From Rhizophagus irregularis (Eukaryota): DNA of 64,000 nt. The notes below the pieces were generated by a model. The model saw nothing but the letters and a program-made list of their open reading frames with translations. It was not told the DNA's origin and made no database searches. Numbering within the stretch: the first letter of the stretch is position 1; each line of letters begins with the position of its first letter. Location of the stretch: NCBI RefSeq assembly GCF_026210795.1, contig NC_089435.1, positions 62,001 to 126,000 on the forward strand, read 5' to 3'. The translations under genes and the position numbers were made by a program. Positions 1-64,000 of the stretch are shown here, piece after piece.

Positions 1-290
1 TTTGGTCAAATTAAGTGGGTGTTTGATTACCAGTTAGAATCGCAAGAATTATTAAAACGGGTAAAAATAGAAGATAAGTGAGATAGTCTTGTCTTGTTCG
101 AAAAATAATCGTATATATAGACAGTAGACACTAGTATAAAAAAAAAAGTTATGTATCCCGAGTAAAGTCCTTATCATTGTATTTATTTTAATTCTGCATT
201 AATAAGGCGATTCTTTACATTTACTACAAAACATTAAATAATTCACATTTTATTATTAATGTCAAATGCTTAATCCTTTGATTCATTTAG

Positions 291-570
291 AGAATTAAAT
301 ACCAAGCTCTTAGCTGAGATTGCTGAGCTTAGAAAGAGATCAAGGGCAAGAATGTTGAGATTTCTAGGAGGTTGCTGAGAATGAGAAAACTGAGACAGGA
401 GCTTAACATTCAGGCCAAAAATGATTAGCTGGAGAAAACTATATTGCATTATTCATCAGTTGAGATTGGCAAACTTAATGCCATAATCATAAAACTAGAG
501 AAAAATTGGGCAGTTCCACTAAACTTAAATCCTAAGAATGCTGAGTTTGCATTATGCAAAATCGATTTTG
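291..570 (+). pseudogene. Degenerate coiled-coil gene fragment
   Basis: After a tttag acceptor the sequence reads ELNTKLLAEIAELRKR..., then breaks up by frameshifts. Confidence 0.3.
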
Positions 571-1665
571 AACTCATATTTATGTAAGTAAATTTTGAAC
601 ATATTTAAAATTAAAGATTTTTGGTTTTTTTAATAATTTTATTGTCATTTTTATTATTTATTAGTTTCATTTTACACTTTTCACATAATTTATGGTCATG
701 ATACCAATTATAATGACAATAATTTATAGAAAGCTTTGATTAATTAAATTATGATGCCATTTAATAGTTGTTAAAAGAATATTACATTGATTGTATTTAA
801 AAAAAGTAATTCAATTTATATAGTACTAATAAGAATGATAATACAATAATGCAGTACAATTATGATATAATGCATTTGTATTAATACATAATACAATTAA
901 TACATGTATACTGTAATAATTTTTATTTTTTATTTTTATTAACCAATATACGTCACTAGTCGAAATAAGGCAAATCGGCTAAAAATCGGATATCCGATTT
1001 TAGGTCAAATTACGGCTGAAATATGTCCGATTTTTACAAAAAAATATATTCCGATTGTTATCCGATTGACTGCCAATCAGATGTACTTCGGAACTTAAAT
1101 CGGACATAAATCAGAACTAAATCATACTAAATTTGGACAGTCAATCAGATGTACTTCGAAACTTAAATCGGACATAAATCAGACTAAATCATACTAAATT
1201 CGGAAAATTATTATATATAGAAAATTCGATTTAAATTTATTATCGTTATATATTAATTATCAGAAATATTTACGAATAATACATGAAAAAAAAAAATTTA
1301 AAATAAATGTAATTGATAGTCCCGCTTCATTCAGCTAAATCATCACCAGCTCCACTTTTTTGACTATCGATTAACACCTCTTCCGTTTCTTCACCATAGT
1401 CTTCATCTTCGTCGAAACCACTTCTACTATCGATTTCCGTATCATATATAAAATCCTCTTGCTCGACATATGACCATTGTGGAGCATTTTCAGAATGCAT
1501 TCGGTCGAAGTGTTGAACTTCATCATCATACTGGCGAGGTCGTTGTAATTTTGCCGTTTGAATATCTGCCGAATGTGAGTCGATGACGTTTCGAAGTAAA
1601 TTTTTTAGCTAAAAAAGACAATATAAATAAAATAAATACAAAATAAAGAAAGGAACAAGAGTGAT

Positions 1666-1770
1666 ATATCGAAGTATAAATATCGAAGTATAAATATCGA
1701 AGTATAAATATCGAAGTATAAATATCGAAGTATAATAAATATCGAAGTATAATAAATATCGAAGTATAAA
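1666..1770. repeat. Intronic minisatellite (TATCGAAGTATAAA)n
   Basis: About 7 tandem 14-17 bp units. Confidence 0.9.
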
Positions 1771-2899
1771 CCTCTTGTGATCGCCAAGAATAATCATAGA
1801 CGCATACGATCGTCTTATCTGGATTCTCTTCATCTGACTCACTGATTTCCGGCGAGTGGTAAGATCGATTTGCCAACATTTTTAATAATTGGCGTTTTTC
1901 ATAACCAATTATTCTTTCGTCACTTTTCCTATAAAGATCCTTTGCAGCCTTAATTCGACGCAATTTTTTCTTAAATGATAAATATATAAGAAAATTAGCA
2001 TAAATCATTAACATGATGATAAAGGAAAAAATTCGACAATTTTACATTTTGTACGCGACTGTTGTTGTGAACTCTGCGACTGTCCTCGTCGCTTTTTCCA
2101 CTTTTTTTCAGTTGTGTTTGTGATCTTCACGACTTATGGAGGGCGCTTAACCAGTTCGTCAATTGTGCTACTGAAGGTTTATAATTCGGAAACATCGCCC
2201 TTCGAAGTTCGGGAATTAATCTACTGCGAATTTCAACATTTTTTGGACTATTAAACGTTTCGTTATCATCCAAATTGTCATTAGGTTTAATAGTTTTGAG
2301 GATCATTTTCATTTCAATCTTTAAATCGGAACAATTAGTATAAAAGTATAAAGACTGTACAATTCTGCCTAAAATTACAAAATTACAAACCCTCGCCTCC
2401 TTTTCACGTTGTTCTTCTTGTTCTTCTTTTGGTTGATTTCGGCGTAGTGTACCGTCTTCTTTACTTTTTTTGACCCATCCGATTTGAACCGTTTTGCTAA
2501 CCGTTCTTCTGGAACATCAATAAAATCAAGGCTTTCAGATGATGATCGTATCTGGTATTGTTCGAGTTTCGTTTTTAATTCGTTAACCTCTTCTTTCAAG
2601 TCGTCATTTTCAGAACCGAATTCTGCGTTAACACCAGCAAGAAATTCGTTATCTTCTCGTAAGCGAGCTATTTCAGTGGCAACGACAGCTGTATGTTTGG
2701 TTGATTCATTATTTCGTCGTTTTAACTGTAAACACTTCGCACGCAAATTGGATACTTCTTGAGATAACCTCCGATTCTCTGTATAAAAATGTAAAATCAA
2801 CAAAAAAAAAATACTAAATCTAACTGACGATATATACACGATACAGACCTGTTGATGCATCATCATCATCGCAAATAGGTTCATTAGTTTGATATCTGA

Positions 2900-3257
2900 C
2901 CGGAAGCCGAAGATTTTTATATCTCTCTTTTACACTTTGGACTCGTTCATGACTTGGTGCAGCAGATGGTGGTTGAGTATTGGACGAATCCGGAAGCCGA
3001 AGATTTTTATATCTCTCTTTTACACTTTGAGCTCGTTCATGACTTGGCGCAGCAGATGGTTGTTGGATATTGGACAAATTTTTATTGATGTTAGTAGTTT
3101 GAGCTCGCTCATGAATTGGGTGGCAGTCCCTTCAACAGCTTGTTGGATATTGGACGAACTTTTATTGATGTTAGTAGTTTGAGCTCGCTCATGAATTGGC
3201 GTGGCAGTCCCTTCAACAGCTTGTTGGATATTGGACGAACTTTTATTGATGTTAGTA
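2900..3257. repeat. Coding tandem repeats in the accessory gene
   Basis: Peptides QPSAAPSHERAQSVKERYKNLRLP and TNINKSSSNIQQAVEGTAT are each duplicated. Confidence 0.85.
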
Positions 3258-3397
3258 ATCGTTTTATTTCGATTATCACTAGCCAAACCTTTTTCAGTAT
3301 TTTTATTTTTTCTATTTTGGATCATTATTTTTTTTGGTTGCGAATTTTGGCTCATTATTTTTTTATTTTTTTTTTTGGTTTCGAAGAGTATTAGACG

Positions 3398-3870
3398 TTA
3401 AAACTCTAAAAAGAAAAGGTGAGAAAAAATGAAGTTTTATTTAAAAAATTAAACTTTAAGAAACTTTCGCCATCATACTGATCGAATAGTCTATTTTATT
3501 ATTAATATTATTAATCGAACGATTTGAACGCAAATCGACATCATGTAATATTTATAATTTAAGTGATAGTTGATGATTTTAATAAATTTAATATAATTTA
3601 AGTATTATATCGACAATTAAACTCTAAAAAGATTAAACTCTAAAAAGAAAAAGGTTGGTGAGAAAAAATGAAGTTGTTTAAAAAATTAAACTTTAAGAAA
3701 CTTTCGCCATCATACTGATCGATCGAATAGTCTATTTTATTATCAATATTATTAATCGAATGATTTATATTTATAATTTAAGTGTAGATTGATGATTTTA
3801 ATAAATTTAGTATTACATCGACGCAGTTGATGATTTTAATAAAATTTATTCTAATTTAAGTATTTTAAAC
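3398..3870. repeat. ~235-bp direct duplication in the divergent intergenic (putative promoter) region
   Basis: taaaactctaaaaagaaaagg...aactttcgccatcatactgatcgaatagtctat occurs at ~3398 and again at ~3633. Confidence 0.8.
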
Positions 3871-3935
3871 GAATTATATTGATATTATTGATATATTATT
3901 AACAATTAACTTTATTTCGAAAAACGTTCACAAAA

Positions 3936-6900
3936 ATGACGAGAAAAAGATCATTATCAAGTATACTCAATGAAGAATCAGATTCTAGACCTCATGCCAT
4001 ACCTTCATCATGTATACAAAGAACCAGATCAGTGTCAAATATAATTGACGAAGAATCTTCAAATCAATCTTATCCTACATCATCACGTATTGGAAGGTTA
4101 GTTGCATGTAATTGTTCTGAATGTAATGGACGATTAGTAGATCCTCGTACGAAAACTATCCATGAAATTAACCAAGATTCAGAAGATGATGATTCAGAAA
4201 GAACAGAAGTACATCTACCTGATGAAGCTGAATTGCCTAGTGACGAACCATACGAAAGTGCCTCAATATCAGATGAACCACGAATGAGAGAATCGGAAGC
4301 TGAATTGCCTAGTAGACAACGATCAAGAAAATATGTTCAACCGGTTATAATTGCTGAATTAGGAGATACAGTAGATGATAAATCTTCTGAATCTTCTGAA
4401 TATACTACGGAGGAAGATGCAAATATCGATGATAGAAATGAATCATCCGATAATGAACCATCCAATGATGACGAATATCACGAAATTTTTGAAGATTATT
4501 CATGTCCACCTTTCGAACCATTTCAAGATTCTGATACTGAACAATCAATAAATAATCGGTTCTTATGGATATTATTATGGATCATGAGCTTCCGAACCAG
4601 GTTTAACTTACCAGAAACAGCTACAGAATCATTGATAAAATTCTTGAAGCTTGTTCTAACAGAAATCGGTAGTCCTGATTTTGACACATTTCCTGACACT
4701 TTATATCTAGCAAGAAAAGCCCTTAATCTTGAAGACCGGTTTCGTAGTTTTGTGGCGTGTTCCAAATGCCACAAATTATACAACAAACAGGAAATAAAAA
4801 GTTTTCTCCAAAATGAGCAACCTGCCATCATGAAGTGTTGCCATGTCGAATTTCCTAATTCGACAACTCGAAGATTAAGGTTGTGCCAAACACCTTTGGC
4901 ACAGAAAACAACATTGTTAAATAACCAAATTTCAATCGAAACCTGAATTATTATTTCCGTTTGTGAGTATTAAGCAGCAATTGGAAGCAATGTATCGTCA
5001 ACCTAACTTTGAAAATTCTCTAAGGCATTGGATAAATCGTCCAACTTTCGATAATATCCTAACTGATATATACGATGGTGAAGTTTGGAAAACTTTTAAA
5101 GAAACGACAGATGAAAGTTCGAATAATTTTTTCCGATCTGATGTTGCTGATTCGCACCTCGGATTGATTTTGAATTTGGATTGGTTTCAACCCTTCGACG
5201 GCACAATCCACAGCACCGGAGTAATATACGCTGCAATCGGTAACCTTCCGAGGGATGTCAGATTCAAGCGCAATAATATCTTGATTCTTGGCTTATTACC
5301 CAGCCCAGATGAAGTAAGTTTACATAAGATTAACCACTATCTGGCGCCAATCATTGATGAGTTGAAGTCACTTTGGGAAGGAGTGACATTAAATAAAACG
5401 TATGAATGTCAAGAAGGAAAAAGAATTCGCGCAGCTCTGATTCTTATTTCATGTGACATACCGGCTGCAAGAAAAATTTGCGGACATATTTCCGCTTTGG
5501 TGTCGTGTCATAGATGCGAAAAGAAGGCGAATTATGAAAATCGGCAGCATAATTTTGCTGGGATAAATGAAATGGACGAATGGTTTACTTGCCGTGATTC
5601 GGCTCAACATCGTCAAGATGCTATAGGATGGAGACGCTGTAATTCGGACGCAGCAAGAAAGCGATTTGTAAAGCAAACTGGAGTTAGATGGTCCAAATTA
5701 TTGCGTCTACCATATTTCGATCCAATTCGGTTCATTACAATCGACCCGATGCACTGCTTATTTCTGGGCATCGCAAAATGGATAGTAAGAAGACTTTGGA
5801 TCGAAAATGGCGTATTAACAACACATATTTTGAAAACAGTTCAGAAAAAAATGGATGAATTTAAAGTTCCAGCTGACTTGGGTCGAATCCCGGAAAAAGT
5901 CGATTGTGGAGATGGGTTTTCAAATTTTACTGCGGATCAATGGCGAATATTTTTTACAATATATGCAACGGTTTCTCTCTGGGAACATCTTTCTGAGAAT
6001 GACCGGAAGATTCTCGTGAATTTTGTGAGAATTTGTTCAATTTCAGTAAGTCGAATTGTAGAAGTCGATTTCATGAGAGAGGCGCATCAGAGAGGTAATT
6101 AAGCCCAGTGAAGTTGATAGAAGAAAATTACGGTCGTGATAAAATCACACCGAATTTACATTTATCACTTCACTTATGTGAATGCTCACTCGACTATGGA
6201 CCTTTATATACATTCTGGTGTTTTTCCTTTGAGCGCATGAATGGCATGCTAGGTATAATATTTTAAATATTCTTGTTACTTTCTAAAATAATGCATTTTT
6301 ATCAACTTTTGTTTAAAATAAATTTAGGCTCTTTTCCGAATAGCAGAAGGAAAATTGAACCAGAAATTATGCGCCGCCTGATGTTTGATAATCAAATCAG
6401 TAATATCATTAATTCCGGCGTGGAATCAAAGGGCCTAGATTTGATTAGTAATAGACCATCTGTTGGCTCTCTATCAGAAGCCGACCAATTTTCTGCTGAT
6501 GAAATGAGGCGATTTTGGTTGACTTCAAGAAACATTCATGAATCGACCACCACAGGAAAAGAAGCATTTCCGGGCGAAATGCTCAGACCAGTATTTAACG
6601 ATATTGTAATGTCAAGTGATATGCTTGACTTAATAGTTGAATACTACATGGCGAGCTACGAAACGATGGAATTTCGTAAACCATTTGGAGAGGGTGCAGA
6701 AGATTCGATAATAGTTCAAGTTAAAATGAATCAATTTGGAAGGTGCCGAATTGGTTCTGAAATATTCGGCTCTTCGATATCATCACGTCATGTAAAAAGC
6801 TCATTTATCTTGGCAAAATTTATGACAGAAAGTGGTGATATCGATTGCTATCCTGGACAAGTCCAATACTTTTTTACACATGCCATTAATTTGCCGGATG

Positions 6901-7169
6901 GGTTATCCGAACATAATCTAGCATTTATTCGCTGGTATAAACCTGCAGAATCATCAAATATTCGGTATCATTTCAGAGTTAGAGATGACGAAATATGCAA
7001 TGTTGAATTATGGGGTACCGAGTTTTACCCAGAATCCCGCGACTGTATTATTCCAGTTCATCATATTCTTGGCCGATTTATACCAACGAAATACTGAATT
7101 TCAGGCAGGAGAAGTTCAAACGTCTATTTAGCGGTAAATCCAGTCAATAGAAAATTTCATATTCGCTGA
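3936..7169 (+). pseudogene. CACTA Tnp2/Transposase_21-type transposase with DUF4218-like C-terminus
   Basis: Motifs DIYDG, LNLDWFQPF, SCDIPAARKICGH, IDPMHCLFLG and FWCFSFERMNG. Intron 6253-6327 rejoins MLG/SFPNS. Frameshifts at ~4945 and ~6100, and a premature TGA at 7095. Confidence 0.9.
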
Positions 7170-7217
7170 AATTAGTATCTTTTTCGAACTTTATTTTGAT
7201 GAAATGACATATAATTT

Positions 7218-7660
7218 CAAATAATACAAATATCGGAATTTATTAAATTTCAAAATAATACAAATTTCAAATAATACAAATATCGGAATTTATTAAAATA
7301 ATACAAATATCGGAATTTATTAAATTTCAAAATAATACAAATTTCAAATAATACAAATATCGAAATTTATTAAATGTTAAAACAATACAATACAAATATC
7401 GGAATTATTAAATGTCAAATTTACATATAATATAATTATCGGAATGTCGAAATATTATAATGCGCAAACATCGGAATTTGAAACAAATATCGGAATTTGC
7501 ACCGCAAATCGGCTATGCCGAATGTCATCTGATATGCAGCCGATTATCGATCATATCCGAAATCGGAATTTTGCACCGCAAATCAGCTATGCTGAATGTC
7601 AGCCGATTATCGATCATATCCGAAATTTATCCGAAATTTGGCCGAAATTTGGCTGATTTG
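7218..7660. repeat. CACTA right subterminal repeats
   Basis: Many AATACAAATATCGGAATTT units, plus a duplicated GCACCGCAAATC...CCGATTATCGATCATATCCGAAAT block. Confidence 0.8.
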
Positions 7661-8366
7661 CCTTACTTCTGATTTGCCTTATTTCGACTAGTGATACAGA
7701 CTCACAATTAACAGGGATTGTGTTTAAACTCACATATCTCTAGAATCAATATCAAATTAAACAAATCAAAATAAAAGAATAGTGATAGATGTCGAACTAG
7801 AAAGCTTAAGCACATGATTTTAAAATTTTACATTTAATAGTGCAGCATGAATTATAAGTATATGAGTATATTATTTTCATAAAAGATTATTTTAAAAGTC
7901 AAAATATTAGAAACATTAGTAGTTAATAAATAATTAGATTTAATGTGGTCATATTTCTTTTTTGTTCCAGCTGATGATTAGAATTTGGTTATAGTTTTTT
8001 AAACTTTAAAATTATGAATTACATTTTATTTATTTTATTTGAATATTGTGACAGATAGTACTGGTTAATAAAAGTCTGATTATAAATGAAGTTTTCTTTT
8101 TTATATGAAGGTTAGTAATTGCGCCAAATGTAGCTTGTGAACGTAATTTAGGGTTAATGATATTCCTCACATAAATTACCAGTAATTTAAAAATTGAAAT
8201 CTTATAAAGCGCAAGCTGGACATCAACATTACCCAAAAATTACATAAAAATATTTCTATATAAAGTTATGAATCCAAAAATATTTTCTGATTTGATACTG
8301 GTTACGAATGTCTCTAATCAAGCAAATATATCAAGACATCTTTACTTTCCTTTATTTTGCGGCGTA

Positions 8367-8825
8367 TAGGGCTCTGATTAGTTTCAGTAATTACTAAACC
8401 AAACTGATCAGTTTTGGTAATTATCAAACTGAACCGATCAGTTTCAGTATCAGAACGGTTTCGGTATTCTGATTTACTGAATTGAACCTTTTGGTAAATT
8501 TACCAATCAGTTTCAGTAATTTTGGTTTCAGTATCAGTTTTGCGATTTACCGAACTAATTTACCAAACTGATATTTTCGGTATCAGTTTTGGTAAATTTT
8601 ACTGATCACTTCGGTAAATTTTACTAATCATTTTGATAAATTTGATAAATTTACTGAACTGATTTGCCAAACATTTCGTGATATTTTTTGATAAAAAATC
8701 ACAGGTCAAATGATGAAGAATTTCGATAAATTGATAAATTTACCGAACTGATTTGCCAAACATTTCTCGATATTTTCGATAAAAAATCACAAAGTCAAAT
8801 TACGGTTAATCAGTAAATTGAGAGC
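8367..8825. repeat. Degenerate short-repeat array, probable non-autonomous TE remnant
   Basis: Many CAGTTTCAGTA / TTTACCGAACTGA variants and a ~70-bp duplication at 8640-8800. Confidence 0.45.
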
Positions 8826-9137
8826 AGTTAAAAATTAGGACCAATCAATTTTGGATTTTGATTCGAGCCAACTCTTATTTTTTTTATCATTGAATAATCA
8901 GTATACCAATACTTATATATATTTTATCCTATTAAATATTGATAATTCTTAAATTACTATATTTTACAATTAGTAAATAATTGACAACAAATCAGTATTC
9001 CGATTATTGGCAAATAAAATTCTGATCCGTTATTAATCTATTAAAAAGCATCAGTAAATCATCAAATAATAATTGGTTATATGCGTAATATTTATTATTT
9101 TAATAAAATCAAATTTTACATATATTCTTAAAAATTG

Positions 9138-9855
9138 AATTGCCGATTTGCATGTGATTGATAGAATTTATATAATAAAATGCGGCGCAACATTTATATA
9201 TAAGCCATATCGATCATGTTTTTATATCAAATAAAATGCAACCATATTGTTATACAATTACGTAATTTAACACCTGCAATATACGTTTAAGATCTTAGAA
9301 AAAAAAATTTTTTTATAAAAAGTTTTTTTTCTTTGCAATTTATAAAGTTTTATATGTGGGAAATGGAGATTTCATAGTATTTACTAGTATTTTACTTCTA
9401 TGGTATAAATGATTTCTAGCTCTTTAACTTTTCTTTGACGCTTATAAAACTTTTTTTGATTATTATTTATGTCAACTATTACATTTTTAATAACACTACG
9501 CACTTTTATATCTCTTTTTCTTTTACAAATATGTCCAGTTTGTAAAAAATATGAATATAATGAAATATATGAATAATAAAAGGACTTTTATTAAGTTTTA
9601 GCATAATCTCAAAATGGGAATAGTTATCTTGAATTTTTTTTTAAAAAATAATAAACAAGTCATATAAATATGGACATAATAATGAAGTTCTGATATAATA
9701 GCGCCAGTTGCAACAAGTTTTTTGGGAGTTATGTATGTATTTGACGTTATTGTTTCTTGGGAAAACAGAGATTTCAAACGGCATTTTTTTTATTAATTAA
9801 CATAACACCGCATTTTACTATATAAATTCTATCAATCACATGCAGATCAGCAATT
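9138..9855. mobile_element. Putative MITE with ~48-bp imperfect inverted repeats
   Basis: 9138-9185 matches the reverse complement of 9808-9855 with about 3 mismatches. No TSD seen. Confidence 0.5.
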
Positions 9856-11116
9856 AAAGCTCTGATTTCTTTTATGATACTTTAATAAAATAATCAAATA
9901 TACTACTACAAATAATTGACACTAGCTAGTAAATCTAAAATTATTAAATTTTTCTAAATTGCTATTAGTGAACTAACGGGAATATACTTCCTAACATATT
10001 TGTAATATCACATCACAATTCAAAGAAAAATTTCCCTTCTCACATTTTTCCGAAGTATGTAAGTAAACCTATATGGTTGCAAGTATTAATTTCATCAACC
10101 GAATTTCGCCTTTTTTGCAGCCATCAAAGCCAAATAAACGATTAAACTTGTCTATAAAATAAATAATAATTACAATAAACAATTTATTTTAGAAAAATAT
10201 TAATAATATAATATAACAAAATAAAATTACCTTCTAGTTTTTGTGTCATTTTTCGTGCTAAATGCTCTAACAGTAACTACTTTAAAAAAAAAATCTACAA
10301 ATATCAAATTATAATCACCTAACTCCTATTTTGTTTGATTTCCAATTGCCTGACTTTTTAACATAATCCTAACATAATTTTTAACAAATCTAAACAAAGA
10401 AATATCTTCTTAATAAAAAATTTTTTTTAAAACAATATCCGAAGTACAACAACCAATCACCAATTTAAATCAAACTTACTTCATTTCACGATCAATAGCC
10501 CTACATTATCATACGGCTGAGAACTTCTAGAGCGAAAATAAATTCCTCCCTTCTAAAAGTCAACCAATCAAATGTCACAATTATATATATAAACTTTTTT
10601 TACTAATAAACAATAAACCTTGGTCCCAGGTCGATTTTAAATTTCAATGTTATGTGAACCAAAAAATTGAATTTGTGTGGCCTAATAGAAATATGAAATT
10701 GCCACATTACCACCATTTAATATATTTTAATAAGATAAAGTTAACAAGCTATAATTTATTTATTTATGATCACTGGATGATTAGTTAAAATATTTACGTT
10801 CATAATGCTGGCCAAATTTACAAAATGGACATAAATGTCCATTTTTATAATTCTGGTCAAATTTGCAAACCAGACTTTATGTCCATTTTATAATTATGGC
10901 CAAATAATTTTGGCCAAATTTTGCTGTGCAAAATTATTTTAAACCTGGTCAAATTAATGTGTAAACTTGAAAAAAAATTGCCTTTTTTATTATAGTTATA
11001 AGGTGATATAAAATATTTATTAATGAAATTGGTAAATGAATATGCAGTCAAAAATTATAAAATTGCCTTATTTATAATTAAAATACTGGATAGTAGGTGC
11101 AAAAAATCAAAAATCA

Positions 11117-11660
11117 TGGACATAAATAATGTCTGTGTTTGACAAAGGTTATCACAAATATCATGGACATAAAAATCTGTGCTTGACAAAGGTTATCATA
11201 AATATCACAGACATAAATGTCTGTGCTTGACAAAGGTTATCATAAATATCATGGACATAAATGTCTGTGCTTGACAAAGGTTATCATAAATATCACGGAC
11301 ATAAATATCTGTGCTTGATAAAGGTTATCATAAATATCACGGACATAAATGTCCATACCTGACAAGTAGTATCATCATGAGCAATTGACAATAAATATCA
11401 TGGTCGTATATGACAAGGAGCATCATTAACAAATATCACAGACATAAATGTCCGTACCTGACAAGTAGTATCATTATAAGCAATTGACAACAAATATCAT
11501 GGTCGTATCTGACAAGGAGCATCATCAACAAATATTACAGACATAAATGTCCGTACCTGACAAGGGGTATCATCATGAGCAATTGACAACAAATATCATG
11601 GCCATATCTGACAAGGAGCATCATCAACAAATATCACGGACATAAATGTCTGTATATGAC
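11117..11660. repeat. Compound minisatellite (~44-bp units, then ~120-bp units)
   Basis: GGACATAAATGTCTGTGCTTGACAAAGGTTATCATAAATATCAC repeated, followed by longer derived units. Confidence 0.9.
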
Positions 11661-11980
11661 TATAAGTGAGTATAATAATATATTGATTTGTTTCTATGAC
11701 ACAGCATGACAAGTTAAAGTATATCACGGACATGGGTTAAAACCATGGGCGGACCATGAAGGATATAACCTAGACACTTGAGACATGAAATGTAAGGTTA
11801 GAACCTTTGTTAATCGGTTGAATGGGGTGAGTCATTAATTATATTTCACTTAACCTTTTTTAGTTATATAGATAGATATTAGATTAGTTACTTTATTAAC
11901 GTGATACTTATATTTATAATACTAAGAAAAAAATAAAATAAAATAAAAAAAATAATATAATTTTAAAAATAAATAATTAT

Positions 11981-13697
11981 TTATTCATTATTTAATAAAT
12001 AATTCCAGGATTTCAAACACATACTTATTTTTACTGTTTTTCCTATTAAACGGTTTCTATTGTTTGTAATTAAATTTTTCGAAATTGAAAAACACAGCTC
12101 TGATGGCACACTTGTAGCAGATATAGCTAAATAATCACGGGCCATCTTACTAAGTTGTGGATATTGAGTTTCATTAATTCGCTACCATTTGAGAGGATCC
12201 AAAGTTTCACCAGAAACAGTTGGTGAAGCAATATATGTTTTAAATTCATCTACATTTCCCACATAGCGACGTTTAAATATAAGTGATATTACTGATTTTT
12301 CTTTTGAGGTGGAGGAAATGTTAGAATTTAAGGAGGTAGTGGCATAATTAGAGGACCCGGAAAATACTTATATAGGTAAGGTCCCAAAAATATTTTTTAT
12401 TAGTAGCTCTAAGCATAGGTTTTTACTATGATCGCTAAGCATTGTTGATATCTAACCTTAAAAATTATATAAAAATAAGCAAATTAATCTTCTAACCTAA
12501 TTAAATTTTTATTATAACACATATAATTTATAAAATATATTTATTAATTAATATATTTTATTAAATCCAATTTTAAATATGTTGTGAAGCTAAACTAAAC
12601 ATAATATACAAGTAGATTAACAATATTCAATTAATAAAGTTAATAAACAGTAAAAGAAAAATTCGAAATTAATACTATTACAAAAAATGTAAATTTCTCC
12701 ATAAGTATTATACTTACACCCATAAAAATTAATATGTAAGTAGTTTCGACCATGCTGAACATTTTTCAATTAATTTAGAAAGTCGATTTCATTTGGCTAA
12801 AGTGGTGTAATTACGCTCTGAAGTTGTAAACGGAGAATTGAAAAATTCGGAAGTTAGTACCGGTATGAAAAATGCACTTTTCTCCATAAGTATTATACCC
12901 ACACTCATGAAAATTAATATATAAGTAGTTTCGACCTTGCTGAACAACTTTCAATTAATTTAGAAAGTCGATTTCATTTGACTGAAGTGGTGAAATTACG
13001 CTCTGAAGTTGTAGACGAAAAAGTGAAAAATTTAAAAGTTATTACCGTTATAAAAATATGCTTTTCTATATAAATATCATACTTAGCCTTATGAGAATTA
13101 AAATACAAGTAGATTTAACTTGCTGAACAACCTTACTTAAGCATAAAAGACAATTTGATATAACCAAAGTGGTGAGTAGTGAAATTATATTTTAAAGTAA
13201 AACATATTTACAGTAATTTTATTTAACAAAATAAATAGTATCTTTTTAATTTTTATTAAACTCAGTGTATTATTTTTAATATAAAATTACTATATTATAC
13301 ATGTTGAAAGATAATTAATAAAACATTGAAAAAAAAAACTGAAATTTCATCAAAAAAAAATTTTTGTTTATGTATTTATATAAAATTGTGAAATGTAGTA
13401 CAAAATCAACACTCACCGTTAGTGAAAATAAAATAAAAATTAATTATAAATTCAATATATAATATTTTAAAAAGTTCTATAAATATGAAAAATAAGCAAC
13501 TAAAAACTCTTAGTATTTTAAAATAATACCAAAAATATGCAATTTAATTATCTTACATAGTATAAAATTTTCTCAAAATTAAGCATTATAAAATTCTTAC
13601 ATCATAAAATTTTTCTATGTTGGCTAAGCACCTTAGTACCTTACATATATAAGTATTTTCCGGGGTCCTATAATTAGAATTAAAAATATTCACAAAA
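11981..13697 (-). pseudogene. hAT transposase last exon (C-terminal dimerisation domain), interrupted by an insertion
   Basis: Removing 12352-13669 and one TSD copy gives FVNIFNSNYATTS...DPLKW*RINETQYPQLSKMARDYLAISATSVPSELCFS...RNRL...MCLKSW. Confidence 0.88.
12352..13669. mobile_element. Non-autonomous TIR element with 8-bp TSD
   Basis: TIRs AGGACCC(C)GGAAAATACTTATATA(G/T)GTAAGGT. TSD ATAATTAG at 12344-12351 and 13670-13677. Internal ~185-bp direct repeats at 12690-13170. Confidence 0.88.
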
Positions 13698-13951
13698 CTA
13701 AATAAAAAATTAATGATTAATATAATTATTAAATAAATATATCAAAAACTTTAGTAGTATGAAAATCCCAGTTCTGGCTCAATGCCACCATATAATCTAA
13801 TTACTACCACTTTTATATAATCTAATTACCACATCATATAACCTAATTACTACCATATAATCCACCTACCACTTTTACTATAATTTAACTACCACTTTCA
13901 TATAATCTAGTTACCACTTTTCATATTTAATAGTTACTCAGGAGTAACTGT

Positions 13952-14038
13952 TGTATTTGCAATAAGCAATATGATTGGTGGGATTTACTGAGCGCAGCTC
14001 AGTAAATTTTACTGATCATATTGCTTATTGCAAATACA
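13952..14038. repeat. 87-bp foldback hairpin element
   Basis: TGTATTTGCAATAAGCAATATGAT...ATTTACTGAGC-GCA-GCTCAGTAAAT...ATCATATTGCTTATTGCAAATACA. Confidence 0.85.
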
Positions 14039-14044
14039 TGTAAG

Positions 14045-17000
14045 TAGAACTCCGAATCTAACCCGATAGGTCAGGTGACCCATCAGGTTGATCCATAATT
14101 TTCAGGTTGGGTCAGTACATTAGTAAGATATCATCAGGTCGGGTTAATGATTTGAATAACCCAAGTCAAATTTGGGTCACTATATAAATTTTATTTATAG
14201 AAATCTGATATATACTTCTCAGCGTAATTGATTCATTAATTACGGTATTATATCCTGTCATATTAATTACAGTGACACAATTGAAATTATGGCTGATCAT
14301 ATGATTTTTAAAAAACTGAATATGGAGATCGATAAATTTTATCAATCTCATTTTATTTTTCTTCGGTAAAAATAATTTTATTTTTTTAAATTTAAAAAAA
14401 AATATTTTTTTATCGGTTATTTAAACCGAAATTATTTAAATTTTATTTATTTTCTTTTTTTAAAATAAACTTTTTTTCGGTTATTTAAACCGAAATTATT
14501 TAATTTTGAAATAATTTTTAAATTTATTTTTTTTTCGGTAAAAATATTTTACCTTTTTAATTTTTTTATGAAAAGCGTTTACTAACATTCTTTAATAACT
14601 TTTTTTTTTTAGATTTCGGACTGCAACTCAGTAGGTATGGCTTTAAAGGCGGGATATATTTCTTTTTTATATATAAGAACGTTTATTAACGTTCTTTAAC
14701 TTTTTTTTATAAGTTTTGGACTAGAACTTGGAATTAAAGACGAGATATTAGGTAAGGTTTTAAAGAGAGTGGGAGGGGTGGGAGCGGGATTATTGTTTTT
14801 AATATATAAAAACGTTTCAGTTACTAATGTTCTTTAACTTTTTCTTGTAGATTTTGGACTGCAATTTGTGGGTGTAATAAAGGGAGAGGAAGCAGGATAT
14901 TGTTCTTTTTATATATAAGAACGTTTACTAACGTTCTTTATCTTTTCATTTGTAAATTTTGGATAGAGCTTGTGAAACTGGAAATTTGAATAAATATAGA
15001 TCTTCAACATTAAATATTTGAATATATTGTAATATAATACATTAATTAAAGTTGTAAAATTTAACTTAAATTTTAAATAAAGAATCAATAATAAAGTGTG
15101 TATTAGTAAATTGCGTCAGATACGTTAGTATAAATAATTACGCCAGTATAAATCAATTACGTTAATAAAATTCAATTAGTATAATCTGATAAATCATTTC
15201 AGTTAGCCAATTGAAAAGTTTTCTTAAAAAATAAAATTTCAGGTCCATTAGAAAATATAAAAAAAAAAATTGGCTTTACTGCCTTTACATCTTTTGATAA
15301 TTTATATTAAAATTAAAAATTGTTTTTCGTTATTTAATTATTATTTAAATTATAAAAAAAAGGAGTTTTTACCGTGATCTGCTATATTTTACCAAATATA
15401 TATAATAAGATGGATTATCAGATCCAAAATCTCTTTTCTATTTTAATACCATATGAAAATAAAATGTTTCAAAAAAACAATAATGAAGAATTTGAATTTA
15501 ATCATCGTTCAAAATGAACTCATTATATTAATATTACGGATGAAAAGGAAGAGCCTGAAGAAATACTTGATAATAAGAAAATCGGATTAGAAAACCATCA
15601 AAAAGGAGGGTCTCAGCTTGAAAATAAAGATGATACTTCAAGTGCCTTAAGTACATTAGACGAAAAGGATGAAAAAGGAAGCGTAGTATGGAAACATTTT
15701 GACAGATTTGTAGATAATAAAGGTACTTCATGGGCAAAATGTCGATATTGTAGGTAAGAAATGAATAAAGTTTTTAAAATATGAGATATACAAAATAAAG
15801 TCAAAATCACTGAAAAAAATATTTTTAAATTTGATAATTTGATAGAAATGGTAAATATAATATGGACAGTGGTTCAACAGGAAACTTACTCTGTCATCTT
15901 AATAAATTACATCCAAATAAAGTTAATCCTTCTATTGCGTAATAAGCAGAAATTATAAAGAATTTTTTACAGTCTGCCAATAATGTAAAAATTGTGAGTA
16001 TAAATTTTTTATAATTTTTTTAAGAATTATGTTAGAAAAAAAATTTTTCAATTTTACTAAAAACAAGATATTAATTTAATAAATTATAAATTTATTTATA
16101 GAAATTTTCTAATGAACTTTTTCGTGCAAAGCTTGTTGAATGGATTGCTACAGATGATCAGCCATTTACAGTTGTTAAATTACCTGAATTTCGCTATGTA
16201 ATACAAATTTGTAATGCAGAAGCACAAATTTCAATGGCGGATACTATCAAAAGTAATATCTTAAAACTGTATAAAAGTTACCATATTAATATACAAAATA
16301 TATTACAGGTTAGTAAATAATTTATGTTTAAAGTTAAAATTAATATTTTTAATAAAATTAACCTATTTTTAATTAAAGAATACTCCAGGAAAGATAAGCT
16401 TTGCTTTGGACATATGGACTTCACCAAATGTCATTGGATTTCTCGGCATAACAGGTCATTATATTGACGCTGATTGGAATATTAAAGATATTCTTGTCGA
16501 TTTTGTAAATCTTTCAGGTTCTCATTTGGGTGAAAATATGGCAAATATGTTCGTAACATGCCTTAAGGAAAAAAAAATATTAACTAAGGTTTGTACTTTG
16601 TAAACAAATTAATTATATATTAATAAAAGTCAGTAAACATAATAAATCTATTTATCATTAGATTCTTGCAATTGCAGCAGATAATAATGTGGCCAATAAT
16701 AATACTTTTTTAAAATCACTTGAACAAACTTGTGTTGAAAATCATATTGCTTTTCACCATAAAGAAAATCATGTTAGGTGTATTGCGCATATCATGAACC
16801 TTACAGTTCAGGAGATATTAAAACATATTAGAGTTGGAGAAGCACAAGATGAGAATATAATTTTAGAAGAACTTTTAGAAAAAAATAACAAAACAAATGA
16901 CATAATCCCTAAGGTAAATTAAATTATGATTAAAAATAATTTATATAAAAAATCTAACTAATATAAAATAATTATTGTTGAGAAAACTTATAGTTAAAAT

Positions 17001-17883
17001 TCGGGCTTCACCACAGCGTCAAGACAGATTTTCACGCCAATGTGATCTTTATCCAACTGTTAGAGATTTAAATCTTATATTGGACGTTAAGACTCGCTGG
17101 AATTCTACGTATTTAATGATAGAATGTGCTCTTCAACTTCAAAAAATAAGTAAAATTTTTAATCATTAATAAATACTAATAAAATAGTAATAAATTATTA
17201 AATTTTATTTAATTTTATAGCCTCTTGACGAAACAATTAGAATTGAACCCGAATTGGAAGGATTTTCAATTTCCTTAAATGAATGGCAAACATTAAAAGA
17301 ATTATGTTGTGTATTTGCGATAATGGTTTTTTATTAAATTTTATTGCAATTGGTTCTTTTTATTTATTTTTAATTTAAAATTTAGGTTTTTTATAAAGCA
17401 ACTGAAGAAATGTCAAAGTCAAAATTTATTACACTTTCATCTTCCATTCCAATATATAATATTTTACTTAATCATTTAGAAAATCTTCTTGATAAAAATA
17501 ATGAAGACCATTATTGCTCAATTTCGGAATTAAGATCTGCTATAAAAAAAGGATAATATGAAAAACTTCAAATATACTATTCTAAGACAGATAGATGAAT
17601 CAATTGTATACCCAATTGCAACAAGTAAAAATTAATTTTTAAATCTTATATTTATATTTTTGATGATAATTCAAATTATTACTTATTTATATGCATAATA
17701 TATTATAATTTTTAACTTACAGATCGGCCGTAGTGTACCTGACCTGATCTGAAATACTAACCCATGGGTTGGGTCAAGTTAAAACTTTTTATAATCAGGT
17801 TAACATTCAACTCGACCCAAAAAAAATGAAATGGATCAGGTCAGGTCAATTACCTGACCCAACCTGACCCATTCGGAGCTCTA
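14045..17883 (+). mobile_element. hAT DNA transposon, internally deleted
   Basis: Termini TAGAACTCCGAAT / ATTCGGAGCTCTA (12 of 13 match). GGTCAGG/CCTGACCC subterminal motifs at both ends and an internal hAT transposase. The 8-bp flanks do not match. Confidence 0.8.
15540..17625 (+). pseudogene. hAT transposase with BED zinc finger, lacking the C-terminal dimerisation exon
   Basis: SVVWKHFD...AKCRYC...GSTGNLLCHLNKLH, then WIATDDQPF, LDIWTSPN, RCIAHIMNL and LDVKTRWNST. Several GT-AG introns, stops and frameshifts. The start coordinate is approximate. Confidence 0.88.
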
Positions 17884-18053
17884 GTTTCGAAAAAGAATTC
17901 GAAACTATTTAAAAAAAAACATTTATTAACATTTTTTTTTATTATTTTATTGTAAGGAAACGGTTCTGACTTGGATACAAAATCCCATTGGTTAGTTTCA
18001 AAAAAAAATTAAAAAAACGTTATATTAATGTTTTTTTTATTTTCTTTTGTAAG

Positions 18054-18297
18054 TAAGGTTGCTTGTCTAAACCTCTTCAAAATCCTACGATTAGTTTCGT
18101 CAAAATTTTACTATAGATTTATTATAGTTTTGGCAGAGTTTTGGCAGTTTCAGCATTTATAATAAGTTTCGGCAGTTTCGCCTTTCTCCAAAGTTTCACC
18201 AGTTTTTTAATATAACTTTAATATAGTTTCAGCAAAATTTCGCTTTTCGGCGAAACGCCATCTTGCCTAAACCCCTAGGTTTCGGCAAGTAACCTTA
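18054..18297. mobile_element. hAT-type MITE, copy 1
   Basis: TIR TAAGGTTGCTTG / CAAGTAACCTTA, with a perfect 8-bp TSD TTTGTAAG. Confidence 0.92.
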
Positions 18298-20690
18298 TTT
18301 GTAAGGAATCAGTTCTACCGTTTCTCTAAGTAATGTTTTGATAGATTTTTGAAACTTACTTAAAAAAAAACGTTTTTAGCTAAAAAACGATTTTTTTATA
18401 TTTTTTTTATAGAAAATCAGTTCCGGTATGGATAACGATATTCCAGGTAAAATTTTGAAAAATTTTCGAAACTTTATTTTTTTTATTAAAAGAAATGGTT
18501 GACCAACCATTTCTTTACTTTTTTTGTAGGTTTTCCCTTCAGATTTTATCAGATCGGGTAAATTTCTTTCAAACCCAATTTTTTTATTTAAAAAATGAGT
18601 TATTGGCCATTTCCTCCTTTTTTTGGTAGTTTTCTTTGGACTTTTATCAGGTTAGGTGAGGATTATGGGTGGATGATAGATGGTGGATGGTAAATGGTGT
18701 ATATAAATGATAGATAGATAATGATTTAATATGCAATTTTTAATAAAACGAATTAATAAAATTTAATCAATAAATTGTTATTATAAAAATTAAAATCAGC
18801 TAAATGTACAAAAATCGGTAATAATTATTAGGTTTATTAACAATTGTCAATTTGATTTTACCGATTTGTTGCTAATTTTACTGATCGATTTGTTGACGAC
18901 AAGTGGCAGGCGTTACAGTGCAAATCGTTTATAAAATTAATTGCCGATTTTTTTGGTACTGATTGGCTAAGGTCAATTTCGTCCAACATTTGGCAATTTA
19001 AAATTTTGCCGAAATGGACTATTCTGACCAGTAAGATACTGGCTTCCTTTCTTTGGATTTGGATGGATAATAATTAAAACTTACATATTTTTTTTCTTTT
19101 TTAAATTTTTCTCTTCTTTTTGTAGGTATTATACTTTTAGCTTTAGGTCTTGGAATTGGTAAGTTTTAAGGTATCAGTTCAGACATTGGCGACTTTTCAG
19201 TAGGATTTTTTGATTGAAATAAATTGGTAAGTTTTGAAGCAATTTATTTCAAACTTTTTTTTAAGTTTTTTTTAATTTTATTTTTTTTTTGTCTATTTTG
19301 TAGGTATCATTGTAAGTATCATCGGTTTTTAGGTTGACTTTATTTTTCAGATAGCATTCGGATAGTAAATACTATAGTAATAAATTAGTAATAGATGTAA
19401 ATTAAATTACATTTAAAAGAATAAAATATAAATTCAGAATTTAAATAATTAAAAATTGGCTAAAATTAGAACAAAATTCCTTCAACATTCAGCAATTCGA
19501 AATTTGGACGAAATGCATTATTATTTACATTCAAACTTGAGCAAAAGTTATTTTGAATGCTAACCAAACTTTGGTCAAAATTCTAAGCTGAACTTTAGGC
19601 AAGTGGCAGCGAACTGTAGCTAAAAAATCAGCTAAAGTTCATCTAGCTTTAGAATAAAATTTAGCCTAAAATCAGCTGGCCAAATTTTGGCCGATTTGGA
19701 TTATTTTGTCCAGTGAATTGGATGTAATTATAGTCGTGATATAAAAAGGGAAAAAGAAAAAAGGAATAAAAAATATAAAAATTAAGTATAAAAGTGGAAA
19801 ATGAACATGGAAATATCAAGTAAAGAATGTGGAAATGAGAAATGAATTAATGGAAATAAAATGTAATTTGGTTACCATATTGCCTTATCATATAAATTAA
19901 AATACATAACTTGAAATACCCTGTTTTGTACCAGTATTGATGATATTGTATAGTAATGTGATGCATATAAAAGATGACTATTCAAGTTACAAGAGAAATA
20001 AAACCAAGCATTATTTTTGGATATAGTCACAATTTGTGACAACAGATTATTGTTCAGTCTAGAGGATTCCGTGACAACGCAAAAGAAAAAATCAGTTTCA
20101 TATAGGAATGTTATGGATGACTGATAATAAGAGTATTATTATTACAGCTATTTTCTAAATTATTAAAAATTTTTCAGACACAGTCAGACACAGTAATTCG
20201 GGCTGACTTATAGTGCCGGCCGGAATTATGAGTCATGGTTACACAAATTCCAAAAAAAGAAAATTTTGAATTTGCAAAAATCACAAAAAATATTTTTTTG
20301 TGAAATGGATATCGCACAAAAGGAAATAATATCAAACCTTAAGCACGTAGGCTTTCAACCCTAAGTGGTTTGACCAATCAAAAGTTTTTCCGCTTCTGTC
20401 ACGTGCTCTAACCCTAAGTTTAGCCAATCAAAAGTTTATCTGCGTGATCACGTAATCAAGCAAAGGGATAAAAATTTAGCCGAGGGCGCAGTATTTGCTA
20501 ACCCTAACCGATCCGAAAAAATTGTGGCGCAGTATGGGGTTGTATTACGTAAAAGGCCAGTCACGTAACTTTTTGCACGTGGCTGGCTGTTTTACGTTAG
20601 GTTACTCAAATCACGTGACAATTGTCAAATAATCTCTCCCCACCTGGGGTGAGACAATCAGTTGAAGTTAACGCAAACGATCTGCATGGC

Positions 20691-20933
20691 TAAGGTTGCT
20701 TGTCTAAACCTCTTCAAAATCCTACGATTAGTTTCGTCAAAATTTTACTATAGATTTATTATAGTTTCGGCAGAGTTTCGGCAGTTTCGGCATTTATAAT
20801 AAGTTTCGGCAGTTTCACCTTTCTCCAAAGTTTCGCCAGTTTTTTAATATAACTTTAATATAGTTTCGGCAGAATTTCGCTTTTCGGCGAAACGCCATCT
20901 TGCCTAAACCCTAGGTTTCGGCAAGCAACCTTA
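20691..20933. mobile_element. hAT-type MITE, copy 2
   Basis: Near-identical to copy 1. TSD TGCATGGC/TGCATGGT. Confidence 0.92.
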
Positions 20934-22158
20934 TGCATGGTGCAGTTTAGACGCAGCTAAAACTGCAGCTTTGCCGCAGTTTCACGTAATTTCGGATAAA
21001 TATTACACCGGTTTCAGATAAATATTTAGCCGTTATAAATTTGGATTTGCTGAGACTCCAGTTGATCCAACCATTTTCACTTTTTTGTATTAATTAATTA
21101 AAATTAAGTGAAACCGCGTGTCATGCTACAAGCGACGCCAAGTTTCATTCTACAATAAAGTTTAAGGGGTTTAAGTTTCAAAGTATTTTTAATACTTCCA
21201 AGTTAAGTTAATAGTTTCCACATGGAACTTTCTGACGTAATATTCAGCGTTTACTCCTTTGATAGGTTTAGGCTCGGCTTTGCGTTTCATAATGTTTCGG
21301 AAGTTTAATTAACTTTTGCATGTGTATTTCTTCATACAATGAATGGCATGCCACCTTTAGAAATCATACGATTTTTGGTGCTTGGCAATAAAGTCCACAT
21401 GTATGGACTTTGGGTTTTATTTGGAAAAGATTCAAAATTATAAGTTTCATTGATTTGTCGCAAGTATAAATAGGAGGAACGCGAACATAGACATCCAGTA
21501 GTTCACAGAAGTTGGCTGAATGACGTCGCTTGTTCAAATTCTGTTTTTTCTTTGCATTTTTTTATTCAAAAAATTTTGCAAATTGCCTAATCTAACATTG
21601 ACCCTAACCCTAATCCTAACATGAATTCAAAACAACATATTTCATAGCAAAAATACCTGCAGCTGCTAATAAGTTTGATGATTCATCAGTAACACCAGTA
21701 CTGTCAGTAACATCAGTATAAGCTCATTCATTTACATTCATATTAGAAGTGGTGTTATTGTAATTAAGGTAGTAAATTATGAGTAAAAATATCAGTGTTT
21801 TTATAAGGAATAGTTAGATAAAAAGAGTAAAAATGAATGAAATAACTTTATAAATACTTGTGTCAGTTAAAATGCTAAAGGAGGGAAAAAAAGTTTCGTA
21901 AGAAGGATAAAAAAGTTTCGTGGAAAGTATAAAAAAAGTTTAAGGATAAAAAGAAAGCGTAAGAAGAGATTTAATAATTATTACTTCATATCACGTGACA
22001 TATCACATGACAAATGGATACTAGCGATGAATCGCATACGCGATAAATGATAATTTTCTTTTTTTAATATTTACATATTAAAATTTAAAATAATTTTAAT
22101 CGAGGCCAAGCCTATACAATTTTAATATAACCCGAATACTAAATTTTAATATATAATT

Positions 22159-22491
22159 CTACGTTTTTTCATTTGAATTATCATCAAAACGTGAGATAAT
22201 CGGATTTACAGTAGCTTCTAATATAGAAATGAAAGATTGTGTCCTCTCGGCATCGCCTGTTTCTTTAACATGCCAATACCTGTCACACATTCTTTCAGTT
22301 AATTCACCCACAGCAATTCTTCGATCTTCAGCTCTTTTCTGTTGCTCTGTTTGAACATATTCTATAAACGACTCTTGACTTTCATACACTTCAAATCCGC
22401 TTTCTTCAAAAATTTCACGAAATATTTGCCATACGTCAGAAGTCAACAATTTATTGCCATACATGTGTTCGTGAAAAATGTGTTTACACGG
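22159..22491 (-). pseudogene. C-terminal fragment of a MULE/SWIM-type transposase
   Basis: PCKHIFHEH matches the end of a SWIM finger. The upstream part is replaced by a CACAG-ended element. Confidence 0.55.
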
Positions 22492-23625
22492 CACAGGTAA
22501 AACGCTGACCAATTGGGTATCTACCCGATTGGTAACTTTTTTTTGATCAGTCACCTGATTTATTCAATAGTTAGAAATTGGTGTACACTTCGATCAGATA
22601 TCAATCAGATTAATACCCGATTGATAACTATCTTTTAGTTTAAATTTACCGATTGATAACTATCGTTTAGTTTAATTTACCGATTGCTCTCTTTAAAACA
22701 AATAGTGACCGATTGTTAGTAATATATAAATTTAAAACAAATTGTAATCCGATTGTTAGTAAATTATAAATTTATTTATCAGATAACTTATTTTAAACGT
22801 AAATGAACTCTGTTTTATTACAAATGAAATTGTCTATTAATTGGTATGACTGCCATATAAGTAGTTGGATTTCGTGTGCCAACTGTAAATTTGCTAGGTA
22901 AGAATCGACTGTATATGTTATGAATCGGCATGATGGCATCTCTAGATAATTCGTGGAAATCATATTTTCACAATTCAACGTTGCAACTTTTATCATTCCA
23001 ATTGCCGATTCTGCAATGAAACCTTATTTTCTCATTTGGTGCCCATAAATACCAGTTGACAAAAGCGAGCCGATGCGTCTTAGGACCGATTGACAGCTGA
23101 ACTGTATGCTTGAAATAATACTGAACATGACCAGGGTAAATATCTATAGACTCATCGTCCTGTATAAATTTGGCTAGAATATATGAACTTCTTTGATATC
23201 GGGGTGCACTTTTTGACCCAAAAATTTCGGCAGCAATCTGAATATGACCAAACTGGATTATGATTGGCAATACAACGATTGATTGATTGGAATCTCCTGA
23301 CGATAAATCACTTGAAGCTAAATCAGCAATTGATGTAAAATTCCAATCGTATATATCATTATAATATTTCACCAATAGTTCATATGTGGCATTTGGTAAC
23401 GATACTCGATTTCTTGGAGTAAGCATCTCTCCCGGAAATTCTTCGCTACCAGTAGTAATCGTGTTATCGATATTTTGATGAAAATTTTGCATAAAATGGT
23501 AAAGTTCATTAAAATCAAACCCATCATAAGCTGCCAAACTTCCAGTTGTTAATCGAGATTGAACTAAAGGTAATGCATTCATCAATTTTGCATTATCCGA
23601 TTGGGCGGATATTAAGCCCTATAAA
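22492..23625 (-). mobile_element. CACTA remnant: terminus plus last transposase exon
   Basis: CACAG at 22492 and ACCCGATTG subterminal repeats. ORFs 22793-23585 are homologous to 6273-7169 (TGSEEFPGEML, EIFGS, ILAKF, YPGHVQYYF). Confidence 0.75.
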
Positions 23626-24171
23626 AAATATGCACACTGTTTATATACTGTATATTCGCATCTTTGATACTGTTCGCAATTTTATATACTGCACATCAGT
23701 ATTATGTATACTGTTCGCAAAATGCCAATAATAAAAAATGTAACAAAGTATACGGTGAATAGACTGTATGATACGGTATTTTAATTTCATACATTTGTAA
23801 CGTATATTGTATAAATATCTTTCTACTGTATATCGGTATTTTGTATACTATTCGCAAAATATGGATACGGTATATTAAATTCATACGTCTATAACGTATC
23901 ATTCATTTCTGCTATAGATACGGTATATTAAATCATACGTTTATAACGTATTTTACTGTGAATAATAGATACGGTATATTAAAATCCTTATATTCTACTA
24001 CTTGATCTACCATTGCACGAACTTTTCTTGCTATTGTTCGAAGTAGTCATCAGCAAATTTAATCGGGCATAATATTACGTAAGTTACGATGTCCGTAAAT
24101 TTACGGAGTAAACATACGTAAGTTTACGGGTATCGTAAACTTCTGGAATATTATAGCATATACTTTTGCAA

Positions 24172-24420
24172 ATTTTACGTACCGTAATCGTTGCGGAATA
24201 TTACGCTCAAAATCCTTCGAAAATTTACGTACCGTAATCGTTACGAAATATTACGCTCGAAATCCTTCGAAAATTTACGTACCGTAATCGTTGCGAAATA
24301 TTACGCTCGAAATCCTTCGAAAATTTACGTACCGGAATCATTACAAAATATTACGCTCGAAATCCTTCGAAAATTTACGTACCGTAATCGTTGCGAAATA
24401 TTACGCTCGAAATCCTTCGC
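24172..24420. repeat. 50-bp tandem repeat, about 5 copies
   Basis: TACGTACCGTAATCGTTGCGAAATATTACGCTCGAAATCCTTCGAAAATT. Confidence 0.92.
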
Positions 24421-25374
24421 ACCTAGAGTTTCAAACCGGATTTATTTTTAAATCCGGATTAGATATGAATAAACCGGATGCCTTCGGATTTTTCAAAAAG
24501 GTTGGGACACTTAGCAAAATTTAAAGAACTCGGAAATATTCGGTAAAGTTAAAATTATACGCTAATTCTGCGGCTTATATGAAAAGTGTTATGCTCAGTT
24601 ATACATGCGCCATATTGTGCGCATAAATCGGGTATAGTTTATGATAATCTTAATCTTTGAATCTTACCTGTCTTTACTAATAAAAAAATTTTTTTTTCAG
24701 CGAGACTTTTCCCAATTTAACATCTAAAAAGCTTTCTGCAAGATATAAAGAACGTTTTTGTTAATGCTCCTACACGAAGACGTACACAGTTCACTTAAAA
24801 GAACATGGAATTGCATCACCACGTAAAATTCCGTTACCTAATGCAACACGGTGGAATTCTTAGTTTCGACTGATTTTTATGCTAAAGATTATATGAAGCT
24901 GAATTGCGAGTTAATACCAGAAATGAAAAAAATAGCGAAAATTCATGCTATTTTACAAGATAATCAACAAAGGGGTAATTACCATCAGGGTAGTAATTAC
25001 TACCATTTTTCATTTTATTTCACCTTTTTCAAAAGAATTTGTTCATACTCTCGATTTTTTTCAACAAAAAAATTCGCCTATTTTCCCCTTTATTGACCAC
25101 GACTTCAGCATCTTGATTCTTACTTACAGCTAGTTTTTTGTTAATTTAGTTTTTTTTTCATATTTTTTGCTTTATTAAGCTAATTAACCAACAAAATATC
25201 ACCAATAAACAAAATCAAAATACTAGTTTATTACAAACATATTTTATAAATTTTATCACAACAAAAAATCATCGTCCCTGGTACGTATATGTGATATCTG
25301 CTTCGAATTTTACTGAATAACTACATATGTATACTTTTTTAGTATTCGCATCAGGATTTAATCAGATTTATCAA

Positions 25375-26400
25375 AAAATTTGCCGACGGGCTTTAATTTA
25401 TTGGTTTTTATATTTTATGTTTATTTTACTGAAAATTTTTGGATACTTTTAAAATATATCGTGTTTTTCTGCGGTTTCGATCTTTGTTCCACGTACCATT
25501 TTAGACCCTGATCGATATTTGTTTCACGTACTATTTTAGACCCTGATCGATATTTGTTTTACGTACTATTTTAGACTCTAATCCACATATATTGATATTG
25601 GTTCCACGTAGGTACATTTATAATAACCCGAGTATGATTAATACTTTTTCTTAGATTTTTTTTATATCCACATATGTAGACCCAAATCCACGTGTTCTTC
25701 TCCACATACATCGATATTGGTTCCACATAGGTACATTTATAATAACCCGAGTATGATTAATACTTTTTCTTAGATTTTTTTTATATCCACATATGTAGAC
25801 CCAAATCCACGTGTCCTTCTCCACATACATCGATTTGATTCCACGTAGGTACAAAAAATTTGCTGACGGGCTTTAATTTATTGGTTTTTATATATTATGT
25901 TTATTTTACTGAAAATTTTTGGATACTTTTTAAATATATCTTATTTTTCTGGGGTTTCGATCTTTGTTCCACGTACTATTTTAGACCCTGATCCACATAC
26001 ATTGATATTGGTTCCACGTAGGCACATTTAATAACTTCTGGGTATGATTTATACTTCTTCTTAGATTTTTTTATATCCACATATATATTTAATAATTCGT
26101 AACCATTAGTATTGATTGAGCTCAGGGGATTTGTTTTTATTTTTTATATTGGCATTAACAGGTCGCAGGAAAAATGAAAATTTTCGTATATTTTCAAAAT
26201 TTATCGTTTTTTCCGACTTTTACAGTACTATTTTAGTCCCTGATCCACGTATGTACATTCATATTAATTCATAACCATTAAATATTATTAAGCTTTTCCA
26301 CATACATCGATATTGGTTCCACGTGGATACATTTATAGCAACTTCTAAGTTTTTCCTAATTTAGATTTTTTTATATCCACGTATGTACATTTAATATTCA
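25375..26400. repeat. Complex nested direct repeats (~480-bp and ~120-bp periods)
   Basis: 25375-25510 recurs at 25855-25995. GATATTGGTTCCACGTAGGTACATTTATAATAAC units recur. Confidence 0.75.
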
Positions 26401-26500
26401 TAAATACCGTAAAATAAAGACTTGCTCAATATTTTTTTTCGTGAGGATTCTTACCTTATCATAAATTTTATAATTCTTTATTATCATCAACATTACAAAC

Positions 26501-27689
26501 ATGTCCGGAGATAGATCAGAATTTCGAAATAAAATTCAAAAACTTCTATCGGCGGGTGAAGAAACATCAAACAAACGCCGAGGTATTGAAAGTAGTATGA
26601 GTAGCACGAGTAGCATGAGCGAAAATAGCTATGAAGTTTTTAATGGTATGCAAATATTTGAATATTATCGTTTTTTAAAATTATGATAATTTATATTTTA
26701 TAACAAAAATTTATTTTATTAGAACAACTCATAAAACTCAACAAAAAGGTTGATAATATGATAGAACAAAATAAACAGTTCAACACTAAATTAATCGAGG
26801 AGAACGTAAAAACCAATAAACATTTGGAATTTTTATGCAATAGAATGAAGCATATTGAGGAGATGGTCGAATCTGATAATTCCGGTGATAATAACTTCAT
26901 AAAGGTTAGTCTAGCTTTTTTAAATTTTAAAGTCATATACATATTATAACTCAAATTATATTTCTTTAGACCATAATAAAAGATGTTGCTAAAGCAACAT
27001 TTAATATAAGTATATACCCTACCAAAGAAGAATTATGAGAAGCAACTGAGGAATTTCTCAAAATTCGACATCAAGACTTTTACAACAAATTCACTACTAA
27101 AACGCAGTGGATTTCATATTTTAACAACAAAATTTGTCCAGAAGTAAATTTTTTATATTTAATATTTACGTTTTAGAAAACTAATAAATAATAATAATCT
27201 TTTTTTTTAATAAAAGCTTCTATCAAAACAAAGATCCCTACGAAGTTGCTTGACAACTAAAGCTAGAGATGCTTTATTCAGCTATTTTGGAGAAGTAATT
27301 TTGCCACCCATCAATACTAACACTTCATCAGCAGGGATAATTGAATGGAAAAATCATCCTGCAGTGGCTGAATGTTACAATAAACTTTTTAATCAAAATG
27401 GAAGTTTGGGCGTGCTTACGCGAATACTTGAAAGAGTATTCGCTGGAGAATATCCATCTTCTTTGCATCTCGCCTTCGTAACAGCCACGTTCGCAGTATT
27501 ATTGGACCCAAAGTCTAAAACAATACAAACAAATGAAAATACAATGAAAAATAAAATAGAATATTATATGGTAAATTTCATAATTTTGAACTTAAATTGT
27601 AATAATGGTATCTATTTATTAACTAATTTATTTAAATTATTAACGGTCAGAATTTATTAGATGATGATAGAACAAACGGCAAAAACTAA
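26501..27689 (+). pseudogene. Multi-exon hypothetical gene, probably a TE accessory gene
   Basis: ATG at 26501. ORF pieces 26501-26645, 26723-26903, 26970-27143 and 27217-27570 have GT-AG borders. In-frame TGA at ~27036. Confidence 0.55.
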
Positions 27690-28367
27690 AAAATATATTA
27701 ATTCCGTAAGTAAAAAAATTCTTCTTTTTCGATAATATTATATCCTTTTTCCTTTAAAGGTTCTGACTAATTAATATAATTCTTTTCTATATTACTAAAT
27801 TTAACAAGTGTGCATGTTTTTCAATTTTGAATGGGGGAGGTGCTGATGGAAATATGTTTTTTTTAAAGTAAAGGGCTTAGCAAGAATTTTATATATAAAA
27901 ATTTGCAAATTTTTTGTAACAAACCAAATAAAATTTTCAATTCAATAATAAATTTAAGGCAAATTTGACTTTTTACTTCATGTGCCGATCTCTGGAAATA
28001 ATCGAAATATGATCGGCTTTTATCGGCCGATCATTTATCCAATTCTAGTAAAATTTTATTCAATTTGGCTGATCCGGGATCAAAGATTTTTAAAGAAAAC
28101 TTCAATAAAATAAAAACAATAAAATAAAAACGTATTTTGTGGTGAAAAAACATATTTTTTATTAATTACGTGCAAAAAAAAAGATCAAAGTAACAAATTT
28201 TTGTGGATCGGCTGATCTTAATGAGATTCACGGCCGTATGATAAATAATTTTATATGTAAATATGGCCATTTTTACTGAAGGAAATAAAAATTTGCGTAT
28301 AAATACGGTCATTTTTACCAAAGGCAATAGCAAGTAAATAATTCAAATCCTATACAAATACCTTAAA

Positions 28368-28511
28368 ATGATACCCCAGGAATGCCCATATTGCTCAAGA
28401 ACATTTTCCTCCAAATCTGGATATACTCAACATGTTAAACATTGTGTTCCTCCTGTAATTGTTAGTGATAGTGAATCGGATCTCGTAACTGATATTAATA
28501 TGTTTATTTAA
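28368..28511 (+). pseudogene. Truncated zinc-finger N-terminus, resembling the start of a Plavaka/CACTA-like transposase
   Basis: MIPQECPYCSRTFSSKSGYTQHVKHC...SDSESD, cut off abruptly by the palindromic array. Confidence 0.5.
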
Positions 28512-29365
28512 AGCAATTGATTAAACAATGGTAAGAAAATTTCGAGCGAATTTTTCTTGCCATTGTTCAAAGTATACAATTGTTTATTTTTAAAGCAATT
28601 GATTAAACAATGGCAAGAAAAGTTCGCTCGAAATTTTCTTGCCATTGTTTAATCAATTGCTTTAAAAATAAACAATTGTATACTTTGAACAATGGCAAGA
28701 AAAATTCGCTCGAACATTTCTTGCCATTGTTTAATTCAAGTCTATTGTTTTTTTTTAAAGCAATCGATTAAACAATGGCAAGAAAAATTCGCGCGAATTT
28801 TTCTTGCCATTGTTCGAAGTATATCATTGTTTATTTTTAAAGCAATTGATTAAACAATGGCAAGAAAATTTCGCTCGAACTTTTCTTGTCATTGTTCAAA
28901 GTATACCATTGTTTTTTTTTCAAAGTAATTGATTAAACAATGGCAAGAAAAATTCGCTCGAACATTTCTTGCCATTGTTTAACTCAAGTCTATTATTGTT
29001 TTTTTTTTTAAAGCAATTGATTAAACAATGGTAAGAAAAATTCGCGCGAACTTTTCTTGCTATTGTTCGAAGTATACCATTGTTTTTTTTAAAGCAATTG
29101 ATTAAACAATGACAAGAAAAATTCGCGCGAACTTTTCTTGCTATTGTTCAAAGTATACCATTGTTTTTTTTAAAGCAATTGATTAAACAATGGTAAGAAA
29201 ATTTCGCTTGAACTTTTCTTCTTGCTATTGTTCAAAGTATATCATTGTTTTTTTTTAAAGCAATTGATTAAACAATGGCAAGAAAAGTTCGCGCGAACTT
29301 TTCTTGCCATTGTTCAAAGTATACCATTGTTTATTTTTAAAGCAATTGATTAAACAATGACAAAG
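28500..29365. repeat. Array of ~82-bp palindromic units, about 10 copies
   Basis: AACAATGGCAAGAAAA-TTCGCGCGAA-TTTTCTTGCCATTGTT plus a conserved linker. Confidence 0.95.
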
Positions 29366-29844
29366 AAATATTTATTGAATAAATAAAACATAAATTTGTT
29401 AACAAGATATCCATTATCTTAATTAATTTAACGAAATTTGGCCAAAAACCAAAATTTTTACCATTATCAGACACGCAAATTTAATGATTACATATTTATA
29501 TCTGTGTACCCGCCGTAACGTATACCTATATGTATAAAATCGATAACATTTAACCGTAGTACCGATCACGTGTATGTTTATCGCAACTGGTTCAATTACG
29601 TCAAAAAAATTATTATTTTACGACAAAAAAAAATTTGAAATTCTCGTTTATTTATTATGAAACCAATATAAAGATTTATTGAACTCGAAAATATTAGCGA
29701 TTGAAACTTAATTTTCCTTAAATTTAGGCCTTTATAAAGTTAAAAGTAAATTGACATTCCCGATCATCAAAATAAATAAAAATTTACAAAAACTTTATTC
29801 TTATAAAGATGAAAAAATGTTATTTTATTATCAGCTTGCAGTTA

Positions 29845-32800
29845 TTACCAGTTTGCATATTTGTCTATTATATAATAATTTTTTTTATCATACACTTCAA
29901 AAAATCCAACAGTTCTATCAATACCAATTACTTCCACATATTGTAGAGGACCGAAGCAATCAAAAAATTTTAAATTTCCAATATTTTTCTCAAATTTTTT
30001 GATTTTTCAAATATATGCAAACATTCGTTCTTGATTTTGCATATTATGGAGCATGAAATATTCAACTTGTCCAAAAGTCTCCTCTTCTTGTTCATCAATA
30101 GTTAAGTTAATCTATAATAAAATTTTCTGTTTAATATTTGAATGATATTTATAATAATTATAAAATCTAATTATCAATTTCTTACAGCGACACAATAATC
30201 ATTTCGACTACTATCATTTTCTTTTTTCCACCATTTAGAAGATACAATATTGCCATCTTTTGTACGAAGTTTCCCATACTTCATATAACTTTCTTCAATG
30301 TCCTAAATAATAAATAATGATATTACATCTGTAAAAGTATTCAAAAATAAATAAATATACAATGCAAAGTAGTTATAATTAAAAATTACTCTAATATCCC
30401 TGGCGTTTTTTTGGAATATAGCTGCATAGCATTGCTTTAATTTTATAGCCTCATTTTTTGTTAGTTTACAATTAACACACGGAGAATAAAATTCATACTG
30501 ATTATCATATACAATACTAGACTTTACCCTATGCGATGGCCATGTTTTTTCCTTTTCTTTGAAATTGGAAAAAACTTTTTCATCATACGTTGGTAAAAAT
30601 TGTAGATACTTAAACCTTTCTTGCAGCAACACATTATTAATTAAATTCACATATGGAAGTTTTCGAGAGCTAATAAGTGGAATTAACATTCCACAATACC
30701 TTTCCATCGGAAATTGCCAAAATCCACGACAAGGACTAAGATCTTCAATACAATCTCCTATATGCAGAGAGTAATGAAAAGAAATTAAATACACCGGCAA
30801 TCTTTCTCCTTCTAACCCGTATGAACTATTATTATAAAAAGACATGTTAATTAATGTATAAAATATTATTATATAATTCCATAAAGATGATACCTTGCAT
30901 AATGATTATAAAATTGTATCAATAAATTTCGGATTTTATCTAGATCTTCAAAATCTATTCGAGGTTGAATACATAACTGAACAGCTTCAACAAAATTTGA
31001 CCATCCTAAGAAGTAACTATTATTTTAAATTATTTAAATAAGCTTTCCTTTATTATCAATTTTTTAACAATTAACTCTTTTTATTTATTATTACCTTTGT
31101 GGCAGCCTTCCTTTTAATAATGGTAAAGAAAATAAAATAATCCAATTTGCCCATTCCACAGCTTTAAACCCAGCCGAATGTTTAATGATATTGCGTGGAG
31201 GACGTCCAATATCAGATGGCATATTAGATCTATTTTTTTCCATGATTTCACCAATTTCAATCCATGTTTTAGAACTTATTGTATAATTATTTGAATTCCG
31301 TTCATCATTTTTTGGATAGAATTTTCCTATTCAATGTCGAAACATGTGAGGTGCAATGTTTTTGAAAAAAAGGTGCATTATATCCACTGGAAATGAACGC
31401 GGAAATTTTATAGAAGATAACTCAAATAATATACTCTTTCCTTTAATTCCTAATTTTTTTTTATTAAACAAGAATTTTAAAAATTCAGAAAATATATTAA
31501 TCAATTTTACTATGAGTTTATTTAAAATATTGAACTAACCGCAGTTACGTATATAAGTTTCTCTACAATCTCCTTTCAGATGTTCTATTTGATTTATGCT
31601 AGTCAGCATCTCATCATGTGTTCGAATTGGTAATCGTATAGGATCAATATTTTGTTGTAATGGATAATATACATGTCTATTCATTTCATTTAAAGTTCCT
31701 CGAAGATTACAGAATCTGCAACCTGAATATGAATTATGTCCCGTTAAATATAAAATTTTTGAAAGAACAGGAAGATCTCCAGTCCAAGCTAATATGTGAG
31801 CACGTAAAGTAAAATATTCTTTTTTGTTTCCATCATAACATAATATTCCATCTGTAAATACAAAAATATGATTAATAAATATTATATTAATTATTATTTT
31901 TCATATTTTTTAATATACCTTGTAATATTTTCATCTCTTGAATTAATGGATAGAGAAATGAATTAAAATCTTGAGGTTGTTTTGGCCCTGGGATTATTAA
32001 TGTTACCATTAAATTTTCTTTTTTTACCCTTAATTCTTGAGGCAAATTATTATTTATAAAAAGAAATACCCAACAGTCATCAGTTTTTTGTCGAAATATT
32101 TGATAACCGTCACAAGATGCAGTAAATGCAACATCTCTAGGATCGGGAAAATATGCATCATTTAATAACTCTTTATAAATCAGCCCATCAAAAATATCAC
32201 CTATGTCCCTATGAACAAGATCTCCTATATTATTAGTATAGTTATGCCTATATAATAATTCTTTGGATCTTTTAGAGTTTTTAAATTGAAGCTTTAAACG
32301 CTCAATTATAGAGACAAAAGGTAAATTTTTTCTTGATTTACCATTACTATAATATCGGTTCTCTTTACAAAATTTACACTTTCTTTCATTTTCTAAAACT
32401 CCTACGAACGCATAACATGAATTGACACACATATCGTATATTTTTGGTTCAATTCCTACTATCGAACCAAGTATTTTTTTTATTTTATTTAAGCTCATTT
32501 TATTTCTATTGAAAGCTTTATATATATTATTAAATGCAGCTTCAGAAAAATTAAAATTTGATTTCACATATAAAAGCCTTAATCCTTCAAGTAATTCATC
32601 AGAAATAATTGTATTATCTAAAAAATTTATCATTATTGTTAATAAATAGTTAATGTATTTAAATACTATTAATAATTTATTTTGGAATTCACCTTCTTCA
32701 TTATCAGCATTAGAATTTATGTTATCAGATTCTGATTCATTTTGAGAATCAGAAATTGAATCATCATTTTCATAATAATAATAATGATCATTTTCATAAT

Positions 32801-33173
32801 TATTAGTTTTCTCATTTTCTTCATTTTGGAAACTAAAATCATCATTAGTTTCTTCTGGAATTTCTTCATTATCACACATTTCCATATATGATCGTTTATT
32901 TTCTTCTTCATTATCACTTGTCACCATAAATGATCGTTCATTTTCTTCATACAAGTCTTCTTCACGTAAGTTTTCTTCACGTAAGTTTTCTTCGTATAAA
33001 TTTTCCTCTTCAGAATGATAAAAATTTTCTTCAGGATGAAGTCTTTGGTATTCATCTTCTAGAGCTTGTGCCTCTTTTTCTTCTAATAAATGTCGAGCTA
33101 CTGTTGTCCTATGAAGTACTCTTCCCTTACCATTTGATAAATTTAAACAATGTTTACATTCACACTTAGGCAT
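29845..33173 (-). pseudogene. CACTA Transposase_21-type transposase, multi-exon
   Basis: CVNSCYAF..CKFCKENRY, DIFDG, TASCDGYQIF, IIPGPKQPQDFNSFLYP, WTGDLP, GHNSYSGCRFC, FKAVEWANW and WQFPMERYCG. In-frame stops at ~31330 and ~30007. Confidence 0.9.
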
Positions 33174-33896
33174 AATTTCAATTAGGAAAAAAATATATTT
33201 ATTTAATGGTTTTTTAATTTAATAAAGTTTATTATATGTATTTGGAGAGTTTTATCACATATAATTTGTTAGTACTTTCTTTGAATTCGCTTTCTTTATA
33301 TATATATTCGAGAGTTTGGTATATTATCCCGACATTCTAAATCCCGACATTTCATAAGCCCGACACTTAATAAGCTCGAAATACAAATATCGAAATGAAA
33401 AATCTTGAAATTTATTATAACTGATTTCATAATGTACGGGACTTAGCAAATTTTAAAGAACTCGAAAATATTCGGTAATATTCGGTAAAGCTCAAAATAA
33501 ACTCTAAAATTAACGTATAACATAATTACATTATATAGTATATACAATTATACTTTATACTACGCCATCATATATATGTGTATATATGTCCCGTGTTATA
33601 TATCTTTTCTACAATAACCCGACTAGCTGAGTAACCTGAGTACCCGACAATCCCGACAATAAATGATGGGCTGAGATCCGTCCTTTTAAAGTGTTTGTGC
33701 CCCTATGATCGCTACATATAGGCAGGTCATGTTTCACATTGTTTCACGTATCTGTTTACACGGGGGGACGTACGTGATTTTAATTTATCACCTGATGTTA
33801 ATAAACCCCAGTCATCATAAAAATCCACGTATTTTTCCTACTTTTTTCTCTTTAACATTTATACGTTTACGATACGTTCGATACTTTTACGTGACT

Positions 33897-35653
33897 ATGA
33901 GCAATAATAATGATCTCCAAGAACAATTGGACCTTATCAAGAAACAAAATGAAGCTTTATTGGAAAAAATAAAGTATGTGTATGAAAAATAAGGATTTTT
34001 ATGCAACTCTTCATAAATTTTATTAAAAAAAAATTTATTTTCAGTTCTCTGGATAGTACTTTTTCGTTTCCCACAACAATAACAAGTTATAATAGACCTT
34101 CTACAGCGTTAAGTTTCCAAAGGCCTTCCTCCACAGTGAGTACGCGAAGACCCTCCACGTCATTCACAGCGAGTACGCGAAGACCCTCCACGTCGTCGTC
34201 CATAACTTCTGTTGCTGTAAGCCCTTCCACATCATTCACAGCGAGTACGTGAAGACCCTCCACGTCGTCATCCATAACTTCTGTTGTTGTGAGCCCTTAT
34301 TATTATTACTGTATTTAATTATTTAAGTTATTTATTTATTTTTTAAATATATCATTAAAAGACACATAGTTTTATACAAAAGCCAAAAAAGAAGTATATT
34401 TCAAAAGCTGATATGTTAAACGCGTTAAATATTTCGAATGAAGTGTATACGACATGTGTGGTGCGTATATACATAAATAATTTGGTTATACAAAACAAGA
34501 CTTTAATAATCAATAAAACTAGGCTGCAATGCGCATATGCGCTGATTATCAGCTTGAATACAATTATGCCTATAAAGACATTCCTAAGAACATTTTATTC
34601 AAAATAATCGAAAAGGTAATTTTTATTTGTTTTATAGATTTTTTTTTATAAATATAATGAAATAATAACCTTTTCTTAGTTTAAATTAAGAACGAAAGAC
34701 TTACATATACCATTCGGCTTTAATGATTGGTTTGCGTATGAATTGTTAAAAAAACACGTCCAACATGTCCGTGAGTATATTTGTTTTTTTCTTTTTTTTT
34801 AAAAAAAAAAGAAAAGATCAAAAATCTAATTTATATTTAATTTATATTAATGAAAGGCGATCATAAAGCCAAGAATAGAAATGGATATTTTAAGAAAAGG
34901 AATCAAGACGAGGAAGAAGAAGAAGTTAGAAATGAGGAACAAGAAGAAGAGGAAGGAAGTTAAGAAATGAGGAACAAGAAGTAGAGGAAGAGGAAGAAGT
35001 TAGAAATGAGGAACAAGAAGAAGAGGAAGAGGAAGAATTAGAAATGAAGAACAAGAAGAAGAGAAAGAGGAAGAAGTTAGAAATGAGGAACAAGAAGAAG
35101 AGGAAGAGGAAGTTAGGAATGAGGAACAAGAAGAGGAGATTAGAACTGTAATAATCAGAATTGAAGGAAACGAAGAAATCCGAAATAGAAATGAAGAAAA
35201 TGATGTTGAAGACGAAGATCAAGGTATAATTATATTGTAACAAATCAACCATAGGAAATGACTTAATTTAATGTTTGTGATTAATGTTTGTGATTTTTAT
35301 TATTTAGCAAAAAAACGAACCGGAGAACCTATGAAAAGTAAAATTTTTTTTTATAAAATGATTATATTTTAATTTAAATAAAAATAATTAAATGTATTTT
35401 TTTTTTCTATTAATAGAGGATTCAAACAACAAACGATTGAAAGTTACAAGTAAAATTACAAGTAAAAAAATTTTTTATAATTAATTAATTTAAATAAAAT
35501 AACTTCTAATATTTTTTCTTATTTATTACATTAGACGGACGAAGCCTGCGTAGAAGACCTATGGCCGTTAATAAAGAAGAGGTCAATCGTAGTGCCAGTG
35601 GGGTTGTTAGTACCAGTAATAAGAACAATAAAAAGAAAACCAAGAAAAAATAA
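33897..35653 (+). pseudogene. Divergent multi-exon CACTA accessory gene with Ser/Thr repeats and Glu-rich repeats
   Basis: MSNNNDLQEQLDLIKKQNEALLEKI, then STRRPSTSS repeats, (EEEEEVRNEEQ)n at 34905-35220, and a basic C-terminus. GT-AG introns and stops present. Confidence 0.65.
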
Positions 35654-35899
35654 TCATTTACTTTTTTTTATAAACTAAAATAAAAAATGTTTTAAATTTG
35701 TAATGTTCGCAAATAATCACCAGCCTCTATAAAAAATTTCATACGTTATAGCGTATTTTCTATAGATACGGTATTTTTTTATATTATTTTTATTATAAAT
35801 TTTACAACTTTATGAACTTTATATTAAATACTACATTTTAAACCCATATGTTTATAATGTATACTTCGACACTAGTATGCACTACCCAAAAATTTACTG

Positions 35900-37175
35900 A
35901 TGTAAAGAAAAATTCACAAGAATTTTCATTAATACTGTTTAATTTTTAAGTTCAAAGTCCGATTGATAATACTGTTATACTGTTTAATTTTTAAAGCTCA
36001 ATTATAAACAAATTTAATAAATTAGTATTAAGATTTTAATTTAAAGATTAAGCAGTATCAAGGAATATTCTCGCGAATTTTTCTTGATACTGCTTAATTC
36101 TAATTAGCTAATTTAGTACTAATGTTTTAATTTAAAAATTAAGCAGTATCAAGAAAAATTCGCTCGAACTTTTCTTGCTATTGTTCGAAGTATATTATTT
36201 ATTTAAAGCAATCGATTAAACAATGGCAAGAAAAATTTGCTCGAACTTTTCTTGCCATTGTTCGAAGTATACCATTGTTTTTTTTTAAAGCAATTGATTA
36301 AACAATGGCAAGAAAAATTCGCTCGAACTTTCTTGCTATTGTTCAAAGTATATCATTGTTTTTTTTAAAAGCAATTGATTAAATAATGGCAAGAAAAATT
36401 CGCGCGAACTTTTCTTGCTATTGTTCAAAGTATATCATTGTTTATTTAAAGCAATTGATTAAACAATGGTAAGAAAAATTCGCTCGAACTTTTCTTGCTA
36501 TTGTTCAAAGTATACCATTATTTTTTTTCAAAGTAATTGATTAAACAATGGCAAGAAAAATTAGTTCGAATATTTCTTGCCATTGTTTAACTCAAGTCTA
36601 TTATTGTTTTTTTTAAAGCAATTAATTAAACAATGGCAAGAAAAATTCGCTCGAACTTTTCTTGCTATTGTTCAAAGTATATCATTGTTTTTTTTTAAAA
36701 GCAATTGATTAAATAATGGCAAGAAAAATTCGCGCGAACTTTTCTTGCTATTGTTCAAAGTATATCATTGTTTATTTAAAGCAACTGATTAAACAATGGT
36801 AAGAAAAATTCGCTCGAACTTTTCTTGCTATTGTTCAAAGTATACCATTGTTTTTTTTCAAAGTAATTGATTAAACAATGGCAAGAAAAATTCGCTCGAA
36901 CATTTCTTGCCATTGTTTAACTCAAGTCTATTATTGTTTTTTTTAAAGCAATTGATTAAACAATGGCAAGAAAAATTCGCTCGAACTTTTCTTGCCATTT
37001 TTCAAAGTAGCATTTTTTTTTTAAAGCAATTGATTAAACAATGGCAAGAAAAGTTCGCGGCTCGAACTTTTCTTGCTATTGTTCGAAGTATAGCATTGTT
37101 TTTTTTAAAGCAATTGATTAAACAATGGCAAGAAAAATTCGCTCGAATTTTTCTTGCCATTGTTCAAAGTATATT
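35900..37175. repeat. Second array of the same ~82-bp palindromic unit, about 12 copies plus degenerate ones
   Basis: Same unit as 28500-29365, with a 330-bp higher-order period (variant aaataatggc at 36381 and 36711). Confidence 0.95.
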
Positions 37176-37724
37176 TTTTGCAAAAACCGAAGCCCTTTAA
37201 AACGAAATATAGCCAAAGCGCAATTAATCCGCAGTACTGTGATACCACAATTAATTGCATTATTGCGGAATTGCGAATATCTGATATATGAACTTTAAAC
37301 TCCATAATATCTGCAATCAATACCCAGAACAAATGTTATGCCAATTACTGTAAGCCAAAGATACCGCGGTTCTATATGATCATGTGAAATTTATTTTTGA
37401 AATTTATTTATACATACAGTTTACAGTAGGATCGGGGAATTAGAAACCGTGCCTAGAAAACGGGGCTGCTTAAAAACTGCGCCCAGAAAACGGGGCTGCT
37501 TCTTTTGTGCCATTAATTTGAGGCTGCTTAAAAACCGCCCCAGAAACGGAGCTGCTTAAAAGGAAACCTATTACATCATGATTTAAACAAATTATGTATA
37601 TATATATTCTTTGTGCCATTAAAAATTAATAACAACTTTCGAACAATACATACGCTCAATACAATACATTCTTTTGCTATTTAAACTGTCTTCCTGGAAA
37701 TAATTAAATAATTTTCTTTTTTCA

Positions 37725-37960
37725 TAATTTTTCATAAATTTTCCTCTATCATAAAATTTTTTTCCATCATAATCATAAATTTTCCTCTATCATAATCATA
37801 AATTTTCCTCTATCATAAATATAAATTTTCCTCTATCATAAATTTTCCCCTTTCATAAATTTTCCCCTTCATAAATTTTCCTCTTTCATAAATAAATTTT
37901 CCTTTTTCATAAATTTTTCTCTTTCATAAATAAATTTTCCTCTTTCATAAATTTTCTTCC
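37725..37960. repeat. (ATAAATTTTCCTCTWTC)n minisatellite upstream of a gene
   Basis: About 11 degenerate ~17-23 bp units. Confidence 0.8.
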
Positions 37961-37978
37961 GAACATTCTTACTTACAA

Positions 37979-39324
37979 ATGATGAATGTTAATCAAGAAG
38001 TCGATCAAGAAGTAGCAACAAGTCAACATCAAGAGGTGAATATTCAAGAAGTAACATCAAGTCAAAATAGTATGTAGAATCATATATATAATTTTTATAA
38101 TTATTAAATAAAATTTTTATTAAGAATAAACGTTTATTTCTGTTTCAATTCTAGAATCGAACATTGTAAAATTTGTTGTAGATATAAATAAAAATATGGA
38201 AAGCCTTGGTATAAATTCTCTTAATATATCATCAAACCAAGAAGCAATTTTAGATAGTAAAGAATTCGGAATTTTTAAAATACTTTTCAATAAAGAAGAA
38301 AATACAATTTTACAAGCAGCAAATGTAGCCCCGGGATCTAGTTCAGTAAGTTCATCAACAGCAAGAACCACTGATTTAAGATCATTCTTAACCGCGCCGG
38401 CAATCGAAATGGCAAAAAATCTACACAAACTCCTATTATATTTTGATAATCTACCAACTATTCCTCCTACAATGAATCCAAACAATATTGACGTTAAATT
38501 GTATATTAAAAAGTTGTTAGAAAAGTTAAGTACTTTAACAAAGGAGGAGTTTGAAGCTGAAATTGAGAATCAAAATAACAAGGATTTTTTAAAAGTTTAT
38601 TATTCAGAGAAGGAAGAAGAGAAAGTAGTAATTGATTTTCAGAATGAACTAAATTTTCCTGAAATCATTTCAGAAACAAACCTCTTAAAGCTTGATTCAG
38701 ATTTTGATATTATAAAAGAAAATACTATAAAAACATTAGTTAATCATTTAATAAAAGTTTATGACAAGATTCTTGAAGAGCATATCGAAACGGAAATAAG
38801 AAGAAGAAGAAAGTTTAGGGGATATGTAAATTTTCTTATGATATATCAAAAAATAGAGGTTTATTGTAATTTATATAAGACTAGAGCTAGGGGAGAGACG
38901 ATTAAAAATCAAACAAATAAAAAAATAATTGAATATAGCAGTTCTAGCAAATTTAAAACTCAAGATATATCAATTTTTATAAAAACAGGAAAGAGAATTG
39001 AAAAGTTAATTAGTCTTTCAAATCGTGAATGGGGAATTATTGACGCTTTTCCAAATTTAGACATAAATTTTTTTCAAATCTACAACAAGTAATGCCGCGT
39101 ATGAAGTTTGGCTCAAACTCATTGAGACTGGACTCATTATGACCAAAGAAGAGGGACAAACAATTTATAATTATAAAAAAATTGAAGAGAATTATTTAAG
39201 GGAATATAAGCTTCGGAGAATATATAAATCGATTCAAGCGAGCGATCATGATGATACTGGTTCTCCGAGATACTACTTCAACGAAGATGACGACGGTGAT
39301 AATGATGAAATGATGATTGACTAG
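37979..39324 (+). CDS. Hypothetical protein, 2 exons, with one frameshift near 39075
   Basis: ATG at 37979, intron ~38071-38153, a 298-aa ORF, and continuation in 39139-39324 after a poly-T tract. Confidence 0.55.
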
Positions 39325-39734
39325 TGATTTCATTTTTTTTTCTTCTATTTTCATTTTTTTTTGGTTTTTTGAATATCTCTATCTATTAGAGATCCTTTTT
39401 TTTTTATAATTCTAATAATTTCAACTGGGTTTTGTCGGGCGATTTTTTTTTTGGAAAAATCTATTGTGTTATAGTTAAGGTCAGTGTGCGTTGGCATTAT
39501 AATTGCGTTTAGGGACAGTACGTTGAATTATAATTACGTTAGGATTAGAGTCAAGATGTTTGGTTTATGGGATTATGTAATAAAATCATTGTATTTTAAC
39601 AGTTAGATAATTTCTTTATTAATATATAATAAAATACATTGCTATAGTTGAAATTTTATAGTGACAAATAGTTATTCATCACCATCTGATTATGGTGATA
39701 AATGGTAATTTATATAAATGACGTAATATAGAAT

Positions 39735-41700
39735 TTGTTTATTTTATTTTATTTTATTTTAAGGATTTTAAGGTAAGCCAGGAGAATACATTGATAATTT
39801 TAAGCTAATAAATTATAAAAACACACAATGTAGAATTGTCGCCCAATAAATCGAGCCCTGACTAGAATTATATAAAAACTATTCTAAAACCCAACCGAAG
39901 TAGAATAGGTAATAAAAGTAATAAAACGCACAAATAAACAATCGAACAACAAGTGCAGACCCGTATTTTCCTTTCAACCCATAAGATAAGGTTGCCACCT
40001 GTGAATACTGTAAAAGGTGGAGTGGTTAACGCTATTTTAAGTTGTTAAATTTGTAAAAACAAAAAGAGAACAAATTTCATAATAGTGAAAAAAAAAGAAA
40101 AACCTAAGTTATTATATAACTATAATACTATATATATAAAAATACGAAAAATTTCAATACTATAAAGTGGTGAAAAAAGAGGACCAATATATCTATAAAT
40201 ATAAAAAAGAGGGAGAGCATCTAATAAAATGAAATTATTAGTTCGAACAAAAATTAGTAACCAAGGCTGAATCTTCAGTAAAATGATGAAACCTTTTCCT
40301 CATATGGAGATTGTAATGCAAGTCCAAATTAAAATTCCTAGTGGCTGACCGTTTAAGTTGACGAGGCGCCTGATGAGTAACATATTCCGGTTCATATAGT
40401 TTATTATGCCGTACTGTGAGAGCAAGATGGAGACCGCTTTCGTCCATTGTTTCTTCTAAAATTTGTAACTGTTTGATATTGAAATCAGGATCGGTAGCGC
40501 GACCTTTTTGTTTCTTTTTTCCTTTTGTCGGAGGTAAGGAAGATGATGCAATAGGAGAATGTTGTCGTCTCAAGTATGTGTGATAATCATAACAAACGTT
40601 TTGATAATGAGTAAGAGCGATAGTCAAATTATCGCGATAGAGAGCGATTTCAGTAGTAGTCTTCCCATTGAACTTTCAAATCATCGATGCATGTCACAAG
40701 TTGAGTTTCGCGATCTCGTGTAGCTTTATAGCTCTTATTGCAGCAATCCACTGTTTACTACCCACTGTTTACTACCCACTTGTCTTGTAAGGGTCGAAGG
40801 GTTTTCTTTTCATTATGAGATAACGAAGAATGTAGCTTGCCATCCTTATAGATGGGCTCTTCGAGAACAAACGGATAGGAACGGGATTAGAAACCGTATT
40901 AGCTTTATCCGATTTTTTTTAGATTTCTTGGTCGTGGCGGCTTTAATGGCCTCAATTTCAATAATCTACTGTTTGCTACCAACTTTCAACGGTTGAAGAT
41001 TTTTCTTATCTTTCTTAGATAATTTAGAATATGTAAGACCACCCTTGTAGATAGGTTCATCAGGGATAAATGGGATAAGATGGAGGGGAAATTGACCATC
41101 TTTCGAAGTAGTATTAGATGAAGAAGAACCAGAGGGATCAGCAAAAGCAACTGAAGTATTGACGACAGGTGTTGAATTATTGTCGTCCGTTGGAGATTTA
41201 ATAATGTTGTCCTCGATCGATGATGATGCCATTTTGTTATCTCATAAGACGGATCAAATATAGATCCATGGACATTTGAATCGAAGTATTTAGCAATATA
41301 GTAGTACTTCTCGTTGCACTTCGGGTAGTGTTGAGGATTCAAGGAACGGTAGCTGAAAAGTATAGTAACGCTGTAGTGGAACCTGAAATTTCTTCTTATA
41401 TTTCAAATGCATAATCGGCTTTCTGAAATTTTGTGATTGTTGAAATAGGAAACCTTTTCTTTTTGACGCTAAAAGTTTATCTTCAAGTGAGGCGTCAGCT
41501 GTAAGATCAGACTTATGAAAAACTTGCCTACATTTGCGTTCAAATCGTGCTTGTTGTCTTTTCCGGACATTTGGATTGTCGCTGTTTTGAAGATTAAAGT
41601 TGAAAAAACGACCTTTTTTCATGATATTGTCGATACTGTTAGCGCAATATTGCGATTGAAAAGAAATAAAATCCTTTTAACTCCATAATGTCCGTATTCG
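39735..41700 (-). pseudogene. Intronless, frameshifted basic protein with a 3' (TAAAA)n tail; possibly retroposed or non-LTR derived
   Basis: Collinear minus-strand ORFs 41290-41622, 40966-41342 and 40238-40627, and an A-rich tail at ~39735-39760 on the minus strand. Confidence 0.4.
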
Positions 41701-42144
41701 TTTCATTTTCCACATCTGCTATTTCTTCTCTAGTTTCTCGATTGATTGTACCCTTATTTCACTTTATTTTATATTGAATACCTTCGAGTAATTTTTGAAT
41801 TTATGAATTGTACAATCGTACAATCGTTATTTTCGTTCGTTTCTCTCTTTTCTATCTTCTCTTTTGCATAATGCAAGGTCGCCTCGTCCTTGAAACATAA
41901 AAACATTCTATCTATTGTAATGATTTAATAAAACTATATATTTTTGTGAAAATTTTACTATTACGTTTCGAATCAGTTCTAACGTTCTTTATACTTGGCA
42001 TTTTTGATCACATGTTTTATTGTTGGTGTAACCCGATCAGCAAATCAATCAATCAATTCACTCCACTCCGCCACAATGCATATTGGCGCTGTGAAACAAA
42101 AATAGCCATTTGCTTACATGCATCACCCCCAACTTCTGGCGTTG

Positions 42145-42342
42145 CATATGCAACATATCATTTAAAAGAGCAGTAAAAGGCTTATGCATATTCTTATGCT
42201 TCGACCCAACATATCATTATGCTCGACCCAACATATCATTTAAAAGAGCAGTAAAAGGCATATTCTTATGCATATTCTTATGCTTCGACCCAACATATCA
42301 TTATGCTCGACCCAACATATCATTTAAAAGAGCAGTAAAAGG
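42145..42342. repeat. ~75-bp tandem repeat, about 3 copies
   Basis: CAACATATCATTTAAAAGAGCAGTAAAAGG occurs three times. Confidence 0.85.
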
Positions 42343-42513
42343 AGCTTCGGTGACTTTTAATTGTTTACTGTATTCATATTGTATATCTTATATATCAATA
42401 CGTTTTTCTCTAATAGTTTTTATAATGTCATGTTTAGTAACAGCTAAGGTTGAAAAACTTTTACTAGAAGGACTCTTGATGCTATATGTTCTGCTACCGT
42501 TATATACCAGACA

Positions 42514-43844
42514 ATGAACAGAAATGACTTACTTCCATATGAAGAAGTTATAAAAATAGTAGAAAGTGCGGTTAAATCATCGTTAGAAAGAATAAGAGAT
42601 TTCCAACGAAAAGAAAGTGTGATGGAGGTTTTAACGGAGGTTAGTAATAATAGGCGCATTAATATTCGTTATTGTGCAAACTGATGAATTTACGGCAGTG
42701 TAATGTGTTATAGTAGTTTTGGTTGTCACTGCTGAAGGTTGGGGGATGCCGGCCCAGAAGAGCGATGTTGTTAGGAACAAATCCTTTAGATGTCGAGGGT
42801 TTCTGCTCTCCTCTAGCTGTGCGTGATTATCTTAGCTATTACATGATTGTACACGTGCAGCAAAATTTAATATTCATAAAATTAATGTGGTCACTAACTT
42901 ATATTATATCGATATTTGCTAATTAACTGTCATAGATGAAAAGCGGATATAAAAGCATATTAGGATTAAATAAGATCAAGGTGTTGGATACGGTACAGTA
43001 TTTCTTAATATATATATATATATGGATTGGAAAATCTTATCACGATCTAATCAATCATAATTTCAGAATAAGGAATCAACGCCAGATACTACAGAGGAAG
43101 AAATAAAGAAAAATATTGAGATGTTAAATGAAAAGCTTAAAGTATGTGTTTTTCTATTTTTTATAATCATACGTACCAATACTTATAAAGGTATTCTCTA
43201 TATAGCATCCTTTGGGTGATGATGATGGGCCTCTCTATAGCGCCCTTAAGAAAACAGTTGAGAATATCGTTCTTTCAGATCTTACGTGGCGAGATCCTGT
43301 AGCAAACATGGTTCTAAGCGATAACTCGTATATAGTAACAGGATTACATCGCAAATTAAAACCAATCTTTATGGTGAGAAGCAATTTAGTGTTATTGGAT
43401 GAATTGCATTCATATACTCATTCTTTTTCATTATAACAACAGGAACCATGCAATAAAATGAAATGTACTCCCCCCAAATTAGTTGTAAAAAAATGTGAGG
43501 ATTTCTTAGAAAATTTTGAAGTATTGTCTACTCATAAAATCGTGGAAAATGCCAAACATGATAATAAATGGAAAGAAGATGATTCTGATCTATTAAAAAT
43601 AACAGGTCGAATTTTAGATGTACTGTAAGTTTTTCAATAATAACTTCATTATATAAATAGTAATTGTATGATAACATTTTCCGATATTTATTTTACCTAG
43701 TGGCAAAATATGGAGTAGTCCAATTTATGCGACAAGTACTTCCCGTAATAAACAGAGCGAAGGAACTTATATTACCGATGTTATAGTCCCTTTACTTCGT
43801 GCAAGCCTGGCGAACCTACCAAATGGTTATATCTGTACAAGCAT
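42514..43844 (+). CDS. Multi-exon hypothetical gene (7 exons seen), interrupted in an intron by the LTR nest
   Basis: Open exons with GT-AG borders from MNRNDLLPYEE to KQSEGTYITDVIVPLLRASL. The last donor gtaagt at 43845 is followed by the LTR at 43877. Confidence 0.7.
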
Positions 43845-43876
43845 GTAAGTAGTCACGTGATTACTATTTTAACCAT

Positions 43877-44970
43877 TGAGATCCCCCAATTCCCTCTGTC
43901 ATCAATTTATAGAGTTGCCACATCGAACGGGCATTCTCATGGTCGAACGAACGAATAAACGAACGAACAAACATTTAAACGAACGAACGATCAATTAAAC
44001 AAACAAGTAAATAATCAACGGCATAATTAACAAACAACATAATCAACGGACAACATACAACAACATTCTTGGTTCACGACATAAATAGCGTTAGTAATAT
44101 AAAACATTGGACGATATAAAATAAATTTTACTTCTCTAAATTTTTCCCAAATTATATCCACTTTTACCTTAAATTACAAACTTCAATAGCTCTCGCTACG
44201 AATAATTACTTTTCAAAATTGTATATTTAATTCATCTTAAATTTCCATTTTATTCAATTAAAATTAATTAAGCGAACAGTAATTAAAGTTTAGGGCGAAC
44301 CTATTACCTTTAATTAATATTATACTTCATTAACAAATAATTAAATGAAACTTATATTTTATTGAGTTCTGTGGATGTGAACTGTGGAATTATTTTGAAT
44401 TCCGTTCTCTTTTTATACAAATTTTATGCTACTTTCTATTCTATCTATATACTATCTTTTATGTTCTTTTTACATATTATCTTTGAACTATCTTTCTAAT
44501 ATACTATCTATATTTTAAATACGCTATCTTTTATATATATATTATCTTTTATAATATCTTTGTATAATCTTTTTATATTATCTTTTATATTATAATCTTT
44601 TTATATTATCTTTTATATTATTTTATGTTCTTTAATCTTTCTAACGTTATTTTATATGTTCTTTCAATCCGCTTTAGGTGTTTTGCTTATAATCTATCTT
44701 TTGTGGCTTATAATTATTCTTTCTAATCGTTCTTATTGTTAAAGATCGCTAAGCCCCAATTGATCGACTCTATTTATCCTATTGGTTCTTTGTCAATCAT
44801 TTGATAAATATTACATCATGTAGATCATTACTCTTCCTAAATGTTTATCCTTTTCGGCTAATTATTTATCCATCCACGCCAATTCACAATCAATTTGTTC
44901 GTTCTTAATATTTGGCAATTACATTTGGTGATTGAATTTTATCATCTTTTCATGCTTGATATTTGGCCGT
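43877..44970 (-). repeat. 3' LTR of element B, main part
   Basis: The reverse complement is homologous to 54674-55823 and ends GGGGGATCTCA. Confidence 0.92.
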
Positions 44971-45933
44971 TGTAGGATAAATAGAGTCGATCAATTGCGG
45001 CTTAGCAATCTTTAATAATAAGAACAATTAGAAAGAATAATTATAAGCCACAAAAGATAGATTATAAGCAAAACACATAAAGCGGATTGAAAGAACATAT
45101 AAAATAATGTCAGAAAGATTAAAGAACGTAAAATAATATGAAAGATAATATAAAAAGATAGTATAAAGATGGAACATAAAAGATAACATGTTAAAAAGAA
45201 CATATATAAAAAAAATTGAAAAGAACATATATAAAAAGATAACATATATAAAAAGATAGTATATTAAAAGATAGCGTATTTAAAATATAGATAGCGTATT
45301 AGAAAGATAATTCAAAGATAATATGTAAAAAGAACATAATATGTAAAAAGAACATAAAAGATAGTATATAGATAGAATAGAAAGTAGCATAAAATTTGTA
45401 TAAATAGAGAACGGAATTCAAAGTAATTCCACAGTTCTCATCCACAGAACTCAATAAAAATATAAGTTAAATTTAATTATTTGTTAATGAAGTATAATAT
45501 TAATTAAAGGTAATAGGTTCGCCCTAAACTTTAATTAATGTTCGCTTAATTAATTTTAATTGAATAAAATGGAAATTTAAGATGAATTAAATATATGCTT
45601 TCGGAAAGTAATAATTCGTAGCGAGAGCTATCGAAGTTTGAAATTAAAGGTAAAAGTGGATATAATTTGGGGAAAATTTAGAGAAGTATATTTTATTTTA
45701 TATCGTTCAACGTTTTATATTACTAACGCTATTTATGTTGTGAACCAAGAATGTTGTTGTATATTGTTGTTGTATGTTGTTCGTTGATTATGTTGTTTGT
45801 TAATTATGCCATTGATTATTTGCTTGTTCGTTTAATTGTTCGTTCGTTCGTTCATTCGTTCGTTCGACCATGGAAATGCCCGTTCGATGTGGCAACTCTG
45901 TAAATTGATGACAGAAGGAATCGGGGGATCTCA
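44971..45933 (+). repeat. 5' LTR of element A (963 bp)
   Basis: Matches 54863-55823 with about 3 substitutions by eye, and lacks 192 bp present near the start of the 3' LTR. Confidence 0.95.
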
Positions 45934-45935
45934 TA

Positions 45936-45950
45936 TGGTGCATGCTCACG
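45936..45950 (+). promoter_or_regulatory. Primer-binding site, possibly tRNA-Gly
   Basis: TGGTGCATGCTCACG, 2 nt after the LTR. Complementary to a tRNA 3' end ...GCAUGCACCA. Confidence 0.7.
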
Positions 45951-47403
45951 AGAAAGGAAATGATCATCATCACATGATTATTAATATGAAAATTTAATTT
46001 CGTTAGTAAGTCACTAATAGGTATTATTAATCAATATTTTATTTTAGAATTTATTTTTAGATTTCAGGTTTTGACGAGTTCAAAAGGAACCAATAAATCA
46101 ATAAGGATTTAATCGAGTTAAAAACCTGAAAAGGTGAAAGATTGGAGTTTGTTGTTGTGCAAGTAATCACTTAATTGATAGAAAGCACAAGAATATTTCT
46201 TTCGGGAATAAAGTACCTGAGAAATTTCATAAGGAGATGTGGAAGTTAAAGATGAATTTTGAAATAAAGATTAATAATGTGAGAACACCAATGTATTATC
46301 TGGGGTTCATCTGTGTGGTATGGGTTACCTCTGAGTTTGAATTTTGGATAAATGCTCGAGATTGGAAAATTTTTATTCTTCGACATTAAAGATTATAACG
46401 TATGGGTTACGTCAAATCTGGATACCCAGCTCAATAATGCGCAAATTGCTTTGGGGACGGGGAATGAAGATTGTAAAGACACCTACTATCAAGAAATATT
46501 GAATGGATAAAATAGGACAAACCTGTAAACTATCATGCTTTTACCCAATGGGAAAAAGATAGAGATAAGCCCAGTATAGGTCCACCAATTTGAGGAAAGA
46601 TAAGTTGGTTTAGATTAGTTTTATGGATAGCTGATGACTTTTGGAACTGGATTTCGGAAGGTTAGATTCACCCGTTAAGAGACAAGTCAGCCAACGAAGG
46701 AGGAAAAGATGGATACGTTGTATTGTTACAGGTCCTAGGCTACATTTCAGATGAGGGTTCCTGGTGTAGTGTGCTAGGTCACGCTTTCATTACAGTGTTC
46801 TGTTAAAAGAAGATGAAATAGAAGGATATTTACACATTAACGAGCCGTATAATGAACATTACGTGCAGTATTTAATAATAGAGTAAAATCCGAGAAGAAG
46901 GACATTTATTTGAAAAGAATGACATTTTGCATATTATAGATTAATTTATACAATATAGAATATATAGTAAGAAAGACTTATGTGGACGATAAGAAAGATT
47001 GAAGATTCACAAACTTTAAAAGTTATGAAAATTTTGGAGTTTGTGATATGTGATATGTGAAATTATGGATCACGGTGATAGGAGATAAATTTTAGAATGT
47101 GATATGTGAATTACGAATATCGGTGATAAAAGATAAACTTTGTGGCGCAGTAAAAAACCTCTGCAGTCTGAGGAGATCGTTGACTTAGAATAATTTTTGA
47201 AATTTTAAGGCGCAGTAGAAATTAATAGTAAAATATGGCGTAGCGAATATATAAAACTGGAAGATGGAATCTAAGGATTGAAAGAAGCAATCTATTTAAA
47301 GATAAAAGAATGTTTAGAAGATTGAAAATAGAAACGATAAGAGTGAAATATATATAAAAGGAGGAGAGGTTTTAGTTAAGATTCTGGATGAACGATTACA
47401 ACG

Positions 47404-50400
47404 ATGGAATGGTACGAAACTTGGAGGGTTGATTACGAAAATCACAAATTAAGACATGATGAAAATATCGGAAATGTGGATATAGACGAATTAAGAGGAG
47501 AAAATATAGCATGTGAAATATGTTATCCAATAGGAGATACACCAGAAGTTTTCAAGAAATTTTGGAAGATATTGCAAAAATTTGAATATACGATAAGAGA
47601 TTATAATGCAGAAACTATAAGAGCGTTATTAAATTTATTAAGTATAGATAGTGAAGAAAGAAATAATTATACAAAGGGAAGGACTAGAGAAGCGTTAGAT
47701 GTAATGGTCGAATCGATAAGATACTTGAAACAACCGGTATTAAGAGAAAAAGGATTAAAGATAATAATAATAGTGATTGCGAACGATTGTATAGAAAATG
47801 ATAAAGAAGATGAAACAATGGACAGATTGATAGGGAATGAAGAATTAATAAGATATGGTTATATTTTGGAAGATTGGGATGTGAATATAAGATTTGGGGA
47901 ATTTTATGAATGGTATAAAGAAGCTATAACAAGTTTTGTAGAATGTAAAGATAGCACTATTAGAAGATACAAAAATATATTATATGAAGAGGCTGAATTA
48001 AAAGAAGATGAGTCAACAGAAAAGATAGAAGCGTTCAAACAAAAGATTAGATTAATGTTACACACAATGCACATAAAAGTTCCTAGACATGGTTGGGGAA
48101 TTAGTAAAGAAATAACTGAAAAAGTTTATGATAAGATTAGGGGATTTGAGCAATTAAATATAGATGAAACAGATAGTGATGACACACCAAGAAGCTATAC
48201 TATAACAGAAACAGACGATGGGGAAGAAGAAAATTTGCCGATTAATAAAAATGAAGAAATGTCAGATGAGGAATCTAATGAATCTAATAATGTTGAAGAA
48301 ACGGAAACGACAAAGATATTTGAAGAAATAATTAGAATGGATTTGAAAAGAATGGGATATGATGTAGAAATAACGGAAATTGAAAGAATAAGAAAATTTG
48401 GAGTAATTGCAAAGATAATAACAACATATGAATTTATGAAGAAATATTTAACAATATGGAATCTTGAAGATGAAGAATTAGATGAGCAAATATTACAATG
48501 GAGAGTTGAAAACACCAAAGAATGCGAAAGATGTGGAACTGAAAGATTAAAGAAAGAATTTAAAATTGGAGAAGAAATTTGCATAGAATGCGAGAAAGAT
48601 GTTGAAAAAGAAAATCCAACAGATGACGAAGAGGAAAGGGAAGAGGATATAAAAGGGCCCGAAATTGGCTCAAGTAAAAAATCAAAAGGCAAAAAGGAAA
48701 ACAAAGAATTGAAGAAAACACCTATAATACCAATAGTACCAGTACCACCAATAAAACTAAAGTTAACGATGGCAGCATCAAGAGATGAAGTCAGAGCAGA
48801 TCTAAGGGCATTAACGATGATTACGCATAATCATGATATTGGGGGAAATTGGAACAATTTAGTACCACCACCAATAACATTGACAGGATTACAAGGAGAA
48901 ATTCAAGCGAATACTAATGCAATAGGAAATTTAAACGCAAACAGGGGGGCTATTGTGGAAATACCAGCATTTTATGGTACCAGTGGAGAAGATCCAGAAG
49001 AATGGGCAGATAAATTTGAGGAGACATTTACAGCGAATGGTTTAGGGAATGATGATGCACAGAGATTTAGAATAGCAAAAGCGAAATTAATGGGAGGAGC
49101 AGCAGATTGGTTAAAGACTGAAGGAGTAAATATTGTCGATTGGAATGTTAATGGAGATCAAAATTTAAGATTAAGAGTAAGAATAATTGGAAAGTATGCA
49201 AGTGATGAAATTAAAGATAGATGGCTAGAACAATTAGAAAAGATTAGACAGGGAGACGAGAATGTGACTCAATACCTCACGAGATTTAAGTATATGTTAA
49301 AGAGAGCGGGAGGTGATGCAGCAGTAGCAGCAAATCAGCAAAAGAGAATTTTTAATAGAGGATTAAAACCAGACTTTACTAAAGACGTAGTAATGGGAAA
49401 TCCAGCAGATTTAAATGCAGCATTTCAGATAGCAAAGAACGTAGAAAGAGGTTTAGAAGCATTAACAGATAAATTACAACCAAAAGAAATTAATGATGAA
49501 CAAAGAAGACAAGAACCTACTGTTCAAGGGAATGTAAGGAATAATAAAGAGATAAGTGTAGATGAATTAGCGGATAATTTTGCGAAGTTACAAATTAAGA
49601 TGTTAGAAGATGAGAATGAAAGATTAAGATATTTAGCGAGTCAGAGTTATAGGCGATTGCCACAAAGAAACCAACCAATACAAAGAAATCAACCAATTCA
49701 AAGAAATCAGTCATTCCAAAAAAGGGTACCAACATGTTTTAGATGTAATAGAGTGGGGCATTATAAGAATAATTGTCCTGAAGAAAGGAATGCAAGAGTA
49801 AATATGATGGACGAGTATTGTGATCAAGAAGAATATGATTATGATGAATATGGATACGAGGAACCACAATATAACGAAATGTACTATACACAAGGTTATT
49901 ACGATGATTATGAAGATAGAGAATTAAATTATTATAATGAATTATACGCAAAAGATAACGCAGTAAAAGGAAGAAGACAAACGAGGAGAACGAGTCCGAT
50001 AGTGGGATATAAAAATAATAATAAAGAAGGAAATTTACAAGAAGAATTAAGAGAAGCGGGAAATAGAATGGATGATAGAAAAATACCAAGTGGAACAACA
50101 ACACCAAGATATACGCCCGAAAGGACAGAACAAAACAATGTACACAGAGATAGTCAAAATTGGGATAATCCAATAGGACCAGAAGACTATAATTATGGTC
50201 GTCGACCCATGACAAAAGACGGAAGATTTTATAGACCAATGTTCACTAGAGAAGGCAAAGTATTTTACCCTGGAATGCGGCAAGATGAATCCGGAAATTG
50301 GGTTAGAACAAAGCCATCAGGAACAGGAAAGCCCAGAGAATATGGACCAAGATTAACTGACGGAATACCACCTTATGATATTGTGGAAGACGTGAAAAAT

Positions 50401-50508
50401 TGTAGAGCGAATATAACATATGGACAATTAATAAATGGGAATAACAAATATCATAAGCAATTGAGGGAAGGAACGTATAAGCCAAGAAGTATAAATGAGA
50501 AAAATTGA
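47404..50508 (+). CDS. gag: Gag with long N-terminal extension, capsid domain and CCHC zinc knuckle
   Basis: 1034 aa. IPAFYGTSGEDPEEW, IRQGDENVTQYLTRF, and CFRCNRVGHYKNNC. Confidence 0.9.
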   Translation: MEWYETWRVDYENHKLRHDENIGNVDIDELRGENIACEICYPIGDTPEVFKKFWKILQKFEYTIRDYNAETIRALLNLLSIDSEERNNYTKGRTREALDVMVESIRYLKQPVLREKGLKIIIIVIANDCIENDKEDETMDRLIGNEELIRYGYILEDWDVNIRFGEFYEWYKEAITSFVECKDSTIRRYKNILYEEAELKEDESTEKIEAFKQKIRLMLHTMHIKVPRHGWGISKEITEKVYDKIRGFEQLNIDETDSDDTPRSYTITETDDGEEENLPINKNEEMSDEESNESNNVEETETTKIFEEIIRMDLKRMGYDVEITEIERIRKFGVIAKIITTYEFMKKYLTIWNLEDEELDEQILQWRVENTKECERCGTERLKKEFKIGEEICIECEKDVEKENPTDDEEEREEDIKGPEIGSSKKSKGKKENKELKKTPIIPIVPVPPIKLKLTMAASRDEVRADLRALTMITHNHDIGGNWNNLVPPPITLTGLQGEIQANTNAIGNLNANRGAIVEIPAFYGTSGEDPEEWADKFEETFTANGLGNDDAQRFRIAKAKLMGGAADWLKTEGVNIVDWNVNGDQNLRLRVRIIGKYASDEIKDRWLEQLEKIRQGDENVTQYLTRFKYMLKRAGGDAAVAANQQKRIFNRGLKPDFTKDVVMGNPADLNAAFQIAKNVERGLEALTDKLQPKEINDEQRRQEPTVQGNVRNNKEISVDELADNFAKLQIKMLEDENERLRYLASQSYRRLPQRNQPIQRNQPIQRNQSFQKRVPTCFRCNRVGHYKNNCPEERNARVNMMDEYCDQEEYDYDEYGYEEPQYNEMYYTQGYYDDYEDRELNYYNELYAKDNAVKGRRQTRRTSPIVGYKNNNKEGNLQEELREAGNRMDDRKIPSGTTTPRYTPERTEQNNVHRDSQNWDNPIGPEDYNYGRRPMTKDGRFYRPMFTREGKVFYPGMRQDESGNWVRTKPSGTGKPREYGPRLTDGIPPYDIVEDVKNCRANITYGQLINGNNKYHKQLREGTYKPRSINEKN

Positions 50509-50517
50509 CTACACTCG

Positions 50518-51021
50518 GTGGGAACTATGAAAAATGAAGAAAAAAGAACTACAGCAATGAGAACAGAATTAGAAGTTGAAGATCAATTAGTGAATGTAAT
50601 AATAGATACTGGAGCAGCAGTAAGCGTGATAACAGATAAATTAAGAAGAAGATTGAATATACCTATGTTTGAAAAAAGTAAATTTAGATGTACGATAGCA
50701 AATGGGCAAAAGATAGCAGCGTTAGAAAAGGCGAATATAACTTTAAGGTACAAAGATGAATTAGAAATACTGAAAGAAGTTGAAGTAATCAATTCAGAAG
50801 AAGAGGATCTAATTTTGGGAAATGACATATGGAAGTTGTATAATGCAAAAATAAATTTTGAAGATCATACCTTAAGAATAGAAGAACAGGGAGAAATAAT
50901 AACAATTCCAGTAGGATATGAAAGAGAAGTAGCATATGAAAGTGAGGAGAGCGAGGACGATGAAGAATATGAAAGCAATGATGAAGGAGAGGTATTCAGA
51001 ATGCACCAGAATTTTAAATAG
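50518..51021 (+). CDS. Retropepsin aspartic protease
   Basis: IIDTGAAVS and DLILGND. Confidence 0.95.
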   Translation: MGTMKNEEKRTTAMRTELEVEDQLVNVIIDTGAAVSVITDKLRRRLNIPMFEKSKFRCTIANGQKIAALEKANITLRYKDELEILKEVEVINSEEEDLILGNDIWKLYNAKINFEDHTLRIEEQGEIITIPVGYEREVAYESEESEDDEEYESNDEGEVFRMHQNFK

Positions 51022-51056
51022 AGAGTCTTGGCTCTGAAGAGAGAGAGACGGAAAAG

Positions 51057-53135
51057 ATGCTCGAACCAAGTGAAAAATTTATGCAAAAACTAAGTATAGG
51101 GGAAGTAGAAGAACCAATTTGGGAAAACATGGTAAAATTACTATTAAAATACCAAGATATTTTAGAATATGACGAGGAAATAGAGGGAAGAACAAAAGCA
51201 GCTCAACATGAGATAAAGATAAAAGAGGGGGTAGAACCAATAAAGCAAAGAAGATACAAAGAAACAGATGAAAAGGCAAAATTTATAAGCGAAGAAGTGG
51301 ATAAATTGTTAAAACAAGGAAGGATAAGGAAATCGAAAAGTCCATGGAGTTCACCTGTTACATTAGCAGGAAAGAAAACGGGAAAATATAGATTCTGTAT
51401 TGATTATAGAAAGTTAAACAAGATAACTATAATGGATAGTTTTCCTTTACCAAGAATGGATGAATTATTAGACAAATACAGAAAAGCAAAATGGTTTTCA
51501 AGTATAGATTTAGCGGCAGGATTTAATCAAGTAGAAATGAAAGAAGAAGACAAAGAAAAAACAGCATTTGTATGTTCAAAAGGATTATTTGAGTATAATG
51601 TAATGCCATTCGGTTTAACGAATGCACCAGCAACATTTCAAAGATTAATGGACGAAATATTAGAAGAATACATAAACGATTTTGTAGTAGTATATATCGA
51701 TGATATTATGATATATTCAGAAAATTTGAAAGATCATATGGAACACGTGGAAAAAGTATTAAAGAAGCTACAGGAGAATAATTTAATAGTAAAATTAAAG
51801 AAATGTAGATTTTTGGAAAGAAACATAGAATTTTTAGGACATATAGTAGGGAATGATGGATTAAGGCCAGACGATAAAAAGATAGAAAAGATAAAAGAAA
51901 TGAAGGCACCAACAACGGTGAAAGAAGTAAGATCATTTTTGGGACTTTGTTCATATTACAGAAAATTTGTGAAAAATTTTTCAAAGATAGCAAGACCAAT
52001 AAGTGATTTGAGAAAGAAGGGAATACCTTTTATTTGGGGAAAAGAACAACAAGAAGCGTTTGAAAAATTGAAAGAAAAGTTGATACAATATCCAATATTA
52101 CGACATCCAGATTGGAAGAAAGAATTTCTATTAATAACAGATGCATCAGGAAAAGGATTAGGTGCAGTATTAAGTCAAAAAGATGAAAAAGGAAAAGAAG
52201 TAGTAATAGCATATGCAAGTAGAAGTTTATTACCAGCAGAAGAAAATTATCCGATAACAGAATTGGAATGTTTAGGAATAGTATGGGAATTCAACATTTT
52301 CATAAATATTTGATCGATAGAAAATTTAAAGTAATAACAGATCACAGTGCATTGAAAGGATTAATGAATGCAAAGATACCAAAAGGAAAAAGAGCAAGAT
52401 GGGTAATGGAATTACAACAATATAATTTTGAAGTAATACATAGATCAGGAAAAGAAAACACGAACGCTGACGCGTTAAGTAGGTTATTAAAGATAGTAGA
52501 AGACCAACCAGAAATAGTAATAATCGACGGAGTGGATGGATTAGGGAAAACAAGTATAGTACAAAATTTAATTAAAGAATGGGAAAAGCAAGGATTAAAA
52601 GTAAGATTCAACACTTATAAGAGAAGAAGAAAAGATAAAGACGAATTTTATGAATCAAAGATGGAGACAGAATGGAAATTCAGAAAAGAAGTAGTGGAAC
52701 AAATAAACAGAAGAATGTTAGAATATGATGAAGATACAGATATAATAATTTTAGATAAATCACCATATTGTGAATATTATTATCAAAAGATGAAAAGTTT
52801 TGATAGAGGATTAATTACTCCACATGGAAATCATGAGATAAAAAGAAATATTCAGATTGAAAGAAACAATAGATAAATCAATAGTGATATTTCTAGAAAA
52901 AGATGGCGATGTGTGTTGGAAAAATTACATCGGAAGAGAAACGAAGAAAATGGAAAAGTCATCATACCCAACATTAAAGAAGGACGAATATTTAGACATG
53001 GTTAAGATGTTTGAAGAAAATCAGAGCGTGTACAAAGATACCAAAAGATACAGTCGAGTAAAAGTTAAAAATGACAATAGTAGTTGGAGAAAAGTATTTA
53101 AAGAGGTGGAAAAATGGAGAAAAGTACAGAATTAG
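51057..53135 (+). CDS. pol: Reverse transcriptase-RNase H-P-loop kinase fusion, with frameshifts at ~52290 and ~52846 in this copy
   Basis: RFCIDYRKLN, MPFGL, YIDD, TDASGKG, TDHSAL and NADALSR, then IIDGVDGLGKT. Confidence 0.92.
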
Positions 53136-53138
53136 AAT

Positions 53139-53393
53139 ATGGAACAAATAATAAAAACAACGAATTCAGAAATAGAAGCATTGATTGAAGCATTAAAAAT
53201 TATTCAGGAAGAAATTATCAGATTAAGGGATAAAAACAGAAGGTTAGGTAACATAAAAATTAACGATTGGAACAAAAGGGAAGAATCATCAATTAAAGAA
53301 ATACAGGAGGAAATAATAAAAATAGAGATAGCCATAGGTAGAACGGAAATATACAAAGAAATATTATGGAAGAAAATAATTACAAGAGAATAA
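53139..53393 (+). CDS. Small coiled-coil ORF between the kinase and integrase
   Basis: 84 aa, in frame after the kinase TAG, and overlapping the integrase ATG. Confidence 0.55.
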   Translation: MEQIIKTTNSEIEALIEALKIIQEEIIRLRDKNRRLGNIKINDWNKREESSIKEIQEEIIKIEIAIGRTEIYKEILWKKIITRE

Positions 53394-54577
53394 TTGACAA
53401 TATCGAAAAAGAAAATAAGTATGAATTGAAAGAGGGAATTTTATATAGAGTGAAGGGACAAAACAAATTTAGAGTAATCAGGGATTATGAATACGAGGGA
53501 TTAATGTACATGATGCATGATAATGAATTATCAGGACATTTTGAAATAGAAGCGACATTAGATAGAATAAAAGAAAATTATTGGTGGAAAAATATGAAGG
53601 AAGATGTAGAAGAATATGTAAGGACATGTTGGAGTTGTCAAATGAGAGGAAAACCAAGAGGAAAGAACGAGTTAACGTCGATAAAGATAAATGAGCCATT
53701 CGAGATGATTGGGATAGATATAGTTGGACCATTAAAAGAGACAGAAAAGGGAAATAAGTACATTGTAGTAGCAATGGATTATTTTACAAAATGGCCCGAG
53801 GCCGCACCACTAAAAGAAGCTACAGCAAAAGAAGTGGTAGAATTTATTTGGAGAGACATAATTTGTAGACATGGATGTCCAAAGAAAATAATTAGCGATA
53901 GAGGGACTCACTTTAACAATAAAATGATGGAAGAATTAGTAGAAAGATGTGGGATAAATCATAGATTAAGTACACCATATAGGCCACAAACAAATGGTTT
54001 GGTCGAAAGATTCAATAAAACTTTATGCGAAGGATTAGCCAAATTAGGAGAAGAAAATTGGGATAAACATATACCATCTGTATTATTTGCATATAGAACA
54101 AGAAAGCAATCGTCAACAAAAATTAAACCTTTTTACGTAACATACGGGAGGAGAGCGAAACTACCATTGGATAAAGATGAAAATAAAATAACATTAGCTG
54201 ATAGAGTAAAAATATTAATTGAGGAGCTACCAGTAATAAGAAGAAAAATGAAAGAAAATGTGGAAGAAGCTCAAGAGAGACAGAAACAACAACATGACAA
54301 AAGAGGAATTAGAAAACCTAAATTTGAAATAGGAGAAAAAGTATTATTATATGAAGCATGGAGAGAGAAACAATGGTCTGGAAAATTACAGAACAAATGG
54401 AAAGGACCATATTTAATTCACGAAGAATTTGGAAATGGGGCTTATAAACTCAAAGAATTGGACGGAAGAATACTAAAGACACCACAAAATGGGGAATGGT
54501 TAAAGAAATTTTACAATCGAGGGAGATTTACACCAAAAATAGTAATTAAAGGAAAAGAGGTATTCGATAAGACCTGA
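53366..54577 (+). CDS. Integrase, separate ORF
   Basis: HDNELSGH...CWSC zinc domain, GIDIVG, SDRG, ERFN and GPY. No chromodomain evident. Confidence 0.95.
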   Translation: MEENNYKRIIDNIEKENKYELKEGILYRVKGQNKFRVIRDYEYEGLMYMMHDNELSGHFEIEATLDRIKENYWWKNMKEDVEEYVRTCWSCQMRGKPRGKNELTSIKINEPFEMIGIDIVGPLKETEKGNKYIVVAMDYFTKWPEAAPLKEATAKEVVEFIWRDIICRHGCPKKIISDRGTHFNNKMMEELVERCGINHRLSTPYRPQTNGLVERFNKTLCEGLAKLGEENWDKHIPSVLFAYRTRKQSSTKIKPFYVTYGRRAKLPLDKDENKITLADRVKILIEELPVIRRKMKENVEEAQERQKQQHDKRGIRKPKFEIGEKVLLYEAWREKQWSGKLQNKWKGPYLIHEEFGNGAYKLKELDGRILKTPQNGEWLKKFYNRGRFTPKIVIKGKEVFDKT

Positions 54578-54652
54578 GTTCGATTCGATTAAAATTATTA
54601 TGAATGAGACACGAGTTCGATTCTATCAAAGTTATTTGTGAGGTCACAAATA

Positions 54653-54668
54653 GCGAAGGGGGGGATAA
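54653..54668 (+). promoter_or_regulatory. Polypurine tract of element A
   Basis: GCGAAGGGGGGGATAA immediately before TGTAAA. Confidence 0.85.
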
Positions 54669-55823
54669 TGTAAACGGTCGAATATCAAGTATGAAAAGAT
54701 GATAAAATTCAATCACCAAATGTAATTTTCAAATATTAAGAACGGACAAATTAACTATGAATTGACGTGGATGGATAAATAATTAGCCGAAAAGGATAAA
54801 CATTTAGGAAGAGTAATGATCTACATGATGTAATATTTATCAAATGATTGACAAAGAACCAATAGGATAAATAGAGTCGATCAATTGCGGCTTAGCAATC
54901 TTTAACAATAAGAACAATTAGAAAGAATAATTATAAGCCACAAAAGATAGATTATAAGCAAAACACATAAAGCGGATTGAAAGAACATATAAAATAATGT
55001 CAGAAAGATTAAAGAACGTAAAATAATATGAAAGATAATATAAAAAGATAGTATAAAGATGGAACATAAAAGATAACATGTTAAAAAGAACATATATAAA
55101 AAAAATTGAAAAGAACATATATAAAAAGATAACATATATAAAAAGATAGTATATTAAAAGATAGCGTATTTAAAATATAGATAGCGTATTAGAAAGATAA
55201 TTCAAAGATAATATGTAAAAAGAACATAATATGTAAAAAGAACATAAAAGATAGTATATAGATAGAATAGAAAGTAGCATAAAATTTGTATAAATAGAGA
55301 ACGGAATTCAAAGTAATTCCACAGTTCTCATCCACAGAACTCAATAAAAATATAAGTTAAATTTAATTATTTGTTAATGAAGTATAATATTAATTAAAGG
55401 TAATAGGTTCGCCCTAAACTTTAATTAATGTTCGCTTAATTAATTTTAATTGAATAAAATGGAAATTTAAGATGAATTAAATATATGCTTTCGGAAAGTA
55501 ATAATTCGTAGCGAGAGCTATCGAAGTTTGAAATTAAAGGTAAAAGTGGATATAATTTGGGGAAAATTTAGAGAAGTATATTTTATTTTATATCGTTCAA
55601 CGTTTTATATTACTAACGCTATTTATGTTGTGAACCAAGAATGTTGTTGTATATTGTTGTTGTATGTTGTTCGTTGATTATGTTGTTTGTTAATTATGCC
55701 ATTGATTATTTGCTTGTTCGTTTAATTGTTCGTTCGTTCGTTCATTCGTTCGTTCGACCATGGGAATGCCCGTTCGATGTGGCAACTCTGTAAATTGATG
55801 ACAGAGGGAATCGGGGGATCTCA
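54669..55823 (+). repeat. 3' LTR of element A (1155 bp)
   Basis: TGTAAACGG...GATCTCA. Confidence 0.95.
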
Positions 55824-55907
55824 CCATTTACATTATCCCCTCTTCGCTATTTGTGACCTCACAAATAACTTTGATAGAATCGAACTCGTGTCTCATTCAT
55901 AATAATT

Positions 55908-57134
55908 CTAATCGAATCGAACTCGGGTCTTATCGAATACCTCTTTTCCTTTAATTACTATTTTTGGTGTAAATCTCCCTCGATCGTAAAATTTCTTTAA
56001 CCATTCTCCATTTTGTGGTGTCTTTAGTATTCTTCCGTCCAATTCTTTGAGTTTATAAGCCCCATTTCCAAATTCTTCATGAATTAAATATGGTCCTTTC
56101 CATTTGTTCTGTAATTTTCCAGACCATTGTTTTTCTCTCCATGCTTCATATAATAATACTTTTTCTCCTATTTCAAATTTAGGTTTTCTAATTCCTCTTT
56201 TGTCATGTTGTTGTTTTTGTCTCTCTTGAGCTTCTTCCACATTTTCTTTTATTTTTCTTCTTATTACTGGTAGCTCCTCAATTAGTATTTTTACTCTATC
56301 AGCTAATGTTATCTTGTTTTCATCTTTATCCAATGGTAATTTCGCTCTTCTCCCATATGTTGCATAAAAAGGTTTAATCTTTGTTGATGATTGCTTCTTT
56401 GTTCTATATGCAAATAATACAGATGGTATATGTTTATCCCAATCTTCTTCTCCTAATTTGGCTAATCCTTCGCACAAAGTTTTATTGAACCTTTCGACCA
56501 AACCATTTGTTTGTGGTCTATATGGTGTACTTAATCTATGATTTATCCCACATCTTTCTACTAATTCTTCCATCATTTTATTGTTAAAGTGAGTCCCTCT
56601 ATCACTAATTATTTTCTTTGGACATCCATGTCTACAAATTATGTCTCTCCAAATAAATTCTACTACCTCTTTTGCTGTAGCTTCTTTTAGTGGTGCGGCC
56701 TCAGGCCATTTTGTAAAATAATCCATTGCTACTACAATGTATTTATTTCCCTTTTCTGTCTCTTTTAATGGTCCAACTATATCTATCCCGATCATTTCAA
56801 ATGGTTCATTTATCTTTACTGGCATCAATTCATTTTTTCCTCTTGGTTTTCCTCTCATTTGACAATTCCAACACGTTCTTACATATTCTTTTACATCTTC
56901 TTTCATATTTTTCCACCAATAATTTTCTCTTATTCTATCTAATGTTGCTTCTATTCCAAAATGTCCTGATAATTCATTATCATGCATCATATACATTAAT
57001 CCTTCGTATTCAAAATTCCTGATTACTCTAAATTTGTTTTGTCCTTTCACTCTATATAAAATTCCCTCCTTCAATTCATACTTATTCTCTTTTTCGATAT
57101 TGTTTATTATTCTCTTGTAATTATTTTCTTCCAT
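55908..57134 (-). CDS. Integrase of element B
   Basis: Near-identical to the integrase of A, with HHCC, DDE and GPY motifs. Confidence 0.95.
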   Translation of the reverse strand: MEENNYKRIINNIEKENKYELKEGILYRVKGQNKFRVIRNFEYEGLMYMMHDNELSGHFGIEATLDRIRENYWWKNMKEDVKEYVRTCWNCQMRGKPRGKNELMPVKINEPFEMIGIDIVGPLKETEKGNKYIVVAMDYFTKWPEAAPLKEATAKEVVEFIWRDIICRHGCPKKIISDRGTHFNNKMMEELVERCGINHRLSTPYRPQTNGLVERFNKTLCEGLAKLGEEDWDKHIPSVLFAYRTKKQSSTKIKPFYATYGRRAKLPLDKDENKITLADRVKILIEELPVIRRKIKENVEEAQERQKQQHDKRGIRKPKFEIGEKVLLYEAWREKQWSGKLQNKWKGPYLIHEEFGNGAYKLKELDGRILKTPQNGEWLKKFYDRGRFTPKIVIKGKEVFDKTRVRFD

Positions 57135-57178
57135 AATAGTTCTTTAATTGATTTTATTTCTGAATTCGTTGTTTTCAT
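57107..57178 (-). CDS. 23-aa version of the small linker ORF
   Basis: MKTTNSEIKSIKELLWKKIITRE*. Its ATG overlaps the kinase stop (ATGA). Confidence 0.5.
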   Translation of the reverse strand: MKTTNSEIKSIKELLWKKIITRE

Positions 57179-59249
57179 GCTTGTCTCCATTTTTCCACTT
57201 CTTTAAATACTTTCCTCCAACTATTATCATCATTTTTAACTTTTACTCGACTGTATCTTTTGGTATCTTTATACACACTCTGATTTTCTTTAAACATCTT
57301 AACCATATCTAAATATTCGTCCTTCTTTAATGTTGGGTATGATGATTTTTCCATTTTCTTCGTTTCTCTTCCGATGTAATTTTTCCAACACACATCGCCA
57401 TCTTTTTCTAAAAATATCACTATTGATTTATCTATTGTTTCTTTCAATCTGAATATTTCTTTTTCCATCTCATGATTTCCATGTGGAGTAATTAATCCTC
57501 TATCAAAACTTTTCGTCTTCTGATAATAATATTCACAATATGGTGATTTATCTAAAATTATTATATCTGTATCTTCATCATATTCTAACATTCTTCTGTT
57601 TATTTGTTCTACTACTTCTTTTCTAAATTTCCATTCTGTCTCCATCTTTGATTCGTGAAATTCATCTTTATCTTTTCTCCTTCTTTTATAAGTGTTGAAT
57701 CTTACTTTTAATCCTTGCTTTTCCCATTCTTTAATTAAATTTTGTACTATACTTGTTTTTCCTAATCCATCCACTCCATCTATTATTACTATTTCTGGTT
57801 GATCCTCTACTATCTTTAATAACCTACTTAACGCGTCAGCGTTCGTGTTTTCTTTTCCTGATCTATGTATTACTTCAAAATTATATTGTTGTAATTCCAT
57901 TACCCATCTTGCTCTTTTTCCTTTTGGTATCTTCGCATTCATTAATCCTTTCAATGCACTGTGATCTGTTATTACTTTAAATTTTCTATCGATTAAATAT
58001 TTATGAAAATGTTGAATTCCCCAAACTATTCCTAAACATTCCAATTCTGTTATCGGATAATTTTCTTCTGCTGGTAATAAACTTCTACTTGCATATACTA
58101 GCACTACTTCTTTTCCTTTTTCATCCTTTTGACTTAATACTGCACCTAATCCTTTTCCTGATGCATCTGTTACTAATAAAAATTCTTTCTTCCAATCTGG
58201 ATGTCGTAATATCGGATATTGTATTAACTTTTCTTTCAATTTTTCAAACGCTTCTTGTTGTTCTCTTCCCCAAATGAAAGGTACTCCCTTCTTTCTCAAA
58301 TCACTTATTGGTCTTGCTATCTTTGAAAAATTCTTCACAAATTTTCTGTAATATGAACAAAGTCCCAAAAATGATCTTACTTCTTTCACTGTTGTTGGTA
58401 CCTTCATTTCTTTTATCTTTTCTATCTTCTTATCATCTGGCCTTAATCCATCATTTCCTACTATATGTCCTAAAAATTCTATGTTTCTTTCCAAAAATCT
58501 ACATTTCTTTAATTTTATTATTAAATTATTCTCCTGTAACTTCTTTAATACTTTTCCACGTGTTCCATATGGTCTTTCAAATTTTCTGAATATATCATAA
58601 TATCATCGATATATACTACTACAAAATCGTTTATGTATTCTTCTAATATTTCATCCATTAATCTTTGAAATGTTGCTGGTGCATTCGTTAAACCGAATGG
58701 CATTACATTATACTCAAATAATCCTTTCGAACATACAAATGCTGTTTTTTCTTTGTCTTCTTCTCTCATTTCTACTTGATTAAATCCTGCCGCTAAATCT
58801 ATACTTGAAAACCATTTTGCTTTTCTGTATTTGTCTAATAATTCATCCATTCTTGGTAAAGGAAAACTATCCATTATAGTTATCTTGTTTAACTTTCTGT
58901 AATCAATACAGAATCTATATTTTCCCGTTTTCTTTCCTGCTAATGTAACAGGTGAACTCCATGGACTTTTTGATCTCCTTATCCTTCCCTGTCTTAACAA
59001 TTTATCCACTTCTTCGCTTATAAATCTTGCCTTTTCATCTGTTTCTTTGTATCTTCTTTGCTTTATTGGTTCTACTCCATCTTTTATCTTTATCTCATGT
59101 TGAGCTGCTTTCGTTCTTCCTTCTATTTCATCGTCGTATTCCAAAATATCTTGGTATTTTAATAGTAATTTTACCATATTTTCCCAAATTGGTTCTTCTA
59201 CTTTCCCTATACTTAGTTTTTGCATAAATTTTTCACATGGTTCGAGCAT
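57175..59249 (-). CDS. pol: RT-RNase H-P-loop kinase fusion of element B, with a frameshift at ~58550
   Basis: YIDD. RNase H and kinase are continuous in one 439-aa ORF. Confidence 0.93.
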
Positions 59250-59284
59250 CTTTTCCGTCTCTCTCTCTTCAGAGCCAAGACTCT

Positions 59285-59785
59285 CTATTTAAAATTCTGG
59301 TGCATTCTGAATACCTCCCCTTCATCGTTACTTTCATATTCTTCATCGTCTTCGCTCTCCTCACTTTCATATACTTCCCTTTCGTATCCTACTGGAATTG
59401 TTATTATTTCTCCCTGTTCTTCTATTCTTAAGGTATGATCTTCAAAATTTATTTTTGCATTATATAACTTCCATATATCATTTCCCAAAATTAGATCCTC
59501 TTCTTCTGAATCGATTACTTCAACTTCTTTCAGTATTTCTAATTCATCTTTGTATCTTAAAGTTATATTCGCCTTTCCTAACGCTGCTATCTTTTGCCCA
59601 TTTGCTATTGTACATCTAAATTTACTTTTTCCAAATATAGGTATATTCAATCTTCTTCTTAATTTATCTGTTATCACGCTTACTGCTGCTCCAGTATCTA
59701 TTATTACATTCACCAATTGATCTTCAACTTCTAATTCTGTTCTCATCGCTGTAGTTCTCTTTTCCTCGTTTTTCATAGTTCCCAC
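59285..59785 (-). CDS. Aspartic protease of element B
   Basis: DTGA and ILGND. Confidence 0.95.
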   Translation of the reverse strand: MGTMKNEEKRTTAMRTELEVEDQLVNVIIDTGAAVSVITDKLRRRLNIPIFGKSKFRCTIANGQKIAALGKANITLRYKDELEILKEVEVIDSEEEDLILGNDIWKLYNAKINFEDHTLRIEEQGEIITIPVGYEREVYESEESEDDEEYESNDEGEVFRMHQNFK

Positions 59786-59794
59786 CGAGTGTAG

Positions 59795-62700
59795 TCAATT
59801 TTTCTCATTTATATTTCTTGGCTTATATGTTCCTTCCCTCAATTGTTTATGATACTTAGTATTTTCATTTACCAACTGTCCAACTGTTATATTCGCTCTA
59901 CAATTTTTCACGTCTTCCACAATGTCATAAGGTGGTATTCCGTCAGTTAATTTTGGTCCATAAACTCTGGGCTTTCCTATTCCTGATGGCTTTGTTCTAA
60001 CCCATTCTCCAGATTCGTCTTGTCACATTCCGGGATAAAATACTTTGCCTTCTTTTGTAAACATTGGCTTATAAAATTTTCCGTCTCTTGTCATAGGTCG
60101 ATGACCATAATTATAATTCTCTGGTCCTATTGGATTGTCCCAATTCTGTTCAGTTCGTTCAGGTGTATATCTTGGTGTCAATATACCACTTGGTATTTCT
60201 CTATCATCCATTCTATTTCCTGCTTCTCTTAATTCTTCTTGTAAATTTCTTTCTTCATTGTTATTTTTGTATCCCACTATTGGGTTCGTCCTTCTCGTTT
60301 GTCTTCTTGGTTTTACTGCGTTATCTTTTGCGTATAATTCATTATAATAATTTAATTCCCTATCTTCATAATCATCGTAATAGCCTTGTGTATAGTATAC
60401 TTCGTTATATTGTGGTTCCTCGTATCCATATTCATCATAATCATATTCCTCTTGATCATAATACCCGTTTATCATATTTACTCTTGCATTCCTTCCTTCA
60501 GGACAATTATTCTTATAATGCCCCACTCTATTACATCTGAAACACGTTGGTACCCTATTCTGACTTGGTTGATAACTATTCCTATTATCATTATTTAATC
60601 TCCTTCCTCTATCTGATTGATACCTATTCCTATTATCATTATTTAATCTTCTCTCTATATTCGATACCAGTCCTTCTAATTTACTAATTCTTGCCTTTTC
60701 TTCAAATGCTTTAACTAATTCATCCTCATAATTATCGCTCAATGGTTTTGCAAACATATTTTGTCTATTATCATCTTTTCCGATGTCTATTCTCGCACTA
60801 ATTGGTGTACCTATCGCTTTCCTAATAAACTCGTCCTTTGCACCTTCTTCCCTTACTGCTATGTCTATTGCCCCATTTAAGTTCGCTGGGTTTTGTCTTC
60901 TAACTTGATAACCTATTGTTGGTTCTAATCCTTCAATATAAAAATCTACTTGATATTCGTCTGCCAAGGCATGTCCTCTAGTTGCTATTCTTAATATTTG
61001 TCTAAATCTTCTTGTGTATTCTTCAACACTTTCATTTACTTCTTGTCGAGTTTTTCTTAATTCTAGCATTTTCTTTCTTCTAACATCCTCTCTAGTAAAT
61101 CTCTTTTTTATTCTATGTTTTAAATCATTATCATTATCTACATCTGCCCAATTCACTAAGTGACCTGCATTCAATTCTTTCATTTCAATATACCATTGTG
61201 CTGCTGCTCCTCTTAAATGTGCTGCTGCGTATGCCGCTTGTCTTACACCATTAGCTCCTGCTGCTTTTCCGACTGCTGTGAATGCTACCTCAAATTGTCT
61301 AACCCAATCGTTAACATCTTCATCTTCTTTTCCATGAAAGAGTGGTATACTAATTGTTCCTCCTGCTTCATTCCCTGCATTTTCAATCCTATCTATCAAA
61401 CTCGCTCCTACTCCCACTGCTGCATTCAAAGTATTAGCTGGATAACCTAAAGCATTCTCTATTAATCTCTTTACTTGATTCTCTGTTGCCATATTTTCTT
61501 GAAATAAATCTTGTAAATTGTAATCAGATAATTCACTTTCGTTGTCAGAATTTTTAATATTTAATGAACTATTCGTGTCTGAGTTTTGACTTAAGTCGCT
61601 ACCTCCTCTATTTATATCATTTTCAATTTCATCTTCAAACTCATCTTCGTTAAAATTTTCAATATTCTCATCCCATATTTCATCTGGACTTAAGATTTCT
61701 CCAGTTTTTTCTGAATCATCTGTATTATCTTCTTCTGATTCTTCATTATCACTCTTTTCACCACTTTCTTCACTTTCTATTATTCCTGCTTGTTCTTTCA
61801 ACAACTTATTTAACTTTTTCTTCAATTCTTTTTCTGACTCATTTTTATTTTCTTGAAAGATTTCAATGAATTCTTTATCTAAAAGTTCTCCATCTGTATA
61901 TCCCATGCTAGTTAATCTTAACAATTCTTCTTCAGTTATTATTGTTCCGATATCTTCAAAAATCTTTTGTAATCTTTTTACTCGATCATCAATTTCATCA
62001 ATATCTTCTTCTTCACAATCTTTGCATACAGTTTTTCCTAATCTAAACATATAATTCATCCATCTTATTTCGCATCTTTCACACCAAGTTGTATTCTCAT
62101 TTAACCACTTATGAATCTCTCTTCTTAACTCTTTATCTCCTAATTCTATTATTCTCATATACCTTTCTATGAATTCTTCTGTTACCATTATCCGATTATT
62201 AACTCCAAAATTCTTTATTCTTTGAATTTCAGATACATCTATTGTGTATCCTAACTTTTCTAAGTTGTTTTTTAATTCTATTAATTCATCTTGTTCTTCT
62301 TCCCGTATTTCCTGATTACACTCTTCACATCTGCCATTTTCTTCTGATATCATATAATCTAATTTCTGTTTATTGCATCTATTACATATTTTCGTACTCA
62401 AATCCATCCATTCCTTTATGTCTTCAGACTTATCAAATCTTCCTTCCTGAAAAATATAGTATCTTATAAAATCACTTGTTAACAGTATTCCCGTTTCTAT
62501 CTTTTCTTTTATTCCAAATTTCATTATTTCTCTGACGAGCTTTTCTTTTGGGTTTACTATTAGTTGTCTTAATCCTGTCCTTATCTCACTTAATTTCCAC
62601 GTTTTGTCCTCTACTATTATTTCTATTTCTTCTTCGGAATCATATATTTCATTATCTTCTTCTTGCTCTATCTCTATAAGCTTGAATTTTTGTGTTCTTT

Positions 62701-63767
62701 CCATCGCTCCTTTTAACTCTGTTACAATCCATTCTATTACTCCATCATCTATTTTCAATATAATAGAATCTCTTACGTCTATATCTTCGCTATCCTTAAA
62801 TGTCATACTATCTGTCAGTTTTTTTTACAGTATCTTCCTGCAAATTCTCTCCCTCAGATAACATCTTTTCGAACCATTCTAATGAATCATTTCCATGATA
62901 CGTATATATTTGTTTACCTTCATATTTGTCATTCCACCAGTACCTGAATCTTTCAAATCTAAGATATAAACTCGTGTTAAAATTCTTTTTCATTTCGTAA
63001 CTTTCTAAGCTATCTTCGCTTTCTGAATCTTCTGGTTCTTTTGTAAAGCCCCTAGTATCTATAAATATTCTTATTATCTTTTGTACCATATTCCTGTGAT
63101 ATTCGTGAACATTTTCTATATCTATGTTCCCATATTCCATATTGGACATTAATTCCTTTACTTTCTTCTCGTTCGTAGCTATTCCTTCTTCTTCATATAG
63201 TAATTCCCTGAATGTCTTTATTGCTCCCATCTTTATTCGTAATGGTTCAACTTCTTTCGATATGATTTTGTACCATTGCCAAAACTTCTCAAACCTTCTT
63301 TCAACATCCCAATCTTCTAAAATATATTTGTGTTCTATTAATTCCAGATTTCCAATCAATCTATCAAATACTTCATTCCCCAGATTTCTTTCAATACAAT
63401 CCCTCACGATCACTAATATGATTGTTCGTAATCCCTTTTCTTTTATTTTCGGTTGTATTCTATATCTTATTGATTCCGTTATTCTATCCATTGTGTCTCT
63501 ACATTTCCCCTTATGTATTGTATCTTCTCTTTCTGAATTATCCATACTTAATAAATCTAATACTCCCTTAATTGTTACATCATTATATATTATTATTGCA
63601 TCTTCAAATTTAAATAATGCGTCCCAAAATTTCTTGAATACTATTGGTTCATTTACTATTGGATAACATAATTCACAATTTAAACATTCGTCCAATTCTT
63701 CCGTTCCTAGTTCGTGTTCCTCTTTATGTGTTCTATATTCGCTTTCCCATTGATGGTACCATTCCAT
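59795..63767 (-). CDS. gag: Gag of element B, with frameshifts at ~62807 and ~60023
   Basis: N-terminus homologous to A, capsid IPLFHGKEDEDVNDW, and a CCHC knuckle. Confidence 0.88.
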
Positions 63768-64000
63768 TGTACGCTTTAGTTAAGTTATTATGAATATCCA
63801 TCCAGAATTTCAATCGGATTCCCATCTCTATATATATATATACATTTTACTCTTTCTATTTTCGATCTTCTAAATATTCTTTTATCTTTAAATAGATTAT
63901 TTCTTCCAATCTTTAAATTCCATCTTTCATTTTTATATATTTACTATGCCATATTTTACTATTAATTTTTACTGCGCCTCAAAATTTCAAAAATTATTCT

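Follow-up and report, generated by a model that had tools for sequence, protein, structure and literature searches.

The transposable elements of Rhizophagus include a Ty3/Gypsy lineage that carries a nucleotide kinase-like domain between RNase H and integrase. This lineage is real and selected, and apparently undescribed. The window, the whole 64,000-nucleotide stretch of R. irregularis DNA analysed here, holds two related Ty3/Gypsy elements in opposing orientations, A on the forward and B on the reverse strand. An earlier note on this DNA had proposed a captured dTMP/deoxynucleoside kinase-like domain, and the data support one that is under selection and sits between RNase H and integrase in such a lineage. 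The full-length profile match (E 4e-14), the confident fold, the invariant motifs and a dN/dS far below 1 place the domain beyond chance resemblance.

Two Ty3/Gypsy elements and the reading frames of the kinase

Pfam analysis of the window ORFs recovers the Gypsy order of Gag, protease (PR), reverse transcriptase (RT), RNase H (RH) and integrase (IN). When the RT-RH of a relative, P0072, is compared with solved structures, Ty3 RT is the best match (E 6e-110), followed by caulimovirus-type (E 5e-76) and retroviral enzymes (E 1e-45 or weaker). Element A begins with a 5' LTR (44973-45933) that lacks the approximately 190 nt with which its 3' LTR opens. A Gag ORF of 1038 aa (47392-50508; Retrotrans_gag, Ty3_capsid and CCHC) ends in TGA-CTA, and behind its stop an aspartic protease ORF (50509-51021) continues in the Gag frame. 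RT and RNase H (51018-52483; YIDD at 51693) lie in the -1 frame relative to the protease and are followed by the kinase-like domain (52484-53135), with a stop at its end, a small ORF of 84 aa starting 3 nt past that stop (53139-53393), and integrase in its own ORF (53342-54577; H2C2, rve and a weak SH3_Tf2-1). A polypurine tract (about 54652-54669) precedes the 3' LTR (54670-55823), the purine run lying before TGTAA at 54670. The two LTRs differ at three positions in 961 nt (44973-45933 versus 54863-55823), and the insertion of element A is therefore recent.

Element B is read from the reverse strand. Its Gag region, where the element extends beyond the window, is divided between ORFs at 62808-63779 and 60023-62824 and is followed by a protease ORF (59285-59794), RT-RNase H (57823-59288), the intact kinase-like domain (57175-57822; protein P0002, 215 aa), whose stop overlaps an ATG as ATGA, and integrase, again in its own ORF by Pfam (57143-55908); the kinase stops before integrase in both copies. 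The remainder of the 3' LTR of B lies at 43877-44971. From the junctions, element A appears to be nested about 9 nt into this LTR in the opposite orientation, and its flanks, CCGT and CCAT, form a 4-nt duplication with one mismatch. Pol is 96% identical between the two elements, but Gag is strongly divergent, with 34% in its capsid part. Gag also has an acidic N-terminal extension of about 480 aa with CxxC pairs (window 47392-48830 and 61450-63779), which gave no Pfam match at the cut-off. Elsewhere in the window (28500-29380 and 36018-37179) are related tandem arrays of an approximately 80-nt repeat with internal inverted symmetry.

In element A, EIVIIDGVDGLGKTS (52511-52555) lies in frame behind the RNase H end NADALSR (52463-52483) and contains Walker A at 52526-52549, the GVDGLGKT core being what the earlier note had placed at 52529-52552. 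FNTYKRRR (52607-52630) and IIILDKSPYCEYYYQ with the DKSPY motif (52742-52786) come next. The motifs thus lie where the earlier note had put them, and the spacing from the aspartate to YQ is, as it had stated, identical to that of thymidylate kinases (TMPKs), with K replacing R. The VIFLE strand that it had added is present (52884-52898) but, in element A, falls in another frame after a loss of 2 nt near 52840. RNase H of this copy is itself disrupted by the loss of 1 nt near 52285; owing to these two losses the domain of element A is interrupted and no longer shares the frame of RT. In element B a single open frame (58602-57175) does cover RNase H and all 215 aa of the domain, but RT is broken by a frameshift near 58555. 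Neither window copy therefore retains a whole RT-RH-kinase frame. Unbroken frames of this kind exist elsewhere, in L002 (709 aa) and in L004 (751 aa, beginning at the contig edge), and family copies free of the two losses of element A are present in contigs from four public runs. An R. irregularis protein already on record has a kinase part 100% identical to that of element B.

The junctions between the upstream genes are identical in A, B and L002. Gag passes into PR through TGA-CTA with the protease in the Gag frame (window 50506-50530), and the protease closes with TTTTAAATAG, RT continuing in the -1 frame (window 51010-51062); read-through and frameshifting, respectively, are possible parallels for these two junctions. 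Of 22 copies, 17 have, between -12 and +8 nt of the kinase stop, an ATG that opens 25 codons or more; the background rate is 17%, an enrichment which suggests coupled re-initiation. Such start codons often take the form ATGA or TAATG (window 53133-53142; L001-L021). Integrase and kinase never share one open frame, either in the 15 loci showing integrase or in the two window copies. Integrase in a single Pol frame with RT is a usual, not a strictly defining, Ty3/Gypsy trait and is absent here; a pol split into separate ORFs is unusual for an LTR retrotransposon. In three polyA runs from a single study, raw RNA reads, mostly 90-95% alike, cover the kinase to a depth of 0-2 per strand; coverage is zero in a fourth RNA run, and no run contains joints. 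Transcription of related copies is weak at most. The polyA reads peak at 48368-48959, inside the Gag region of element A.

Selection, inheritance and genomic context

Between the kinases of A and B, 19 differences are synonymous and 12 non-synonymous (dN/dS 0.13), the same comparison giving 0.12 for RT, 0.13 for RH and 0.075 for IN. For the kinase of B the ratio is 0.06 against L001 and 0.07 against L002. Over the 226 of 300 kinase pairs that were measurable, the median is 0.24 and the maximum 0.58, similar to the medians of RT (0.25), RH (0.18) and IN (0.29), and just one of 25 copies has in-frame stops in the aligned part. The neutral decay considered in the earlier note is not seen across the family, dN/dS being well under 1 throughout. 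RNase H and kinase distances show a moderate Mantel correlation (rho 0.44 for 22 elements, 2 of 24 being skipped for a missing motif), which becomes 0.50 without the mis-modelled P0062 and 0.38 (p 0.013) with 12 representatives, and several clades are common to both trees. The kinase domain behaves as a heritable, selected component of the element.

Word-based searches yielded 57 near-length and 39 longer relatives, the only named organisms being R. irregularis and R. clarus and the others metagenome proteins; an unindexed search of 1.84 billion representatives gave 49 proteins at E up to 0.001. No kinase relative was found in the viral contigs, prokaryote genomes or GenBank phages searched, and no close cellular or phage homologue in the databases searched. 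Among 23 metagenome loci, drawn from 155 pattern matches, RNase H lies upstream in 11 and integrase downstream in 15; five have both and 21 at least one, the two with neither being contigs of 1.0-1.2 kb. The same slot is kept in loci down to about 50% identity.

The 11 loci with RNase H comprise five in which the kinase is fused in frame, five with a stop between (L015, L017, L020, L022 and L023, of which L017 is possibly a frameshifted copy) and one frameshifted (L014). Fused forms have either a short linker of 14-15 aa to Walker A, the window type, or a long one of 84-93 aa. Additionally, an R. irregularis cluster with 47 members carries the annotation kinase-integrase, and 9 of the 15 members listed are 593 aa long. 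The family shows three arrangements: fusion behind RNase H, an ORF of its own and, by annotation, fusion to integrase. In the tree, fused forms are scattered among free ones; fusion has thus probably been gained or lost repeatedly, and the kinase does not need to be tethered to RT. The tethering envisaged in the earlier note is thus real in the five fused loci but not general, given the five with a stop and the kinase-integrase family.

Other sequences share the neighbourhood. One lineage has captured a second gene in this slot: in L013, kinase and integrase are separated by an F-box ORF (655-1086), which scores 24.6 bits with Pfam F-box against a cut-off of 20.5; the start behind the kinase stop of L014 resembles that of this ORF. 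Small conserved ORFs of two kinds, one of about 84 aa and one of about 50 aa starting MT/IE, occur behind the kinase stop and before integrase (window 53139-53393, L001:1046 onward, L004, L006, L007 and L016), and matched no known family. The 84-aa ORF of element A has a similar ORF in L001, while B keeps only a 23-aa remnant. In L008 a coiled-coil-like ORF unrelated to RNase H (3-386; P0202) lies directly upstream of the kinase, and so more cargo may sit between RNase H and kinase.

Fold, active site and probable function

Foldseek on predicted models returned a P-loop kinase fold, answering a doubt raised in the earlier note, and the confident model is predicted to have the NMP-kinase fold of the TMPK/deoxynucleoside kinase (dNK) group. 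Profile comparison ties TMPK (96.1%, E 3e-9) and dNK (95.6%, E 1e-8). P0002 scores 19.1 bits with PF02223, below the 27-bit Pfam cut-off, which is passed by P0086 (30.2), P0121 (27.9) and P0103 (27.4). The family stands apart from TMPK (PF02223; PHROG 761): its identity to solved structures is 10-19%, and in a quick tree it forms a separate, long-stemmed clade (SH-aLRT 95), a new and apparently undescribed kinase subfamily.

Residue conservation was counted over 60 non-redundant full-length sequences out of 106. In the P-loop GxDGxGK[TS], D18 is kept in 58 and G21 and K22 in 59 each; D91 is kept in 59, and K92, P94, Y95, Y100, R67 and the lid R152 in all 60. The ATP site (P-loop and lid Arg152) is accordingly predicted to be intact. 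The P-loop Asp, missing from the four dNK P-loops compared, S/C at +5 and YQ at +9/+10 are TMPK-like features, while Ser at +2 and the acid at +6 are dNK-like. DKSPYxE aligns to DRSIFED of the dNKs, an instance of their base-binding motif [DE]RS-x-x-[SE]-D, with the Arg substituted. The site is not that of a standard TMPK, since the arginine of the DR motif (9/9 TMPKs compared) is lysine in 60/60 family members and the EP motif after strand 2 (EP in 7, DP in 1 of 8 TMPKs) is found in none. In its place is N-x-F-KRRR, a loop unlike that of both TMPK and dNK. Nor does the family have the acid found after strand 2 in the dNKs (dCK/dGK/dAK/Dm-dNK, PF01712): an acidic residue at positions 41-49 occurs in 4/60 sequences, all distant forms, and in none of the window's subfamily. 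In dNKs the Glu after strand 2 is the general base that activates the 5'-OH, and a basic pocket fits an acceptor already bearing a phosphate. From the missing Glu and the basic cluster K46-R49, R67, R77, K92 and R108 we infer a phosphorylated acceptor, which favours a (d)NMP kinase, although the base preferred need not be thymine.

We put forward, at slightly better than even confidence, that the conserved kinase-fold protein of this lineage is an ATP-dependent dNMP kinase which would boost the precursors of reverse transcription. With ATP it would convert dNMPs to dNDPs, when fused near or inside the particle, where dNTPs might then be supplied. The element would gain where cytoplasmic dNTP pools are low or skewed, much as with the retroviral dUTPase. 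The host is expected to possess its own dTMP kinase, and so this gain is not obvious. Host NDP kinase could then complete the dNDPs, or RT could use them as they are, an ability described for HIV-1 RT (PMC2312326).

Other readings of the domain fit the same data less well. A salvage kinase, converting deoxynucleosides to dNMPs for the element, would be in keeping with the first rank of Giardia dAK in the Foldseek search of P0002 and with the profile tie, and would give the element a salvage route that many fungi are not known to have; we nevertheless consider it unlikely, as the general-base glutamate has no counterpart and both the P-loop Asp and the YQ ending are TMPK-like. It is rather improbable that the enzyme acts on another acceptor or donor, be it modified or damaged nucleotides, nucleic-acid ends, or polyphosphate like PPK2. 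A kinase for modified or damaged nucleotides would work with a NUDIX hydrolase, editing the pool or neutralising an antiviral nucleotide. PPK2, PSTK (10.4) and Kti12 (9.9) score far under TMPK and dNK, and the Gypsy-located copies scanned contain no NUDIX box.

The subunit of complex I with a dNK fold offers a model for a non-catalytic nucleotide- or RNA-binding module that aids packaging, RT assembly or translation over the stop-start junctions. Yet 58-60 of the 60 sequences retain G21/K22, D18, D91 and R152, rare for a dead enzyme, and we regard this reading as very unlikely. A neutral passenger, either a recent host gene fragment or an artefact of assembly or annotation, could account for the frameshifted copy of element A and for those database proteins that are chimeric gene models. 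It is already contradicted by locus context and dN/dS, and is scarcely credible for a domain with the dN/dS of the core enzymes, so few stops, a slot so constant and no close cellular or phage homologue.

Origin and comparison with known systems

The most distant relatives (24-47% identity) include fusions of a NUDIX domain with the kinase (P0092, P0113, P0120 and cluster mates). Such fusion proteins (also P0144, P0146 and P0155), one of them in a cluster of 71 members, are encoded by contigs of up to 16 kb. The approximately 40 residues that precede the kinase in long-linker and free forms align to P0092 156-192 (HHalign 19%, E 0.0012), a weak match with E 0.13 in the reversed control; Pfam coordinates and the predicted model assign this segment of P0092 to the final strand and helices of its NUDIX domain. 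The alignment suggests a NUDIX-kinase ancestor, whose last strand and helix may persist as an N-terminal extension in most lineages and were likely lost in the window's subfamily. The tree neither places the NUDIX forms as basal nor roots this ancestry. Tentatively, and short of an even chance, the kinase might be a nucleotide-pool module derived from a NUDIX-kinase editor and expressed from a stop-start, polycistronic pol, which in the particle or next to it provides dNDPs for direct use by RT or acts on modified or antiviral nucleotides.

If so, no nucleotide kinase would have been shown before it to serve a retroelement. In the usual view retroelements rely on the dNTPs of their host, dUTPase being the textbook nucleotide enzyme that they carry. 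Selection across a diverse Gypsy lineage would imply that precursor supply limits retrotransposition enough to favour an anabolic enzyme, as in large DNA viruses. The domain is a small, well-folding protein that can be assayed directly and a marker for an entire AM-fungal TE clade, and it may be connected with the multinucleate state and long dormancy of the cells of these fungi; the stop-start pol is a second testable oddity.

The papers searched contain no report of a nucleotide kinase in an LTR/Gypsy retrotransposon. Term queries of PMC11075540, PMC8647823, PMC6431247, PMC3248453, PMC13465315, PMC8778642, PMC6416283 and 10.64898/2026.05.21.726589 likewise revealed no such domain. Several family proteins are already auto-labelled "thymidylate kinase" in databases, with no link to retroelements.

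The closest parallel is dUTPase, likewise a captured nucleotide-metabolism enzyme, in non-primate lentiviruses and in Gypsy elements of fungi, rotifers and planarians. According to the sections consulted, it lies between RNase H and integrase in non-primate lentiviruses (PMC4531489) and between PR and RT in LTR retrotransposons (PMC6431247). The lentiviral parallel drawn in the earlier note thus stands for gene order but does not extend to the polyprotein, since the Rhizophagus elements encode integrase in an ORF apart; their kinase ends the RT-RH frame or forms its own ORF. The folds are also unrelated, and dUTPase is a hydrolase whereas the Rhizophagus element has a predicted kinase. Captured DNMT and DAM methyltransferases, reported in Gypsy and DIRS elements (10.64898/2026.05.21.726589; PMC5890265), are likewise stable captures of an enzyme domain by Ty3/Gypsy elements; however, they act on DNA or chromatin, whereas the Rhizophagus kinase is predicted to act on free nucleotides.
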